Assembly (NCBI GenBank): GCA_040878325.1
Contig: JBBDMM010000010.1
Coordinates: forward strand, 124,001-188,000
Length of the DNA stretch: 64,000 nt
Source of the DNA: Acidimicrobiia bacterium
GTDB lineage: Bacteria > Actinomycetota > Acidimicrobiia > Spongiisociales > UBA11373
Reading direction: 5' to 3'
How positions within the stretch are numbered: the stretch's first letter is position 1; each line of letters starts with the position of its first letter. Positions 1 to 64,000 of the stretch are shown piece by piece. Under the pieces are notes generated by a model. That model did not search any database. It saw only the letters and a list, made by a program, of their open reading frames with translations, and was not told the DNA's origin. Both the position numbers and the translations under genes were made by a program.

Positions 1-5
1 CGAGA

Positions 6-1661
6 GTGGCAACTCTCGTCTTGGTGTTCGCGCTGGTTGCTGCTGCTTGCGGCGACGACGACAGCGGCGGCACGACCACGACCGCGGCAAGCGATTTCGT
101 GGGAGACGCGGTGGTTGCCCCCGACTGCGATTACGGAGGCAAGATCAAGTCGATCACTGCCACCGACCAGTTCACTGTGGTGTTCGAGATGTGCAAGCCG
201 GTGCCCGCCTTCCCGCAGATCGCGGCGTTCACGCCGTTCGGGATCCAGCCGAAGGAGCACCTCCAGGCCAATGCTGGTCCTGCATTGTTGGAGAACCCCG
301 TTGGCACGGGACCCTTCGTGCTCGACCAGTGGCAGCGCGGCGACAGCATCATCTTCAGTCGTTTCGACGACTACTGGGGCGTCAAGCCCGTGTATGAGAC
401 GCTCGTCTTCCGCTGGGCCACCGAAGGGGCGGCACGCCTTCTCGAGCTCGAGACGGGGAATGTCGATCAGATCACGAATGTGAGCCCTGACGACTTCGAG
501 ACGGTGCAGAACAACCCCGATCTGACGTTCATCCCGTCGGCGAACCCGAACACCTTCTATTTGGCGATGACGAACACGTTCTCGCCGTTCAACAACCTGA
601 AGGTGCGGACCGCGATCGCCATGGGTATCGACCGGCAGCGGATCGTCGACAACTTCTACCCGGAAGGGTCGGAAGTCGCTTCCCACTTCACGCCTTGTTC
701 GATCCCGAACGGGTGCGCGGGTGAAGCGTGGTACGACTTCGACATGGCGGCCGCTCGGGCCCTCCTTGCAGAGGGGCTGGCCGAGGAAGGCCTGTCCGTC
801 GACACATGGACCACTGCGATCTACTACCGGGACGTGTTCCGTGGCTACCTGCCGGAGCCGGGCAGCGTGGCGGTGGAGATCCAGACGCAGTTGATGGAGA
901 ACCTTGGCATCACGGCCGATGTGGTCGTGATGGAGTCGGGCGAGTTCATCGACGAGTCGACCAACGGTCGTCTCGACGGGTTCTACCTACTCGGTTGGGG
1001 TGCGGACTACCCGCACATCACCAACTTCCTCGACTTCCACTTCGGCGAGGCGTATCCAGGGTTCGGTACCGGCCACCCGGAGATCTACGAGAACCTCATC
1101 GAGGCCTCGACGATCGCGGATGAGGCCGAGACCGCGCCGCTGTACGAGGCGGCGAACAACGCCATCCGGGAGCTGGTGCCGATGGTGCCGATCGCTCACG
1201 GAGCGTCCGCTTCGGCGGCGTTGGCGTCGGTGGACGGTGCCCATTTCCGTCCGTTCGGTGCGCCATTGTTCGAGGCGGTCGATCCGGGCAAGGACACGTT
1301 TGTGTGGATGCAGAATGCTGAGCCGATCAGCCTGTACTGCGCCGACGAGACCGATGGTGAATCTCTTGCCGCCTGCCAGCAGGTGGTCGAGGCTCTCCTC
1401 GGTTACGCGATCGACTCAGGTGAGGTCGTGCCGGCACTCGCCACCTCGTGTGATGCGAACGCGGACTCCACTGTGTGGACCTGCGTGATCCGTCAGGGCG
1501 TGAAGTTCCATGATGGGTCGGACCTCGACGCCAACGACGTGGTTGCCTCGTGGGCGGCAGGCATCGATGCCTCCAACCCGTACCACATAGGCAACACCGG
1601 CGTGTTCGAGTACTACGCGTACTTGTTCGATCAGTTGATGAACCTCCCGGCCGAGGGCTGA
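6..1661 (+). CDS. Peptide ABC transporter substrate-binding lipoprotein (family 5, DppA-like), circularly permuted; true start may lie before the window
   Basis: Lipobox VAAAC; PVGTGPF and KVRTAIAMGIDRQ motifs; the family-5 N-terminal signature (PALATSC...IRQGVKFHDGSDLDANDVVAS) is at the C-terminus. Confidence 0.9.
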   Translation: MATLVLVFALVAAACGDDDSGGTTTTAASDFVGDAVVAPDCDYGGKIKSITATDQFTVVFEMCKPVPAFPQIAAFTPFGIQPKEHLQANAGPALLENPVGTGPFVLDQWQRGDSIIFSRFDDYWGVKPVYETLVFRWATEGAARLLELETGNVDQITNVSPDDFETVQNNPDLTFIPSANPNTFYLAMTNTFSPFNNLKVRTAIAMGIDRQRIVDNFYPEGSEVASHFTPCSIPNGCAGEAWYDFDMAAARALLAEGLAEEGLSVDTWTTAIYYRDVFRGYLPEPGSVAVEIQTQLMENLGITADVVVMESGEFIDESTNGRLDGFYLLGWGADYPHITNFLDFHFGEAYPGFGTGHPEIYENLIEASTIADEAETAPLYEAANNAIRELVPMVPIAHGASASAALASVDGAHFRPFGAPLFEAVDPGKDTFVWMQNAEPISLYCADETDGESLAACQQVVEALLGYAIDSGEVVPALATSCDANADSTVWTCVIRQGVKFHDGSDLDANDVVASWAAGIDASNPYHIGNTGVFEYYAYLFDQLMNLPAEG

Positions 1662-1681
1662 TCGCCTCGACGGAGTAACGG

Positions 1682-1712
1682 ACGAGAACCGGGGGGCCCC
1701 CGGTCTCGTTTC
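1682..1712 (+). terminator. Hairpin after the SBP gene (terminator or mRNA-stabilising)
   Basis: ACGAGAACCGGGG...CCCCGGTCTCGT followed by TT. Confidence 0.55.
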
Positions 1713-1716
1713 AAGC

Positions 1717-1900
1717 GCGATACGCAAGTCGCGATACGCAATACGACAGAGCCTGCGAACCAATCGGAAGCACTGGAACTCAAAGGAAGCCCAAGAGGAG
1801 CCAAGAGCGAAGACTCAAGATCCAAGACCGAATTCGTCTTGACTCTTGATTCTTGACTCTTGATTCTTCCGTCGGGTAGCGGGTAGCGGGTAGCGGGAGG
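1717..1900. repeat. Three adjacent period-7 repeat arrays (GCRATAC; CAAGA/TCTTGAY inverted pair; CGGGTAG)
   Basis: gcgatac gcaagtc gcgatac gcaatac; tcttgac tcttgat tcttgac tcttgat; cgggtag x3. Confidence 0.85.
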
Positions 1901-1906
1901 TGACAC

Positions 1907-2986
1907 ATGCTCCACTTCGTCGGGCGGAGGCTGTTGCTCGCGCTTCCGGTGCTGCTTGGCATCCTCATCGCCACTTTTCTGCTTGCCCGAATGATTCCCG
2001 GCGATCCGTGCCGGTCCGCCCTGGGCGAGCGCGCCACCCAGGAAGCCTGCGATCGATTCGAGCGCAACAAGGGCCTCGACAAGCCGATCCCCGTGCAGTT
2101 GGGGATCTATGTCGTCGACGTCGCCCAGGGCGACTTCGGCGACTCCATCCGCTTCTCGCGCCCGGTTTCCCAGATCCTCATCGAACGCCTTCCGATGACG
2201 ATCGAGCTGTCCACTGCGGCCTTGCTCATCGCCCTCGGCGTCGGGATCCCGTTGGGCATCGTGTCTGCCATGAAGCACAACACCGCGGTCGACGTCGGCA
2301 CGATGATGTTTGCCAACATCGGGGTGTCGATGCCGGTCTTCTGGCTCGGCCTTCTCCTGGCGTACTTCTTCGCGCTGGTCCTGGGTGACACGCCGCTGGC
2401 GTTACCACCGTCCGGTCGTTTGAGCGCGGGGTTGATCTCTGAGCCGTTCTACGAGGTATGGGGCCTCGGTGTGAATGACGGGAACTTCTTCCACACGGTC
2501 CTCGAGTTCATCTCGAACCACTACATCTTCAATGCGCTGATCACCGCCGATTGGGAGCTGTTTTTCGATGCCATCCAGCATCTGATCCTGCCGGCGGTGG
2601 CGTTGAGCACGATCCCGATGGCGATCATCGCCCGGATGACCCGGTCGAGCCTGCTCGATGTGCTCGGACGCGACTACGTTCGCACGGCCCGGGCCAAGGG
2701 TGCCCCTGAACGGCGGGTGGTGGTGAGGCACGCTTTCCGCAACGCCATGCTTCCCGTGGTGACGATCATCGGACTCCAGCTCGGAGCGCTGCTCTCAGGA
2801 GCGGTGCTCACCGAGACGGTGTTTGGGCTTGCGGGCGCGGGAACGATGCTGTTCGAGGCCATCACCGCCCGCGACTTTCCGATCATCCAAGGGTTTACCG
2901 TCGTCATCGCTACGGGCTACGTGGTCCTCAATCTCATCGTCGACGTGTCCTACGCGTACTTCGATCCTCGAGTGAGGCTGGAGTGA
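1907..2986 (+). CDS. dppB: Peptide ABC transporter permease (DppB/OppB-like)
   Basis: PGDP, GDFGDS and the EAA loop DYVRTARAKG; RBS GGAGG. Confidence 0.92.
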   Translation: MLHFVGRRLLLALPVLLGILIATFLLARMIPGDPCRSALGERATQEACDRFERNKGLDKPIPVQLGIYVVDVAQGDFGDSIRFSRPVSQILIERLPMTIELSTAALLIALGVGIPLGIVSAMKHNTAVDVGTMMFANIGVSMPVFWLGLLLAYFFALVLGDTPLALPPSGRLSAGLISEPFYEVWGLGVNDGNFFHTVLEFISNHYIFNALITADWELFFDAIQHLILPAVALSTIPMAIIARMTRSSLLDVLGRDYVRTARAKGAPERRVVVRHAFRNAMLPVVTIIGLQLGALLSGAVLTETVFGLAGAGTMLFEAITARDFPIIQGFTVVIATGYVVLNLIVDVSYAYFDPRVRLE

Positions 2987-2990
2987 TGCC

Positions 2991-3947
2991 GTGTCGTGGG
3001 TGAGGAACCGGGTCGACGAACTGAGCCAGCCGCAGGATCCCGCGCGTCTCGTGCAGAAACCTCGCGGTCTGTGGAGCGGGGTGCTGAAGCGGCTACTGCG
3101 TCGCAAGACCGGGGTGATCGGCATGTCGATCATCGGGATGATGGTGCTGGTCGCGTTGGCCGCCCCGCTCCTCGCCCCCTACGACCCCACCAAGGTGCTG
3201 ATCGGCCACGAGGAGAACATCAAACGCCGCGACCCACCGTGCGTCCATCTGTTGGGATGTGACGAGGCGAAGCCGCAGCACATTCTCGGCCTCGACGGCA
3301 ATGCCCGCGACGAGTTCAGCCGAATCATCTACGGCAGCCGGGTGAGCCTCTCGGTGGGCTTCAGCACGGTTTTGGTGGCTTTCACCGTCGGGGCCAGTCT
3401 CGGGGCGATAGCCGGGTTCTGGGGAGGTTGGATCGACAACCTGATCATGCGGGTCATGGACGTCGTGCTCGGTTTCCCCGCGTTGCTCCTCGCCATTGCG
3501 ATCGTCGCCGCACTCGGTCCGGGTTTGAGGAACACGCTTCTGGCCATCGCGATCGTGTCGATTCCGGCGTACGCCAGAGTGATGCGCGCATCGGTGCTTT
3601 CGATCAAAGAGCTTGACTTCGTGGCGGCGTCCCGGGCGCTGGGAGCGTCCGGCGGCCGGATTCTGTGGACCCGTGTCATCCCCAACGCACTGACGCCCCT
3701 CGTTGTGATCGCCACCCTGGGTATCGCGACGGCGATCCTCGACGCCGCCGCCTTCGGCTTCCTGGGCCTGGGGGCGCAGGAGCCGACCGCCGAGTGGGGC
3801 AGCATGCTCGCCCGGGAACGGAATCAGGTATTCAGCGCCCCCCACCTCGTGTTCTTTCCCGGCCTGGCGATCATGATCACCGTCTTGGGGTTCAACCTGC
3901 TCGGTGACGGCCTGCGCGACGCCCTCGACCCCTCACTCGCCGAATGA
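2991..3947 (+). CDS. dppC: Peptide ABC transporter permease (DppC/OppC-like)
   Basis: HILGLDGNARD, SRIIYGSRVSL, FVAASRALGAS, FLGLG..PTAEWG. Confidence 0.92.
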   Translation: MSWVRNRVDELSQPQDPARLVQKPRGLWSGVLKRLLRRKTGVIGMSIIGMMVLVALAAPLLAPYDPTKVLIGHEENIKRRDPPCVHLLGCDEAKPQHILGLDGNARDEFSRIIYGSRVSLSVGFSTVLVAFTVGASLGAIAGFWGGWIDNLIMRVMDVVLGFPALLLAIAIVAALGPGLRNTLLAIAIVSIPAYARVMRASVLSIKELDFVAASRALGASGGRILWTRVIPNALTPLVVIATLGIATAILDAAAFGFLGLGAQEPTAEWGSMLARERNQVFSAPHLVFFPGLAIMITVLGFNLLGDGLRDALDPSLAE

Positions 3948-4945
3948 CAACCGAGCAGCGCCCGATTCTCGAGGTCCGCAACCTCCGGACCTACTTCCAC
4001 ACGCGCGACGGGGTCGTCAAGGCCGTCGACGGGGTGAGTTTCGAGGTACGGCGCGGCGAAATCCTCGGCATCGTCGGCGAGTCCGGATGCGGCAAGAGCG
4101 TCACCTCGCTGTCGCTGATGCGGCTGGTGCCCAAGCCCGGTCGCATCGAAGAGGGATCGAGCGTCACCTTCGACGGCAGGGACATCTTGAAGATGTCGTC
4201 GAAGGAACTGGAGGGCCTGCGGGGAGAGCACGTTTCGATGATCTTCCAGCAGCCGACTTCGGCCTTGAACCCGGTGACCCGGATCGGAGTGCAGATCTCC
4301 GAGGTCTTCGAGATCCACCGTGACCTGAGTCGCGAGGAGGGACTCGAGCGGGCCAAGGAGATGCTCGTAACCGTCGGCATCCCCGACGTCGACCGGCGGG
4401 TCGACTCATATCCGCACGAGTTCTCCGGGGGGATGGCGCAGCGGGTGATGATCGCCATGGCCCTGGCGTGCGAGCCGGACCTCTTGATCGCCGACGAGCC
4501 GACCACCGCCCTCGACGTGACGATCCAGGCGCAGATCCTCGACCTGATGCGCAACCTCCAGCGGAACCTCAACACCGCGACGATCCTCATCACCCACGAC
4601 CTGGGCATCGTCGCCGAGATGGCCGACCGGATCGCGGTCATGTATGCCGGGCAAATCGTCGAGGAGGCGGACGCCGTCACCCTGTTCGAGGAGCCGAAAC
4701 ACCCTTACACCCAGGGGCTGATCGGCTCGGTGCCGGTGCTGGGGACCGTAAAGGAAACTCTCGACACGATCCCCGGGATGGTTCCCGACCTGATCGACCT
4801 TCCGGTCGGCTGCCGCTTCGCAGACCGCTGCAAGGCCCGCATCGAGCATCAATTGACGATCTGCACCGAGATCGAGCCGGAGCTGTTCCAGGTGGGGGAA
4901 GGTCACCGGGCTCGGTGCTGGCTCTACTCGGAGGACCGCCGATGA
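3944..4945 (+). CDS. dppD: Peptide ABC transporter ATPase (DppD-like)
   Basis: [30 protein letters not shown], Cys-rich C-terminus. Confidence 0.93.
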
Positions 4946-5952
4946 GCGACGTGCTTGTCAGGGTCAAGGACCTGGTGAAGGACTTCCCGGTGAAGGGCGG
5001 CATCCTGCGGCGGACGGTGGCCAACGTGCGCGCCGTGGACGGCGTCGACCTCGAAATCCACCGGGGCGAGTCGGTCGGGTTGGTGGGTGAATCGGGATGC
5101 GGCAAGACGACCCTGGGACGGATGCTGGTACGACTGCTCGATCCGACCTCGGGGACGATCGAGTTCGACGGGGTCGACATCGCCAGCCTGGAGGGCGATG
5201 AACTGAAGAAGATGCGCCAACGCATCCAGATCATCTTCCAGGACCCCTACTCCTCGCTCGATCCGCGGGCCCCGGTGGGGGCGAGCATCGCCGAAGGGTT
5301 GAAGATCCATGGCGTCACCGACCCCGATGAGCGCCATCAGCGGGTGATCGGCATGATGCGGCTCGTCGGCCTCGAGCCATATCACGCCCAGCGCTTTCCT
5401 CACGAGTTCTCGGGGGGCCAACGGCAGCGGATCGGGATCGCCCGGGCGCTCATCCTGCGGCCCGACTTCGTCATCGCCGACGAGCCCGTCTCGGCACTCG
5501 ATGTCTCGGTGCAGGCCCAGGTGCTGAACCTGCTCACCGAACTGCAGGGGGAGTTGGAGCTGACCCTGCTGTTCATTGCCCACAACCTGGCCGTGGTCGA
5601 GCACATCAGCGATCGGGTGGCCGTGATGTATCTGGGCGACATCGTCGAGATCACCGATCGGGAGACGCTCTATCGGGCTCCGGCCCACCCTTACACCGAG
5701 GCGCTGCTGTCGGCGATCCCGGTGCCCGATCCGACCCTCCGCCGCAAGCGCATCCTGCTCGAGGGGGACGTCCCCAGCCCTTTGAATCCGCCTGCCGGCT
5801 GCCGTTTCCACCCCCGCTGCCCGATTGCGGTCGACGGTGTCTGCGACGTCGAGGTACCCAGGCTGCTGCCCGTACCCGGCACGGCAGAACACATGGCCTC
5901 ATGCCACCTCCGCACCGGCGCCTACCGACACCTGGACAAGGCCGCGACGTAG
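4942..5952 (+). CDS. dppF: Peptide ABC transporter ATPase (DppF-like)
   Basis: ATG at 4942 overlaps the previous stop; [32 protein letters not shown]. Confidence 0.93.
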
Positions 5953-6003
5953 CCGGCGCCCGGCCGCACACGACCCCAGCGCTCATCAACTGACCGCTTC
6001 TGC

Positions 6004-6043
6004 TGCGAACTGCGAATTGCGAGTTGCGGGCGAGCGCAGCGAG
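6004..6043. repeat. Period-7 array (TGCGAAY) followed by GCGAGCGCAGCGAG
   Basis: tgcgaac tgcgaat tgcgagt tgcgggc; the same 14-mer follows the array at 32533-32574. Confidence 0.7.
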
Positions 6044-6067
6044 ACCAAGCCTTACACTTTGGCCCCC

Positions 6068-7315
6068 ATGCGTGACACTGCCGACGTGGTGATAATCGGT
6101 GCCGGGATCATCGGCCTGTCGATCGCCCATCAGATCAGTCGCCGCGATCCGCGCAAGATCGTGATTCTCGAGAAGGCGGCGAACGTGGCCGAGGGTTCGA
6201 CAGGGGCGTCGTCCGCCATCCTCCGCCAGCGGTACACCCACATCGAGGCCATCACCATCGCCCGTGACGGTCTGCGAGCTCATCGCAGCTGGGGGGCGTA
6301 TACCGGGCTGGAGGAACCCCGGGCCCGCTTCCATCACTCCGGGGTGCTGTGGATGCTGGCCGAGGCCCGCGAGGTGGCGGAGCGCGATCGGGATCGAATG
6401 ATCTCGCTCGGCATCGACGCCGAGGTGCTCGATGCCGAAGCCGTTCGCTCCCGGTTCCCCGCACTTTCGACCTGCAACGCCCCCTTCGATCTCAGCGGCG
6501 AAACCGAACACGTCTGTGTCGACCACGACGCCTTTCTATACGAGGGCGATAGCGGGTTCTTCGACCCGGTGAGCGCCGCCCAGGATCTCCTCGAGGTCGT
6601 GCGCCAGGCCGGGGTCGAGGTGCGGTTCCAGACCGCGGTCACTGGTATCCGCACCGCGGGAGCCCGCATCGAAGGCGTCGACTTGGCCGATGGCTCCTCG
6701 ATCGATGCCCCGGTGGTGGTGAACGCGGCCGGTCCCTGGGCCGCCCGTATCGCCGCGATGGCCGGCCTCGAGTGGAAGTGGACGATCCGCCCCATCCGTG
6801 CCCAGGTGATCTACCGGGAATGGCCGCGCGATCTCGTCCCCGGCCCGATTCCAGTGCTGGGCGACTCGTCGGCGGGGATCTACCTGCGACCCGAGGCCAG
6901 CGGACAGCAGATCCTTGTCGGCTCGATTCTCCACGAGGACGAGCAGGAGGTGGTCGAGGATCCGGACCACTTCAACAACAACGTCGATGCTTCCTTCCGC
7001 GACACCAAGATCCATGCACTTCATCATCGGATTCCGGCTCTGCCGTATCGGGGCCAGATTTCCGGATTGGCGGGGATGTACACCATGAATGTCGAGGATG
7101 TCCATCCCATCGTCGGTCCCACCGCCATCGAGGGGTTCATCGTGGCGAACGGCTTCTCGGGCCACGGGTTCAAGGAGTCTCCGTCAGTGGGATCGATGAT
7201 CGCTCGCTTCCTCACCGGTGCCCCCGCCGACGAATGGGACACCGAGGCGCCGATGGAGTTCCTCTCGATCGACCGCGATCCGATCGCGCTGGCAGATACG
7301 ACGGTGTTGGCGTAG
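6068..7315 (+). CDS. FAD-dependent oxidoreductase (DAO / sarcosine oxidase beta family)
   Basis: VIIGAGIIG, VVNAAGPWA, GFSGHGFK; start placed at ATG 6068. Confidence 0.88.
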   Translation: MRDTADVVIIGAGIIGLSIAHQISRRDPRKIVILEKAANVAEGSTGASSAILRQRYTHIEAITIARDGLRAHRSWGAYTGLEEPRARFHHSGVLWMLAEAREVAERDRDRMISLGIDAEVLDAEAVRSRFPALSTCNAPFDLSGETEHVCVDHDAFLYEGDSGFFDPVSAAQDLLEVVRQAGVEVRFQTAVTGIRTAGARIEGVDLADGSSIDAPVVVNAAGPWAARIAAMAGLEWKWTIRPIRAQVIYREWPRDLVPGPIPVLGDSSAGIYLRPEASGQQILVGSILHEDEQEVVEDPDHFNNNVDASFRDTKIHALHHRIPALPYRGQISGLAGMYTMNVEDVHPIVGPTAIEGFIVANGFSGHGFKESPSVGSMIARFLTGAPADEWDTEAPMEFLSIDRDPIALADTTVLA

Positions 7316-7322
7316 AGACTCC

Positions 7323-7352
7323 AGCCTCCACCTCGGGGAGGATGTGGAGGCT
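7323..7352. terminator. Hairpin between convergent genes
   Basis: AGCCTCCAC...GTGGAGGCT. Confidence 0.5.
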
Positions 7353-7356
7353 TGCC

Positions 7357-7530
7357 TCAGTCGTCAATTGGCTCTACGCCGAGCGCTTTGAGCCGCTCCA
7401 GGTTGTCCTTCATGGCCTGGAGTGTCTCCGCGGGGTGCCCGTGCCAGCCTGTCACCTCCCTCATGACTCGCAGCGGCTCTCGGGAGCGGTATGACTTCGT
7501 CGGATTGCCGGGAAACCGGGGGTTCGTCAG
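7357..7530 (-). pseudogene. arr: 3' fragment of rifampin ADP-ribosyltransferase (Arr)
   Basis: LTNPRFPGNPTKSYRSREPLRVMREVTGWHGH...AMKDNLERLKALGVEPIDD resembles the Arr C-terminus; no Arr N-terminal half upstream. Confidence 0.8.
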
Positions 7531-7598
7531 CCGTGGGCCTGGACGACACGACACCGAAGGCAACGGAGCGAAAGGGTCGGCCCCGGGTATAGGGTTGG

Positions 7599-7982
7599 GT
7601 GGTGCCCGAGATTTACCCCTTCCTGGCAGTACGGGATGTGTCTGCAGCTGTCGAGTTCTACGTTCGCGCGTTCGGTGCCGTGGAGGAGGGCGAGCGCCTC
7701 GTAGCGCCCGACGGACGGCAGGTTGCAGTGCTGCGAGTCGCTGGCCAGCATCTCGGAGTTGCGACTGAAGCTCCAGACCTCGGCACCCCGAGTCCAGAGT
7801 CCCTCGGCGCAACGACGGTCCGCATCTCACTCGAGGTGAACGATCCGGATGAGGTCCAGGAACGCGCCGTGTCTGCGGGTGCCAGCGAGATGTTCGCAAT
7901 GGCCGATCAGCCCTACGGGATGCGACAGGGCCGGCTCATCGATCCCTTCGGTCATCACTGGTTAATCGGCAAACGCCTCTAG
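7599..7982 (+). CDS. VOC/glyoxalase (PhnB-like) protein
   Basis: PFLAVRDVSAAVEFYVRAFGA...DQPYGMRQGRLIDPFGHHW. Confidence 0.88.
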   Translation: MVPEIYPFLAVRDVSAAVEFYVRAFGAVEEGERLVAPDGRQVAVLRVAGQHLGVATEAPDLGTPSPESLGATTVRISLEVNDPDEVQERAVSAGASEMFAMADQPYGMRQGRLIDPFGHHWLIGKRL

Positions 7983-8012
7983 AGGCTCCCCTGATCGAGC
8001 GTGGCGGTGCTT

Positions 8013-8044
8013 CCCTCGCCCAGCCTACGTAAATGTCACCTGAC
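8013..8044 (+). repeat. 32-bp cassette-boundary repeat, copy A
   Basis: CCCTCGCCCAGCCTACGTAAATGTCACCTGAC. Confidence 0.85.
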
Positions 8045-8064
8045 GCTTCAGGGCACAACACAGG

Positions 8065-8095
8065 CCCTCGGCCAGCGTCCGTAAAGTCACCCGAG
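8065..8095 (+). repeat. Cassette-boundary repeat, copy B (1-bp deletion)
   Basis: CCCTCGGCCAGCGTCCGTAAAGTCACCCGAG. Confidence 0.85.
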
Positions 8096-8155
8096 GGGGC
8101 GCTCAGGCTGGTGCGGTCACAAGGAGCCAGGACCCCTCCGGGTGAGGGAAAAAGA

Positions 8156-8187
8156 CCGTCGGCCAGGGTGCGCCAATCACATCCGAG
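8156..8187 (+). repeat. Cassette-boundary repeat, copy C
   Basis: CCGTCGGCCAGGGTGCGCCAATCACATCCGAG; 13 nt from the HEAT gene stop. Confidence 0.8.
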
Positions 8188-8200
8188 GGAACGCGGCACC

Positions 8201-8740
8201 CTACGTCCGTCGTTCGATGTCGCCAATGGCGCGCTCGACGCGTCTGGCCGCCGGTTCACCGCTCGTTCGCAGCACGGCGGCGAGAACTCCGACAGCGGAG
8301 TCATCTCCGACCCGGCCTAGGGCGATCACGGCCGCCTGTCGCACCCGCGGATGCGCGTCCTGCAGCGCCCGCTTCAGCTGGGGTGTGACATCGCCCACAC
8401 CAAGTCGACCCAGGGACATGGTCGCGTTCATCCGCACCCGCCAGTGCTCGTCTGCCATCGCCTCGAGCAGCACCTGCCTCGCTCTCGGATCAGCGAGGTA
8501 GGCCATGGAACGCGCCGCCCATGCCCGCGGCCAGTACGTCAGGCGATCTCCGGTCGGATCATGGAGCAGCCTGTCTGCATGTCCATCACCGATGTCGAGC
8601 AGAACGCGGCGCCATGGATGATGAACAAGAGCGGGACCGGCCACCCGTGAACGAAGCAGCTCGGCCAGCACCCGTAGCGCCCGCTCGCCGCCCAAGCGAC
8701 TTGCGAGAGCCTGCGTCCCGATCCTCGGAGTCCACCCCAT
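8201..8740 (-). CDS. HEAT-repeat (PBS lyase-like) protein
   Basis: DEHWRVRMNATMSLGRLG and DAHPRVRQAAVIALGRVG repeats. Confidence 0.8.
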   Translation of the reverse strand: MGWTPRIGTQALASRLGGERALRVLAELLRSRVAGPALVHHPWRRVLLDIGDGHADRLLHDPTGDRLTYWPRAWAARSMAYLADPRARQVLLEAMADEHWRVRMNATMSLGRLGVGDVTPQLKRALQDAHPRVRQAAVIALGRVGDDSAVGVLAAVLRTSGEPAARRVERAIGDIERRT

Positions 8741-8779
8741 ACGGCCGAGACCCTATCTGACTGGCGGGGGGACCCGGTC

Positions 8780-8811
8780 CCATCGGCCAGGGTGCGTAAG
8801 TGTCATCCGAG
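8780..8811 (+). repeat. Cassette-boundary repeat, copy D
   Basis: CCATCGGCCAGGGTGCGTAAGTGTCATCCGAG; 6 nt from the stop at 8818. Confidence 0.85.
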
Positions 8812-8817
8812 AGGTGC

Positions 8818-9477
8818 TTAGGCGCAGAGTGGCACGACACCTCTCGGCCAGCGTTCCACGCCCTCGCTATCCCGGAGGTACACGGCGTTCGGATCGCTTG
8901 GCGAGAGCCACAGCTCCCTTCCGACCGATCGGAAACCTGTATCGATCGCATCCGGAGGCAGCTCCTGCAGTTCGGCGAAGCCCGCCCTCAGCTCGGGCTG
9001 CCCGTAGGCCTGATCCGGGTCGCGTACGTACTCGCTCCCGTCACCCGACCGCCAGGGGTGGTCCCAGCGTGCCCCCACGGGCTCACCGGTCCGAAGCACT
9101 CGTACCGTCTGCCGTCCGCAGTGAGCGGATCCCGCCCACTCGAGGAGCACGTCGAGCCGGACAAGACAGCCCTGGGCGTCGGTCCATGGGAACTCGCGGA
9201 CTGAATGTGGCTCGCCTTCGAGCGAGACGACATCATCCGGTTCTCCGGTGCACTCGTGTGCGGCGGGAGTGGCGGACCATGGATGATGGGATCTCAATAT
9301 CAGGGTGGTCGATATGGTCGACCCCGGGGACAGACCAGTAATCACCGTTGAGTTGTTGGCCCCTTGGTCGGCCGATGAGGTGACTTCCTGGGGTGTGCAT
9401 GCGCCCAGAAGGAGAATCGCTATAGCGACACGAACGCCGATGTGGCCCCTCCTGTGAACGATCCCAGATTGTCGCAC
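8818..9477 (-). CDS. Hypothetical lipoprotein
   Basis: Signal peptide/lipobox AILLLGAC; start moved to GTG 9477 so that it lies inside the repeat-bounded unit. Confidence 0.6.
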   Translation of the reverse strand: MRQSGIVHRRGHIGVRVAIAILLLGACTPQEVTSSADQGANNSTVITGLSPGSTISTTLILRSHHPWSATPAAHECTGEPDDVVSLEGEPHSVREFPWTDAQGCLVRLDVLLEWAGSAHCGRQTVRVLRTGEPVGARWDHPWRSGDGSEYVRDPDQAYGQPELRAGFAELQELPPDAIDTGFRSVGRELWLSPSDPNAVYLRDSEGVERWPRGVVPLCA

Positions 9478-9528
9478 GCCCCTGCGGACCGAAGACCGCG
9501 CGATCGACTCGCAGATAACGGTGCCCTC

Positions 9529-9560
9529 CCCTCGGCCAGCGTACGTAAATGTCACCCGAG
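9529..9560 (+). repeat. Cassette-boundary repeat, copy E
   Basis: CCCTCGGCCAGCGTACGTAAATGTCACCCGAG. Confidence 0.88.
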
Positions 9561-9641
9561 TATCGCAAGGTCGACTCGGGTCCACCGCAGAGCGCAATCG
9601 AGTCGGACTTGCCTGGAGCGACCCCGTCTTTCGGACAACCT

Positions 9642-10550
9642 TCAGCTGGTGCGCCCGCTGGCTCCTAGCGGTCTCACCACCTCGGCAAAGTACGTTCCGT
9701 CGTACTCGCAGTCAGGGGGTGGGTCGTCAGGCGTGCGATCGCTGGCAGAACCATGGAGCGTGACGTTGTCCCCTGATCTGACCACTGTCTCGGTGAATAG
9801 TGCCTCCCACCGGCTCATGTGGATGGTGTGGTCGTCCAGAAGCGAAACGGTTCCCGCCGGCCAGACGACAAGCAGCTCGCGGTCGGAGCCGGAGAAGGTG
9901 ACCGTGGTGCAAGCCCCGTCGATGGTGATGGTGGGCGTGCCGTCGTGCCCCATGCCGCCAACCCCTTCCACACCCTCGACCGGGCGAGTCGTCAGCCCGT
10001 GTCCAACCGGCGCATCAAGGGCACCGAGAAGGATCAGCTGCTCGTCGTAGGCGCAGCTCGCGGGCATCGGCTCGGCCAGCTCTCCATCGACTGCATCGAA
10101 CGGGATGCCTCGGAATTGGTAGCGGGCGCCAGATGACAAGACCAGAGTCGGGGTAGCCGGGTCGATGTCTTCGAAGTGGACGCCGTCACCCTGCACCCAG
10201 ACGTACCGTTCTCCCCCTGTCGGCGGCCCGGGCGGGAGATTGAAGACCAGAAGAGTCGCCGTGTCCCCCGTTTCGGCGGTCACGCAAGACCCGTCGACGC
10301 GGAGAACAGCGTCCTCGACGACTCGGATCGGGAGAGGGGATACGTCGAGCAATGCGTCATGCGTCGACGAACCGATCCGCGGCGGGTCGAATGCCACCGG
10401 CGTGGAAGTCGTTGACGTCGGTGAAGATGACGTCGTGACCGGCTCAGGCGTTGCTGTTGTGGGAGCGACGGATGGCGTTGGCTTCGCGGCACCCGAACAC
10501 CCCGCAGCGACGAGAACCAGCGCGACAACTGCCAGCATCTGCCGAATCAC
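9642..10550 (-). CDS. Hypothetical lipoprotein with Ser/Thr/Pro linker
   Basis: MLAVVALVLVAAGC lipobox; two related segments (VDGSCVT / IDGACTT); TACCAT just upstream of GTG 10550. Confidence 0.68.
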   Translation of the reverse strand: MIRQMLAVVALVLVAAGCSGAAKPTPSVAPTTATPEPVTTSSSPTSTTSTPVAFDPPRIGSSTHDALLDVSPLPIRVVEDAVLRVDGSCVTAETGDTATLLVFNLPPGPPTGGERYVWVQGDGVHFEDIDPATPTLVLSSGARYQFRGIPFDAVDGELAEPMPASCAYDEQLILLGALDAPVGHGLTTRPVEGVEGVGGMGHDGTPTITIDGACTTVTFSGSDRELLVVWPAGTVSLLDDHTIHMSRWEALFTETVVRSGDNVTLHGSASDRTPDDPPPDCEYDGTYFAEVVRPLGASGRTS

Positions 10551-10608
10551 CGGGAAATGGTAGGCCGAATCGCTTGGTGCGCTTCTTCGTATCGGATGTG
10601 GACCAGAA

Positions 10609-10640
10609 CCCTCGGCCACAGTGCGGAAAGCACACCCGAG
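10609..10640 (+). repeat. Cassette-boundary repeat, copy F
   Basis: CCCTCGGCCACAGTGCGGAAAGCACACCCGAG; 19 nt from the stop at 10660. Confidence 0.8.
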
Positions 10641-10659
10641 CAGTTAACGCAGCCCGCTC

Positions 10660-11451
10660 CTACCCAGACTCGTCTTGGCTGCCGGAGGGCGGCGGCAACC
10701 CGGCGCAGCCTGGTGGACCCATCGAGCCACCAATGATCTGGGAAATCGTGCGGGATCTGGGTTGGCTATCCGCTGCACACGGTCGTCGAGCCTCCACATC
10801 GTCGGAACGAATCTGAACAATCAGTCTCGTCTCGTCGATCAGTATGGTGATCCAACCTTCGCCCTGGTCAAGGACATAGCCGACGACGTGCTCGCCATCG
10901 GCGGTATCAATGCGCTCCGCCGAGAGCCACATGGCGTCCCCAAAGACCACTAGAACGGCCAAGAAGAACAGCATGATGCTGAGCGCAGTGATCGAGGCAG
11001 TCGATCCGCGTCCGGCACGGTCCCGACTCCGCCTCCACCGACCGATTGCAAACCCGGAGAGCCACCCCACCACGAGCCCCACGAGCATCGGGACGGTGGC
11101 CGTGTAGAAGAAGGCGGCTCCATAGAACGGCGCGGGCGCTAGTTCCCAAGCTCGAGCGGGCTGATCCTTAGGTAGAGGTCTTGCCATGTAGCGGACGAAA
11201 GCGAACGCAGCCATGAGGGGTACGGTGAACGTCAGCACGCCCAAGACGACCACGACTGTGTCGCTGTACCCAAGGATGGCCGAGGCCACTCCCGGCTGGA
11301 ACTCAGCGACGGCTAAGACCTTGAGAACCACCACGGCAAAGACGACGGTGGTGCCGACGAGCGCGGGGTGATCACGCACAAGGCGCGTCGCGGTCAATGC
11401 GCTGGAAAGGACGCGTGCGTGTGTGTTATCCGGAGTTGATGTGTGTGTCAC
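10660..11451 (-). CDS. Hypothetical multi-pass membrane protein
   Basis: Several hydrophobic segments and a soluble C-terminus; GAGGGA upstream of GTG 11451. Confidence 0.62.
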   Translation of the reverse strand: MTHTSTPDNTHARVLSSALTATRLVRDHPALVGTTVVFAVVVLKVLAVAEFQPGVASAILGYSDTVVVVLGVLTFTVPLMAAFAFVRYMARPLPKDQPARAWELAPAPFYGAAFFYTATVPMLVGLVVGWLSGFAIGRWRRSRDRAGRGSTASITALSIMLFFLAVLVVFGDAMWLSAERIDTADGEHVVGYVLDQGEGWITILIDETRLIVQIRSDDVEARRPCAADSQPRSRTISQIIGGSMGPPGCAGLPPPSGSQDESG

Positions 11452-11649
11452 GCTTCCCTCTTGACTTGAGTATGCAACGAAACTCGTCACCCCGCTCTGC
11501 GGGCGGTGGCCGGGTTCTTCCTTGCGAGTTACACAGATGTTGTTTCGTAGGGATGTTCGCGTCTACGCTTTGGGGGACCGGCAAGTGATGTCCGCGGTAT
11601 GACGACCGCCTGAGTTAGAGACCGCCGGAGTTTCCACTCTGTTCTCCTC

Positions 11650-12378
11650 GTGGGAGTGCTCATGGCGGCCGGTTGGTTCCTATCTCTGTATCCCGAGGCC
11701 GGTGAGGCTGGGGGTTCGTTCCGTGGTCTGAGCCGCGTTGATTCCTCGTCGGGTGGGGGGTGGGCGGTGGACCCGGCCCGATCGTTGGACGAGGCGGCAC
11801 GGCGGGCACGGAGCAAGGTGCGGCGGTATTGCGCTGCGAATGGGTTGAACCGCTTCGGGACTCTCACCTACGCGGGTGAGGGGGTTCATGACCCTCGGGT
11901 GGTGCGGGCCGATGTGGGTCGGTTCTTCCGTGGTCTGCGTCGGGGTCTTGGTGGTGAGGCGTTCCCGTATCTGTGGGTGCCCGAGTTACATAAGTCGGGC
12001 CACGGGTTCCATCTGCATTTTGCGGTTGGTCGTTATGTCCCTCGGGGTTTGATCGAGCGGGCGTGGGGGCGTGGGTTCGTGTTCATCAAGCTGATCCAGG
12101 GCACACCGTCGGGGGCGGGGGTGCGGGAGGAGGCTCGGGTCGCTGCCCGTTATCTGTCGAAGTATCTCGGTAAGGAGATGGCGGGGGCGGGTGGCCTCAA
12201 CCGGTATGACGGTGCCCAGGGGTTCCAGCCGAAGGCCGAACCGATCACCGGCCGCACCGAATCGGTGGTCGTTGAGGCGGCGTCGGAGCGGATGGGAAGC
12301 CAACCGGCCTATGTGTGGCGGTCGGTCAATCAGGAGGGCTGGAAGGGTCCCCCGGCGGTGTGGCTGCAATGGCGATAA
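11650..12378 (+). CDS. rep: Rolling-circle replication initiator (HUH endonuclease, Y2-type)
   Basis: Motif 1 FGTLTY, motif 2 PELHKSGHGFHLHF, motif 3 YLSKY. Confidence 0.85.
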   Translation: MGVLMAAGWFLSLYPEAGEAGGSFRGLSRVDSSSGGGWAVDPARSLDEAARRARSKVRRYCAANGLNRFGTLTYAGEGVHDPRVVRADVGRFFRGLRRGLGGEAFPYLWVPELHKSGHGFHLHFAVGRYVPRGLIERAWGRGFVFIKLIQGTPSGAGVREEARVAARYLSKYLGKEMAGAGGLNRYDGAQGFQPKAEPITGRTESVVVEAASERMGSQPAYVWRSVNQEGWKGPPAVWLQWR

Positions 12379-12539
12379 AGCCACTGTCGCCCGAGGTTGT
12401 CGCCGGCTGGGTGGATTCCTCGACGGCCGCCCAGGGCGTGCCGGCCAAGGTGACAGACCCAAATGCGGTCGAGGCGGTGTCAGCGCTGTTGGGCGAAGGC
12501 CGCGAACCGGTCGAGGTCAAAGACGCCACACCGGCGTGA
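12369..12539 (+). CDS. Small (56 aa) hypothetical protein overlapping the end of rep
   Basis: ATG 12369 within the rep 3' end; MAIKPLSPEVVAGWVDSSTAAQGVPAKVTDP; also overlaps the recombinase 3' end. Confidence 0.5.
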   Translation: MAIKPLSPEVVAGWVDSSTAAQGVPAKVTDPNAVEAVSALLGEGREPVEVKDATPA

Positions 12540-13923
12540 ACCGATCGGGATCGAAGGTGTTGCGTCCCTGCCGGGCAGGCTTCACCACGAGGTGATCGAG
12601 GACGGTTCGGACAATGGCGTGCTGTCTGGTGAGCGGCAGATCGGCCCAGGCTTCTTGGAGCAGGCTGGATCTTCCGGCGTATTGGGCGATGTCGTGAGTG
12701 GGTGAGATCCGAGAAAGGCGACGCCTCGCAGCATCTATCCGGCTCTGGATTGGTTGGCGGGCGGCGAGCCATTCTCGGTGGCTGATTGCCTTGTCGGCGT
12801 AATCGGTGGCGAGCCGGTCCAACATCGCCTCGTCGGCGGCGACCTGATCCACCAGGTCAGCCTGTTGGGTGCTCGCTCGACTGACGGCGGCCAAAGCAGC
12901 GGCCAACTCTGGAGTGTCGAGACGGTAGAGGACGGCTTGGGCAACCAAACTCTCGACGGGTTCTGACACGGCTGCCATCCGGCCGCAGCCACCAAAGCCA
13001 GGACCCGAAGCACAGACATAGCGGCGCTGGCCACCCGAACGGGGCCGGGAATACATCACCGTCCCACAAAGGCCGCATCTGAGGAGGCCGGTGAGCAGGT
13101 AACGGCGGGGGGACCGGCCCGTAGGGCCGGACCCCGCCGCCCGGCTCAACCGGACCCGCAGACGGTCCGACTGGGCCGGGGTGATGATCCCGGGCCATTC
13201 GGCTTTGGCGGTGATCTCACCCCGATGCTCCCTGCGTCCCGAGATGCGGGCCGAGCGCAGCATCCGATTCAAGGTGTTCGGAGTCCACTCCCCACCCTTG
13301 CTCGTCTTCACCCCTCGCCCGTTGAGGTCCGAGCAGATTGACCGGGCCGACTCCCCAGCCAGCGTCCGTTTCACTGCCTCTTTGATGATGGGGGCTTCTT
13401 CGGGGACGACATGGAGCCGGTCCTTGGTGTACCCGTAGGGGCGGGCACCGCCACCCGACACCTTCCCTTTCGTAGCCAGCTCGAGATGCTTGCGGCGCAG
13501 CCGGTCGGCAGCCTTATCTGATTCGGAACGGGCGATCACGCTGCCCAGTCTGGCAACCATCCGACCCTGCGGCGTCGCCAAATCAACATCACCCGCCCGC
13601 ACCGTCCGAATATCCGACAGCCCGGCGTTCTCGCACAGGTCGATGAAGTCCTCCAACTCCCTCGGACTGCGATGCAACCGGTCGGGATGCCACACCACCA
13701 GGGCGTCGACCGTCCCTGCCTTGATGTCGTCACACAGCCGTTCGTATTCGGGGCGACGCCTCCCCGAGTAAGCCGACACATCGTTGTCCACAAAGACATC
13801 GCCCACCGGCCACCCCAGCGAAGCGGCGAGGCCCTCGCAGTCGTCGATCTGACGGTCCACACCCAGATGAGTCCCATCAGGGTCAGAAGAGATACGGGCG
13901 TAGATCGCAGCAGCCTGAGGCAT
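12517..13923 (-). CDS. Large serine recombinase (integrase)
   Basis: YARIS catalytic Ser, DRLHR, PYGY recombinase domain, zinc ribbon LLRCGLCG...YVC...C, coiled coil. Confidence 0.93.
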   Translation of the reverse strand: MPQAAAIYARISSDPDGTHLGVDRQIDDCEGLAASLGWPVGDVFVDNDVSAYSGRRRPEYERLCDDIKAGTVDALVVWHPDRLHRSPRELEDFIDLCENAGLSDIRTVRAGDVDLATPQGRMVARLGSVIARSESDKAADRLRRKHLELATKGKVSGGGARPYGYTKDRLHVVPEEAPIIKEAVKRTLAGESARSICSDLNGRGVKTSKGGEWTPNTLNRMLRSARISGRREHRGEITAKAEWPGIITPAQSDRLRVRLSRAAGSGPTGRSPRRYLLTGLLRCGLCGTVMYSRPRSGGQRRYVCASGPGFGGCGRMAAVSEPVESLVAQAVLYRLDTPELAAALAAVSRASTQQADLVDQVAADEAMLDRLATDYADKAISHREWLAARQPIQSRIDAARRRLSRISPTHDIAQYAGRSSLLQEAWADLPLTRQHAIVRTVLDHLVVKPARQGRNTFDPDRFTPVWRL

Positions 13924-13945
13924 CAGGGCACATTAACGCACCGTC

Positions 13946-13972
13946 CCCTCGGCGACAGCGCTCACATCTGAG
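13946..13972 (+). repeat. Degenerate (shortened) cassette-boundary repeat, copy G
   Basis: CCCTCGGCGACAGCGCTCACATCTGAG; both arms recognisable, centre 5 bp short. Confidence 0.5.
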
Positions 13973-13981
13973 GGTGGGGAC

Positions 13982-15907
13982 CTACTCGATTCCCAGGTAC
14001 CTCAGAAACGCGGTTTGGTTGGGCTCGCGGCCGAGGAAGTCGCGCAGCATGTCCATTGGGTCCTTGGAGCCCCCCGGGCCGATGACCCTTTCCCGGTAGT
14101 CCTTGCCGACCTGAGGCGACAGCACCCCTTCGGCCTCGAAGCGGCTGAACATGTCGTCGCCGAAGACCTTCGACCACAGGTATCCGTAGTACCCGGCGTC
14201 GTATCCGAAGAGGTGCCCGAACCCGGCGGGGAAGAAGGTGCCCTCGTGGAACGGGAACAAGCCGATCTCGGTCGTCTCCCTGGTGATGGTGTGGAGGTCC
14301 TTCTTCGCTCCCGGCCCGTGGAAGGCGAGATCGAGCTTCCCGAACGACACCTGGCGAAGCATCGCCAGGGAGATGTGGAGGTTGCGAGCCTCCACCAACT
14401 GGTCGACCAGTTCGTCGGGGATCGGCTCCCCGGTCTTGTGGTGCCGGGCGAACCTGCGCAGCACGTCGGCGTTCCAGCACCAATGTTCCATGATCTGCGA
14501 CGGCGCCTCGACGAAGTCCCACTCGGTGTTGTAACCGGCGAACCGAATGTGCTTTGCCCGACCAAGGCTGTTGTGGAGGACGTGACCGAATTCGTGAAAG
14601 AGCGTCACCACCTCGTCATGGCGGAGCAGTGAAGGGGCGTCGGCTGACGGCTTGGTGAAATTGGCCACGATCGCGGTCACCGGCGTTTGCTCGCCATGAC
14701 CCGAGATCAGGTCGAAGGCCGCCGCGTGCCCGAACTTGCCTTCCCGCGGGAACAGGTCCATATAGAAGGTCGCCAACAGTTCGCCGGTGGCCGAGTCGAG
14801 GATGTCGTAGGCCACCACGTCCTTGTGCCACGCGTGGATCGACTGGTGCTGGCGGTACTTCAGCCCGAAAACCTCGCCCGTGATCGCAAACATCCCGTCG
14901 AGCACCTGTTGCAGAGGAAAATAGGCGGCCACCTCATTGGGGTCCACCCCGAACCGCTCCTTGCGAATCTTGGTGTGCAGGTATCGGTGATCCCATCCCT
15001 CGGGCCGTTCGCCGTTCTGGGCGGTGGCGAGGTCGTCGATCTCGCTGCGTCCCTTGGCGGTGAGCGCGGGCACGATGCCGGCGTACATCTCCTCGACCAC
15101 CTTGGGGTCCTTCGCCATCTTCTCTTCCATGCCGTAGTGGGCCCACGACGGCAGCCCGAAGATCTCGGCGATCCGGTGGCGGAGGCGGACCGCTTCCTCG
15201 AGGAGCGGGAGGTTGTCGGCGGCGGCCTTGTTGTAGAACTTGAACTGGATCTGACGCCGCAGGTCGCGGTCCTCGGCCTGGTCCATGAACGGGTAGTAGT
15301 CGGGGTAGTCGAGCGAAACCCGGGACGTACCCTCGGTCGCGCCGGGGGCGAGCCGCCCGACGTAGTCGTCGGGAAGCCCGGCCAGCTGCTCCCGCGTCAG
15401 GTCGAGCCCGTCCTCGAACTCGTCGATGTTGCGGGTAAAGGCCACGTCCAGCTCCACCAGCCGGGTGCGCATCTTCTGCACCTCGCCGCGCTCTTCCTCA
15501 CTCAGCCCATGACCGGCGCGACGGAAGTCGCGCTGGGTGAAGTCGAGCAACCGGCGGTCCTCCCCTTCGAGGGCGACGGCCTCGTCGGTGGTGGCATACG
15601 CCTCGACCGCCTCGTACAGGTCGCGGCGAAAGGCCAGGTCGGACTGCCACTTCGACAGCCTCTCCTCGGCTGCCTGGGCGGCGTCGCGGACTTCCTTGTC
15701 GGGGTGGACCCGGGCCATGAAGGGGCCGACGCCGTAGGCGCGCACCAGGGCGTCGCCGAGCATGTCGAGGGGGGCCATCGCGTCGGCCCAGGTGCGGGGA
15801 CCGGAGTGATCGACGATCGAGGAGATCAGCCCATCGCCCGTGGCGATCGCATCCTCGACGGCCTTGGTGACGGATTCGGCAGTGACCTTGGTGTAGTCAT
15901 AAAGCAT
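13982..15907 (-). CDS. M3 family metallopeptidase (thimet oligopeptidase-like)
   Basis: TLFHEFGHVLH, DFVEAPSQ, YDAGYYGYLW. Confidence 0.92.
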   Translation of the reverse strand: MLYDYTKVTAESVTKAVEDAIATGDGLISSIVDHSGPRTWADAMAPLDMLGDALVRAYGVGPFMARVHPDKEVRDAAQAAEERLSKWQSDLAFRRDLYEAVEAYATTDEAVALEGEDRRLLDFTQRDFRRAGHGLSEEERGEVQKMRTRLVELDVAFTRNIDEFEDGLDLTREQLAGLPDDYVGRLAPGATEGTSRVSLDYPDYYPFMDQAEDRDLRRQIQFKFYNKAAADNLPLLEEAVRLRHRIAEIFGLPSWAHYGMEEKMAKDPKVVEEMYAGIVPALTAKGRSEIDDLATAQNGERPEGWDHRYLHTKIRKERFGVDPNEVAAYFPLQQVLDGMFAITGEVFGLKYRQHQSIHAWHKDVVAYDILDSATGELLATFYMDLFPREGKFGHAAAFDLISGHGEQTPVTAIVANFTKPSADAPSLLRHDEVVTLFHEFGHVLHNSLGRAKHIRFAGYNTEWDFVEAPSQIMEHWCWNADVLRRFARHHKTGEPIPDELVDQLVEARNLHISLAMLRQVSFGKLDLAFHGPGAKKDLHTITRETTEIGLFPFHEGTFFPAGFGHLFGYDAGYYGYLWSKVFGDDMFSRFEAEGVLSPQVGKDYRERVIGPGGSKDPMDMLRDFLGREPNQTAFLRYLGIE

Positions 15908-16008
15908 TGGAGCGAGGTTAGTTCAGAGTCGCCAGTCACCGATCGCCAGGAAGGCCGTGCGTCATCCGGTTCTTGAAGAAGTGGGTGGGGTGCTCGCAGG
16001 GTCCGCTG

Positions 16009-16070
16009 CCCCCTCCGTCACCGCCGAGGACGGCGGTGCCACCTCCCCCGCCGAAGACGGCGGAGGAGGA
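16009..16070. repeat. Double-hairpin REP-like element
   Basis: CACCGCCG agga CGGCGGTG and CCGCCG aaga CGGCGG within CCCCCTCCGTCA...GGAGGA. Confidence 0.55.
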
Positions 16071-16080
16071 CGCCGGAGCC

Positions 16081-17712
16081 TCAGCCGTCTTCTATCCCAT
16101 ACAGGGCACCGTCGCGCGAGAACAGGTAGATCATCCCCTTCCACACCACGGGGGTGGCCTCGAGGGTGGAGGCGCCGACCCGGAACTCCCAGCGGAGCTC
16201 GGGCTGGCGGGGGTTGGTGACGTCGAAGTTGTAGAGGAGGCCCTCGTATCCCGCGACCAGCAGGTTGTTGCCGATGAGGATCGGCGACGAGAGTGCGGTG
16301 GAGACGCCGACGCGGGCCGAGGGGCCGATGTGATGGAACCACAGCTCCGCACCCGTGTCCCGGTCGACGGCGACCACGTTCCCCTTGTTGGTGAGGACAT
16401 AGACCACCCCATCGCCGAGCACCGGGGTGCCCCAGACACCGCCGTATGCCGGGGGATCGGTGATCGATTCCATCCCCCAGATCCGCGGGTCGCCATCGGT
16501 GTACGGGTCGAGCTTTACCAACTGGCCGACCTCGCGGCCGCGATTGTTGAACCGCTTCCACTCCACCGGGACGTAGAGCATGCCTTCCTCGTCGATGACG
16601 ATCGACCCGTCCACGTCGTCGCCGACCCAGTAGTCGAAGACGATCGGGGCGTTGCCGTTCTCGACGTCGGTGATGTCGAGGCCGATGACCCGCCCGGCGG
16701 AGGTGCCGAAGTAGATGCGGCCTTCGAACATGGCGGTGGTGCTCTCGACACTCGTCGATGTGCACCGGGCCGCGTTGACCGCGCTGCACCCGGCCTGAAT
16801 CTGGGTGAGGAGGGCATCGTCCCAGGTCTTCATCTTGAACAGCAGTTCGGGGGCGACCGTCACCAGCCCTTCGGCGTCATACCGGCGATTCAGCTTCCAG
16901 ATGTAGTAGATCGAGTTCTCGCCGCCTTCGAACATGATGTCGTTGACGATCAGCGGTGCCGAGTCCCAGTGGGTGTTCCATCGTCCCTCGACCGAGAACG
17001 ACGGGGTAGCGAACGCCCATAGGGTGACGGGATCCCCCCGGTCGAATGCGGCAATGCGGAGATTGCCGTCGGTGCTGCCGAAGTAGACGAGTGGGAACCC
17101 GTCGGGATCGAGCGTGGGGCTGCCCTTTACGATGCTGTCGGTGGCCAGCGGCGTACGCGTGGGCTCACCGGTGACCGCGTTGACGAAGTGAAGCCGGCCG
17201 TCGTAGGCGCCGGAGATCAACTCGGTCACCCCGTCGGGACTCTCCCAGATCGCCGGTTGTCCGGTCCACCCATTGCCGCACCAGGTGGACGAGACGCCGA
17301 AGTCGGTCAGTTGACCGCACAGACCCCCGCTCGCCGGATAACGCCATGCGGTGGCGGGGGACGCCGGCACCGGCCCCTCGCCGTGGTAGGTGTGGGTGGG
17401 GTTGCCCCGGTGGGTCAGCAGGCCGACCACCTGGTCACCCCACGGCTGGCCCACCGTCCGTCGATCGACCCAAGGGTGGAGTGGGGCCCCGGTCGTGGTG
17501 GTCGTATCGGGCAGCGATGTGGTGGTCGAACCGACCGTCGTGCTGGTGCCACTCGAGCCAGTGGTGGTCGACGAACTGGTACCAGCCGGCACCGTCGATA
17601 CCGCCGACTCGGTGCGGTCGGTCGCCAGCCACAGAAAGGCGGTGACGCTGGCCGACGCGAGCAGGACCCCGAGCCCGATCGCGACCAGCGCTGGAGGTGT
17701 CGACCGGCGCAT
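16081..17712 (-). CDS. Membrane-anchored PQQ-like beta-propeller protein (paralog 1)
   Basis: N-terminal TM, Thr-rich linker, repeated W...S/TP propeller motifs. Confidence 0.8.
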   Translation of the reverse strand: MRRSTPPALVAIGLGVLLASASVTAFLWLATDRTESAVSTVPAGTSSSTTTGSSGTSTTVGSTTTSLPDTTTTTGAPLHPWVDRRTVGQPWGDQVVGLLTHRGNPTHTYHGEGPVPASPATAWRYPASGGLCGQLTDFGVSSTWCGNGWTGQPAIWESPDGVTELISGAYDGRLHFVNAVTGEPTRTPLATDSIVKGSPTLDPDGFPLVYFGSTDGNLRIAAFDRGDPVTLWAFATPSFSVEGRWNTHWDSAPLIVNDIMFEGGENSIYYIWKLNRRYDAEGLVTVAPELLFKMKTWDDALLTQIQAGCSAVNAARCTSTSVESTTAMFEGRIYFGTSAGRVIGLDITDVENGNAPIVFDYWVGDDVDGSIVIDEEGMLYVPVEWKRFNNRGREVGQLVKLDPYTDGDPRIWGMESITDPPAYGGVWGTPVLGDGVVYVLTNKGNVVAVDRDTGAELWFHHIGPSARVGVSTALSSPILIGNNLLVAGYEGLLYNFDVTNPRQPELRWEFRVGASTLEATPVVWKGMIYLFSRDGALYGIEDG

Positions 17713-19332
17713 CTAGGTGTTCTTGTCTCCGACGGCGTACATGAAACCGTCGCGGCTGCCGACGTAGATCATCCCTTTCCACACCGCCGGGGTCGACTCG
17801 AGGTGGCTGCCGATCACGAGGGACCAGTCGAGCACCGGCGAGCGGGGGTCGGTGATGTTGAACTTGCGGAGGAGGCCGTCCTGGGCGGCAACTATCAGAT
17901 CGTTTCCGACCACCACCGGCGAGGACCAGGAACCGGGAGCCAGCTGAAGCGCGGCGATTTCCTCCCCGGTCGCCTGATCGACGACCACCAGGAAGCCCTT
18001 GTTGGTCACCGCATAGAGGACACCGTCGCCCAGTGCCGGTGTGGACCAGAGCCCGCCCTTGGCCGGGGCGGTCGTGAGCGAGAACATGCCCCAGACCCAG
18101 GGGTCCCCGGCTGTGTACGGGTCGAGCTTGATGAGCTGACCGACGTCCTGGGCCTGCTGCAGGTAGCGCTCGTACTCCGCCGACACGTAGAGGAATCCCT
18201 CTTCGTCTATGACGATCGAAGCGTCGACGTCGTCGCCGACCCAGTAGTCGAACACGACCGGCGCCTCGCCGTTCTCGATGTTGGTGATGTCGAGCCCGAT
18301 CACCCGGCCGGCCGAGTTCGCAAAGTAGGCGCGGCCCTCGAAAATGGCGGTGGTGTTCTCGACGCTTATCGCCGGATACGAGAGTCCGATCTTCTCCAGC
18401 AGCGCGTCGTCATAGGTCGACATCTTGAACAGGAGGGTCGGCTGGATCGTCACCAGGCCGAGATTGTCGTACGCCCGGTTCAGCTTCCAGATGTAGTACC
18501 AGCCGTTCTCGGCGCCCTCGAACAAGATGTCGTTGACGATGCGGGGGCTGGCATCCCAGTCGTCGTTCCATTGGCCCTCGACCGCGACCGTGTCCGACGG
18601 CTCCGGGCAGCTTGGCTTGGGAAGGCAGATCTCGAATGCCCACAATTCGACCGGTTCTCCGCGGTCGAGGGCGAGGGCGCGGAGTTTGTTGTCGCGGCTA
18701 CCGAAGTAGACGATCGGGTATCCGTCGGGGTCGATGGTGGGCGTTCCCTTGATCAAATCGCCGGTCTGAAAGGCGTCGCGGGTCTTCCTGCCCGTCTTGG
18801 CGTCGACGAAGTGGAGCTTCCCGTCGTATGCCCCGAAGATCATCTCGGTGACGCCGTCCTCACGCTCCCAGATGACCGGTTGGCCGGTCCACCCATTGCC
18901 GCACCAGGTGGTCGTCTGGCCGAGGTCGGTGGATTGGCTGCACATCGGGTTGTCGGGGTATTTCCAGGTCTTTTCCGGGTTGGATGGCACCGGCCCCTGG
19001 CCGTAGTAGGTGTTGGTGGGGTTGCCGCGGAAGGTAAGCAGCCCTTCGACGGCGGTTCCCCAGGGTTCCCCGACGGTGCTCCGGTCCACCCAGGCATGGG
19101 ATTGCGTGAACGCGGTCGTCGAGGTGGTCGCCCCCAGAGTGGTCGAGGAGGGCTCTGACGTGGCGGTGCCGCCGTTGGTGTCGGTGGTCGTGACGAGCGT
19201 TCCCAGGTCCGGAAGCGTGCCGGGGGCCGCCGTCGATTCTTCTGGTGCGAACATCGAGAACAGCGCGATGCTGGTCGCGGCGAGCAGGATGGCGAGCCCG
19301 GCTCCCACCTGGAGCGGGCGGATCGGTGACAT
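17713..19332 (-). CDS. Membrane-anchored PQQ-like beta-propeller protein (paralog 2)
   Basis: Shares WCGNGWTGQP and FDYWVGDDVD with the adjacent gene. Confidence 0.8.
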   Translation of the reverse strand: MSPIRPLQVGAGLAILLAATSIALFSMFAPEESTAAPGTLPDLGTLVTTTDTNGGTATSEPSSTTLGATTSTTAFTQSHAWVDRSTVGEPWGTAVEGLLTFRGNPTNTYYGQGPVPSNPEKTWKYPDNPMCSQSTDLGQTTTWCGNGWTGQPVIWEREDGVTEMIFGAYDGKLHFVDAKTGRKTRDAFQTGDLIKGTPTIDPDGYPIVYFGSRDNKLRALALDRGEPVELWAFEICLPKPSCPEPSDTVAVEGQWNDDWDASPRIVNDILFEGAENGWYYIWKLNRAYDNLGLVTIQPTLLFKMSTYDDALLEKIGLSYPAISVENTTAIFEGRAYFANSAGRVIGLDITNIENGEAPVVFDYWVGDDVDASIVIDEEGFLYVSAEYERYLQQAQDVGQLIKLDPYTAGDPWVWGMFSLTTAPAKGGLWSTPALGDGVLYAVTNKGFLVVVDQATGEEIAALQLAPGSWSSPVVVGNDLIVAAQDGLLRKFNITDPRSPVLDWSLVIGSHLESTPAVWKGMIYVGSRDGFMYAVGDKNT

Positions 19333-19373
19333 TCGGGGGCGAGTCTACGGAGGGTGAGGGGATAGGAGGGGTA

Positions 19374-19405
19374 CCAGTCTCCAGTCCCCAGTCTCCAGTC
19401 TCCAG
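19374..19405. repeat. Period-7 array (CCAGTCY)
   Basis: ccagtct ccagtcc ccagtct ccagtct ccag. Confidence 0.85.
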
Positions 19406-19450
19406 GCGGCCTTCGGCCGGTCAAGTCTCCGGAACGGCCGACGTGATGCG

Positions 19451-20341
19451 TTGCCCAGGGTTGCTTCGGGTAACAATGGGCCGATGTTCGCCGCTGCTAA
19501 AGAGCATGCCCTTGCCTTGCGCTGGCGTGTTCGCGACTCCGGGTTGTCGCTGCATGCGGCCGCGGTGGCTTATCACGCGTTTCTCGCCCTGGTTCCGCTG
19601 ACCCTCGCCTTGCTCGGGGTCGCCGGGCTCATCGGGCAGTCGGCTTCTGCGGTGGACCGACTCGAGAGGGCTCTCGAACCGGTTGCCCCAGAGTCAGTGG
19701 TCGAGTTCATCGTCGACCTCATGACGGAGGCGGGTGTGCGCGTTGGGGGGAGCGAGGGCATCCTGATCCTCATCTCCTCGATCGTCGCCCTGTATCTCGG
19801 TTCGCGCGCCGTGGTGGCCCTGCAGAGGGCGCTCGCCGCGGTCGACCACCAGATCGCGGGGCGCCGGGGCGCCTCCATCCGGCTGGCCGCGGTCGGCCTG
19901 ACCGTCGCCGGTGGCATCACCCTGCTCATCACCTCCGTGCTGCTGGTGGCCGGCCGCGAGATCTTCGAGTTCCTCGGCTACCTCACCGGCTTCGACGCCC
20001 TGGCCGACCTCTGGGTGTGGCTACGAGTTCCCGTGTCGGCCCTCGGCCTCTTCGGTTTCCTTCTCGCCCTGTACACCTTCGGCCCACCCCGGCCCTTGCC
20101 AGGGGCGTGGTTGGCCGCCGCGGTGGCCACGGCGGTTGCTCTGCTGGGCAGCCTCGGATTCGGGCTGTACCTGTCCGCCGCCCCTGATCTCGGCCCGACC
20201 TTCGGCACGCTGGGTGCCGTCGCGGTGGCGCTGGTCTGGCTCTATGTCGGCGCTCTCGCCATCCTCTTCGGTGCGGTGGTCGCCCTGTACGTCGCGGGCG
20301 AGCCCCCGCCCGATCAAGTCCTCGCCGCTCCCCTCGACTAG
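19451..20341 (+). CDS. YihY/BrkB family membrane protein
   Basis: AAAVAYHAFLALVP, FGTLGAVAVALVWLY; start may be slightly downstream. Confidence 0.85.
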   Translation: MPRVASGNNGPMFAAAKEHALALRWRVRDSGLSLHAAAVAYHAFLALVPLTLALLGVAGLIGQSASAVDRLERALEPVAPESVVEFIVDLMTEAGVRVGGSEGILILISSIVALYLGSRAVVALQRALAAVDHQIAGRRGASIRLAAVGLTVAGGITLLITSVLLVAGREIFEFLGYLTGFDALADLWVWLRVPVSALGLFGFLLALYTFGPPRPLPGAWLAAAVATAVALLGSLGFGLYLSAAPDLGPTFGTLGAVAVALVWLYVGALAILFGAVVALYVAGEPPPDQVLAAPLD

Positions 20342-20409
20342 GCGGGCGGGCGGCCTTCGGCCGCCTTGGGCCGACCTTCGGTCGGCCTGCCCGCGGCTAC
20401 CGTCGGCGG

Positions 20410-22161
20410 GTGACGTCGGGGATGCGGGAAAGCGAGGCGGACGCCGGTTTTCGGCTGCTCACCCGGACCCTGTTGGGTTATCGGCGCGACATGGCGCTCG
20501 CCATCGGCGGGGCGCTTTTGTGGATGGTGATGACGGTGGCGGTGCCCTACCTGGTCAGCCGGGTGGTCGACGAGGCACTCCTCGGAGAACAGGGCACCGA
20601 CCTCGGTGGTCTTGTGCTCCTCCTTCTCGGGGCAGGGGTGCTGCTGGGAATCGGCATCGGGGCTCGTCGGTATTACGGCTTTCGGCTCTCCTATCGGGCC
20701 GAGACCGACCTCCGCAATCGGATGTTCGAGCACATCCAGCGGATGGCGTTCTCCTTCCACGATGTCACCAGCACCGGTGAGCTGATGGCCCGGGCGTCGA
20801 GCGACCTGTCGCAGGTACGCCTGATCTACGCGATGACTCCGATCACGGTCGCCAACATCGGGATGTTTCTCTCGGTGGCGGTGATGCTCGTGGTTCTCGA
20901 TCCGGTGCTGGGACTGGTGACCTCGCTCACCGTGCCGCTGGTCCTGTTTCTGGCGCGTCGTTACGCCAAGCGCGTGCTGAAGCTGTCGTTCGAAGTGCAG
21001 CAGCGATTGGCCGACTTGAGCCGGGTGGTCGAGGATTCCATCGGCGGGATCCAGGTGATCAAGTCGTATGGTCAGGAAGACCAGGAGCAGGCCAAGCTGG
21101 ACGTGGCGGCCGAGCGAATCTTCGATCGCGGTACTCGCCTGGCCCGGATTCGAGCGGCTTACGCCCCGCTTTTCGAGATGGTCCCGTCGTTCGCCAACAT
21201 CGCCGTGTTGCTACTGGGCGGATTCCGGGTGGTGTCGGGTCACATCACCCTCGGCGAGTTCGTTGCGTTCACCCAGTACCTCGCACTGTTGAACTTCCCT
21301 TTGCGCATCACCGGGTGGTACTTCGCGCAGATTCCGCGGGCCACCGCCGCAGCCACGCGGATTCAAACATTGCTCGGACAGGCGCCGGCGATCACCAATC
21401 CTACGGCTTCGGTGCCCGTCCCGCCGGGGCCGGGCGAGGTGCGGTTCCACCAGGTGTCGTTCGCCTACCCCGGCGGCCCGGCCGTGCTCGAGCGGGTCGA
21501 CCTGACGATCCCCGGCGGGAGCTCCTTCGCACTGGTAGGCCCGACCGGCTCGGGAAAGACCACCATTGCTCACCTCATACCGCGGTTCCGCGACGTCGAT
21601 GGCGGGGCGATCACCCTCGACGGCCTCGACGTCCGCAAGATCGACCTCGATGAACTGCGGCGGGAGGTGGCCGTGGTGTTCCAGGAGACCTTCCTCTTCT
21701 CCGCGCCGGTACGCGAAAACATCTCATTCGGCGATCCCACGGCCACCGACGAGCAGATCCGTCTCGCCGCCCGGTTGGCCCAGGCTCACGACTTCATAAC
21801 CGCACTGCCGGAGGGTTACGACACGATCGTGGGCGAACGCGGCCACTCGCTGTCCGGAGGCCAGCGGCAACGAGTCGCACTCGCCCGCGCGGTGCTGCGC
21901 GATCCCCGGGTACTGATCCTCGACGATGCCACCTCCTCGGTCGACGCGATCGTTGAGGCGGAGATGCTGGCCGCCCTGGAGCAGGTGATGAAGGGCCGCA
22001 CCACGATCATCATCGCCCATCGGACTTCGACCCTGGCTCTGGTCGATCAGGTGGTGTTCATGGACGAGGGTCAGATCGTCGCCACCGGTCCGCACGCGCA
22101 CCTCTTGGCGACCGTCCCGCGCTATGGCGAGGTTCTCGCTCAGGTCGAGGCTACGCCATGA
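20410..22161 (+). CDS. ABC exporter fused permease/ATPase, subunit 1
   Basis: TM domain; GPTGSGKT, LSGGQRQR, degenerate Walker B ILDD. Confidence 0.9.
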   Translation: MTSGMRESEADAGFRLLTRTLLGYRRDMALAIGGALLWMVMTVAVPYLVSRVVDEALLGEQGTDLGGLVLLLLGAGVLLGIGIGARRYYGFRLSYRAETDLRNRMFEHIQRMAFSFHDVTSTGELMARASSDLSQVRLIYAMTPITVANIGMFLSVAVMLVVLDPVLGLVTSLTVPLVLFLARRYAKRVLKLSFEVQQRLADLSRVVEDSIGGIQVIKSYGQEDQEQAKLDVAAERIFDRGTRLARIRAAYAPLFEMVPSFANIAVLLLGGFRVVSGHITLGEFVAFTQYLALLNFPLRITGWYFAQIPRATAAATRIQTLLGQAPAITNPTASVPVPPGPGEVRFHQVSFAYPGGPAVLERVDLTIPGGSSFALVGPTGSGKTTIAHLIPRFRDVDGGAITLDGLDVRKIDLDELRREVAVVFQETFLFSAPVRENISFGDPTATDEQIRLAARLAQAHDFITALPEGYDTIVGERGHSLSGGQRQRVALARAVLRDPRVLILDDATSSVDAIVEAEMLAALEQVMKGRTTIIIAHRTSTLALVDQVVFMDEGQIVATGPHAHLLATVPRYGEVLAQVEATP

Positions 22162-23915
22162 CAGACGCCGACCGCCCGAGCTCTGGTCTCATCGGTCGGG
22201 CCGCCCGACTGGGTCGCGGCCTGGGACGGGCGCTGCTGGGTGCGACGGTGGCAACAGTGGTGGCCACCATCGCCCGGCTGCTGGGCCCGATCGCCATTCG
22301 CGTCGGCATCGACGACGGGATCACGGCAAGTGATCGGTCGCTGATCGTCATCGCCGCGGCCGCGTTCACCGCGCTGCTCATCATGCAGTACGTGGCGCAA
22401 CGGATTGCCCAGTACGCCGTGGCGTGGCTCGGCGAGCGGTATCTGCAGATGCTGCGCTCGAGGGTGTTCTCCCACCTGATGCGCCTCGACATGGGGTTCT
22501 ACGGCCGCACCAAGGCTGGGGTCTTGGTCAGCCGGATGACCAACGACATCGAATCGGTGCAGGACTTCGCCGAGGAGGGTGCCGTGACCCTGGTCACCAA
22601 CGTGTTGACCCTGTTCGGGGTGACGGTGGCGATGGTGCTGGTGGACCCCACCGTCGCCGGGCAGGTGCTGCTGCTGATCATCTTCTTGGTGGGCCTCTCG
22701 TACGTGTTCCAGCGATTCGCCGGCCGCGCCTACCGCGAGGTGCGGGAACAGATCGGAAGGGTGCTGGCCACGCTGCAGGAGGGGATCACCGGAGTCCGAG
22801 TCGTCCAAGCCTTCACCCGTGAGCGTGAGCAGGCCGGAGAGTTCGGCCGCGTGAACGAGAAGTATTACGAGGCGAACATGAACACCGCCCGGGCGGTCGC
22901 CTGGTACTTCCCCGCGGTAGCCTTCCTGCGCATCGCCGGGTACGGCATCGTCCTCTACTTCGGTGGCAGACGGGTGGTGTCGGGCGACCTCTCGTTTGGC
23001 ACGCTGGTGTCGATGCTGCTCTACCTCGACTGGTTCTTCCAGCCGATCATCAACCTCTCCCAGGTCTACAACCAGATGCAGTCGGCGGCGGCCGCCCTCT
23101 CGAAGCTGTTTCGCCTCCTCGATACGCCACCGGCCGTGGCCGATCTCCGTGGTGCCGATGATCTGCCGGGTCGACTGTCCGGCGAGGTGGTGCTCGAGGG
23201 CGTCTCGTTCGGGTACGAGCCCGGCTTGCTCGTGGTCGAGGACGTCGATCTGCAGATCGCGCCGGGGGAGCGGATCGCCATCGTGGGTGAGACGGGTGCC
23301 GGCAAGTCGACCCTGGCGCGGCTGGTACTCCGGTTCTACGACCCGACCGTCGGCCGGGTGCTGATCGATGGGCACGACCTCAAGTCGGTCACGAGAGAGG
23401 CACGGGCGCGGCACGCGGTGCTCATTCCTCAGGAGGGCTTCCTGTTCAACGGAACGCTGCGCGAGAACCTGCGTTACGCGCGCCCGGGCGCGGGTGACGA
23501 AGAACTGTGGGAGGTCTGCCGGGCCATCGGCATCGAAGAATGGGTGCGCGAGCTGCCCGAGCGGTTTGACACGCTGGTCAGGGAACGCGGCGGCCGGTTC
23601 TCGGCGGGGGAGAGGCAGTTGATCGCCCTCGCCCGCGCCCTACTGGTCGACCCGGCAGTGATCGTCCTCGACGAGGCCACGGCGAATCTCGACCCCGAAA
23701 CGGAAGCGCGCGTCGAGCGGGCGCTGCACACCCTGCTCGAGAGCCGGACCGCCATCGTCATCGCCCATCGCCTACGCAGCGCCGAGCGCGCCGACCGGGT
23801 GGTGATGATGGACGCGGGACGGGTGATCGCCCTGGGATCCCACGCCCAATTGCTCAGCACCAGCCCCGAATACCAACGCCTGGTGAGCGTGTGGGAGCGC
23901 GGCGTGTTGAGGTGA
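22158..23915 (+). CDS. ABC exporter fused permease/ATPase, subunit 2
   Basis: GETGAGKS, FSAGERQ, VLDEAT; heterodimeric pair with the upstream gene. Confidence 0.9.
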   Translation: MTDADRPSSGLIGRAARLGRGLGRALLGATVATVVATIARLLGPIAIRVGIDDGITASDRSLIVIAAAAFTALLIMQYVAQRIAQYAVAWLGERYLQMLRSRVFSHLMRLDMGFYGRTKAGVLVSRMTNDIESVQDFAEEGAVTLVTNVLTLFGVTVAMVLVDPTVAGQVLLLIIFLVGLSYVFQRFAGRAYREVREQIGRVLATLQEGITGVRVVQAFTREREQAGEFGRVNEKYYEANMNTARAVAWYFPAVAFLRIAGYGIVLYFGGRRVVSGDLSFGTLVSMLLYLDWFFQPIINLSQVYNQMQSAAAALSKLFRLLDTPPAVADLRGADDLPGRLSGEVVLEGVSFGYEPGLLVVEDVDLQIAPGERIAIVGETGAGKSTLARLVLRFYDPTVGRVLIDGHDLKSVTREARARHAVLIPQEGFLFNGTLRENLRYARPGAGDEELWEVCRAIGIEEWVRELPERFDTLVRERGGRFSAGERQLIALARALLVDPAVIVLDEATANLDPETEARVERALHTLLESRTAIVIAHRLRSAERADRVVMMDAGRVIALGSHAQLLSTSPEYQRLVSVWERGVLR

Positions 23916-23947
23916 TCATGGGCGTTCACCGTACTCGCGGACGAGTG

Positions 23948-24093
23948 GCGATAGGCAATACGCGATAAGCAATTCGACAGAAACCATTGAGCGCTCCTCC
24001 AGATGGTCAGCCGTTCGCGTCGGCTAGCCGGAGTCGCGTCGGAGGCCGATCTACGCGCTCTGTCGTATTGCGTATCGCGTATTGCGAATTGCG
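23948..24093. repeat. MITE-like element: inverted period-7 arms (GCRATWC...GACAGA) around a ~75-bp core
   Basis: Left gcgatag gcaatac gcgataa gcaattc gacaga; right arm is the reverse complement; 24057-24078 is the exact reverse complement of 1731-1752. Confidence 0.8.
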
Positions 24094-24098
24094 CTTCG

Positions 24099-24536
24099 TC
24101 ACGCGGTCTCACCTCTCCTCATCATCCAGGCTTCGGGGTGGTCCAGGGCGGTGAACCCGAATTGTCGGTAGAGCTCATGCGCGTCGGCGGTGGCGAGGGC
24201 GAAACGTTTGATCTCCCTGAGGCGCGGGTGCTGGGTCGCCGCCTCGACCAGCGCCTTGCCGAGCCCGGTTCCACGGTGCGCCGTGACCACGAACACGTCG
24301 CACAGCCAGGCGAAAGTGGCGAAGTCGGTGACCACCCGGGCGCCGCCGACCATCTCGCCTGATTCCGCGTATGCCCCGAAATTGAGGCTGTGGGCGACCG
24401 CCATCTCGACTGTCTCCCTCGTTCGGCCCCGGGCCCAATACGACTCCTCGTCGAGCCACCGTCGGATCAGGTCGAGGTCCAGTCGGGCCGGATCGGTCGA
24501 GATCGTGTATCGGCCGTGGTGGAGTTCGATCGTCAC
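24099..24536 (-). CDS. GNAT N-acetyltransferase
   Basis: ESYWARGR, ARVVTDFATFAWLCDVFV, HRGTGLGK. Confidence 0.9.
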   Translation of the reverse strand: MTIELHHGRYTISTDPARLDLDLIRRWLDEESYWARGRTRETVEMAVAHSLNFGAYAESGEMVGGARVVTDFATFAWLCDVFVVTAHRGTGLGKALVEAATQHPRLREIKRFALATADAHELYRQFGFTALDHPEAWMMRRGETA

Positions 24537-25552
24537 GGCTGCACCATCAGTCGCCCCACGATTCGGCGCTCGCCGCGGGCGGCGGTCCGGATCACGTCGG
24601 CGGCTTCGTCCAGGGCCACTCTCTCAATGGGCGGGGGCTGGAGGGCGCCCTCCCCTAAGGCTGCCAGTACTGCCTCGGCGTCGCCGGGAAGGCTCCCGTA
24701 GGAGCCGGTGAGGGTGTACTCGTGGTTCGACCAGAGCACCGGAGGGAGGGTGACCAGAGGCTCGGTTCCGACTCCGACCACCACGGCGACGCCACCCGGT
24801 CGCAGGCACTTGACCGCGGCGTCGACGGTCGCCGCCCGGCCGACGAATTCGAGGGCAGTGTCGACTCCGCCATCCGTCAGCAGCTTCACCTGCCGGCCGA
24901 GCGAGGTTCCGGGCTCGACCAGGACAACCTCGTCTGCCCCGAGCCGGCGGGCCTCCTCGAGCCGATCGGGGTCGATGTCGGCGGCGATGACGGGACCCGC
25001 CCCAAGGTTGCGGGCGATCTGCAGTGCATACCCTCCGAGTCCGCCTACACCGATGATGGCCACCGAGTCGCCGGCGCGCACGCCGGCCCGGCGGGTGACG
25101 GCGTGAAACGCGGTCGCCCCGGCGTCGACCGCGGTCGCGGCTACCTCGGGGGAGAGTTCTGGCGGACGGCGGATGAGCATGTCAGCCCGAACCCGAACCA
25201 GGTCGGCGAGGCCCCCATCGGTGTGGATTCCCATGACCTCGGATCGCTCGCAGAGGCTTACTCGCCCCTCCAGGCACCGCCGGCATTCCCCGCAGTGTCC
25301 TCCGGCGGCCACCAGGACCGGGCTGGAGACAGGCCACCCGTCGATGGAGGACTGGTCGACGGTTCCGGCTATCTCGTGGCCCAAAGTGATCGGGGTATGG
25401 GCAGTTCGGGCGGTTCCGTCGAGGAAGTGGAGGTCCGACCCGCAGACCCCGCACGCCTCGACCCGGACGATCACCTCCCCGTCTCCCGCGATCGGCTCAG
25501 TGATGTGTTCGAGCCGCAGGTCCCCTACCCCATGAAATCGCAGCGCCCGCAT
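24533..25552 (-). CDS. Zinc-dependent alcohol dehydrogenase (MDR family)
   Basis: CGVCGSD, GHEIAG, CGECRRC...C, GVGGLG. Confidence 0.9.
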   Translation of the reverse strand: MRALRFHGVGDLRLEHITEPIAGDGEVIVRVEACGVCGSDLHFLDGTARTAHTPITLGHEIAGTVDQSSIDGWPVSSPVLVAAGGHCGECRRCLEGRVSLCERSEVMGIHTDGGLADLVRVRADMLIRRPPELSPEVAATAVDAGATAFHAVTRRAGVRAGDSVAIIGVGGLGGYALQIARNLGAGPVIAADIDPDRLEEARRLGADEVVLVEPGTSLGRQVKLLTDGGVDTALEFVGRAATVDAAVKCLRPGGVAVVVGVGTEPLVTLPPVLWSNHEYTLTGSYGSLPGDAEAVLAALGEGALQPPPIERVALDEAADVIRTAARGERRIVGRLMVQP

Positions 25553-25747
25553 CCCCGCAGTCTTCCAGATGACCGGCCGGGTGGGTCGATCCGTTCCGGG
25601 GAAATCGGAATCGACTCCTCTTCCTGACTAGTCCCACCCCGCGAAGGCGAATGGCGTCGCCGAAACTACAGAAAGTGTTGAAGCGACGACTCTCTGCACA
25701 TAGCATGCGACCCGGGTCCTTTTCTCTCTCTCATCCCTGAGGTCTGA

Positions 25748-25987
25748 ATGCGCAGTCTTGTCGTCGCCGCCGTCCTGCTCGTTGGATTGGCCCTGGCCCC
25801 GGAGGCAGGCGCCACCGGGCCGCGCGACCTGGCCGTTTCCGGGTCGCTCGCCGCCGCGCGGCTGGCGACGGGCGGGGTCGAGGACTCCGCAGTCCACTAC
25901 GCCGGCGTCAACACGCCCCAGTTGTCGGCCAACCAGCGGCAGCGACTCGACGGCAGCGATCCCGTCCACCAGGTGGGCGTGACTTGA
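25748..25987 (+). CDS. Possible small secreted protein
   Basis: Signal-peptide-like MRSLVVAAVLLVGLALAPEAGA; GAGG upstream. Confidence 0.35.
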   Translation: MRSLVVAAVLLVGLALAPEAGATGPRDLAVSGSLAAARLATGGVEDSAVHYAGVNTPQLSANQRQRLDGSDPVHQVGVT

Positions 25988-26063
25988 TCGCCTCGGGGTG
26001 GCGTGATTGGTCGCCGCCACGGGGATAGCATGACTACCAGTTCAGGCGGGTGATGGAGGGCAA

Positions 26064-27125
26064 ATGTCGAACATTGTCCATGTCGTTGGCACCGGGACCA
26101 TCGGGGAGCCCTTGATCGGGCTCCTCGCCGACTACCGCGAGGCCTTCGGTATCGACGAGGTCACCTTCCACAAGCGCACTCCGATGATCGAGGAGCGCGC
26201 CAAGGTCAAGGACCTCGTTGGCCGCGGCGCCGTTCTCGCGGTGGATGCGGATCGACGCTCCTCGTTCGAGGAGATTGGCCACAATCCCAAGCTGGAGACC
26301 ATGGAGGCGATCGAGCGGGCGTCGGTGGTCATCGACTGCACCCCGGCCGGTAACGCCAACAAGGTCGATCACTACGAGCAGGCGCGTGGACCGCTGGGTT
26401 TCCTTGCTCAGGGCTCCGAGTTCGGGTTCGGCAAGATGTATGCCCGGGGCATCAACGACGATGCGTTGGTCCGGGGTCACGACCGGTTCATCCACGTGGT
26501 GTCGTGCAACACCCACAACATCTCGGTGCTGATCAAGACGCTCGCCTTCGACGAGGGGGGAACGGTCTCGCACCTCGAGAACGGCCGGTTCCTGTGCATG
26601 CGTCGGGCGAATGACATCAGCCAGGACAGCGGCTTTGCCCCGAGCCCGTCGGTGGGCCGCCATGACGACGCCCGCTTCGGCACTCACCACGCCCGCGACG
26701 CCCATCACCTGTTCGAGACGCTGGGTCACGACCTACCGGTCTTCTCGTCGGCGGTGAAGCTCCCGACCCAGTACATGCACGCCCTGCACTTCAGTCTGGT
26801 ACTCGATGAGGAGATCACCGTCGAGGGTGCGATCGACCGGCTGAGCGCCAACCGACGGGTGGCTTTGACCCACAAGCGGTCTGCCAACCAGATCTTCTCC
26901 TTCGGACGGGACCACGGCTACTACGGCCGAATCCTCAGCCAGACGGTGCTGCCGATCGAGACATTGGCGGTGCGTAACGGCAACGAGCTCGTCGGATTCT
27001 GCTTCACCCCCCAGGACGGCAACGCCCTGCTCTCGTCGATCGCGGCGACCCTCTGGTACCTCCACCCCGAAGGAGTAGGCGACCGCCTCGACATCCTCCG
27101 GCGCTACCTGTTCCAGGAGGTCTAG
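26064..27125 (+). CDS. Archaeal-type (class II) GAPDH-like dehydrogenase
   Basis: VVGTGTIG Rossmann motif, VIDCTP, VVSCNTH active-site-like motif, RRAND. Confidence 0.7.
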   Translation: MSNIVHVVGTGTIGEPLIGLLADYREAFGIDEVTFHKRTPMIEERAKVKDLVGRGAVLAVDADRRSSFEEIGHNPKLETMEAIERASVVIDCTPAGNANKVDHYEQARGPLGFLAQGSEFGFGKMYARGINDDALVRGHDRFIHVVSCNTHNISVLIKTLAFDEGGTVSHLENGRFLCMRRANDISQDSGFAPSPSVGRHDDARFGTHHARDAHHLFETLGHDLPVFSSAVKLPTQYMHALHFSLVLDEEITVEGAIDRLSANRRVALTHKRSANQIFSFGRDHGYYGRILSQTVLPIETLAVRNGNELVGFCFTPQDGNALLSSIAATLWYLHPEGVGDRLDILRRYLFQEV

Positions 27126-27146
27126 GCCCGAGCTCCGCTCGGGCCG

Positions 27147-27287
27147 GCAATTCGCAATTCGTAGGTCGGGCGGCTCGCGTCCTGCACATCTCCGGAGGCA
27201 TCTCTAATCCGTCAGGTCGCCGCTCGTCGCAACTCGACAGAATCGCGACATGAGGGGCGAGCGCGATCCTTCGAATTGCTAATCGCG
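27147..27287. repeat. Degenerate inverted period-7 element (GCAATTC)
   Basis: gcaattc gcaattc ... gaattgc taatcgc. Confidence 0.55.
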
Positions 27288-27312
27288 GGAGGACGCCCGA
27301 AGGGCGTCCGAC

Positions 27313-27540
27313 TCACGTCCGATAGCGCCAGACGATGCGGCCGCGGCTGGGGTCGTAGACCGAGAGGTCGATGTCGACCTTGTCGCCGGGGAGGATGCGG
27401 ATGTAGCGGCCCCGGCGCATCTTGCCGGAGGCGCGGGCGAGCACTTCGAGACCGCCTTCGATCTCTACTTTGAACATGGCGTTGGGAAGGGTCTCGAGGA
27501 CCGTCCCCTGCACGCGTACGACGTCATCTTGTTTGGTCAC
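27313..27540 (-). CDS. infA: Translation initiation factor IF-1
   Basis: [14 protein letters not shown]...SGKMR...IRILPGDKV...[15 protein letters not shown] 27540 with GGAG RBS. Confidence 0.95.
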
Positions 27541-27614
27541 ATTGTCTCCGATGCGGGATTCCGAACCCGCGCGAATCAAGGGTAGCGGGTAAGGAGGCCG
27601 CCAAAGGCGGCCGA

Positions 27615-28046
27615 CTAATCATCCAGTCGTGCCACCTCGGCGGCGACCTCCGCCGCGGGGCGTCCCGTTGGATCCACCGTCACCCACGCGACGCCTGCCC
27701 GGGCGGCTCGGGCGGAACCGACGAGGATCACGCGGGGGACCGAACATGCGGTGACGGCGGCGAGCCAGCCGTCGATCACCGAATCCGGTCCGTCGGCGAA
27801 TGCGAGGTCCCGACCGTCGGCAGCAGCCTCGGCGACCAGAACCGCGGTGAAACAGCCGAAAACGGCACCCTCCACGTGGGTGGAGTCACTGATGTCACCG
27901 ACGGCAACCTTGAATCCGGCCGCACGCAGGGGCTCGCCCGCCGCCGCAGTCCCCACGAACGCCCGCAGCTCACCCGGGCGGCCACGGAAGGTGTCGACGA
28001 TTGCCGCGCCCAGCGGCGAATCGGCTCCTATGACGATGACCGGCAT
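27615..28046 (-). CDS. Short NAD(P)-binding Rossmann-like protein
   Basis: [19 protein letters not shown]. Confidence 0.65.
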
Positions 28047-28326
28047 GGGCCGGAGGATACCGACACCGAAATCGACCGAACAGGGGTTCGACGGAATCTG
28101 ACAAAATTGGAACTAATAGCGGTGGGTTCGTGTTGTAATGGTCGTAGCGGGGCGCCGGACACGGGTCGGTCTTCCCCCCACTCCCCACACCGTTTCCGGC
28201 GCACCGCTCTTTTTGGAAGTCCCGGGTCGGCCCTACAGAGGGCCGGTCCCGGGTACACAGACCGCTGATTCGGGACGCTCGTGACTGGGTACCATCCCGC
28301 GGCGAGCGCGCATCGAGGGGATCTCC

Positions 28327-30954
28327 ATGGCAAAAGTCGACATCGACCTCGGCAAGTACCAACTGGGTTGGGCTGACACCGAGGCCGACTACGTGTTCAA
28401 GCCCCAGAAGGGGCTGAACGAGGAGATCATCCGCTCCATATCGGCCATGAAGAAGGAACCCGACTGGATGCTGGCGTTCCGGCTCAAGGCGTACCAGCGC
28501 TTCCTTCGCAAGCCCATCCCCAAGTGGGGCGGCGGCGGGATGCTCGACGAGATCGACTTCGACGACATCTACTACTACATCAAGCCGATGGAGGGCCAGG
28601 CCAAGGACTGGGACATGGTCCCGGACTCCATCAAGGAGACCTACGAGAAGCTCGGCATCCCCCAGGCAGAGCGCAAGTACCTGGCGGGGGTCACCGCGCA
28701 ATATGAGTCCGAGGTGGTGTACCACCGCAACCGCGAGGACCTCGAGGAGCTCGGGGTGCTGTTCTGCGACATGGACACCGCCCTGCGCGAGTACCCCGAC
28801 ATCGTGAAGCAGTACTTCGGGACCATCATCCCGCCCAACGACAACAAGTTCGCCGCCCTCAATTCGGCCGTGTGGTCGGGCGGATCGTTCATCTACGTAC
28901 CGCCGGGGGTGCACGTCGATCAGCCGCTGCAGGCCTACTTCCGGATCAATGCCGAGAACATGGGCCAGTTCGAGCGGACCTTGATCATCGTCGACGAGGG
29001 TGCCTACTGCCACTACGTCGAGGGATGCTCGGCCCCCACCTACTCGACCGACTCGCTCCACTCGGCAGTGGTCGAGATCGTCGTGAAGGAAGGCGGCCGC
29101 TGCCGCTACACCACGATCCAGAACTGGTCGAACAATGTCTACAACCTCGTGACCAAGCGCGCCGCGGCGTACCGCAACGCCACCATGGAGTGGATCGACG
29201 GGAATTTGGGCTGCCTCGCAGAGGGGTCACGGGTGACGACGCGCTCCGGTGTGAAGCCTATCGAACGAGTCGTCCCGGGCGAGGAAGTCCTCTCGTTTGA
29301 CGAGGATGCCGGCGAACTCGTCTGGCGACCGGTGGTCGCCAAGCGGTTCTCCGGAGTCCAGCCGGTGCGTGAGGTGCGGATCGCCAACCGGCGGCTTCGT
29401 GTGACGGACAATCATCCGTTCTTCTCGTACAAGTACCACCCCACCCACGCCAAGAAGTCCGGTCGCTACGAACTCGGCTATGTCCGAGCGGACGAGGTGC
29501 AGGAAGCGATCGTGCCGATCAGCTCGACAGACTTCGGCGTTCCCAAGAAATTGGACACCCCCGCCACGACATCCGTCTTCTGGGGCTCGAACCAGTATGC
29601 GGAGAATCTTGAGTCGAGTCGCGAGCGAATCTCTCGCCTGGCGCTGCCTGAGGAGACGACCGACGATCTCATGTGGCTCTTCGGGCTGTATCTCGCTGAT
29701 GGATCTACCGATTCACAAGCAGCGGCGAACGGTGGGCGTCGTTGGGCGAAGGTCACGTTCTCCGTTCCTGACGCTGACCGGGCTCGAGCGCGTCTGCTGG
29801 AAGTGATGGCCCGTCTGATGCCTGGTGTCAGTCGTACCCGGCGGTCCGATGGCGTGACGGTGACCTGGAGCAGTGTTGAATTCGCGGAACTACTCGATGG
29901 CTTGGGGCTCACCGGAAAGGCCACCACGAAGCGGGTTCCCGAGTGGGTTCTCGACCTTCCGGAGTCGCAGCGGCTTTCATTCGTAGCCGGGTTCTTGGAT
30001 GGCGACGGCTGCGCGGCGATAGGGCGCAGAGGCGTGAGCGCCAAGTCCGTGAGTCGCGAGCTGCTCGACGGCGTCGCCGACGTGCTGCTGACGCTGGGCA
30101 TCACCGCTCGGGTCCGCACGGAGTTCGCTGAGCCCAGAGAGGTCGAAATCCTCGGCGTCCAGGCGACCGCGAGGGGCAGTCACCAACTGGAGTGCGTCGC
30201 AGATACCAGGCTCGTGCTGCATCTGGCGCCCGCGCTGCGACAGGCGATCACACGACAGGAGCCAGCAAGTTTGCGGTACTTCCGGCGGGTGGGGCGGTCG
30301 TCGATAGAACTTCCCGAGACCGTGGAAATCCGAAGAGTCGACCGCGATGAGTCCGTGGAGAGTGTTCCCACGTGGGACATTGAAGTGGCCGGCACCGGGA
30401 ACTTCGTGTCGGAAGGCTTCATTGTTCACAACTCCAAGCTCACCATGAAGTATCCGGCGGTGTGGCTGATGGAAGAGGGCGCCCATGGTGAGGTGCTCTC
30501 GATCGCCTTTGCCGGCGAGGGTCAACATCTCGATGCCGGTGCCAAGATCGTCCACGCTGCCCCCAACACCACGTCGCTGATTACCTCCAAGTCGATTTCG
30601 AAGGACGGAGGCCGGGGTGGGTACCGCGGACTCGTCCGGGTGGAGAACGGCGCCGAGAACGTGAAGTCCTTCGTTCGGTGCGACGCTCTGATCCTCGACG
30701 ACAAGAGCCGATCGGACACCTACCCGTACATGGAGATCGAGGAGTCCGACGCTCAGATCGGCCACGAGGCCACGGTGTCGAAGGTGGGCGACGACCAGTT
30801 GTTCTACCTGATGAGCCGCGGCCTCAGCGAACCCGAGGCGACCGCGATGATCGTCGCCGGCTTCATCGAACCGATCGTCAAGGAACTCCCCATGGAGTAC
30901 GCGGTCGAGTTGAACCGTCTCATCGAGCTGCAGATGGAGGGTTCTGTGGGTTGA
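28327..30954 (+). CDS. sufB: Fe-S cluster assembly protein SufB with intein
   Basis: AQYESEVVY, WSGGSFIYVP, GQFERTLII, HEATVSK, YLMSRG. Confidence 0.96.
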   Translation: MAKVDIDLGKYQLGWADTEADYVFKPQKGLNEEIIRSISAMKKEPDWMLAFRLKAYQRFLRKPIPKWGGGGMLDEIDFDDIYYYIKPMEGQAKDWDMVPDSIKETYEKLGIPQAERKYLAGVTAQYESEVVYHRNREDLEELGVLFCDMDTALREYPDIVKQYFGTIIPPNDNKFAALNSAVWSGGSFIYVPPGVHVDQPLQAYFRINAENMGQFERTLIIVDEGAYCHYVEGCSAPTYSTDSLHSAVVEIVVKEGGRCRYTTIQNWSNNVYNLVTKRAAAYRNATMEWIDGNLGCLAEGSRVTTRSGVKPIERVVPGEEVLSFDEDAGELVWRPVVAKRFSGVQPVREVRIANRRLRVTDNHPFFSYKYHPTHAKKSGRYELGYVRADEVQEAIVPISSTDFGVPKKLDTPATTSVFWGSNQYAENLESSRERISRLALPEETTDDLMWLFGLYLADGSTDSQAAANGGRRWAKVTFSVPDADRARARLLEVMARLMPGVSRTRRSDGVTVTWSSVEFAELLDGLGLTGKATTKRVPEWVLDLPESQRLSFVAGFLDGDGCAAIGRRGVSAKSVSRELLDGVADVLLTLGITARVRTEFAEPREVEILGVQATARGSHQLECVADTRLVLHLAPALRQAITRQEPASLRYFRRVGRSSIELPETVEIRRVDRDESVESVPTWDIEVAGTGNFVSEGFIVHNSKLTMKYPAVWLMEEGAHGEVLSIAFAGEGQHLDAGAKIVHAAPNTTSLITSKSISKDGGRGGYRGLVRVENGAENVKSFVRCDALILDDKSRSDTYPYMEIEESDAQIGHEATVSKVGDDQLFYLMSRGLSEPEATAMIVAGFIEPIVKELPMEYAVELNRLIELQMEGSVG
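29212..30432 (+). mobile_element. 407-aa intein with LAGLIDADG homing endonuclease in sufB
   Basis: GNLG|CLAEGS...VTDNHPF...GFIVHN|SKLT; LFGLYLADG and FVAGFLDGDG. Confidence 0.95.
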
Positions 30955-31097
30955 CCGCCACAGGCGGTCAACCAACAGAACCTTGGGAGTTCGTCCTTCG
31001 GCCGAACTCCAGGGCTCGGTCGGCTGAGCCGAAGGCTCGGCTTCAATCCGTCAGCAGGAAGGCGAGCCGGGCGACGCCCGGCCTGTAGCCTGGCTCG

Positions 31098-31583
31098 ATG
31101 GACATCGATCTGGTCAGCCGTGGGTTCAAGCGCAACGTGCAGATCGTCGAGGCCCAGGCGGCGGGGCTGACTCACGAGGATTCGTTGATGCAGTCTCCCT
31201 ACAACGTGAACTGCTTCAACTTCGTGGTGGGGCACATCGTCACCAGCCGCAATGCCTTGTTCCGCAACATCGACGGCGAAGGGTTGTGGAGCAGCGACGA
31301 CGGTCTCGAGCGATACCGCCGGGAGGCCGATCCGATCCACGAGGACGGGGAGGGCGTCTGGAAGCTGCCCGACCTGCTGGAGGCTTTGCGGGTGACCCAG
31401 GCGAAGATCGAGGGACGCATCGGCGCGGCTACCCCCGAGTACCTGGCTGAGGAGATCGAGGTCGAGGGCCGGTCGGCCTCGCGCGATGCTCGCATCCTCT
31501 TCGCCTACTTCCACGACACCTATCACACCGGCCAGACCGACATCCTCCGCCAACTGTCCGGCAAGAGTGACCACTTGATCTAG
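31098..31583 (+). CDS. DinB/YfiT-like protein
   Basis: NCFNFVVGHI...FHDTYHTGQ. Confidence 0.8.
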   Translation: MDIDLVSRGFKRNVQIVEAQAAGLTHEDSLMQSPYNVNCFNFVVGHIVTSRNALFRNIDGEGLWSSDDGLERYRREADPIHEDGEGVWKLPDLLEALRVTQAKIEGRIGAATPEYLAEEIEVEGRSASRDARILFAYFHDTYHTGQTDILRQLSGKSDHLI

Positions 31584-31604
31584 CCCGCCTGCGGCGGTCT
31601 AGAT

Positions 31605-31738
31605 CAGTCCCCAGTCCCCAGTCTCCAGTCCCCAGCAAGAAGGCCCTGGATCGACGCCAGCAGTCGGGCGAGTCTTCGCCTTGCGGAAGCCGGAACGCCA
31701 TCCTCTTCCTGGAGACTGGCGACTGGAGACTGGTGACT
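31605..31738. repeat. MITE-like element: inverted period-7 arms (CAGTCYC / CTGGNGA)
   Basis: cagtccc cagtccc cagtctc cagtccc ... ctggaga ctggcga ctggaga ctggtga. Confidence 0.82.
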
Positions 31739-31754
31739 AAGTAGCCTCCCCCTA

Positions 31755-32420
31755 ATGCGCCTCGTTGTTGCCCGTTGCAGTGTCACCTATACGGGGCGAC
31801 TCGATGCTCAACTGCCATCGGCGGTTCGGCTGCTGATGGTGAAGGCGGATGGCTGCGTCGCCATTCATGCCGATGGCGGGGCGTACAAGCCGCTGAACTG
31901 GATGAATTCTCCCAACCACCTCGACGAGCAGGAGGGCCGGTGGCTGGTCACCAACCCGAAGGGCGAAGCGCTCGTCATCGACATCGAGGAGATCATCTCC
32001 GACACCGCCCACGATCTAGGGGTCGACCCCGGCTTGTCGAAAGATGGGGTCGAATCGAACCTCCAGGAACTGCTCGCCGACCGCCCCTGGGCGATCGAGG
32101 ACGGCCTGGAGATGCTCGAACGAGAGTACTTCACCGATATCGGGCCGGTAGATCTGCTGTGCCGCGACTCCGACGGGCAGGTGGTGGCCGTCGAGATCAA
32201 ACGCAAAGGCGAAATCGATGGTGTCGAGCAACTCGCCCGCTACTTGGAGTTCCTCAACCGCGAACCCGCCCTCGCCCCGGTTCGCGGAATCTTCGCCGCC
32301 CAATCGGTGACCCCCCAAGCCCGCAAACTCGCCGTCGACCGCGGCATCACCTGGGCAGAGGTCGACTACGAGGCCCTCAAAGGGATGGAGGGCAGGGCGC
32401 CGAGGTTGTTCGAGGTGTGA
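31755..32420 (+). CDS. nucS: Mismatch-specific endonuclease NucS/EndoMS
   Basis: [46 protein letters not shown]. Confidence 0.95.
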
Positions 32421-32532
32421 GTCGGCCGCCCTTTGGGCGGCCTCCGGCGATGGTCGGCCCGCCTACGGCAGGCCTCCTGCGATAGGGCATTCGCCGGAAC
32501 CGCGAACAGGTGCTCTTTGACGTTCACGACTC

Positions 32533-32574
32533 TCGCCAATCGCTAATCGCCAATCGCGGAGCGAGCGCAGCGAG
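32533..32574. repeat. Period-7 array (TCGCYAA) followed by GCGAGCGCAGCGAG
   Basis: tcgccaa tcgctaa tcgccaa tcgcgga. Confidence 0.7.
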
Positions 32575-32579
32575 CCCCT

Positions 32580-33512
32580 CTACAACAGACTCTCAAGATC
32601 GAACTCACTGCTTGGATGCCGCAGTTTCGCCAGGGCACGGCCTTCAATTTGGCGGATGCGCTCGCGGGTGAGTTCGAACTTCTTGCCGACGTCGCTCAGG
32701 GTCCGCGGGGGTGAGCCGTCGAGGCCGTAGCGGAGCACGATCACTTCGCGTTCCTGGTCTTCGAGCATCTTCATTGCTGCCTCGAGCTGCAGCCGGGCGG
32801 ATGCCTCGGCGGCCGCTTCGAAAGGGTCGAGGGCATCGGCGTCTTCCACGAAATCGCCGAGCTCGGCATCTCCTTCGGTGCCTACCGGCCGTTCGAGCGA
32901 AACGGTGTCGCCGGGCGCCGTCAGGGCGATCTCAACCCGCTCGAGGTCGAGACCGCTGGTGTGTGCGATCTCTGCCATCGTCGGCTGTCGGTGCAATTTC
33001 TCGGAAAGGGTGAGCGCGGTCTCCTGCACGGTGCGGACCACGTCGACCATGTGGACGGGGAGTCGGATGGTTCTTCCCTGGTTCCCCAACCCCCGCGTGA
33101 TCGCCTGGCGAATCCACCAGGTGGCGTAGGTGGAGAATTTGAAGCCTTTGCGCCAGTCGAATTTCTCCACCGCCCGGATCAGGCCGAGGTTGCCTTCTTG
33201 GACCAGGTCGAGGAGATCGAGGCCGCGGCCTGTGTACCGCTTGGCGATCGAAATGACGAGACGGAGGTTCGACCGGATGAACTCCGCCTTCGCCTCGTCG
33301 GCGGCGTGGACCTCCCGATAGAGGGTGGCCCGCTCGGTCGGGCTGAGTTTCGCGGTGGACTCGAGCCGGGCCTGCGCCTTGCGGCCGACTTCCATCGCGC
33401 GGGAGAGGCGGACTTCGTCCTCGGCGGTGAGCAGCTCGTGCGCGGCGACCGATTCGAGATACATCCCGATCCCGTCAGCCAGTGGCGAGACCTCACGCAA
33501 CCGCTTGACCAA
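32580..33512 (-). CDS. Sigma-70 factor, RpoD/SigB-like, without region 1.1
   Basis: NLRLVISIAKRY, DLVQEGNLGLIRAVEKFD, FSTYATWWIRQAI, TRERIRQIE. Confidence 0.93.
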   Translation of the reverse strand: MVKRLREVSPLADGIGMYLESVAAHELLTAEDEVRLSRAMEVGRKAQARLESTAKLSPTERATLYREVHAADEAKAEFIRSNLRLVISIAKRYTGRGLDLLDLVQEGNLGLIRAVEKFDWRKGFKFSTYATWWIRQAITRGLGNQGRTIRLPVHMVDVVRTVQETALTLSEKLHRQPTMAEIAHTSGLDLERVEIALTAPGDTVSLERPVGTEGDAELGDFVEDADALDPFEAAAEASARLQLEAAMKMLEDQEREVIVLRYGLDGSPPRTLSDVGKKFELTRERIRQIEGRALAKLRHPSSEFDLESLL

Positions 33513-33578
33513 TGCCCCAACCCCTTCCAGCGCCGGAGGGGCGGAACGGTATCACGGGGGGTCGGCCCGCCGCAAAGG

Positions 33579-33725
33579 GTGTCCACAGGCGAATGTGGAT
33601 AATCCCCTTGGCTGAAAGTCCAACCGTTTGGCCCACTGAGCAGGGAGAGGCTGATGTGGGGAGACTTGTCAACGCCGGAGTTACCCACTTGTGGACAAGT
33701 GGTTGTGAACAGGCGCTGTGGACTA
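33579..33725. promoter_or_regulatory. Cluster of DnaA-box-like 9-mers
   Basis: Perfect TGTGGATAA (33594) and TGTGGACAA (33690); near matches GTGTCCACA, TTGTCAACG, TTACCCACT, TGTGAACAG, TGTGGACTA. Confidence 0.7.
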
Positions 33726-33787
33726 CAAGACCAAGGAACTGGGTTCTAAACGGTTCTTGCGGGAGGCGGGAAGCGGGAAGCGGGCCC

Positions 33788-35584
33788 TCACCCGATCGGG
33801 GTGAAGGGCCATACGCGAGGTACGACCAGCATCGTCACCGCGAAGATCAGCACGGTGAGCGGTGCACCCACCTTTGGAAAGTCGCTGAACCGATAGTTGC
33901 CGACGCCATACACCAGCACGTTTGCCTGGTGGCCGATCGGGGTCAGGAAGGTGGACGAGGCACCGATGGCGACAGCCATGAGGAACGGGTACGGCTCGAA
34001 GCCCAACCCGACAGCGATGGCGATGGCGATCGGTGCGACCAGGACCGAGGCTGCGGCGTTCGACATCACCGACGTGATGATCGTGGTGAACACGAAGAGG
34101 ACCGCGAGCAACACGAGCGGACCGGAGTCGCCGGCGATGTCGACCAATCGGTCCGCCAGCCATTGGGCGGTGCCCGTGTGGTCGTCATCCATGGCGATGC
34201 TGAGAGGCAGCATGAAGGCGATGAGGAAGATGACCCGCCACTCCACGTCGCGGTACATCTCGTCGGGGCGTATGCAGCCGGTGGCGACCATGAGAAGCAC
34301 CCCGAGCATCCCCGCGACCGAGATGTGCAGCAACCCGAACGCTGCGGTGACGATCGCCACGGCCATGCTGGCCAGCGCGAGCGGGACCTTGCGGGGGAAG
34401 CGACGCTTCGAATCGATTCGGTTGACCATCAGAAAGTCACGGCTTGCCGCCATGTCCGCGATGGCACGCTCCGGGCCCTGGACCAGAAGCACGTCCCCGA
34501 CCTCGAGGGGTATCGATATGAATCGTTCGCGGATCGTCTCGCCGCGTCGCCGCAGCGCCAGCACGAGCACGCCGTAGCGGCGGCGCACCTGGCCCCGTTC
34601 GATCATGGTGCCGATGAGCCACGATCCTGGTGCGATCGCGGCTTCGCCGAGGATGGTGTCCTCGGGGGTCAAGGCCGCAGCCGTCAGCTTCGTCTCGGCG
34701 TAGGGCACCAGGGGTCGCGAGGTCTCCCCGACGAGATTGGTGATGCTTCCCTCGACGACGAGGCGATCGCCCACCCGAAGTACCAGGTCGGGGGTGGGTG
34801 ACAGGAAGATTCGGCCCTGATCCGTCTGTCTCATCACGCGGAGCACCGTGAGGCCGAGCTTCGCGGGGATCCTGCTCTCGGCGAGTGGCTTGTCGGCAAA
34901 CTCTGAACCCTCGGGGACGATCAGTTCGGTCAGGTAGTCCTGGAGTGCGTACTTCTCCGTGAGGTCATTCTGAAGCGCGCGATCCGGCAGCAGATGGCGC
35001 CCGACCAGGGCCATGTAGACGGCGCCGACTGCCATCACCGCCAGTCCCGTGATGAGAAAGTCGAACATCGCGAAGCCCTCCCACCCGTGGTCTTCGAGCG
35101 CGATCGACACCAGGAGGTTCGGCGGCGTCCCGATGAGCGTGGTGAGGCCACCCAGCAGTGACCCGAACGCCAGTGGGATGAGCAGCTTTGTCGCGGGGTA
35201 GCCGGTATGCCTGGTGATGAGGAACATCGAGGGCAGTAGCACGGCTACAGCGCCGATGTTGTTCATGAACGCCGACATCACACCCACGGCGATCATCACG
35301 ACGAGGGTGAGCAGGATCGGGCTCGATCCGCCTCCCTTGGCGACGACCTTGGCGAGCCAGTCGGCCACCCCGGCCCGAACCAGCCCGGCGCTGAGGATGA
35401 ACATGGCGATCACCGTGATCACCGCAGGGTTCGAGAAGCCGGAGAATCCCTCGGCGATCGTGACGGTGTCGGTGAGGAGCAGCACGAGGGTCACCCCGAG
35501 GGCCACGATGTCAGGTCGGGTCACCTCGAGGGCGAAGAGCACGAGGGCGCCGATGATCAAACCGAGGACCAGGGCGTGTTCCAT
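33788..35584 (-). CDS. SLC13/DASS family permease with TrkA-C domains
   Basis: SAFMNN, TLIGTPPNL, MSNAAA, FLTPIGHQAN; ATG 35584. Confidence 0.9.
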   Translation of the reverse strand: MEHALVLGLIIGALVLFALEVTRPDIVALGVTLVLLLTDTVTIAEGFSGFSNPAVITVIAMFILSAGLVRAGVADWLAKVVAKGGGSSPILLTLVVMIAVGVMSAFMNNIGAVAVLLPSMFLITRHTGYPATKLLIPLAFGSLLGGLTTLIGTPPNLLVSIALEDHGWEGFAMFDFLITGLAVMAVGAVYMALVGRHLLPDRALQNDLTEKYALQDYLTELIVPEGSEFADKPLAESRIPAKLGLTVLRVMRQTDQGRIFLSPTPDLVLRVGDRLVVEGSITNLVGETSRPLVPYAETKLTAAALTPEDTILGEAAIAPGSWLIGTMIERGQVRRRYGVLVLALRRRGETIRERFISIPLEVGDVLLVQGPERAIADMAASRDFLMVNRIDSKRRFPRKVPLALASMAVAIVTAAFGLLHISVAGMLGVLLMVATGCIRPDEMYRDVEWRVIFLIAFMLPLSIAMDDDHTGTAQWLADRLVDIAGDSGPLVLLAVLFVFTTIITSVMSNAAASVLVAPIAIAIAVGLGFEPYPFLMAVAIGASSTFLTPIGHQANVLVYGVGNYRFSDFPKVGAPLTVLIFAVTMLVVPRVWPFTPIG

Positions 35585-35667
35585 GGGGTTGGGCGAGTGT
35601 AGGAAGTGGCCCGGGGACAAGCGGGCACCCGCTTGCGGGCGCCGATTCGCCCTACCGTCGGGCCTCG

Positions 35668-36348
35668 ATGGACCTCGACACGCTTTCGGCGAGGATCGCG
35701 CAATGCCGACGCTGCCCCCGGCTGGTCGCCTGGCGCGAGCAGGTGGCGGTCGAGAAGCGAGCCGCCTATCAGCACGAGAACTACTGGGGCAAGCCGGTGC
35801 CAGGGTTCGGCGACCCGAACGCTCGACTGCTTGTACTCGGCCTGGCGCCGGGCGCCCATGGCGCCAACCGCACCGGGCGGATGTTCACCGGCGACCGATC
35901 CGGCGAATGGCTGTTCCGGGCGATGTTCGCCAGCGGTTTCGCCAGCCAGCCCGCATCTGAACACCGTGGAGACGGTCTGTACCTGACCGATGCCTGGGTA
36001 ACCGCCCCGGTGCGGTGCGCCCCGCCCGACAACAAGCCGCTGGTCTCGGAGAGGGACAACTGCCGACCCTGGCTCCACCAGGAACTCGACTTATTGCCTC
36101 AACTTCGGGTGGTCCTCTGTCTCGGAGGTTTCGCGTGGGTGAATGCCCACCAGGCGCTCGAGCAGCGCGGCATCACGGTTCCCAGGCCGAGACCGCCATT
36201 CACCCATGGCGCGAGGTCCCAGACCAGCGGCCCCCTGATCCTCGCCTCCTACCACGTGAGCCAACAGAACACCTTCACCGGAAGACTCACTGAGAGCATG
36301 TTGCGCGAGGTGTTCGAGAGCGCCAAGGCTGAACTGGTTTCAGGCTGA
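35668..36348 (+). CDS. udgB: Uracil-DNA glycosylase family 5 (UdgB)
   Basis: CRRCPRL, GLAPGAHGANRTGRMFTGD, YHVSQQNTFTGRLT. Confidence 0.92.
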   Translation: MDLDTLSARIAQCRRCPRLVAWREQVAVEKRAAYQHENYWGKPVPGFGDPNARLLVLGLAPGAHGANRTGRMFTGDRSGEWLFRAMFASGFASQPASEHRGDGLYLTDAWVTAPVRCAPPDNKPLVSERDNCRPWLHQELDLLPQLRVVLCLGGFAWVNAHQALEQRGITVPRPRPPFTHGARSQTSGPLILASYHVSQQNTFTGRLTESMLREVFESAKAELVSG

Positions 36349-36353
36349 GCGCT

Positions 36354-36441
36354 GCGAAAGGCGAAGAGCGAAAGGCGAAACCCGGCTGGACGCGATCTAA
36401 GGGTCCGGCGGGGTTTCGCCCATCGCCTTTCGCTTTTCGCC
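36354..36441. repeat. Inverted period-7 arms (GCGAAAG / TTTCGCC) forming a long hairpin
   Basis: gcgaaag gcgaaga gcgaaag gcgaaac ... tttcgcc catcgcc tttcgct tttcgcc. Confidence 0.82.
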
Positions 36442-36481
36442 TTACTACCAATACCATCCGCCACCCCTACCGAGGCCTCTG

Positions 36482-37717
36482 TTGCTCCCACTCGACCGCT
36501 CGACGCACCAACGCGTTGCCAGCGCCCTTGACGCCGCCGTCCAGGAGCGGGCGGCCCGTGCGTTCGAGCAGTTCGAGGCGATGCCGCATCCCACGGAGAA
36601 GGACGAGGACTGGCGCTACGTCGAACTCGACTTCGACCTTGCCGACTACGCCATTGCCGACGCGCCAGGAACTGCTCTGGGCAGCCATGAGATCGAGCGT
36701 CTGCTGGGCCCTTTGGCCGGCAAGGCGGTCAACATCGACGGCCACACCATCTCGGTCGACGGCGGCGACGGCGTCGAGGTCAAGGCAGGTCTCGGTGCGG
36801 TGAGTCCCACCGGGACCGTGCTCAGCGACCGGTTCGCCGCGCTCCACGATGCCTTTGCCCGTGACGGGGTGATCGTCTCGACCAAGGCGGGGGCCCAACC
36901 CGAAGCCCCAGTGCTGATCGACCTGCAGACGGTGACCGACGGCGGACTGGCCTTGCCGCGGATCTCGGTGGTCGCCGGTGAGCAATCGTCGGTGTCGGTA
37001 GTCGTGCTTCAGCGGTCCCCTGACGGCATCGCCTCGCTCGTGGTGCCCGCCTTCGAGGTCTCCGCGGGTGCGGCGGCCCGGGTGGAGGTGACCGTGATCC
37101 AGGAATGGGGGGACGACACGGTCTCGATCGCCGCCCACCGAATGGCCTCAGGCCGCGACGCCTCGCTCTACCTCGCCGAGGCGGGGTACGGCGGCCGGTA
37201 CAGCCGGCTTCGCCTTGCTGTCGACCTGGTGGGGGCGGGCGCCGGAGCAAAGATCGTCGGCGTCTACTTCGGAGATGGCGAGCAGACCCTCGATTACCGC
37301 TACTACATGCGCCACGCCGCCCGAAGCACGACCTCGGAGATGTTCCTCAAGGGGGCGGTCGCCGACCATGCCAAGTCGGTGTTCTCAGGGCTGATCCGGA
37401 TAGAGAAGGAGGGGCAGAAGACCAACGCCCACCAGACCAACCGGAATCTGGTGCTATCCGACGGGGCGGAGGCGCACTCGGTCCCCAACCTGGAGATCCT
37501 CGCCGACGATGTCCGCTGCGGTCACGGCTCGGCGGTGGGTCCCCTCGACGAGGAGCAGCGGTACTACCTGCAGAGCCGGGGCCTCGACCGTCCCCGGGCC
37601 GACCGGCTTCAGGTGAAGGGGTTCTTCGAGGAGGCGATCCAGCGCTTCCCCTACCGGGCGCTCGATTCGCACCTGCGCGACATCGCGCTCGACAAGTACG
37701 CCGCGGTGGCATTGTGA
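36482..37717 (+). CDS. sufD: Fe-S cluster assembly protein SufD
   Basis: EDWRY, PNLEILADDVRCGHG, YYLQSRG. Confidence 0.9.
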   Translation: MLPLDRSTHQRVASALDAAVQERAARAFEQFEAMPHPTEKDEDWRYVELDFDLADYAIADAPGTALGSHEIERLLGPLAGKAVNIDGHTISVDGGDGVEVKAGLGAVSPTGTVLSDRFAALHDAFARDGVIVSTKAGAQPEAPVLIDLQTVTDGGLALPRISVVAGEQSSVSVVVLQRSPDGIASLVVPAFEVSAGAAARVEVTVIQEWGDDTVSIAAHRMASGRDASLYLAEAGYGGRYSRLRLAVDLVGAGAGAKIVGVYFGDGEQTLDYRYYMRHAARSTTSEMFLKGAVADHAKSVFSGLIRIEKEGQKTNAHQTNRNLVLSDGAEAHSVPNLEILADDVRCGHGSAVGPLDEEQRYYLQSRGLDRPRADRLQVKGFFEEAIQRFPYRALDSHLRDIALDKYAAVAL

Positions 37718-38043
37718 TACAGCGTTTTCCGATCGCCCGGATCGAAGAGTTGCCGCTGGGCACCGGCCTTCTGGTCGAGGTTGCCGGCCACCGGATCGCC
37801 CTCTTCCGCATCGGCGACGATGTCTACGGCATCGGCGACCGCTGCAGCCACGCCGAGGCGTCTCTCGCCGAGGGCGAGTTGTTCGACAACATGGTCGAGT
37901 GCCCCCGCCACGGCTCGGAGTTCGACGTGACCAACGGCAAGCCGCACACCCTTCCGGCGACCCAGCCCGTGCCGGTGTACGAGATCATCCGTGATGGCAA
38001 CGACCTTTATGTCGACGTCGAGCCGGTGGAGGAGAACGAATGA
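37714..38043 (+). CDS. Rieske-type ferredoxin
   Basis: CSH...ECPRHGS; GTG overlaps the sufD stop. Confidence 0.9.
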   Translation: MIQRFPIARIEELPLGTGLLVEVAGHRIALFRIGDDVYGIGDRCSHAEASLAEGELFDNMVECPRHGSEFDVTNGKPHTLPATQPVPVYEIIRDGNDLYVDVEPVEENE

Positions 38044-38804
38044 ACGCTCTTGAGATCTCCGGGCTGGTGGTCCGCTTCGGCGAGTTGACCATCCTTGACG
38101 GGGTCGACCTCGCCGTTCCCTTCGGGGAACTCCACGTGCTGATGGGTCCCAACGGCTCGGGGAAGTCGACGCTGTGCCATGCGGCGATGGGCCGCCCCGG
38201 ATACGAGGCCGCCGGCTCGGTGAAGGTCAACGGCGTCGAAGTGCTCGGCAAGCCGGTGGAGGATCGGGCCCGCGCCGGGTTGTTCGAAGGCTTCCAGTAC
38301 CCGGTCGAGGTAGCGGGGGTGACGCTGCGGGAGTTGATCGCGGAGATGGCCCTCGTCGGTGGACCCGAGGTGGGGGAGCGGGCACTGCAGGCGGCGGTCG
38401 ACCTCGACCTCGAACCGTTCATCGACCGCTTCGTCAACGTCGGCCTATCAGGGGGCGAGAAAAAGAAGTCGGAGATCGTCCAGTTGCTCGGGCTGAGCCC
38501 CAAGGCGGCGATCCTCGACGAGATCGACTCTGGCCTCGACGTCGACGCAGTGCGCGATGTCGCCGGAGCGGTGCAGGGGATGCGCGGGCCTGAACTCGGC
38601 GTGCTGGTGATCACCCACTACGCCCGGGTGCTGCGCTATCTCGACGTCGACCGGGTCCACGTGATGATGAAGGGCAAGATCGTCCGCAGCGGAGGCCGCG
38701 AACTCGCCGACGAACTCGACTCGGTCGGCTACGAAGGCATCCGCAAGGAACTTGGCCTGGAGGCGGAGCAGGAGGAGTCGGGGGACTTCCTCAAGGGGTT
38801 GTGA
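38040..38804 (+). CDS. sufC: Fe-S assembly ATPase SufC (copy 1)
   Basis: MGPNGSGKST, FQYPVEVAGV, LSGGEKKK, ILDEIDSGLDVDA, ITHY. Confidence 0.9.
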   Translation: MNALEISGLVVRFGELTILDGVDLAVPFGELHVLMGPNGSGKSTLCHAAMGRPGYEAAGSVKVNGVEVLGKPVEDRARAGLFEGFQYPVEVAGVTLRELIAEMALVGGPEVGERALQAAVDLDLEPFIDRFVNVGLSGGEKKKSEIVQLLGLSPKAAILDEIDSGLDVDAVRDVAGAVQGMRGPELGVLVITHYARVLRYLDVDRVHVMMKGKIVRSGGRELADELDSVGYEGIRKELGLEAEQEESGDFLKGL

Positions 38805-38855
38805 TCCCCGTTGGGGTGGAGGTGGGGGTCGGCTCGCCAACGCAGCATCCGGTGG

Positions 38856-39245
38856 TCAGGTTCCCCAACCCTCAGGAGGCTCGAATGAGCCGGGTTGGTA
38901 GTGCCAGTACTCGCGGAGCCGCCGGCATCGGCCGTCGGGGGCGAAATCGAGCAGCAAGGCGCCGGGGAGGGTGACCGGATCGCCGTCGACCTGCATGTTG
39001 GTCCAGAACTCGACGGTGACCCGATCGCCGTCGGCGAACGGGCGGCCCATGCGGACCCGGACTTCGCTTTGCGCCGCGGTCACGGCCGTCCAGTAGTCGG
39101 CGACGCCCTCCTGGCCCCGATGAGGTTCCTCGAAGATGTTGGCCCGGTAGGTGGCGTCCTCCGTGAACAAGGCAGCCGCGGCGTCGGCGTCGAGTTCCTG
39201 CCAGGCGCGGCGGTACCCGTCGATCCACTCCTGCAGGCTCGCCAT
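38856..39245 (-). CDS. NTF2/SnoaL-like protein
   Basis: YRRAW..DADAAAALFTEDATY...LREYW. Confidence 0.85.
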   Translation of the reverse strand: MASLQEWIDGYRRAWQELDADAAAALFTEDATYRANIFEEPHRGQEGVADYWTAVTAAQSEVRVRMGRPFADGDRVTVEFWTNMQVDGDPVTLPGALLLDFAPDGRCRRLREYWHYQPGSFEPPEGWGT

Positions 39246-39391
39246 TTCCCCTCCTCACTCCGGGTCTGCCCGCAGGCTACGTGTTCCAAGGGTGCTCGCA
39301 ACGGTGGCGCCGCCCGGGAGCCCTCCGCCCCTACCAACCGCCGTTCCGACACTCCTACCCTTGATGCCGTAGCCGACAAGGAGCCCGTGCG

Positions 39392-40780
39392 ATGAGGGTC
39401 GAGAAGGATTCGATGGGCGAGGTCGAGGTTCCCGACGACGCCTACTACGGGGCGTCGACCCAGCGGGCTGTCGACAACTTTCCGATCTCGGACCTTCGGT
39501 TTGGTCGCCGGTTCATCGAGGCGTTGGGGATGATCAAGTCGGCGGCGGCGTCAGTGAACGGCGAGGCGGGGCGTCTCGACGGTGCGATCGCCGGGGCGAT
39601 CGTCAACGCTGCCGAGGAGGTCGTGGCCGGGGTCCACGACGGCCAGTTCGTGGTCGACATCTTCCAGACCGGTTCGGGCACTTCCACCAACACCAACGCC
39701 AACGAGGTGATCGCCAATCGGGCATCCGAACTGCTCGGGCATGGCCGGGGGAGCAAGTTCGTGCATCCCAACGATCACGTCAATGCCGGGCAGTCCTCCA
39801 ACGACGTGATTCCGGCGGCGATCCATGTGACTGCCGTCTCCACCCTCCGCCGCGAGACCATCCCCGCCCTCGAGCGCCTTGCGGTCGCCCTTGAGGCGAA
39901 GGCATCTGAGTTCGATCACATCCTCAAGTCGGGCCGCACCCATCTGATGGATGCCACCCCGGTGCGTCTTGGCCAGGAGTTCGGCGGATACGCCGCCATG
40001 GTGCGCAAGAGCGTCGAGCGGCTCCAGGCGGCCCTCCCCGGTTTGGAGGAACTGGCTCTGGGCGGCACCGCGGTGGGTACCGGAATCAACGCTCCCGAGG
40101 GTTTCGCCGCCGCGGTTATCGGCAAGATCGCCGAGCGCACCGGCTACCCGTTCCGGGAGGCCGACGACCACTTCGAGGCCCAGGGCTCGAAAGACGCCGC
40201 GGTCCACGCCAGTGGGGCGCTGCGTACCGTTGCCGTGTCGCTGTTCAAGATTGCCAACGACCTCCGCTGGCTCGGGTCGGGCCCCCGCACCGGCATCGGC
40301 GAGTTGCGGCTCCCCGAGACCCAGCCGGGGTCGTCGATCATGCCGGGGAAGGTGAACCCGGTGATGGCCGAGATGGTGATGCAGGTGGCCGCCCAGGTGA
40401 TCGGCAACGATGCCGCGGTGGCGTGGGCGGGTGCCAACGGCAACCTCGAACTGAACGTGATGATGCCGGTGCTCGCCCACAACCTGGTCGAATCCGCCGA
40501 ACTGATCGGATCTGCCGCCGACGCCTTCCGGGAGAAGTGCATCGAGGGCCTCGAGGCCAACGAGGAGCGGGCGGCGGCGCTGCTGGCGCAGAACATCATC
40601 ATCGTCACCGCCCTGGCCCCCAAGATCGGCTACGACACCGCCGCCAAGATCGCCAAGGAAGCGTTCGCCTCAGGCAGGGGCGTGCGTGAGGTGGCGCTGG
40701 AGATGGGCGTGCTTCCCGAAGAGGATCTCGACAAGGCCCTCGACCTCCGCGGGATGACCGAAGGCGGCGTCGCCGGCTAG
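39392..40780 (+). CDS. fumC: Class II fumarate hydratase
   Basis: [33 protein letters not shown]. Confidence 0.95.
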
Positions 40781-40781
40781 T

Positions 40782-41183
40782 TCAGGTCGCGGCGGTCCAG
40801 TCGATCCAGAACGCCGCGACGTCAGCCGGGTCGATCTTCACGGTCAGCCGCGACCCCGGCGTGAGGCGGGCGAGTTGGGTCAGCTGCACGATCTGGCTGG
40901 CCGTCACCGGATAGGGCGGCCGGCCGGTCGGGAAGACCAAGAGGTCGATTTCAACGACTGGTTGCCCGTTCACCTGCTGCCCGGTGTCGCGTAGCGCGGT
41001 GACCTGAGCCGTGGCCGACTCGCCGGTGGATGCGAGCCGGGCGCCGAGGGTTTGTTGCTCCATCATGTGAGTCATCGCCGCCATGGCGGCCGATGCTTCC
41101 CGCATCTGGGCGGCGGGGTCGAAGCCGGCGGATGCCTCCTTCGACACCTTGTTGAGGTTCTTGAGGTCCTTCAGGAATCCCAT
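40782..41183 (-). CDS. Hypothetical protein (helical N-terminus, beta-rich C-terminus)
   Basis: GGAGG RBS; MGFLK start. Confidence 0.7.
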   Translation of the reverse strand: MGFLKDLKNLNKVSKEASAGFDPAAQMREASAAMAAMTHMMEQQTLGARLASTGESATAQVTALRDTGQQVNGQPVVEIDLLVFPTGRPPYPVTASQIVQLTQLARLTPGSRLTVKIDPADVAAFWIDWTAAT

Positions 41184-41196
41184 GTTCGCCTCCCGC

Positions 41197-41607
41197 TCAC
41201 AGCGCCGACGTCTGTTGGAATAGGGTCCCGAACTGGACGGCGAGCGCCATGTTGCCCTGGAAACGCGAGTTCCATCCGTCGTACGCGGCCTGCCAATCCT
41301 CTGGCGTGTGCCCGTGCTTCCGGACCAGTGCTTCGGTCCCTGCCTGGTCGAGCGTCTTCTCGCCGACCGTCTTGGCGATCTGCGCGTAACGCTCCATCGA
41401 AATGCCGCCGATTGGCTCCAGCATGGCGGGATCGATCGATCCGGCGCTGCCCGCAGTGGCCGCCTGTGCCACTGCGGCCTGCGCCATCGCCGCCTGCGCG
41501 ACCTGCATCTCCTGGGCCTGCGCGGACAGTTGCTGGGCCTGCTCGATCATTTCCGGCACCCCGGCGATGGTCTCCTTGACTTCCTTGATCTCCTTGAAGA
41601 AACCCAT
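41197..41607 (-). CDS. Hypothetical Ala/Gln-rich protein
   Basis: MGFFK start after AAGGA; host-like codon usage. Confidence 0.7.
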   Translation of the reverse strand: MGFFKEIKEVKETIAGVPEMIEQAQQLSAQAQEMQVAQAAMAQAAVAQAATAGSAGSIDPAMLEPIGGISMERYAQIAKTVGEKTLDQAGTEALVRKHGHTPEDWQAAYDGWNSRFQGNMALAVQFGTLFQQTSAL

Positions 41608-41722
41608 GACCATCCTTCGCTCAGGGAGGCGAACCATACCGGTCGTCTGGCGGAGCGTGCTTGAGTTGGCAGTGGCCGGGGTAGAAGGAGGGGCACTTTG
41701 ACCCGGATAATCTGGAGCAGAA

Positions 41723-42571
41723 ATGACATTTCGTAGGGGAGCAAAGCTCGATCCCGGGCAGGTGCGTGATCGTCGTGGAATGGGCGGCGGTCTCGCCGTC
41801 GGCGGCGGACTCGCGGGACTCATCGGTGTTGTGCTGTTCCTAGTGATGGGCGGCGATCCATCTCAGGTGCTGGGTTCGCTCGGGGGAGAGACGGTGGGAG
41901 GCGAACAGACCACCGACCTCAGCGAGGAGTGCAAGACCGGCGCCGACGCCAACGAGCGCGACGACTGCCGCATCGTCGGGTACGTCAACAGCGTCCAGGC
42001 CTACTGGCTGGGTGCCCTGGAGGGGTACCAATTGGCTCCCACCACCTTCTTCGAGGGGAGCGTCAACACCGGCTGCGGAGTGGCGTCGAGTGCCGTGGGT
42101 CCCTTCTATTGCCCGCCCGATGCCGGGATCTACATAGACCTGGGCTTCTTCGAGGAGATGAAGAAGCGCCTCGGCGCCGAGGGCGGTCCTTTCGCCCAGG
42201 CCTACGTCATCGCCCACGAGTACGGCCATCACGTCCAGAACCTGATGGGCAACCTGGGCTCGGGAAGCAGGGGTGCGGGTGAAGAGAGCGACTCGGTGCG
42301 CACCGAACTGCAGGCCGACTGCTTCGCAGGCGTCTGGGCCCATCACGCGGTGGCGACCGGGTTCCTCCAGCCGCTTACGCAGGACGAGATCGGCCAAGCG
42401 CTGGATGCGGCTGCGGCGGTCGGCGACGATCGGATCCAGGAACAGACCCAGGGCCAGGTGAATCCCGAGACCTGGACCCACGGCTCATCCGCGCAACGCC
42501 AGGAGTGGTTCCGGGTCGGGTTGGACACCGGCGACCCCGGGGCTTGTGACACCTTCGAGGCGGACCTCTAG
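41723..42571 (+). CDS. Neutral zinc metallopeptidase (YpfJ-like)
   Basis: GPFYCP, AHEYGHHVQ, ELQADCFAG, THGSS. Confidence 0.92.
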   Translation: MTFRRGAKLDPGQVRDRRGMGGGLAVGGGLAGLIGVVLFLVMGGDPSQVLGSLGGETVGGEQTTDLSEECKTGADANERDDCRIVGYVNSVQAYWLGALEGYQLAPTTFFEGSVNTGCGVASSAVGPFYCPPDAGIYIDLGFFEEMKKRLGAEGGPFAQAYVIAHEYGHHVQNLMGNLGSGSRGAGEESDSVRTELQADCFAGVWAHHAVATGFLQPLTQDEIGQALDAAAAVGDDRIQEQTQGQVNPETWTHGSSAQRQEWFRVGLDTGDPGACDTFEADL

Positions 42572-42578
42572 GTCGACC

Positions 42579-43055
42579 TCACCCCCCGGCCTTGGCGATG
42601 AGGTAACCCTCGGCTCGTTCGGCCATTTCATACCGGCTCACCAGCGACTTGAACCGCTCGCCGTGGTTGGCGACTTCGAGGTGGGCCAACTCGTGCACCA
42701 GCACCCAGTCGAGCACCCATCCCGGCATTGAGGCGAGCCTGCTCGAAATTCTGATCGTGCCGTTCCGCGGCGAGCAGGAGCCCCACCGCGAGTTCTGCCG
42801 CTCAGACCACACGATGCTGGTGGGGGCGCGGAGGCCGTACTTGTTGGCGACCTCGCGGGCACGAGTCTCGAGGTCGACCGTCTCTTGCGAGAGCTTGCGG
42901 GTGACCTTCCCGACGAGCTCCGTGACGACGGCGGCTTCCTCATCCTCGGAGAGGTGGGCGGGGATGAGAACCCGCAACCGCCCGTTGGCCTCGTAGGCCT
43001 GGGCGGTTCGGGTGCGTTTCCTGCTGCGGATCACATCGATTGGCAGATCACTCAT
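42579..43055 (-). CDS. YgjP/DUF45-like zinc metallohydrolase
   Basis: RWGSCS, VLVHELAH. Confidence 0.85.
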   Translation of the reverse strand: MSDLPIDVIRSRKRTRTAQAYEANGRLRVLIPAHLSEDEEAAVVTELVGKVTRKLSQETVDLETRAREVANKYGLRAPTSIVWSERQNSRWGSCSPRNGTIRISSRLASMPGWVLDWVLVHELAHLEVANHGERFKSLVSRYEMAERAEGYLIAKAGG

Positions 43056-43484
43056 GTCCGGGATCGTAAGCGCGGGGTGCGACAGAGTTGCGGAGTCAAG
43101 CGCCAGGAAGAAGGTGCCCGATTCCGCCGAGCGACGGGGATGACCGTCGAGTACACCCTCGGCTACACGGTGCGATCCGTCAACGACGACCCGCTATGCG
43201 ATGCGGTGGTGCGCCATGTCTTCAGCAGATCAGGTACGGCACAAGGTGGGGTCGTTGAGGTGGTGCTCGCTGCCGATCACTTCGAGATCGTGTCGCTGGA
43301 GGGGCCCGAGTGCGGGACCGGGCCAAATTGGGACACGACCGGTCGTGACGACATCACCGCCGAGTGGGCGCGCCAGGTTGCGGTCACCTTCCACGGAACG
43401 ATTGCGAGCGGCGTTCTCACCGGGACCGTCGCTGAGGAGGGGGCGGGGAGTTCCTCGAGATCAGCGCGACGAAGAGTTGATCAG

Positions 43485-44075
43485 TCAGGTACAGAGATCC
43501 TGGTGCGCCTTGAAGTCGAGGTAGGCGGAGCCCAGCAGGCTGGAGCCGAAGTCCTCTCGATACTTGAAGAAGGCGATGCAGTACACGAACTCCATCCGAT
43601 CGCGAGTTTCCGAGTCCTCCGGGTAGGTGAGCATCACCGCGGCGGTGGCGTCGAGGTAGAACTCGGCGTAGCGGCGTTCGGCGGTTGGACCGCCGCCGTA
43701 GGCCTCCTGAGCCAGGCCATACGCCGCGGCCAGGTCGGCTTTCGCTGCCTCATCGTCTCCGGCGATCCGGTTGAACCATGATCGGTACATCAGATAGCGC
43801 GGATCGGCTGGTCTCGACTGCACCGCGTCATTGGCCAGCCCGATCTTCGTACCGATCCCGAGGTCAGGGTCGAGAGCCTGGGTGATCTCCGCTTGGGCTT
43901 TCTCGTCGTCACTTCGGGCGTCAGTGGTTGACCCGGCGGCCTGAACGTCGGTCGGGTTCTCCGGCGCGCTGAGGTCGCCTCCGCCCGCTGACCCTTCCAC
44001 GAACTCCAGCAACTCCCCGTAGCTGCACGCACTCAGAAGCAGCGACGCCAGGAAGACAGGGATCACTCGTTTCAT
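43485..44075 (-). CDS. Hypothetical lipoprotein
   Basis: MKR...LLLSAC lipobox. Confidence 0.7.
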   Translation of the reverse strand: MKRVIPVFLASLLLSACSYGELLEFVEGSAGGGDLSAPENPTDVQAAGSTTDARSDDEKAQAEITQALDPDLGIGTKIGLANDAVQSRPADPRYLMYRSWFNRIAGDDEAAKADLAAAYGLAQEAYGGGPTAERRYAEFYLDATAAVMLTYPEDSETRDRMEFVYCIAFFKYREDFGSSLLGSAYLDFKAHQDLCT

Positions 44076-44707
44076 GGCTCCGGCCTCTCCAACTCGAACT
44101 GCGCTTCGCCTTCCTCCAGCGAGGCTCCCGTCGAGAGGGACCGCAGCATGTCTGCGACGAGCGCCGTCATGGTGAAGACGTAGGGACCCTCCTCGTCGGC
44201 CCCCGCGATCCTGAGGACCATGCGGGTGATGTTCTGCTCGGCGATCACCGGATGAGTGAGCACCGAGTTCACGAGGAGGGTCGCCTGGTCGTCATCCTCC
44301 GCATACAGCCCGGCCGAGTCGCCGAACTCGATGACTACGAGGGACGACCCAGTACCCGAGATCGGCCAGACGAAGATCTCGATCCCGGTGAGGTCGATGC
44401 CGGCATCCTCCAGGTCCGCAAGGATGAGCAGCGTGGCGATCTCGTCTGGTGGACCGCCGAGAACCGCGTTGACCCCGGTCGCCGGCTCGGAGGGGGGCAT
44501 CGGTTCAATCGAGAAGATGTCTACCAAGAACGGGTCGAGTGTGGTCGTCGTGGTGGGCGGAAGAGTGGTGGTCGTCGGTCCGCTTGACGTGACGGTGGTC
44601 GCACTGGCAGCGGTCGATGTGGTGGCGATCGGATTGGACGATCCGTCACCTCCGCCGCAGGCCGCGGCGACAAGGGTGAGGATGACCACCAGGCCCCTCT
44701 GGCGCAT
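44072..44707 (-). CDS. Hypothetical Thr-rich lipoprotein
   Basis: LVAAAC lipobox, poly-Thr linker; 4-bp overlap with the next gene. Confidence 0.72.
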   Translation of the reverse strand: MRQRGLVVILTLVAAACGGGDGSSNPIATTSTAASATTVTSSGPTTTTLPPTTTTTLDPFLVDIFSIEPMPPSEPATGVNAVLGGPPDEIATLLILADLEDAGIDLTGIEIFVWPISGTGSSLVVIEFGDSAGLYAEDDDQATLLVNSVLTHPVIAEQNITRMVLRIAGADEEGPYVFTMTALVADMLRSLSTGASLEEGEAQFELERPEP

Positions 44708-44744
44708 CAGGGAACGCTAGCGGGGAAGGCGTCGTGGTGGAGGT

Positions 44745-45191
44745 TCACCCCACCCCGGCGAGCGCCTCCTGCAGGGTGGCCCAGGGGAGGTCGGCACACT
44801 TGATCCGCACCGGGAAACGGCGGACTCCGGCCAGTGCCTCGAGGTCGCCGAGGACGGCACCGGGACGCTCCGGATCTACCCCGGAATCGCCGGGCTCGAT
44901 GTCGAGGAGACGCTTGACCTGGTGAACCAGTTCGTCGATCTCCGTGGTGGAAAGGCCGATCAACTTGTCGGCCATCATCGACCCGGACGCCTGGCTGATC
45001 GAGCATCCCCGGCCCCTCACCGCCACATCGGTCACTTTGCCGTCTTCGATCCGCAGTTCGACGGTGACCTCGTCGCCGCAGAGTGGGTTCACACCCTCGG
45101 CCCGGGCGTCGGCTCCCTCGATGTGGCCGGCGTGTCGGGGCTTGCGGTAGTGGTCGAGGATGACCTGCCGGTACAACTCGTCAAGCGACAC
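44745..45191 (-). CDS. sufU: SufU sulfur-transfer protein
   Basis: LYRQVILDH, NPLCGD, GCSISQAS, RIKCA; GTG 45191. Confidence 0.92.
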   Translation of the reverse strand: MSLDELYRQVILDHYRKPRHAGHIEGADARAEGVNPLCGDEVTVELRIEDGKVTDVAVRGRGCSISQASGSMMADKLIGLSTTEIDELVHQVKRLLDIEPGDSGVDPERPGAVLGDLEALAGVRRFPVRIKCADLPWATLQEALAGVG

Positions 45192-46410
45192 CGAAGATCC
45201 TCCTCGCCTCGTGCAGTGCCGCCACGAGGGCGTCGACCTCTTCGGGAATGTTGTAGACGTAAAAGGATGCCCGAGCGGTCGCCGGCACACCGAGCACTCG
45301 CATCAACGGCTTGGCGCAGTGGTGACCGGCCCGAATCGCCACCCCGGCTTGATCGAGAATGGTGGCCAGGTCGTGGGGGTGGATGTCGGCGAGGGTGAAC
45401 GACACCGCCGCCCCCCGCTTCTGGGGATCCATTGGCCCGTAAATCGTCAGGTCGGGGATCTCCGAGAGTTTCTCCAACGCGTATGCGGTGATCTCGATCT
45501 CGTGGGCGCGCACCTCGTCCATCCCGACTTTGGATAGGTAGTCGACGGCGGCACCGAACCCGATGGCCTGGGCGATCGGGGGGGTACCCGCCTCGAACTT
45601 GTGGGGCACTTCGGCCCAGGTGGATGCTTCGAAATCGACGTCGCGGATCATCTCGCCGCCGCCCTCGGCGGGCTCCATCTCCTCGAGGCGCTCCATCCGT
45701 CCCCACATCGCCCCGACTCCGGTGGGGCCGAGCATCTTGTGGGCGCTGAAGGCCACGAAGTCCGCGCCCATCGCCTGAACATCGACGGCCGAATGCGGGA
45801 TGAGCTGGGCGCCGTCGACGACGGTGAGGGCGCCGACGGCCTTGGCGGCGGCAACGGCCTCGGCGACCGGCCCGAACGAGCCGAGCACATTCGACATGCC
45901 CGAGATCGACACGATCTTTGCCCGCTCGTCGACCACTTCCCCGATGCGAGAGATGTCCACCATGAAGTCCTCGGTGAGCGGCAGGTAGACGAGTTCGGCT
46001 CCCGTGTGGCGGGTGATCAACTGCCAGGGCACGACGTTGGCGTGGTGCTCCATATGGGTGAGGACGATGCGATCGCCGGGCTTCAGGTGGTAGAGGCCCC
46101 AGCCGTACCCGATGTGGTTGATCGCAGACGTGGTGCTGCGGGTGAACACCACCTCGCGTTCGGTGGTGGCGTTGATGAAGCGGGCGATCTTGAGGCGGGC
46201 GCCCTCGTACAGGTCGGTCGCCTCCTCGGCGAGTTTGTAGGCCCCGCGGTGGACGTTGGCGTTGTGCTTCCGGTAGTAATCGTCGACCGCGTCGAGCACC
46301 TGCACCGGCTTCTGGGTGGTCGCGGCGCTGTCGAGGTAGACGAGCGGCTTGCCGTTCATCTCCCGCGAGAGGATGGGGAAGTCGCTGCGGAGGTGGGCGA
46401 GGTCGGTCAT
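45181..46410 (-). CDS. sufS: Cysteine desulfurase SufS
   Basis: YLDSAATTQKP, SAHKMLGP, RAGHHCA. Confidence 0.95.
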   Translation of the reverse strand: MTDLAHLRSDFPILSREMNGKPLVYLDSAATTQKPVQVLDAVDDYYRKHNANVHRGAYKLAEEATDLYEGARLKIARFINATTEREVVFTRSTTSAINHIGYGWGLYHLKPGDRIVLTHMEHHANVVPWQLITRHTGAELVYLPLTEDFMVDISRIGEVVDERAKIVSISGMSNVLGSFGPVAEAVAAAKAVGALTVVDGAQLIPHSAVDVQAMGADFVAFSAHKMLGPTGVGAMWGRMERLEEMEPAEGGGEMIRDVDFEASTWAEVPHKFEAGTPPIAQAIGFGAAVDYLSKVGMDEVRAHEIEITAYALEKLSEIPDLTIYGPMDPQKRGAAVSFTLADIHPHDLATILDQAGVAIRAGHHCAKPLMRVLGVPATARASFYVYNIPEEVDALVAALHEARRIFGVA

Positions 46411-46430
46411 GGGGCCGCCCTACGGGCGGC

Positions 46431-46540
46431 GCGATGCGCGATGCGCAATGCGCTACCGGCCCAACCTGTCTGAAAACCTCCGACGCGCCGCGCATTGCGC
46501 ATTGCGCATTGCGAGTCGCGCATCGCGCATCGCGCATTGC
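46431..46540. repeat. Inverted period-7 arms (GCRATGC / GCATYGC) between sufC and sufS
   Basis: gcgatgc gcgatgc gcaatgc ... gcattgc x3 gagtcgc gcatcgc x2 gcattgc. Confidence 0.85.
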
Positions 46541-46558
46541 TGGGCGCCGGTAGCGCCC

Positions 46559-47311
46559 TCACGCCTTCACCTCCCGGAACGCGTCGTACCCCTCTTCCTC
46601 GATCCGCTTGGCGAGGTCGGGGCCGCCGGTCTCCACCACCCGGCCGTCCACGAACACGTGAACCACGTCCGGGGTGATGTAGTCGAGCATCCGTTGGTAA
46701 TGGGTGATGATGAGGAAGCCTCGCTCCGGTGAAGCCAGCTGGGTGACACCTTCGGCGACGATCTTCAGGGCGTCGATGTCGAGGCCCGAATCGGTCTCGT
46801 CCATGACCGCCAATTCGGGCTCGAGCACCGACATCTGCAGGATCTCGTTGCGCTTTCGCTCGCCTCCTGAGAAGCCCTCGTTGAGGTACCGGTCGGCGAA
46901 TTCGACCTCCATACCCAATGCCTTCATGGTGTCTGCCACCTTCAGCCGCAGTTCGAGCACCGTGTATTCCGTGCCGGTGCGGTTGCTGAGGGCACTGCGC
47001 AAGAAGTTGACCACCGAGACGCCCGGGATCTCCTCGGGATACTGAAAGGCGAGGAACATTCCGGCCCGGCCCCGCTGGTCGGGGGTCCATGCGGAAATGT
47101 CCTCTCCCTTGAAGAGGATTCGCCCCCCGGTCACCTTGTAGCCGGGGTGGCCCATCAGGACATTGCCGAGCGTGGACTTCCCCGAGCCATTCGGGCCCAT
47201 CAACGCGTGGATCTCGCCCCTCTCGACGACCACCGATACCCCCTTGAGGATCTCGGTCCCCTCGGCAGAGGCGCGCAGGTCTTCGATGACGAGCAACGGG
47301 GGGGAGGACAT
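46559..47311 (-). CDS. sufC: Fe-S assembly ATPase SufC (copy 2)
   Basis: MGPNGSGKST, FQYPEEIPGV, FSGGERKR, DETDSGLDIDA, ITHYQR. Confidence 0.93.
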   Translation of the reverse strand: MSSPPLLVIEDLRASAEGTEILKGVSVVVERGEIHALMGPNGSGKSTLGNVLMGHPGYKVTGGRILFKGEDISAWTPDQRGRAGMFLAFQYPEEIPGVSVVNFLRSALSNRTGTEYTVLELRLKVADTMKALGMEVEFADRYLNEGFSGGERKRNEILQMSVLEPELAVMDETDSGLDIDALKIVAEGVTQLASPERGFLIITHYQRMLDYITPDVVHVFVDGRVVETGGPDLAKRIEEEGYDAFREVKA

Positions 47312-47346
47312 CGTCACAGGGTAAAGGCGGATCGCCAGGTATCGAA

Positions 47347-47412
47347 AAGATTCAAGATTCAAGAATCAAGAATCAAGAACAAGCCCGCTGGCTCTTGGCT
47401 CTTGACTCTTGG
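47347..47412. repeat. Inverted period-7 arms (AAGAWTC / CTCTTGR)
   Basis: aagattc x2 aagaatc x2 ... ctcttgg ctcttga ctcttgg. Confidence 0.8.
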
Positions 47413-47419
47413 TTCCTTC

Positions 47420-48355
47420 TCAGCCCCGCAGAGCGGCGAAGAGCTCTTCGAGCACCTCGTGGTCGAAGGGGCCGAGATGTTGGACGTAGAAGCGGTCCAC
47501 CCCGGCTTCCTCCAGTGCGTGGACCTCCTCGCGTACCTGGTCGGCGGTTCCCATCGGGATGTTGCGCTCCTTCATCAGCTTCTCGAGCGTCTCGGCGTCT
47601 CGTCCCATCGGGTCGGCCTCGGCGATCCGGGCGAGAACCCGTTGGAACCCCGCCTCGTCCATTCCGGCAGCCACCGAGGTCATGACGCTGATCCGCAGCG
47701 CGTCGGGGTCTCGTGCCGCCTTCTCGGCGGCGGCCCGGGCACGCCCGATCCGCAGCTTGATCGCCTCGATCGGTCGATGGCCAAAGTTGTACTCGTCGGC
47801 ATAGGTTCCGGCGAGGCGGGGGGTGCGCTTCTCTCCGCTGCCGCCGACGATCAGGGGAATCGTCCCGGTAGGACGGGGGTGCACCTCGGTGCCGTCGAAC
47901 CGGTAATGCTTGCCCTCGAACGGCCCCGCCTTCCGGCCGAAGGCGTGCCACAGGTAACCGAGGGCCTCCTCCATCATTTCGAAGCGGACTCCGAGGTCGG
48001 GGAAGTCGAGCCCGTAGGTGGCGTGCTCGTCCTCCATCCATCCGGTTCCGACACCCAGCGAGAGCCGCCCGCCGCTCATCTCGTCGATCGTGGTCGCCGC
48101 TTTCGCCAGCACCGCCGGGTGGCGGAATGTGATCGGTGAGACGAGCACGATCAACTCGACCCGGCTCGTCTCGCGGGCGAGCCCTCCGAGAGTGGCGAAT
48201 GCCTCGGTGGCGGGCGCAGCGGTGTTGCGCGGGAACAAGAAGTGGTCGGAGCGGGCGAACCCTTCCAAGCCGGCCTCGTCGGCGAACTTCGCCGCGCCCA
48301 GCAGGTCGGCGTAGCTCATACCGAGATGGGGTTCTGTCATCAACACGAACTGCAT
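47420..48355 (-). CDS. LLM-class (probably F420-dependent) oxidoreductase
   Basis: RSDHF, LVSPITFRHP, IDEMSGGR..LGVGTGW, GGSGEKRT. Confidence 0.88.
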   Translation of the reverse strand: MQFVLMTEPHLGMSYADLLGAAKFADEAGLEGFARSDHFLFPRNTAAPATEAFATLGGLARETSRVELIVLVSPITFRHPAVLAKAATTIDEMSGGRLSLGVGTGWMEDEHATYGLDFPDLGVRFEMMEEALGYLWHAFGRKAGPFEGKHYRFDGTEVHPRPTGTIPLIVGGSGEKRTPRLAGTYADEYNFGHRPIEAIKLRIGRARAAAEKAARDPDALRISVMTSVAAGMDEAGFQRVLARIAEADPMGRDAETLEKLMKERNIPMGTADQVREEVHALEEAGVDRFYVQHLGPFDHEVLEELFAALRG

Positions 48356-48471
48356 TGGCGTTTCCCTTCGGTCGCTCTCCGACACTACCTGCGACCAAAG
48401 CCCCTACCGCCGATACGCCCGGCGGTCCTTACTACCCTTCACCAACCCAACGGACTCGGGAGGTCCGCCCG

Positions 48472-49611
48472 ATGAACTTCGCCGTCAGCGAAGAGCAGGA
48501 GATGCTGCGAGACACCGCCCGGCGGTTCCTCGAAGCCAAGTCGCCGTCAGAGGTCGTTCGCCGTCTGATGGAGACCGAAGAGGGCTTCGACGCCGCCCTG
48601 TGGGCCGAGATCGCATCTCAGGGTTGGCAGGCGATGGCGATTCCCGAGGAGTACGGCGGCGCCGGCTTCACCTTCATGGAACAGGCGATCCTCATGGAAG
48701 AGATGGGCCGAGCATTGTTCCCGTCGCCGTTCCTGTCGACGGTGGTCCTTGGCGCCGACCTCATCCTCACCGCCGGCACGGAGGAGCAGAAGCAGGCGCT
48801 CGTGCCCGGTATCGCCGCCGGGGAACGAACCGTTGCCATCGCCCAGGTCGAAGCCAACGGGTCGTGGGGTGCGGACGGCATAACGATGGTGGCCAAACGG
48901 GACGGTTCCGAGCTCATCCTCGACGGAACCAAGTCCTTCGTGGTCGATGGTCATACTGCCGACACCATCATCGTCGTGGTGCGCACCGACGACACCACCG
49001 GCGGCGAGCAGGGGATCAGCCTCGTAGTCGTCGATGCCGGGGCGGGGGGAATCACCCGGCGGCGCCTCGAGACGATGGACATGACCCGCAAGCAGGCCGA
49101 GATCACGTTCAGCAACGTGCGGGTGCCGGCGAGGGCGGTTCTCGGCACCGAGGGGGCGGGGTGGGGAGCCCTCCAGGACACTCTGAACAGGGCGATCGTG
49201 GCCCTCGCCTTCGAGCAGGTGGGCGGGGCGCAGAAGTGCCTCGAGATGTCGGTGCAGTACGCCAAGGACCGGGTGCAGTTCGGTCGTCCCATCGGATCGT
49301 TTCAGGCGATCAAGCACAAGTGCGCCGACATGCTGGTCGACGTCGAGTCGGCCAAATCGGCCGCGTACTACGCCGGGTGGGCGGTCACTGCCGACGATGC
49401 CGAGGCGAAGATCGTCGGTCCGCTGGCGAAGTCGTATTGCTCGGAGGCGTACTTCCACTGTGCCTCGGAGAACATCCAGATCCACGGCGGGATCGGCTTC
49501 ACCTGGGAGCACGACGCCCATCTCTACTTCAAGCGGGCCAAGACCGACGAGTTGCTGTTTGGAAGCCCCGCCTTCCACCGGTTGGTGCTGGCGGACCGGT
49601 TGGGTATCTAA
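48472..49611 (+). CDS. Acyl-CoA dehydrogenase family protein
   Basis: IPEEYGG, RVQFGRPIGSFQAIKH, QIHGGIGFTWEH. Confidence 0.92.
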   Translation: MNFAVSEEQEMLRDTARRFLEAKSPSEVVRRLMETEEGFDAALWAEIASQGWQAMAIPEEYGGAGFTFMEQAILMEEMGRALFPSPFLSTVVLGADLILTAGTEEQKQALVPGIAAGERTVAIAQVEANGSWGADGITMVAKRDGSELILDGTKSFVVDGHTADTIIVVVRTDDTTGGEQGISLVVVDAGAGGITRRRLETMDMTRKQAEITFSNVRVPARAVLGTEGAGWGALQDTLNRAIVALAFEQVGGAQKCLEMSVQYAKDRVQFGRPIGSFQAIKHKCADMLVDVESAKSAAYYAGWAVTADDAEAKIVGPLAKSYCSEAYFHCASENIQIHGGIGFTWEHDAHLYFKRAKTDELLFGSPAFHRLVLADRLGI

Positions 49612-49641
49612 ACGGGTGAGCGAATAGGTCGCTCACCCGTT
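49611..49641. terminator. Bidirectional hairpin between convergent genes
   Basis: AACGGGTGAGCGA atagg TCGCTCACCCGTT, perfect 13-bp stem. Confidence 0.75.
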
Positions 49642-50263
49642 AGCCATCGAGCAACGACTCGGCGATCTGGGTGATCGCGTCGGCCGGCAACTCGCCGGTT
49701 AGACGGCTGGCCACAGTGCCGTCAGCATTCACGAAGACCCAGTAGGGGAATGCGTTGAGCCCGAACACGTCGCCGACCGAGTAGTCGCTGTCGTCAAGGA
49801 TTACCGGGGCGGTCCAGCCCTCCGAGGCGAGCCACTCGGACGGCGGGAAGTTGGGGCGGCTTTCGGCGGTGCTGGTCGCAACCGAGTAGAGGTCGACCCC
49901 ATCGGGCTTGAGGCCCGCGTCGACCCACGCCTGCACAACAGGGACCTCGGCCTGGCAGTGCGAGCACCAATGCGCCAGGAAGATGATGATCTTCGGTCGG
50001 CCGTCGCTGGTTATCGAGACAGACTGGCCATCGAAGTCGGCGCCCTCGACCGTCGGGGCGGGCATGCCGGCGGCAGGATCCGTGGCTGAGTCGTCGAACC
50101 GCGGCAGGGCGGCGCCGGTGATCGTCGGCTCCCCGAACTCAGCTGCCCCCGACCCTCCCGAGTCGAAGGTCAGCACCACGACGGTGATCAGGACGATGGC
50201 CACCAGCCCGCCGAGGACTGGCAGCCAGGGAAAAGGGCGCGCGGCAATGCTGCGGTTGGTCAT
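49640..50263 (-). CDS. Membrane-anchored TlpA-like thioredoxin
   Basis: AHWCSHCQAE; N-terminal TM. Confidence 0.85.
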   Translation of the reverse strand: MTNRSIAARPFPWLPVLGGLVAIVLITVVVLTFDSGGSGAAEFGEPTITGAALPRFDDSATDPAAGMPAPTVEGADFDGQSVSITSDGRPKIIIFLAHWCSHCQAEVPVVQAWVDAGLKPDGVDLYSVATSTAESRPNFPPSEWLASEGWTAPVILDDSDYSVGDVFGLNAFPYWVFVNADGTVASRLTGELPADAITQIAESLLDG

Positions 50264-50880
50264 GAATCCTCCTCGGAATCGGAAACTTCGTCGATCGACG
50301 ATCGGCGCGCCCGGGCCGAAGGACCATCGAGGGCCAACGCCGTGACGATCGAGGCGAACGCCACCAGCGCCATGAAGGGGATCGACACGAAGTCGAACTT
50401 CCACACGTAGGCCGCGCTGCATGGCGCGAAAAGGTCGCATGTGCCTCGGGCCAGGCTGGGGAAGTGCTGGATCATGTAGTGGTAAGCCGAGATCACCCCA
50501 CCGGCCGCGGCGACGGGTATCGCGTAGATCCGGATGGCGCGGTCTCGGCGAAACGCGGCGATGCCGAGAATGATCGCCAGGGGATACATGGCGATCCGCT
50601 GGTACCAGCAGTATTCACAGGGCGTGAAACCGGCGACCTCGGAGTAGTAGAGGCTCCCCAGAGTGGCGACGACGGCCATGAACCAGGCGAGCCACAGACC
50701 GTACCCCTGTACCGAGTCCGCGAGGCGCTGCAACGCTCGGGATGCGCCGGCGGACACTCGGGCCACCACCCACAGGCCGGCGATGCCGAGGACGAGGAGA
50801 CTGAGTGCAATCGCCCCGACGGCGAGAAACGTGGAAACGGTGTTGACGGACAGGTGGATACCTCGAGAGGTGGGCACCAC
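50260..50880 (-). CDS. Disulfide bond formation protein DsbB/BdbC family
   Basis: GSLYYSE, PCEYCWYQRIAMYP, second Cys pair. Confidence 0.9.
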   Translation of the reverse strand: MVPTSRGIHLSVNTVSTFLAVGAIALSLLVLGIAGLWVVARVSAGASRALQRLADSVQGYGLWLAWFMAVVATLGSLYYSEVAGFTPCEYCWYQRIAMYPLAIILGIAAFRRDRAIRIYAIPVAAAGGVISAYHYMIQHFPSLARGTCDLFAPCSAAYVWKFDFVSIPFMALVAFASIVTALALDGPSARARRSSIDEVSDSEEDS

Positions 50881-51035
50881 CGAGGTTAACGGCTCCCCGC
50901 GTGCTGCCCGTGGGGCCGGTGGCGGTTCCGGCCGGAGCTTTCTGGCACGTTACGCCCCAACTCCTCCCCAAGTCATGGCTGTCCCAATCGCCAATCGCCA
51001 GCTGAGAGAAGCGAGGCCCTGGGTACCATTCCCTC

Positions 51036-51446
51036 ATGGGTGCAGTTGCAGTTGGAGCCCTCCTCGCCGCGGCCCTGGTCGCGATCATCGCCCTCATGGT
51101 GTGGCAGGCCGCCAGACGGAGCGGCGCCGACGACCCGGCGGAGTATCTGGTGCCCGAGGCGGCACGATTCGTATACGAGCGGCTGTCGGACCGGGCAATG
51201 GAGTCGCTCGATCTCGACGACGTGAACCTTCTGCTCGAGTGGCAGGTCCACTTTCACCAGGTGGTCGCGCCGCGCGAGGGCAAGGAGCGCCCGATCGTCG
51301 GTAGCGGCGATTCGATCGAGTACTTGATGGAGCGGTCCGCAGAGTCGGGTCGATCGTTCGATGTCCTCGACATCGCAGAGGTGATCGCGGCCGACACCGA
51401 GTATCTGGTGTCGATCGGAGCGGTGGGTGAGGCGGTGAACCAATGA
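51036..51446 (+). CDS. Hypothetical membrane-anchored protein
   Basis: N-terminal TM, YLVSIGAVG C-terminus; coupled to the next gene. Confidence 0.7.
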   Translation: MGAVAVGALLAAALVAIIALMVWQAARRSGADDPAEYLVPEAARFVYERLSDRAMESLDLDDVNLLLEWQVHFHQVVAPREGKERPIVGSGDSIEYLMERSAESGRSFDVLDIAEVIAADTEYLVSIGAVGEAVNQ

Positions 51447-51720
51447 TCGTTCGGTGTGGGAGGTGCGGGTCGCAGTTCGATGTCCCCGGCGTGGGCCGCC
51501 ATGTGTGCCCGACGTGCGGCACCCCGAACGACGTCCGCGCCACGACCGGAGCCAACGGGTTGCAAACGCCCCCGCCACCACCGCCTGCTCCGGACCGCCC
51601 CTCCCCCCGGGTGATCTGTCCCGGCTGCGGCTACAAGTTCATCGTCGGATCGGTCGAGGTGGCACCCTGCCCCAACTGTGGCGAGGCGGTTACCGTTTCG
51701 TCGGACGAAGGTGAGGAAGA

Positions 51721-51724
<4 letters not shown>
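51443..51724 (+). CDS. Double zinc-ribbon protein
   Basis: Four CxxC motifs with a Pro-rich linker; overlaps both neighbours by 4 bp. Confidence 0.75.
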
Positions 51725-53358
<1,634 letters not shown>

Positions 53359-53361
53359 GGG

Positions 53362-53396
53362 CCAGTCGCGAGTCGCCAGTCTCCAGTCCCCAGTCA
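53362..53396. repeat. Period-7 array (CCAGTCN)
   Basis: ccagtcg cgagtcg ccagtct ccagtcc ccagtca. Confidence 0.75.
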
Positions 53397-53631
53397 TACG
53401 CCTCCGGTCCCGACTTCCTCGCCAATGCGGCTCTCGAGTTGCCGACCGGGAAGACTTCGCGGGACGACCTTCGGAACCGCCTCGCCGTGGCTGTGGTGTC
53501 GACCGCGCTCACTTTCTCTCCGTCGACGGTCCCGTTCCGCCGCCTCGACCCGGCGCCGCCACCGGCGGCGGTGCTGCCGGTGGGCGACCCGACGCCGGGC
53601 ATCGGGTCGTGTCGTGGCTAGGGCGGCTTCG

Positions 53632-54006
53632 ATGGCGCTCGTCGGACTATTGACGATCGCGGTCGCCTGCGGCGACGACGCCGGTGGTGAGCCGATCGAA
53701 GAGCGCATTCCCCGTTCGGTTCCCGACGGGTTCCCCCTACCGGCTGCTGGGGTGATCTCCGACGCGGTGATCGATGCCGAGAACCACCGCACCGAGTTCA
53801 CGGTCACGGTGGAGTCGGATTCGCTATCCCTGATCCAGTTCTTCACGATCGAGTTGGTGAGCCAGGGCTACGTGATCGATGGGGCAGCCCGCGTCGACGA
53901 CTCCACATGGGAGATCGAATTCAGCCAGGGAGACCTTCTCGGAACGATCCTTATCACCGACGGAGACGGCCTCTCCCGGGCCGTCGTGACCATGAATGTG
54001 AGTTGA
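53632..54006 (+). CDS. Hypothetical lipoprotein
   Basis: IAVACGDD lipobox, VPDGFPLP; start uncertain. Confidence 0.65.
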   Translation: MALVGLLTIAVACGDDAGGEPIEERIPRSVPDGFPLPAAGVISDAVIDAENHRTEFTVTVESDSLSLIQFFTIELVSQGYVIDGAARVDDSTWEIEFSQGDLLGTILITDGDGLSRAVVTMNVS

Positions 54007-54008
54007 TC

Positions 54009-54215
54009 ATGGGTCGTCTGCGTGCCTTTCCCGCCCACCGCTTCGTCGGCACTCGCGACGACATGCGGGTCCACGACTGCGACAACGACCTGCAGTTCAC
54101 CCGCCTCTCGGCAAGGGTCGAAGCCGAGGCCCTGCTCGGTTCCAAGCTGCTCGCTTCGTTCGGGCCGGACACGCTCGCTGAGGCTCGCAACCGGGGGTTT
54201 TCCCCCGCGGGCTAG
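54009..54215 (+). CDS. Small hypothetical protein
   Basis: 68 aa; FGPDTLAEARNRGF; starts 2 nt after the previous stop. Confidence 0.6.
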   Translation: MGRLRAFPAHRFVGTRDDMRVHDCDNDLQFTRLSARVEAEALLGSKLLASFGPDTLAEARNRGFSPAG

Positions 54216-54227
54216 GAGGCCTGGACC

Positions 54228-54851
54228 TCATTTGAAGTGCTCTACCAGGGCCTTCCCCACCACCGCTTCTCGAAAGTAGAAGAAGTGGTCGCTGCCCGAA
54301 AGCACTTCCATGCGGGCTCCGATCGAATCGGCATATCCGCGCAGGTCGTCGACCGAGGTGTACTGGTCGCGGTCACCGATGACGAACAGGCGCCTGGCCG
54401 GAGCGAGACCGGAGGGTTCGGGCAGCAGGCCGCCCCTCGCGTCGGGGAACCACACCGGCGGAGCAACACCGGCGTATCGGATGGTGGAGCTTGCCGCCGC
54501 CTGCCATCGCAGGGCGACGACGGCACCGAACGACCAACCGGCCAACCCGACCTCCACCGCCGGGTGCGTCTGGACTGCGAGCGCAACAGCAGCGGCGACG
54601 TCGGCGATCTCGTCGACACCCTCGCCGTGAGCGCCCTCGGACCGTCCGACTCCCCGGAAGTTGAACCGCAGCACCGCGAAGCCGGCGTCGCTCAGGGTTC
54701 CCGCCAGGCTCTTGATGAGGGGGGCGTTCATCGTGCCCCGCTGCCTGGGGTCAGGGTGACACAGCACGACGGCGCAGCGGGGTGCTTGGAGGGGATTCGA
54801 CCAGTCGCCTTCGAGGGTGAGCCCGTCGGCGGTTTCGAACGAGACCGTCAA
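54228..54851 (-). CDS. Alpha/beta hydrolase
   Basis: LRFNFRGVGRSEG, GWSFG, GDRD, DHFF. Confidence 0.88.
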   Translation of the reverse strand: MTVSFETADGLTLEGDWSNPLQAPRCAVVLCHPDPRQRGTMNAPLIKSLAGTLSDAGFAVLRFNFRGVGRSEGAHGEGVDEIADVAAAVALAVQTHPAVEVGLAGWSFGAVVALRWQAAASSTIRYAGVAPPVWFPDARGGLLPEPSGLAPARRLFVIGDRDQYTSVDDLRGYADSIGARMEVLSGSDHFFYFREAVVGKALVEHFK

Positions 54852-54940
54852 AGTGCGCCCATCAAGAACCAGACGAGCGATGCGGCGAGTATCACCATCG
54901 CCGTCACCAGTGCGGCGATGATCAGGTACCGGGTCTGCAC
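54848..54940 (-). CDS. 30-aa single-pass membrane peptide (not in the ORF track)
   Basis: GTG-QTRYLIIAALVTAMVILAASLVWFLMGAL-TGA; stop overlaps the hydrolase start. Confidence 0.55.
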   Translation of the reverse strand: MQTRYLIIAALVTAMVILAASLVWFLMGAL

Positions 54941-55063
54941 CCGGTGAGGGTACGGCAGTCGAGGGGCGATGGAAGTCGACGCCGGTTCACGTCTCCGGGA
55001 GTCCCAGGGCGGGTGACAGTGACCGGGGAACTAACCTCGTAGGGCACCGAGCCCGGAGGATTC

Positions 55064-56434
55064 TTGTACGACGTCGCCATCATCGGGGGTGGGCCAGGGG
55101 GCTACGCAGCCGCCCTATATGCCCACAATTTCGGGCTCTCGGTCGCTCTGGTCGAGAAGGACAAGGTCGGCGGCACTTGTCTCCACCGCGGGTGTATTCC
55201 CGCCAAGTCCTGGCTCAACACGGCCGAGGTGTTCCACCAGGTCGCCCATGCCGCCGACCACGGAGTGATCACTTCGGCTCCCAGCCTGGATTGGGCGAAG
55301 GCCCTGGAGCGGAAGGGCCGGGTGGTGGATCAACTGTTCACCGGGCTGCAGGGACTGCTCAAGAAGCGTGGAGTCGAGGTCATCCAGGGGACGGGCCGCC
55401 TCGCCGGCCGGGGAACGGTCGATGTGACCCTCGCCGATGGCTCATCGAATCGGATCGAGGCGCGCAATGTGATCATCGGAACCGGGTCGGTCCCGCGGTC
55501 GATCCCCGGCTACGACTTCGACGGCGAGCGGATCGTCAGCTCCGATCATGCGCTCGACTGGACCTCGCGGCCCGAGCGGGTCGCCATCATCGGTGCCGGG
55601 GCGATCGGGGCGGAGTTCGCCAGCATGCTCATCGACCTCGGGTCGCAGGTGCATCTATTCGAGGTGGTCGACCAGGTGCTTCCGGGAGCGGAGCCGCGGG
55701 CGGCGCGCCTCTTGCAGAAGTCGTTCACCGACAAGGGAATGCAGGTGCACACCGGGGTGGGGGTGGGGGCACCCCAGATCGTGTCCAGCGGCGTGGTCGT
55801 GCCATTCGGTGACGAGTCGGTCGAGGTGGATGTGGTGCTGGTGGCCGTCGGACGGGCTCCGGTCACCTCGGGTATCGGCCTCGAAGAGGCAGGGATCGTT
55901 CTCGACCGGGGCTTCGTGGTGGCAGATCTGGAGACGATGCTCACCGGAGCCCCCAATGTGTACGCGGTCGGTGACATCGTCGCCGGGACACCACAGCTTG
56001 CTCACGCCGGTTTCGCCGAGGGGATCTCGGCCATCACGCACATCGCCACCGGGACCGCAGCCCCCACCGACTATCGGGCGATCCCGTTGGTCGTCTACAC
56101 CCACCCCGAAGTGGCGTCGGTGGGCCTCACGGAACAGCAGGCGAAGGATGCGGGTTACGACGTCGTGGTGACCGATCATCCGTTCGCCGGTGCCGGCCGG
56201 GCCATCATCAAGGGAGAGACGGGCATGGCCCGGGTGGTCGTCCAACGAGACGGGCCGATTCTGGGGGCCACCGTCGTCGGCTCGATCGCGGGGGAGACGA
56301 TTCACGAGTTGATGTACGCCGTCGGGTGGGAAGCGCTGCCCTCCGAGGCGGCGGCGTTCATCCACGCGCATCCCACGATGGCGGAAGCGGTCGGCGAAAC
56401 GCTGCTCGCCGCTGCCGGTAGGAGCCTGCATTGA
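55064..56434 (+). CDS. lpdA: Dihydrolipoamide dehydrogenase (E3)
   Basis: GGGPGG, GGTCLHRGCIP, HAHPT. Confidence 0.94.
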   Translation: MYDVAIIGGGPGGYAAALYAHNFGLSVALVEKDKVGGTCLHRGCIPAKSWLNTAEVFHQVAHAADHGVITSAPSLDWAKALERKGRVVDQLFTGLQGLLKKRGVEVIQGTGRLAGRGTVDVTLADGSSNRIEARNVIIGTGSVPRSIPGYDFDGERIVSSDHALDWTSRPERVAIIGAGAIGAEFASMLIDLGSQVHLFEVVDQVLPGAEPRAARLLQKSFTDKGMQVHTGVGVGAPQIVSSGVVVPFGDESVEVDVVLVAVGRAPVTSGIGLEEAGIVLDRGFVVADLETMLTGAPNVYAVGDIVAGTPQLAHAGFAEGISAITHIATGTAAPTDYRAIPLVVYTHPEVASVGLTEQQAKDAGYDVVVTDHPFAGAGRAIIKGETGMARVVVQRDGPILGATVVGSIAGETIHELMYAVGWEALPSEAAAFIHAHPTMAEAVGETLLAAAGRSLH

Positions 56435-56501
56435 TCGGGTATGGGAACATTGCTGGCGCCGATGACGACGAGCGGCCCGGGTCGGGCTCGAGGGGACGAC
56501 G

Positions 56502-58496
56502 TTGATCGAAGCAAAGGGCCATGCCGCCGAACTGACCGAAGCCCAGCTCATCTCGATGTACGAGTTGATGCTGACCGGTCGTACTCTCGAGACGCGCCTC
56601 CACACCATGTACCGCGGTGGCCGCCTCGCGGGCGCGGTGTACCCCGGTGTCGGGCAGGAAGCCGCTCAGGTGGGCTTTGCGTTCGCTCTCGAGAAGGACG
56701 ACGTCTTCGGGCCCACCCACCGGGATCTGCTCGGCCAGTTGACGAAGGGCGTCACTCTCGAGGAGACCCTCCTCAACTTCTATGGCAAGGCCGCCGCCCC
56801 GACCAAGGGCCGTGACGGCAACAGCCACTTTGGGGTGGTCGACAAGGGCACCCTCATGGTGGTCTCGCCCCTCCCCGACGCGTACCCGGTGGCGATGGGA
56901 TGCGCCCTGGCGTTCAAGCAAAAGTCGGAACGCCGGGTGGCGCTCGCCAACTGCGGCGAGGGTGCGACCGCAACCGGTACCTGGCACGAGGCCGTGAACA
57001 TGGCCGCGGTGCTCCACCTGCCGATCGTGTTCACGGTGCAGAACAACCAGTACGCCTACTCCACCCCCAATGACCTGGAGTTCAACCTCTCCTATGTCGC
57101 CCACCGAGCCGACGGGTACGGGATCCCAGGAGTGGTGGTCGATGGAAACGACGTGCTCGAGTGCTACGCCGCCGCCAAGGAGGCGGTCGAGCGGGCCCGC
57201 AACGGCGAAGGCCCCACCCTCATCGAGGCGGTGACTTTCCGCCACTTCGGCCACGCCGGGCATGATCCCGCCGAGTATGTGAAGCCCGACGAGCGTGAGG
57301 CCTGGATGGCCAAGGATCCGCTTCCTCGGTTCGAGGAATTCCTCGGCTCGCGGGGGCTGCTCGACGAGACACGCCGCGCCGACATCGTCGGGCGGATCGA
57401 GGACAAAATCCGCAAGACGATCGAGTGGGCGCAGGAGCAAGCCGACCCGTCGCCCGAGTCGGTCTCGATGGACATCTTTGCGGTCCGCACCACCTCTGCT
57501 CCGGCCCCAACCGCGCCCGCCGGTGAGCCGGTGACCCTGCTCGACGCGGTGGCCCAGGCGCTGGACGAGGAGATGGAACGCGACGAGCGGGTCTTCATCC
57601 TGGGCGAGGACGTCGGACCTTTCGGGGGCGCGTTCAAGGTGACGAAGGGTCTCCACGAGAAGTACGGGCCCAATCGGGTGATCGACACGCCGATCGCCGA
57701 ATCGGCCATCGTCGGCGGCGCGGTCGGGGCGGCACTGATGGGCCAGCTGCCGATCGTGGAACTCCAGTACACCGACTTCATCTATCCGGCCTTGGACCAA
57801 ATCACCACCGAGGCCGCCAAGTACCACTGGAAGACCGGCAAGGCGGTCCCGATCGTGATCCGCGGCCCAAGCGGAGCGGGGCTTCGCGCCGGGCCGTTCC
57901 ACTCCATCAGCCCGGAGGGGATGCTCGCCCACCACGCGGGCATCAAAGTGGTGGTCCCCAGCACTCCGACGGCCGCCAAGGGCCTGATGCTGGCGGCGAT
58001 CCGAGATCCGAATCCGGTGATCTTTCTCGAACACAAGAAGCTCTATCGAAGTGTGAAAGAGGCGATCCCGCCGGGCGACTACGAGATCGCGATCGGCAAG
58101 GCACGCGTGGCTCGCGAGGGCGACGACGTGACGATCGTCACCTGGGGAGCAATGCTCCACACATCGCTGGAGGCTGCCGAGCGGCTCGCCGCCGAAGGCA
58201 TCGAGCCTGAGGTCATCGACCTGCAGTCGGTGTCGCCGATCGACTGGGATGCGGTGTTCGCGTCGGTCGCCAAGACCTCGCGCCTCGTCGTGGTGCAGGA
58301 GGACGTGCCATTCGCCAGCATTGCGTCGGAAGTCGCCGCCCGGGTGGCCGCCGACGCATTCTGGGACCTCGACGCGCCAGTGATCCGCGTCACTCCGCCC
58401 CAAGCCCACATACCCTTTGCCGCAGTCCTTGAGGATGCGTTCGTGCCCCAGGCGGACGACGTCTTCGAAGCGGTCCGCAAGCTCGCAGACGTCTAG
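56502..58496 (+). CDS. Fused E1 alpha/beta 2-oxoacid dehydrogenase (probably branched-chain)
   Basis: GEGA...NNQYA TPP motif, then GEDVG, DTPIAES, FLEHK. Confidence 0.9.
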   Translation: MIEAKGHAAELTEAQLISMYELMLTGRTLETRLHTMYRGGRLAGAVYPGVGQEAAQVGFAFALEKDDVFGPTHRDLLGQLTKGVTLEETLLNFYGKAAAPTKGRDGNSHFGVVDKGTLMVVSPLPDAYPVAMGCALAFKQKSERRVALANCGEGATATGTWHEAVNMAAVLHLPIVFTVQNNQYAYSTPNDLEFNLSYVAHRADGYGIPGVVVDGNDVLECYAAAKEAVERARNGEGPTLIEAVTFRHFGHAGHDPAEYVKPDEREAWMAKDPLPRFEEFLGSRGLLDETRRADIVGRIEDKIRKTIEWAQEQADPSPESVSMDIFAVRTTSAPAPTAPAGEPVTLLDAVAQALDEEMERDERVFILGEDVGPFGGAFKVTKGLHEKYGPNRVIDTPIAESAIVGGAVGAALMGQLPIVELQYTDFIYPALDQITTEAAKYHWKTGKAVPIVIRGPSGAGLRAGPFHSISPEGMLAHHAGIKVVVPSTPTAAKGLMLAAIRDPNPVIFLEHKKLYRSVKEAIPPGDYEIAIGKARVAREGDDVTIVTWGAMLHTSLEAAERLAAEGIEPEVIDLQSVSPIDWDAVFASVAKTSRLVVVQEDVPFASIASEVAARVAADAFWDLDAPVIRVTPPQAHIPFAAVLEDAFVPQADDVFEAVRKLADV

Positions 58497-58504
58497 GAGG
58501 ATCC

Positions 58505-60085
58505 ATGTCGCACACGGTCACCATGCCCCAGTTGGGCGAGACGGTCACCGAGGGAACCATCCTCCGGTGGGCGAAGCAGGCCGGAGACACCATCAGTGAG
58601 GACGAGGTGCTCCTGGAGATCTCGACCGACAAGGTGGACACCGAGGTGCCTTCTTCGTGGTCCGGCACCGTGCTCGAGATTCTCGTGCCCGAGGGCCAAA
58701 CGGTCGCCGTCGGCACCCCGCTGGCGATAATCGGTGAAGCGGGCGAATCGGTGGCCCCCGCCGCCACGCCTGCTGCCGAGCCCGCGGCGGCCACTGCCGA
58801 GCCTGCACCGGCGGCCGCAGCGCCGCCGGCGGTAGAGGCCCCTCCGCCGGTCGAGGTGCAAGATCCGCCGGCGGCGGCGCCCCCGGTGGTGGCACCGGCG
58901 ACCAGCACCGCGCCCTCCGCCCCCGAGGCTCCGGCTGCCGGGAAAGTGGGGATGCTCTCACCGGTGGTGCGACGGATCGCCGCCGAGGCCGGGGTCGACC
59001 TCTCCCAGGTGGTCGGCACCGGCCGCGGGGGCCGGATAACTCGCAAGGATGTCGAGCAGTTCGTGGCGTCAGGCCCGGCGGTCGAGGCGCCGGCCGCTCC
59101 GGCTCCGGCTCCAGCCCCGGCAGCGGAGGCTCCGGCACCGGCCCCCGCCGCCCCGGTTGCCGATGTCGCCGCGGCAGAGGCTCCTGCTCCAGCGCCGACA
59201 GAGGCTCCGGCATCCACTCCCGAGGCTCCGGTGGCTCTTCCGGCTGCGGAAACCCCGGTGCCGGCGGCTCCCGCCGCCGTGCCCGCCGCCCCTGCGGCGG
59301 CTCCGACTCCCGCTGCGGCCCCACAGGCTCCGGCGGCGAAACCGGTGTCCGTCGCCGCGGCTGCTGGCGATCAGGTGGAGGATCTCGATCGGCTGCGGGT
59401 TCGTATCGCCGAGAACATGACCCGCGCCAAGCAGACGGCGGCCCATGTGTGGACCTCGGTAGAAGTGGACTACGAGGCCCTCGAGCGGGTTCGCCAGCGC
59501 CATCGGGACGCGTTCAAGGAGCGCGAGGGCTTCTCGCTCACCTACCTGCCGTTTATCAGTCGGGCCACCATCGACGCGCTCAACGCGTTCCCGGTGGTCA
59601 ACTCGTCGTTCGATCTCCCCAACAAGAAGCGGGTCCTGCACGGGCAGATCAACCTGGGCTACAGCGTCGACCTCGATGAGGGCGGCCTGGTGGTGATGAC
59701 CCTGCGGGGCACCGACGGCCTGCGGATGAAGGGCATCGCCCGCGGGGTGAAGCAACTCGCCGACAAGGCCCGCAGCGGGAAGATGGAGCCCGACGACCTC
59801 GCCGGGAGCACGTTCACCATCACCAACCCGGGGCCGTTCGGTTCGTTCATGTCGGTGCCCATCATCAATGTGCCCAACGTGGCGATCCTGTCGACCGACA
59901 CCGTCGCCAAGCGGGCGGTGGTGATCACCGACAAGGACGGCAACGACGGGCTGGCGATTCATCACGTCGGGTACCTGGGGCTCACCTGGGACCACCGGGC
60001 GTTCGACGGATCGACCGCGGTGAAGTTCCTCGCGCGAATCAAGGAGAACCTCGAGACCTGGGATTGGGAACAAGAGCTGACATGA
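58505..60085 (+). CDS. Dihydrolipoamide acyltransferase (E2)
   Basis: Lipoyl domain [19 protein letters not shown], Ala/Pro linkers, DHRAFDG. Confidence 0.93.
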
Positions 60086-61713
60086 CGCTGCTCCGGTCCC
60101 GCTGGTTGGGCCGCCTCCCGTACGAGGAGGCGTGGGACCTCCAGCGGGCCATCCACGAGGGTCGGGTCGAGGGGCGCACTACTGACGACTACCTGCTCCT
60201 GCTCGAACACCCGCCGGTGTACACCGTGGGCCGATTCGCCACAGGTGGCAGCATGCTCATCTCCGAACCGCAGGCGGCGGGGCTGGGGGCCGAGTTGTTC
60301 CGGGTGGATCGTGGAGGCGATGTCACCTTCCACGGCCCCGGCCAGCTCGTCGGCTACCCGATCTTCGGACTCGGGCCGAAGCCGGATGTGGTGGGCCATG
60401 TGCGACGGATCGAGGAGGCGCTGATCGGCGTCCTCGCCGACCTGGGGATCGAAGCGTGGCGCGAGGACGGATTCACCGGGGTGTGGACCGCCTCGGGCAA
60501 GGTGGCCGCCATCGGGGTGCGCACTGCCCGTCGGGTCACCATGCACGGCTTCGCGCTCAATGTCACCACCGACCTCGCGTGGTTCGGCCACATCGTCCCA
60601 TGCGGCATCCCCGATCGTCCCGTCACCTCGATCGCGGAGATCCTCGGACGCAAGGTGTCGATCGAGGAAGTGGTCGACCTGCTCGTGACCCGTTTCGCCG
60701 CGGTGTTCGGGCATGACAAGGTGGAAGACCATCGGGCCGCCTTCACCCGGGGCACCGGCCGGGTCGCCCCCGCCTTCGATGTCGACGAGCTGGTCGCCTG
60801 CGGCACCTTCTCTCCGGAGAGCCGCAACCTGATTCCGATCACGGTCAAGGGCCGGCTGCCCGGCGAGCCCGAGAAGCCGCCGTGGATGAAGGTGCGGCTC
60901 GACCTGGGCCCCGGCTACCGCGACCTCAAGCGGCTGGTCGAGGGCCTGGACCTCAACACCGTGTGCGAGGAGGCGGGCTGTCCCAACATCTACGAGTGCT
61001 GGGGGAGTGGCACCGCCACCTTCATGCTGCTCGGCGACGTGTGCACCCGGGCGTGCGGGTTCTGTGACGTCAACACCGGGCGACCGGGGGCGGTCGATTG
61101 GGACGAGCCCAAGCGGGTGGCCGAGGCGGTGGCGTCCATGGCCCTCGAGCACGCCGTGCTCACCTCGGTGAACCGCGACGACCTGGCCGACGGCGGCTCG
61201 GAGATCTTCGCCGAGTCGATCAAGGAGATCCGCACCCGGCTCACCTGCGACGTCGAGGTGCTGGTCCCCGACTTCAAGGGCGATCGGGCCGCACTGCGGA
61301 CGGTCATGGACGCCGCCCCCGAGGTGCTCAACCACAACACCGAAACCGTACTCCGCCTCCAGCGGGATGTGCGCACCGCCGCCAACTACGGGCGATCGCT
61401 GGCGCTGCTGGCCCGTGCCCGGTGGATGCGACCCGAGTCGCTGATCAAGTCGGGGCTGATCGTGGGAATGGGGGAGACCAGGGAAGAGGTGCTGTCGACG
61501 CTCGCCGACCTGCGGGCAGTCGGGGTCGACATCGTCACCATCGGCCAGTACCTCCGCCCCACCGCCCGCCATCGCAGGGTCGACCGCTACGTGCACCCCG
61601 ACGAGTTCGCCGAGTACGCCGCGTACGGCCAGTCGGTTGGCCTGCGCCATGTGGAGAGCGGACCGCTGGTGCGGTCCTCCTATCACGCCAAGGAGTCGGC
61701 GCGAGCGGGTTGA
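60082..61713 (+). CDS. lipA: Fused octanoyltransferase-lipoyl synthase (LipB-LipA)
   Basis: Lip[25 protein letters not shown]; Lip[25 protein letters not shown]; one reading frame. Confidence 0.92.
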
Positions 61714-61735
61714 CGACCGCCGGTGAACCTGGAAT

Positions 61736-61755
61736 AGTTAACCCGATGGTTAACT
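61736..61755. promoter_or_regulatory. Palindromic operator overlapping the ArsR start
   Basis: AGTTAACC cgat GGTTAACT; TTGACG at 61710. Confidence 0.7.
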
Positions 61756-62066
61756 CTCGCACCCTCGACCGACGCCTGGCAGCCCTGTCGGATCCAACCC
61801 GGCGAGCGATCGTCGAGCGCCTTTCCGAGGGCGAGGCGACGGTCTCCGACTTGGCGTCCCCGTTCGCCATGTCGTTGCCGGCGGTGCTGAAGCATCTCGG
61901 CGTGCTCGAAGGTGCCGGGCTGATGCGGTCCCGCAAGGTGGGCCGGGTCAAGACCTGCCGGTTGGAGCCGGCGGCGCTCGTCGCGGTCGTCGCGTGGATC
62001 GACGACCGCCGCGCTGTGTGGGAGCAACGCCTCGACGCCCTGGAACACCACCTGGAGGAAGCATGA
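61746..62066 (+). CDS. ArsR/SmtB family regulator
   Basis: ALSDPTRRAIV, MSLPAVLKHLGVLE, KVGRVKTC. Confidence 0.9.
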   Translation: MVNSRTLDRRLAALSDPTRRAIVERLSEGEATVSDLASPFAMSLPAVLKHLGVLEGAGLMRSRKVGRVKTCRLEPAALVAVVAWIDDRRAVWEQRLDALEHHLEEA

Positions 62067-62503
62067 CCGACACGATCGATGCCAAAGGGTTCGTCCTGCG
62101 CCGCCGCTACCGGGCCACCCGGGAGCGCCTGTTCCGGGCGTTCACCGACCCCGACGAGATGCGCGGCTGGTACGCCCCCGTCGTCGGTTGGGAGGTCTCG
62201 CACGCCGAGGTCGACCCCAGAGAGGGCGGCGGATACCACCTCGAATTCGGCCCGCCGGGCGGCGACCAGATCATCGAGAAGGGGATCTTCCGAGAGTTCG
62301 ACTCACCGAACCGACTGGTGTTCGAGGTGGCGCTGTCGGGTGGGATCGACGAGGCCACCCGGGTCACCGTCGAGTTCCTCGACCACGGAGACGAGACCGA
62401 GGTAGTGGTCAGCGAGACCGGCTACTCCAGCGAGGAGATCTCCCGGCGGCACGCGGGCGGATGGACCACCATGCTCGAGCAGTTGCGCGGGGTGGTGGGC
62501 TGA
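62063..62503 (+). CDS. SRPBCC/AHSA1 domain protein
   Basis: RERLFRAFTDP..W, DPREGGGY, GWTTMLEQL. Confidence 0.88.
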   Translation: MTDTIDAKGFVLRRRYRATRERLFRAFTDPDEMRGWYAPVVGWEVSHAEVDPREGGGYHLEFGPPGGDQIIEKGIFREFDSPNRLVFEVALSGGIDEATRVTVEFLDHGDETEVVVSETGYSSEEISRRHAGGWTTMLEQLRGVVG

Positions 62504-62633
62504 CATTCGTCTCGACGCTGTCACGGCTCCTGGTACCGCTCAAGGGGCGGCACCAGGAAGCCCTCGAACACCGACCGGCTAGGCGAATCACGAAATCTCC
62601 CCGAGTCTTGCGGCATGGACCATCATCGGGTAT

Positions 62634-63488
62634 TCATCCGACCTTGTAGAGAACGCGGGACTTCCCTGTGCCTCGCAACTCATGGGTCCCGAACTCGACG
62701 AGAGCGATGTCGGCGTCGCTGACCAGCCCTGCCGTCACGTCCGAGATCAGAGTCTCTCCGGGGCCGGCCAGAGCGAGGATGCGGGCCGCCTCGTGGACGG
62801 TCACGCCGGAGATGTCTTCGCTGGCGAGGTCCACTTCGCCCGTATGGATGCCGATCCTGATGCGGAGGCCCAACGATCCCAGGGCCTCGTGGAGGGCGGG
62901 GGCGCATCTGATGGCGCGCGCCGCCCCGTCAAACGTCGCCAGGACGCCGTCGCCCGTGGTCGACACCAGGCGGCCCCGGAAGCGAGCAAGGGTGTCGCCA
63001 ACGATGTTCCCATGCTGGGCGAGAAGCTCGCCCCATCGGGTTGGCCCGAGAGACGTCGCCGTTCCCGTGGAGTCGACCAGGTCGGTGAAAAGCACGGTGA
63101 GCAGGACCCGTCGGCTCAAACTGTCGAGCGGCGAGAGCCAGCTGCGTACCCCCGTCCAATCGATCGTCACGCACTCCTCACCGCCGACGATCCAGCCGTC
63201 GTGGTGGGCAGGGATGTCGAACACCTCCCCGGGGCCCACCTCGAACTCTTCGCCGGTCGCCAACTGCACATGCATTATTCCCGATACCAGCAGGCCGATG
63301 TGTCGGACCTCACACCACTCCGTTCCCACCAAAGGTGCGACATGGGTCGACCACCGGAAACCAGCGGCGTGGACCGTGCGCGCCAGCCCGAATCCGCCGA
63401 TTTCGAGAATCTCGGAGTGCACCAATCCGGGCACGTCGACGACCTCGTCGGGTTCTGAGAAACGCCTTACGACTGGTTTCGAGTCCAC
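62634..63488 (-). CDS. Cupin + class III nucleotide cyclase fusion
   Basis: GFRWS..C..H..SG..HDGW cupin; FTDLVDST, TGDG, IGIHTGE, VHEAARI. Confidence 0.85.
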   Translation of the reverse strand: MDSKPVVRRFSEPDEVVDVPGLVHSEILEIGGFGLARTVHAAGFRWSTHVAPLVGTEWCEVRHIGLLVSGIMHVQLATGEEFEVGPGEVFDIPAHHDGWIVGGEECVTIDWTGVRSWLSPLDSLSRRVLLTVLFTDLVDSTGTATSLGPTRWGELLAQHGNIVGDTLARFRGRLVSTTGDGVLATFDGAARAIRCAPALHEALGSLGLRIRIGIHTGEVDLASEDISGVTVHEAARILALAGPGETLISDVTAGLVSDADIALVEFGTHELRGTGKSRVLYKVG

Positions 63489-63558
63489 GCGCCCCCTCGG
63501 CTCGCTCCAAGTCTGCCATCTAGTCGAGACGGCGCGCTGGTTGCTCGACGGTTGAGGG

Positions 63559-64000
63559 TCAGGGCCCGACCAGCGGGTAAAGCCACACCGCCGGATCGCC
63601 TACCGGTCGGGTTCCGTCCGCACCGGCCGCCACCAGGCCGGGTCCACCGGTGGTGACGGTGTTCATCCACCGATGCCCCGGCTCGGCGAAGGCGGCGGCT
63701 TCAATCTGAGCCCAGGTGGTCCCGTCGGCCGACAGCCAGACGGCCGGGATCCGGTTCCCGGCGATCGTCGTGTCGTAACCCACGGCGACGAAGCCTTGGG
63801 GGCCGTAGGTCATCGCCGACACCCGTTGCACCAGGGGAAGGGCAAACGTCTCCTCGGCGACCCGGGTCCACGCCTGCCCGTCGGTGGACACCCACACGGC
63901 CACGTCGTTGTCCACGCCGGGCCGGCCGAGGATGTTGGTACCCGCCGCCACGTACCCCTCGGGGCCGGCGCTCACCGCACTGACGAACTGCCAACCCGGG
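63559..64000 (-). CDS. 3' part of a hypothetical protein with repeated AVWxSxDGxxW motifs (truncated by the window end)
   Basis: AVWVSTDGQAW, AVWLSADGTTW, GPxGxVAxG repeats. Confidence 0.7.
   Translation of the reverse strand, partial: PGWQFVSAVSAGPEGYVAAGTNILGRPGVDNDVAVWVSTDGQAWTRVAEETFALPLVQRVSAMTYGPQGFVAVGYDTTIAGNRIPAVWLSADGTTWAQIEAAAFAEPGHRWMNTVTTGGPGLVAAGADGTRPVGDPAVWLYPLVGP

What the first reader, a model, noticed from the sequence alone, without database searches (positions are those of the whole stretch)
7357..13972. Integron-like gene-cassette array punctuated by a direct ~32-bp repeat, next to a serine recombinase and HUH Rep
Seen: six same-orientation copies of one motif at 8013, 8065, 8156, 8780, 9529 and 10609, plus degenerate copies at ~7531 and 13946. 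The 28-bp core is about TCGGCCAG(C/G)GT-(A/G)CGTAA-ATGTCA(C/T)CCGA, with inverted TCGG/CCGA ends. Copies fall only between genes, each interval holds one unrelated gene (VOC, HEAT, two lipoproteins, a membrane protein), and three copies lie 6-19 nt past a stop codon. I saw no full copy elsewhere in the window. Known: one gene plus one site is integron cassette logic, arr is a classic cassette gene, and 11-6-11 is the geometry of Xer/dif-type sites. There is no IntI and no attC hairpin here; the only nearby enzymes are a large serine recombinase and a rolling-circle HUH protein. Inference: a possibly undescribed gene-capture and shuffling platform, driven by these enzymes or by a host tyrosine recombinase in trans.
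Basis: partly seen in the sequence, partly recalled or inferred. Interest (0 to 1): 0.92.

Follow-up and report, generated by a model that had tools for sequence, protein, structure and literature searches.

The report
Serine-integrase gene-cassette arrays in soil bacteria
The repeats are docking scars of the neighbouring DNA-splicing enzyme (a large serine integrase) that separate small one-gene modules; the same layout appears in many uncultured soil and sediment bacteria, so it looks like a second way, besides integrons, for bacteria to stack up and swap single genes.

Summary
The repeat is real, but it is not a Xer-like 11-6-11 site. It is a crossover dinucleotide (TC) plus one 26-bp attP-type arm of the adjacent large serine recombinase (LSR), with a weak 21-bp attB-type arm on its left; each copy is an attL. 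The 'degenerate copy' at 13946 is the single attR and overlaps the LSR start. The genome has five such arrays. Among 139 related LSR loci (Actinomycetota, Chloroflexota, Dormibacterota), 213 of 249 array sites share their own attR's dinucleotide (TC, TG or CA). Near-identical elements at different loci break at that dinucleotide, whole cassettes recur between genera, and 9 of 15 LSR-free arrays end in an empty attB-like site. A conserved 56-aa ORF is predicted to bind the LSR (0.75 against 0.12), a candidate excision factor. Best model: an LSR-RDF-Rep core picks up, delivers and leaves one-gene cassettes by ordinary attP x attB and attL x attR reactions. No circle or attP junction was seen, and how cassettes are first made is open. 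Closest known: SCC composite islands and CIME accretion. Ten literature searches found no description. This scan earlier noted LSR cassette arrays on other DNA (CPR, SAR86, Omnitrophota); no note matched this Rep-linked family.

The parts
6068..7315 (+). FAD-dependent oxidoreductase (DAO family), host gene, left flank
   Evidence: Pfam PF01266; orthologues in relatives
7357..7464 (-). 3' fragment (35 aa) of an Arr-like gene; not an intact arr cassette
   Evidence: Pfam Arr-ms positions 68-99 of 99; translation
7527..7530 (+). probable deletion remnant of a site in front of the VOC cassette
   Evidence: sequence; one contig of run X2 joins an intact arm to position 7529 (a weak hint)
7599..7982 (+). 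cassette gene, glyoxalase/VOC family
   Evidence: Pfam PF00903; an X2 contig covers 7572-8040
7995..8043 (+). attL-like site 1: B arm 7995-8015, TC 8016-8017, P' arm 8018-8043
8016..8067 (+). 52-bp gene-less mini-cassette; its right end resembles the LSR start plus a shortened P arm
   Evidence: five near-identical copies in G000 and G001
8047..8094 (+). attL-like site 2 (TC 8068-8069; P' arm 1 nt short)
8138..8186 (+). attL-like site 3 (TC 8159-8160)
8201..8740 (-). cassette gene, HEAT-repeat protein
   Evidence: Pfam PF13646; an X2 contig matches 8184-8811 only, with 259 other letters before it
8762..8810 (+). attL-like site 4 (TC 8783-8784)
8818..9477 (-). cassette gene, predicted lipoprotein (lipobox-like by eye, start uncertain)
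   Evidence: no Pfam family
9511..9559 (+). attL-like site 5 (TC 9532-9533)
   Evidence: G001 has an identical P' arm and the same downstream cassette behind a different left arm
9642..10550 (-). cassette gene, predicted lipoprotein; paralogues at C12 and C7 without strong sites
10591..10639 (+). attL-like site 6 (TC 10612-10613), left end of the current LSR-Rep unit
10660..11451 (-). cargo gene of the current unit, membrane protein
11460..11485 (+). conserved dso-like motif upstream of Rep (begins CTTGA); DNA to its left is unrelated between elements
   Evidence: core found in 14 of 63 Rep-upstream regions; the nick-site reading is recalled, not tested
11650..12378 (+). HUH rolling-circle Rep (ORF2/G2P type; motifs GTLTY, HLHF, YLSKY)
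   Evidence: Pfam PF23343, phrog_3419, motifs; present in 74 of 99 related loci
12369..12539 (+). conserved 56-aa two-helix protein, candidate recombination directionality factor (RDF)
   Evidence: motif in 75 of 134 loci, alignment A2, fold, complex prediction 0.75 against best control 0.12
12517..13923 (-). large serine recombinase, 468 aa, catalytic serine motif and zinc-ribbon cysteines intact
   Evidence: Pfam Resolvase + Recombinase + Zn_ribbon_recom; invariant columns
13923..13971 (+). attR-like site: inverted P arm 13923-13948 (holds a -10-like TAATGT 6 nt before the LSR ATG, inferred), TC 13949-13950, B' arm 13951-13971
13982..15907 (-). M3 peptidase, host gene, right flank
   Evidence: Pfam PF01432

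Best explanation
The repeats are attL hybrid sites (weak B arm, TC, conserved P' arm) of the adjacent LSR; the site over the LSR start is the one attR (P arm, TC, strong B' arm). The mobile core is dso-Rep-RDF-LSR-P. Inferred cycle, using only canonical chemistry. (1) LSR plus RDF recombine attR with any attL of the array, releasing a circle with attP, the core and all cassettes to the right of that attL, and leaving an attB whose strong B' half is retained. (2) Rep probably copies the circle. (3) LSR integrates the circle at a B.B' site, often the end of another array, which appends its cassettes. (4) A later excision at an inner attL leaves cassettes behind. The result is rows of P'-gene-B units at many chromosomal spots, with or without the core. 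Shown by sequence comparison: the site anatomy, the LSR link, breakpoints at the dinucleotide, shared cassettes and terminal B.B' sites. Predicted only: RDF binding. Inferred: the reactions, the circles, Rep's role and the promoter. Open: how a new gene first gets between P' and the core.
For: In 113 sites from 17 genomes, picked by the right arm, the distal submotif (arm positions 16-26) recurs on the left arm at position 11, z=17 against shuffles; z=6.1 in 81 independent sites. This is the 5-bp attP/attB shift of LSRs (PMC3783163). P.centre.B' lies at the LSR start in 139 of 148 homologous loci. Array sites: 249 on the LSR-downstream side on one strand, against 15, 1 and 0 for the other side/strand combinations. 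The centre equals the own attR centre in 213 of 249 sites (shuffled mean 101, max 152 of 2000), across about 4 centre changes on the LSR tree. The same element sits at two targets with breakpoints at the centre: L123/L124 and L230/L234 at both ends, L269/L275 at the left end. The same target holds different content: L120/L129 are identical up to TC and differ from +1. Whole cassettes are shared: G005/G008 83%, G001/G029 95%, L246/L277 94%. The G001 orthologue of the C6 array lacks Rep-LSR and ends in B.TC.B'. 9 of 15 LSR-free arrays have a B.B' score of 12 or more to the right, 0 of 18 arrays to the left, background 0.005 per kb. 1 of 283 intervals holds a Rep/LSR remnant; median interval 680 bp. 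Small ORF-LSR complex: score 0.75, best control 0.12 (mark reached by 116 of 157 solved and 2 of 215 mismatched pairs; runs agree in at least 68% of contacts; partner pLDDT at least 72), at the zinc-ribbon/coiled-coil base where RDFs bind.
Against: No attP junction or free circle was found: 0 in viral contigs; 0 of 81 and 0 of 113 sites had a P-type left arm; only assembled contigs could be laid, with no such joint among the rows shown (27 not shown). Cassette-end B arms carry only 3-5 bits, against 15-18 for B'. 6 of 15 LSR-free arrays lack a clear terminal attB. No empty attB is recognisable at the orthologous DAO-M3 locus of G002, G003 or G008. L269/L275 share an identical 21-bp B' arm, which independent integration does not readily explain. 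15 sites in 7 loci lie right of attR. Rep was not found in 25 of 99 loci. The centre match rests on few independent changes. The profile was refined on left-side hits, and B' took part in placing the attR centre. The complex score may come from likeness to solved LSR-RDF complexes.
Confidence: 0.75

Rival explanations
1. Passive accretion, no shuttle. Each cassette is the left end of a once-complete element. A new element integrated at a weak pseudo-attB inside the resident one, and the duplicated cores collapsed by homologous recombination or non-cognate excision. The sites are LSR scars but cassettes are rarely re-mobilised.
For: B arms are weak; every core carries about one gene between attL and the dso; accretion of this kind is known for ICE/IME/CIME tandems (PMC5704250). 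This may well be how cassettes are born.
Against: Whole P'-gene-B units recur with the same ends and new neighbours on both sides; core remnants occur in only 1 of 283 intervals; inner P' arms stay at 27-30 bits.
Confidence: 0.15
2. The HUH Rep moves or captures genes (IS91/ISCR-like rolling-circle transposition) and the LSR sites are secondary.
For: There is a sharp conservation boundary at the CTTG-containing dso-like motif; the identical B' in L269/L275 might have travelled with the core; RC transposases can carry adjacent DNA (PMC5714925).
Against: The repeat does not resemble the dso motif and has LSR geometry; Rep-less elements also move at the sites (L230/L234, 1741 bp). Rep may still account for capture of new cargo.
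Confidence: 0.05
3. Host XerC/D acts on pdif-like sites, or an integron integrase acts in trans.
For: XerC-like and XerD-like genes exist in the genome; the cargo resembles integron cassettes.
Against: The site is centre plus one arm, not 11-6-11; its centre follows the LSR subfamily; all sites are in direct orientation; both tyrosine recombinases score far below the integron-integrase cut-off (110 and 117 against 265).
Confidence: 0.02
4. Transcription-factor operator, REP or terminator repeat.
For: The motif is intergenic and family-wide (30 of 36 family genomes).
Against: It is confined to five clusters, mostly at gene 3' ends, tied to the LSR side and strand, and marks exchange breakpoints; no Rfam match.
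Confidence: 0.02

Closest known systems
Staphylococcal SCC/SCCmec composite islands (CcrAB/CcrC)
   Same: An LSR mobilises tandem att-bounded cassettes, including ones without their own recombinase (PMC11470126, passages).
   Different: SCC cassettes there are 17-48 kb at one gene (rlmH) and excise singly or in any combination. Here units are about 0.7 kb with one gene, sit at many unrelated targets (126 distinct right flanks among 137 attR loci, 1 next to a tRNA), show phage-type P/B asymmetry, and come with a HUH Rep and an RDF candidate.
Site-specific accretion of ICE/IME/CIME elements; Dehalococcoides ssrA islands (DsiB)
   Same: Tandem att-bounded units, some without an integrase, mobilised in cis (PMC5704250; PMC3146451; passages).
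   Different: Those are multi-gene islands at one tRNA/ssrA/gene end, usually decayed elements. Here core remnants are nearly absent (1 of 283), units are gene-sized, and no conserved host gene supplies the site.
Integrons and CALINs (IntI, attI, attC)
   Same: One small gene plus one site per unit, stop codon often near the site, similar cargo (GNAT, cupin, VOC, MFS, Arr, APH-family, toxin-antitoxin), arrays with and without the enzyme, a fixed receiving site (B' plays the part of attI).
   Different: Serine instead of tyrosine enzyme; double-stranded att arms, not attC hairpins; the enzyme is on a mobile core; single cassettes probably cannot circularise alone; mixed gene orientation (134 against 80).
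Phage-type large serine integrases and multi-targeting LSRs
   Same: Domain set, 2-bp crossover, 5-bp shift of the distal motif, RDF control (PMC3783163, PMC11722253); many targets per enzyme (PMC10083194).
   Different: Nearest phage integrases are about 33% identical; the described multi-targeting clade mostly carries DUF4368, which was not found here; the passages read mention no cassette arrays.

Membership tests
Large serine recombinase att system | Resolvase + recombinase + zinc-ribbon domains with catalytic serine | tested here: met
Large serine recombinase att system | P and B half-sites with the distal motif shifted 5 bp | tested here: met
   criterion from PMC3783163
Large serine recombinase att system | Crossover at a shared central dinucleotide | tested here: met
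   (comparative, not biochemical)
Large serine recombinase att system | Excised circle with attP | tested here: inconclusive
   none found; no raw reads were available
Large serine recombinase att system | Cognate RDF | tested here: inconclusive
   conserved small ORF, predicted binding 0.75 against 0.12; function not shown
Large serine recombinase att system | Recombination activity | not testable with these tools
   needs an assay
Integron / CALIN | IntI tyrosine recombinase | tested here: not met
   only XerC-like and XerD-like genes found in a 98.9% complete genome
Integron / CALIN | attC hairpin with R/L boxes | tested here: not met
   no consistent hairpin over the sites; asymmetric arms; IntegronFinder itself was not run
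Integron / CALIN | One gene per site, direct orientation | tested here: met
   median 680 bp; 20 of 283 intervals under 150 bp
Xer/pdif modules | 11-6-11 site with XerC and XerD arms | tested here: not met
   a recalled dif core gave no hit, so the host dif was not compared
SCC-type composite island | Fixed single target gene and Ccr-type recombinases | tested here: not met
   126 distinct flanks of 137; Ccr kinship was not tested on a tree
SCC-type composite island | Tandem att-bounded units lacking their own recombinase | tested here: met
IME (integrative mobilizable element) | Relaxase/oriT used for conjugative transfer | not testable with these tools
   Rep is of replication type by Pfam/PHROG; transfer route unknown
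IS91/ISCR rolling-circle transposon | HUH enzyme defines both element ends | tested here: not met
   element ends fall at LSR sites

The most novel reading that the evidence does not exclude
A dedicated serine-integrase counterpart of the integron: a small replicating core (LSR, RDF, HUH Rep) that builds, stocks and redistributes single-gene cassette arrays at many chromosomal docks, with a strong retained B' half acting like attI and the Rep perhaps capturing new genes at its nick site. It would be widespread in uncultured Acidimicrobiia, Thermoleophilia, Chloroflexota and Dormibacterota and invisible to integron finders.
Probability: 0.5. Interest if true: 0.92.

Novelty: new variant of a known kind. 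Interest (0 to 1): 0.82.

Why it matters
It would show that integron-style gene stacking also evolved on a serine integrase, in abundant soil and sediment lineages, with cargo that includes resistance-like, detoxifying and defence-like genes that attC-based surveys miss. It supplies matched LSR, attP/attB arms, three crossover dinucleotides and a candidate RDF, so the mechanism can be tested directly in E. coli or in vitro, and the enzymes may serve as reversible multi-target integrases. The sharp dso boundary offers a testable handle on the long-open question of how gene cassettes are first made.

Tried and rejected
Xer/dif, IntI, REP/operator and Rep-as-recombinase readings: see rivals. Rfam search of 5000-18000: no match. 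attP junction: none in viral contigs, none among 81 and 113 sites. Reads: only assembled contigs were offered; X1 is probably the source sample and is not independent; the small-share runs were laid but not used for habitat claims. Plasmid search with the core: no match. Viral-contig LSR hits are 30-40% identical and show no profile sites. Empty attB at the DAO-M3 locus in G002, G003 and G008: not recognisable, intergenic DNA too diverged; likewise at the orthologues of the C6 and C16 arrays in G002/G003; the C18 comparison with G001 did not give clean breakpoints. Small ORF: no Pfam or PHROG family, Atlas scores 0.81 or lower, no fold match in PDB or BFVD. A recalled dif core found no site. 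The test that P' travels with the cassette to its right had only 6 and 18 pairs (P' identity 0.89 against 0.78): consistent but weak. Look-ups of earlier findings by place, by LSR sequence and by words gave no note on this family; the genome-wide look-up failed. The supplementary LSR/att tables of PMC10083194 were not read and could list members of this clade.
Full report
Observation. The motif is not unique to the window. The genome G000 (2.2 Mb, 98.9% complete) has five clusters: C10 (the window), C6:236-242 kb, C6:48-49 kb, C16:28-31 kb and C18:64-67 kb, co-oriented within each. A profile trained only on other genomes gives 25 strong hits, all in these clusters and all preceded by TC, although TC was not in the model. 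The pattern occurs in 30 of 36 family genomes and 0 of 24 from other families of the order that were searched. Two clusters end in the same Rep-LSR module. The nearest named LSR records are uncultured Acidimicrobiia/Actinomycetota. Two window intervals are gene-less, and arr is a 35-aa fragment.

Anatomy of the site. Directly at the LSR start codon lies an inverted copy of the motif (26 bp), then TC, then a 21-bp arm with the same inner and distal submotifs 5 bp closer together. The array repeat is TC plus the 26-bp arm. In 113 non-redundant sites from 17 genomes, chosen by the right arm, conservation stops after position 26-27 on the right and 20-21 on the left. The distal submotif peaks on the left arm at position 11 instead of 16 (z=17 against shuffled arms). 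In 81 sites from the 80 listed loci of an independent pattern scan the peak is again at 11 (z=6.1). Rutherford et al. describe this 5-bp shift between attP and attB half-sites (PMC3783163, abstract and passages). So array sites are attL-type (B.P') and the site at 13923-13971 is attR-type (P.B'). The P arm holds a -10-like hexamer 6 nt before the LSR ATG that the window's P' arms lack (inference from sequence).

The family. An alignment of 11 close LSRs retrieved 80 metagenome, 80 genome and 15 viral loci (the first two lists are the best 80 of 388 and 310). Of 148 non-redundant loci at 44% identity or more with upstream sequence, 139 have a P.centre.B' site at the LSR start. Hosts include Acidimicrobiia, Thermoleophilia, Chloroflexota and Dormibacterota. 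P'-type sites number 249 on the LSR-downstream side on one strand, against 15, 1 and 0 for the other combinations, in 471 kb and 656 kb. 43 of 46 loci with at least 7 kb on that side have a site, and 26 have three or more. The profile was refined on that side, but the family-only profile shows the same arrays (output partly cut). The centre of array sites equals that of the locus's own attR in 213 of 249 cases (label shuffles: mean 101, max 152); TC, TG and CA subfamilies exist. On a quick tree of 59 LSRs the centre changes about 4 times and the array majority agrees in 53 rows, so this rests on a handful of independent events. Rep is in place in 74 of 99 loci. The 137 attR loci have 126 different right flanks, one beside a tRNA.

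Movement at the sites. L123/L124 (99.8%, 3929 bp) and L230/L234 (99.4%, 1741 bp) are one element at two targets, identical inside and diverging within 2-6 nt outside the centre at both ends. L269/L275 do so on the left but share the whole B' arm. L120/L129 are one target with different content: identical up to TC, different from +1, and identical again after the attR centre. L121, L128 and L131 share a B' flank with different LSRs. Whole cassettes recur with new neighbours: G005/G008 (83%), G001/G029 (95%) and L246 (twice)/L277 (89-94%). The G001 orthologue of the C6 array has other cassettes and no Rep-LSR, and it rejoins G000 at the centre with the same B', preceded by a B-type arm. Such B.B' ends (score 12 or more; 0.005 per kb in the genome) lie within 3 kb right of 9 of 15 LSR-free arrays, including G000 C16, and left of 0 of 18 arrays. 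Contigs from other runs cover single window cassettes and stop at the sites (for example 8184-8811), a weak hint.

Cassettes. 283 intervals have a median of 680 bp and one holds a Rep remnant. Of 250 intervals of 300 bp or more, 134 have the best ORF pointing towards their P' arm (71 stop within 30 nt of it), 80 point away and 36 have none. Of 100 ORFs drawn at random from 154, 56 hit Pfam (GNAT 6, cupin 5, alpha/beta hydrolase 4, MFS 2, and one each of full-length Arr, APH family, putAbiC and Gp49-like, among others) and 44 do not.

Candidate RDF. A 50-60-aa ORF between Rep and LSR is conserved (motif in 75 of 134 loci), folds as two helices and has no family or fold match. Folded with LSR residues 255-468 it scores 0.75 against 0.12 for the best of three controls. 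The mark was reached by 116 of 157 solved and 2 of 215 mismatched pairs; runs agree in at least 68% of contacts; partner pLDDT is at least 72. The interface is at the zinc-ribbon domain and coiled-coil base, where the SPbeta RDF binds (PMC11722253, passages). This may reflect likeness to solved complexes and shows no function.

Mechanism. Many attL sites with one attR follow from ordinary LSR chemistry: attR x attL(k) excision removes the core plus the cassettes right of k and leaves B(k).B', and attP x attB integration appends them elsewhere. Because B' carries 15-18 bits and cassette-end B arms only 3-5, any cassette end restores a usable dock. Parallel attL x attL is disfavoured, so cassettes should ride with the core rather than circularise alone. 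These reactions are inferred; no circle or attP was seen. New cassettes could arise by nested insertion or by excision at weak internal sites; the degenerate P' arms of L230/L234 and L269/L275 fit this. The sharp boundary at the dso-like motif hints that Rep joins new cargo to the core; the likeness of that motif to phiX174/IS91-type nick sites is recalled, not tested.

Comparison and novelty. It works like an integron but fails membership (no IntI, no attC). It is closest to LSR-driven tandem islands (SCC, PMC11470126; Dehalococcoides ssrA islands, PMC3146451) and CIME accretion (PMC5704250), all seen as passages. It differs in gene-sized units, many targets, near absence of core remnants and the Rep-RDF-LSR core. 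Ten full-text searches listed no paper on such arrays; the library lacks most subscription journals, and the supplements of PMC10083194 (passages read) were not checked. Earlier notes of this scan report LSR cassette arrays at tRNA or glmS sites in CPR, SAR86 and Omnitrophota. They are unchecked AI notes, came after my reading was set, and gave me the SCC and DsiB leads; none matched this family by sequence or words. Verdict: a real and widespread new variant of LSR accretion that converges on integron logic; interest 0.82.

Noticed in passing
L069 (G001:C54), L102-L108; G003, G008: A second repeat type (about 26 bp, core TCCTGACAGGGGT) separates genes in G001 (13 matches), G008 (5) and G003 (2), none in G000 or G002. 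On the other strand it also begins after CCC-TC, so it may be the arm of another LSR; a different LSR lies about 5 kb from two copies in G001:C85.
   Followed up: partly
window 8016-8067; G000 C6:235960 and 240975; L043, L044: A 52-bp gene-less unit whose right part matches the LSR start and a shortened P arm: possibly a core deleted between P' and P, whose P arm has become B-like.
   Followed up: partly
window 7315-7357 against G001:C1 and G002:C60: An 11-kb cluster (xanthine-dehydrogenase/carbamoyltransferase/selenate-reductase-like by eye, not scanned) lies after the DAO gene in G001 and G002 but has no blastn match in G000. G001 has a P'-type site right after that cluster.
   Followed up: partly
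G000 C12:235.8-238.2 kb: Three Arr 3' tails interleaved with two paralogues of the window's second lipoprotein, next to a longer Arr-like ORF, without strong P' sites.
   Followed up: partly
G000 C6:244620-244670: The second LSR copy (96% identical N-terminal half) is interrupted by a long poly-C run, probably an assembly artefact.
   Followed up: partly
window 14354-14440: ARAGORN calls a tRNA-Arg inside the M3 peptidase gene; probably false.
   Followed up: no
G034 (several contigs): One family genome has 13 matches to this LSR, in at least two subfamilies with different arms.
   Followed up: no
L230 and L234: A 1741-bp Rep-less minimal element with a degenerate 25-bp P' arm at two loci of one genome.
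   Followed up: yes
L237: Arrays on both sides of the attR (7 sites left, 7 right), a possible insertion into the middle of an array.
   Followed up: partly
window 6004-6046: A short intergenic repeat with many copies in G001 and other relatives, unrelated to the finding.
   Followed up: no

Follow-up and report, generated by a model that had tools for sequence, protein, structure and literature searches.

Streptococcal integrative mobilisable elements (IMEs) with a rolling-circle (RCR) initiator combine an integrase, the initiator and a small excision gene in a compact layout, lack mating-pore genes and accrete in tandem with decayed elements, and the non-canonical IMEs of this genus measure 5-18 kb, mostly carry TcpA and pair their initiators (Rep_2, PHA00330, Viral_Rep) with tyrosine integrases (PMC5357655, PMC5704250). 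For serine-integrase IMEs, a 2017 review states that no recombination directionality factor (RDF) is known (PMC5704250). The actinobacterial AICEs are likewise integrative and encode an RCR initiator, of the RepSA, RepAM or Prim-Pol type, together with an FtsK-type Tra; in some, a serine integrase is convergent with rep and an endonuclease gene is disrupted (PMC3218068). In SCC/SCCmec composites, a large serine recombinase (LSR) is found with one attR, several attL and recombinase-less units, with a GA core in the rlmH target (bioRxiv 10.64898/2026.03.31.715619). The serine integrases of phages (A118/LI, SPbeta, Bxb1) act on attP and attB arms that differ by a 5-bp motif shift, and known RDFs are predicted to bind them at the zinc-domain/coiled-coil (DBD2/coiled-coil) junction (PMC3783163, PMC12286644). 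Finally, pC194 plasmids and 'DSO-gene-SSO' units carry swappable cargo just 5′ of a nick in the context CTTG|A (PMC5037232).

The locus compared with these systems lies in a 64,000-nt stretch from an Acidimicrobiia bacterium (GCA_040878325.1, JBBDMM010000010.1:124001-188000), which we call the window. By analogy, the element it holds appears to work like a minimal IME with SCC-like accretion. Its anatomy is well supported, while its replication and transfer are putative. No description of it was found in the literature searched, which covered few subscription journals. As in IMEs, there is an own integrase with attL and attR and an HUH initiator without mating-pore genes. In contrast to the streptococcal elements, the units span 3-5 kb, their serine integrase is convergent on rep, an RDF is predicted and no coupling protein is present. 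An AICE is ruled out by the absent Tra and the different Rep (PF23343 instead of RepSA/RepAM/Prim-Pol), although an integrase is present; there is also a single cargo gene, and the one genome match to PF01580 (FtsK) over the cut-off lies on contig C1. One attR with nested attL sites recalls SCC, but the core is TC or TG, rlmH is not the target, targets are many, units hold one gene, an HUH Rep is present, and the LSR is not CcrA/B/C (20-39 bits against cut-offs of 700-900), which excludes that class. The phage integrase-RDF systems share the arm shift and, as modelled here, the site of the small partner; in contrast, this element has no phage genes, its targets are relaxed and its partner lacks a Pfam or PDB match. 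The nick context and the cargo just 5′ of it are those of pC194-family plasmids, yet the element is chromosomally integrated and uses PF23343 rather than Rep_1.

Integrons, too, consist of stacks of single-gene cassettes, orphan stacks included, with attC sites that have RYYYAAC/GTTRRRY cores and an adjacent tyrosine integrase, IntI. The stacks seen here are similar, but depend on serine chemistry at double-stranded att sites and have no attC. An integron was rejected because the junction consensus lacks RYYYAAC/GTTRRRY and no tyrosine integrase is adjacent, the two PF00589 matches of the genome (C12 and C18:89861) lying more than 20 kb from any stack. An inovirus or phage satellite was set aside as well, with no PF05707 (Zot) in the genome and no Rep relative in IMG/VR or INPHARED, and no helper link was found for the element. 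IS91/ISCR elements were rejected since the element ends coincide with att cores, at 0.4-3.3 kb to the left of the origin, and no transposase family matched.

The Rep-integrase module and its family

The rep gene (11650..12378, plus strand) encodes an HUH rolling-circle initiator assigned to PF23343 (REP_ORF2-G2P) and PHROG 3419, with a two-tyrosine motif 3. In a Pfam profile search it scored 52.5 bits against a cut-off of 27.8, and its HxH and YxxKY residues (H121/H123 and Y168/K171/Y172) are invariant in 23 aligned homologues. Translation probably starts at ATG 11662. Alignment to PDB sequences gave no match, nor did plasmids, phages and viral contigs in PLSDB, INPHARED and IMG/VR; the closest named relative is an Acidimicrobiaceae record. 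The large serine integrase of 468 aa is encoded by an intact frame on the minus strand (12517..13923), and its Resolvase, Recombinase and Zn-ribbon domains are the catalytic, recombinase and zinc-ribbon parts of a directional serine integrase, with S12 and four cysteines invariant in 27 homologues. Between the two, a 56-aa open reading frame (ORF) shares 10 nt with the end of rep and 23 nt with the end of the integrase gene. Pfam and these overlap coordinates bear out the initial annotation, which had described a Y2 HUH Rep, a 56-aa ORF and a convergent, overlapping LSR without transfer or capsid genes; none of the latter was recognised in the nine proteins scanned between 7.6 and 15.9 kb. No transposase family was matched by the scanned proteins near the module, and a search for a sigma-70 promoter found no match.

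The rep-LSR pair recurs elsewhere as a linked unit. Within the genome collection, 20 of 21 Rep loci have a convergent integrase, and in the remaining one only 127 nt of sequence follow the match; the search for the small ORF succeeded in 17 of the 21. Record titles of the Rep loci name Acidimicrobiia, Thermoleophilia, Actinomycetes and Chloroflexota. A Rep relative is encoded by 587 of the 600 metagenome pattern matches listed, that is, by at least 587, and among the best 80 of these, all 64 loci with at least 600 nt of downstream sequence carry both integrase and small ORF; the metagenome loci are not all independent, about ten pairs being near-identical. This Rep was present in 9 of 61 related genomes, and the named isolates with relatives are Phycicoccus sp. 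HDW14 and Microbacterium sp. cf046.

Several relatives document movement at the sequence level. A 3,929-bp element is shared by loci L081, L082 and L083 (99.8-99.9% identity), where it has recently entered three different targets; similarity between the loci stops at the predicted TC cores. Its Rep is 77% identical to that of the window. Likewise, a 3,418-bp element occupies two targets, one in L157 and one in L159, and in L157 the integrase is followed by a P arm, TG, a P′ arm and then the element's own cargo. This attP junction, found at 1 of 41 listed integrase-proximal sites, may stem from a circle, a tandem dimer or a loop in the assembly. Phycicoccus sp. HDW14, whose genome is closed, has a solo copy of ~4.0 kb that splits a Walker-A motif; its single cargo ORF stops 7 nt short of the origin motif. 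From the Walker-A context, we take the split gene to be tadA/cpaF-like. The initial annotation had left room for a truncated AICE or prophage, against which this complete copy speaks, and complete units in 14 contigs span 3.1-5.2 kb, some of them near-identical. For the window itself, the contigs of the run holding this stretch had a depth of 40-44 on the module and 47 on the flanks, and no attP joint was found among these contigs.

The host genome carries a second copy of the module on contig C6, in which Rep is 76% identical and the N- and C-terminal halves of the integrase are 96% and 66% identical, respectively. Homology between the copies begins sharply at ~11458 and stops just past 13950. 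The C6 copy (L001) is a mosaic, with an origin-rep segment (L001 12909-13802) 92% identical to an element from another genus (L030) and an integrase 5′ half (L001 14658-15501) 92% identical to the window copy. Its integrase gene is split by a 45-nt poly-C run (G000:C6:244623-244667), probably an assembly artefact; the genome has six homopolymers of length 20 or more. No stacks were detected in a sister clade (L054, L060; L051, L056, L058, L059; several of L097-L158), whose targets are Walker-A codons of tadA/cpaF-like genes or, in HNH-like genes, an Asn codon, with AA as the core in most cases. An automatic attL search in the non-array clade succeeded for L060 only (1 of 10 loci). Genome G034, which consists of many short contigs, has 18 matches to the integrase, at least nine of them full length and many at contig ends. 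On contig C7, a separate element (L184, G000:C7 6000-21200) holds type I restriction-modification genes, a coupling-protein-like ATPase, a MobC relaxase, a methylase, an M78 peptidase and another serine integrase.

Element ends, att sites and predicted origin

Judged from sequence, the element runs from the attL core at 10612-10613 to the attR core at 13949-13950, a length of 3,337 bp (3.34 kb) that includes one cargo gene. The limits originally given, 11460..13972 (2.5 kb), enclose the backbone only. The attL site of this terminal element (10590..10640, plus strand) was located by its invariant TC and the breakpoints of identical relatives, and consists of a host-type (B) arm at 10590-10611, the crossover TC at 10612-10613 and an element-type (P′) arm at 10614-10640; att geometry and breakpoints thus displace the left end from 11460. 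The attR site (13922..13972, plus strand) consists of a P arm at 13922-13948, which overlaps the integrase start codon, the core TC at 13949-13950 and a host-type (B′) arm at 13951-13972, so that position 13972 stands as the end of the host-side arm and falls as the end of the element.

These assignments rest on a 32-nt repeat that occurs six times left of the module and in four further clusters of the genome, three of which lack an integrase; its TC is shared by all 26 of 26 sites. Counted outward from this TC, the distance to a 13-nt distal motif is 14 nt on the right side of each junction, and the same motif, inverted, is found 14 nt left of the TC at the integrase-start site, whereas the other arms show a spacing of 9 nt. 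The 9-nt offset holds for the left arm at 25 own junctions and at 60 others (reached by none of 1000 shuffles in either set) and also in 40 attR right arms; at offset 14, the same left arms are equalled by 967 of 1000 shuffles (own) and 789 of 1000 (other). All of these counts take in sites with a TC or TG core only. The shift of 5 bp is that of the phage serine integrases, here as offsets of 14 and 9 (PMC3783163), and this pattern identifies 13949-13950 as the attR core and every junction as attL-type. Clades differ in having TC or TG as the core, and attR and junction cores agree in 12 of 14 loci (L033 and L035 disagree), three of the attR cores having been read by eye. The sequence GTCACCCG (11486-11493), previously taken as a half-site, is not an att arm: its arm score is -23.7, and the C6 copy diverges after GTCAC.

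The genes flanking the insertion are housekeeping genes, and the TC core lies beside a peptidase M3 gene. In the empty-site comparison, the oxidoreductase and peptidase genes stand tail to tail in genome G005; G005 and G001-G003 are too distant to yield attB at base level. A search of the window against Rfam gave no match, and a tRNA-Arg called by ARAGORN at 14354 was discarded as a target, since it sits within the peptidase gene.

The predicted double-strand origin (11460..11489, plus strand) contains a candidate nick at 11468/11469 (CTTG|A) followed downstream by a conserved binding segment. It is the match of its first ten bases to the nick context given for pC194 that suggests this nick position (PMC5037232). 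At the motif, the C6 copy is identical over ~35 nt despite unrelated flanks, and the whole host genome has only these two occurrences. Of 28 scored loci (29 Rep loci minus one without upstream sequence), 19 have the 30-nt motif upstream of rep, with scores of 30-54 bits where shuffled sequences reach no more than 13, and the other nine lack it; it was found in 43 of the 54 evaluable metagenome loci among the best 80 of at least 587 matches, and is missing in 11. The interval 11460-11478, earlier proposed as a nick site or an end, therefore holds up as a conserved, pC194-like candidate nick region and fails as an element end. Because conservation begins at the origin motif, the cargo lies between the P′ arm and the predicted nick and would be copied last, as reported for qacC units, whose cargo also sits just 5′ of the nick (PMC5037232). 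The region 11380-11660 shows no special fold (z -0.11). In L047, L053, L054, L100 and L134, a conserved hairpin around TAGCG lies just 5′ of the origin and is a candidate single-strand origin. In another clade (L030, L046, L090, L091), att arms or a second origin lie inverted to the left of the core, and in L091 two back-to-back origins flank one cargo.

The 56-aa small protein

The 56-aa protein (12369..12539, plus strand) is a predicted RDF, as the initial annotation had proposed. Structure prediction gave two helices (pLDDT 86), with no Pfam family, no PDB fold and Atlas matches all below 0.9. Clustered at 50% identity, its family (E up to 0.001) comprises 2,483 clusters, with context checked for a few dozen clusters only. 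Among 22 small-ORF loci from a search across the class, 18 had a related integrase within 1.5 kb and 5 had this Rep, where one unpublished locus is omitted, several loci belong to the seed alignment and three matches are weak. The small ORF is also present beside integrases that are paired with RepSA, with DUF3631 or with no detected Rep. We modelled the small protein in complex with integrase residues 270-468, which gave an ipSAE of 0.70 against 0.00 for the best control, with contacts agreeing to at least 83% and a partner pLDDT of at least 75; of the solved pairs, 116 of 157 attain this mark, and of the mismatched pairs 2 of 215; it is roughly applicable with the alignments used. The modelled interface comprises integrase residues 325-347, 422-441 and 457-468, at the zinc-domain/coiled-coil junction predicted as the binding site of known RDFs (PMC12286644). 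Conservation is higher in this interface (0.69) than in the remainder of the region (0.56). The model speaks for the proposed function, and part of its score may come from resemblance to integrase-RDF complexes of solved structure. Co-variation between the small ORF and the C-terminal half of the integrase was not supported, since Rep divergence tracks the small ORF at least equally (rho 0.32 for the integrase half and 0.42 for Rep, distance matrices of 47 loci). In L051 (1120-1916) and L054 (10950-11544), ~0.6-0.8 kb of extra DNA lies between the small ORF and the integrase end.

Cassette stacks and the proposed cycle

The cargo of the terminal element (10663..11397, minus strand) is a predicted membrane protein of ~245 aa with no Pfam match over the cut-off; the Atlas record begins at residue 32 of the long ORF, and look-alikes are unnamed Actinomycetota proteins. 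To its left lies a cassette stack (7994..10611, plus strand) whose junctions are, by their arms, attL-type products of the same site as the element's own. Further junction cores lie at 8016-8017, 8068-8069 (one base short), 8159-8160, 8783-8784 and 9532-9533, enclosing empty units of 52 nt and 91 nt, a HEAT-repeat gene (8201-8740, minus strand) and, up to the element, two genes without a Pfam family (8818-9597 and 9642-10619, minus strand). As the left arms of the junctions are B-type, each would record an insertion at the right end of the previous unit. Empty units of 52-53 nt recur (window 8016-8160; L001 5958-6230 and 10973-11110; L079 7496-7580; L080 4359-4444), with a spacer that resembles a shortened P arm, as if an element had collapsed between its arms, and with a conserved leader segment after them in several arrays. 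DNA 80-86% identical to the cassette gene at 9680-10430 (cassette 9534-10611) is also present on C7 and C12, where it does not belong to an att-flanked stack. A glyoxalase-family gene (7599-7982) to the left of the first junction, missing at the G005 locus, is perhaps an older cassette with a decayed site.

The host genome has five such stacks, three of them without an integrase, and no attB end was found at these three. We collected 87 cassette segments, 54 internal (43-4054 nt) and 33 ending at an origin, mostly with one ORF per junction pair. Of the longest cassette ORFs, some of which may have been picked on the wrong strand, 22 of 58 match Pfam (Fic, glyoxalase, GNAT, hydrolase, phosphotransferase, MFS, methylase). 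These same-orientation, single-ORF units, the integrase-less stacks, a cargo that resembles cassette repertoires and one cassette common to two genera (72% nt) would all suit an integron-like platform, in which the integrase moves cassettes singly and the Rep-integrase core is a resident capture and amplification engine. We consider this improbable, however: all junctions are attL-type, and direct attL x attL recombination is unproductive in the model of PMC3783163; no identical cassette occupies two array positions among the 87 segments, bar the 52-nt empty units and re-sampled elements; and cassettes lack an origin. With two origins in the whole genome and none in the cassettes, amplification of a cassette would be possible only in cis with a core. 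Moreover, an internal C6 cassette and the single cargo gene of complete elements are homologues in the same register (62% aa over 81 residues), which suggests that cassettes are the cargo of earlier elements.

We therefore return to a minimal integrative element, arranged as attL, cargo, origin, rep, small ORF, convergent serine integrase and attR, which is the likely explanation, mechanism included. Here, the integrase would insert a circle whose attP has two arms with the distal motif 14 nt from the TC/TG core into the chromosome, at loosely defined targets with the distal motif 9 nt from the core. Binding of the small protein would then switch the integrase to excision, and Rep would nick the origin of the excised circle for rolling-circle copying, with the cargo copied last. 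If new elements kept inserting at or within a resident copy and all cores but one were then lost, the result would be a row of cargo genes, each preceded by an attL scar, with one attR at the end of the stack; recombination between this attR and an outer attL could excise several cassettes together. As no intermediate of stack growth (a second origin or arm right of attR) was seen, we infer this growth, by insertion within or next to a resident copy and duplicate-core loss, as the simplest route.

More doubtful still is a reading of Rep as mainly a relaxase, in which case the element would be a satellite or a mobilisable element dependent on a helper, and its origin would also serve as oriT. 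RCR initiators act in this way in streptococcal IMEs and some plasmids (PMC5704250), records in both Actinomycetota and Chloroflexota imply transfer, and the host has a separate element with MobC, a coupling protein and an LSR. Yet the element itself encodes no coupling protein, the sole strong FtsK match lies on another contig, there is no Zot match, and IMG/VR, INPHARED and PLSDB hold no relative. The host has ComEC, so transformation of circles is an alternative route of putative transfer, and the relaxase and minimal integrative element readings are not exclusive. A decayed remnant of a larger AICE or prophage is very improbable and already largely refuted, for although sister integrases with the same small ORF pair with AICE-type initiators (RepSA in L027, DUF3631/RepAM in L042) and AICE remnants without tra are known (PMC3218068), the complete and in part near-identical units, the identical copies at different sites, the intact frames and the housekeeping genes flanking the window copy all argue against it.

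The minimal integrative element would thus be a very small autonomous integrative replicon with a predicted nick position, att cores and RDF. A wider view, which we hold tentatively, is that of a widespread, unnamed gene-capture system that may do the integron's job by serine chemistry, with a 2.5-kb autonomous core of loose target choice that stacks, re-excises variable stacks with its own RDF, amplifies them by rolling circle and spreads across phyla without conjugation or capsid genes, and whose small protein would define a family of thousands of new integrase-RDF pairs. The element offers a candidate mechanism for the stacks of single-gene cassettes found in Acidimicrobiia and in related bacteria from soil and sediment, a result like that of integrons but reached by other chemistry, and its small-protein family could supply many reversible serine integrase-RDF pairs, which have so far been scarce.
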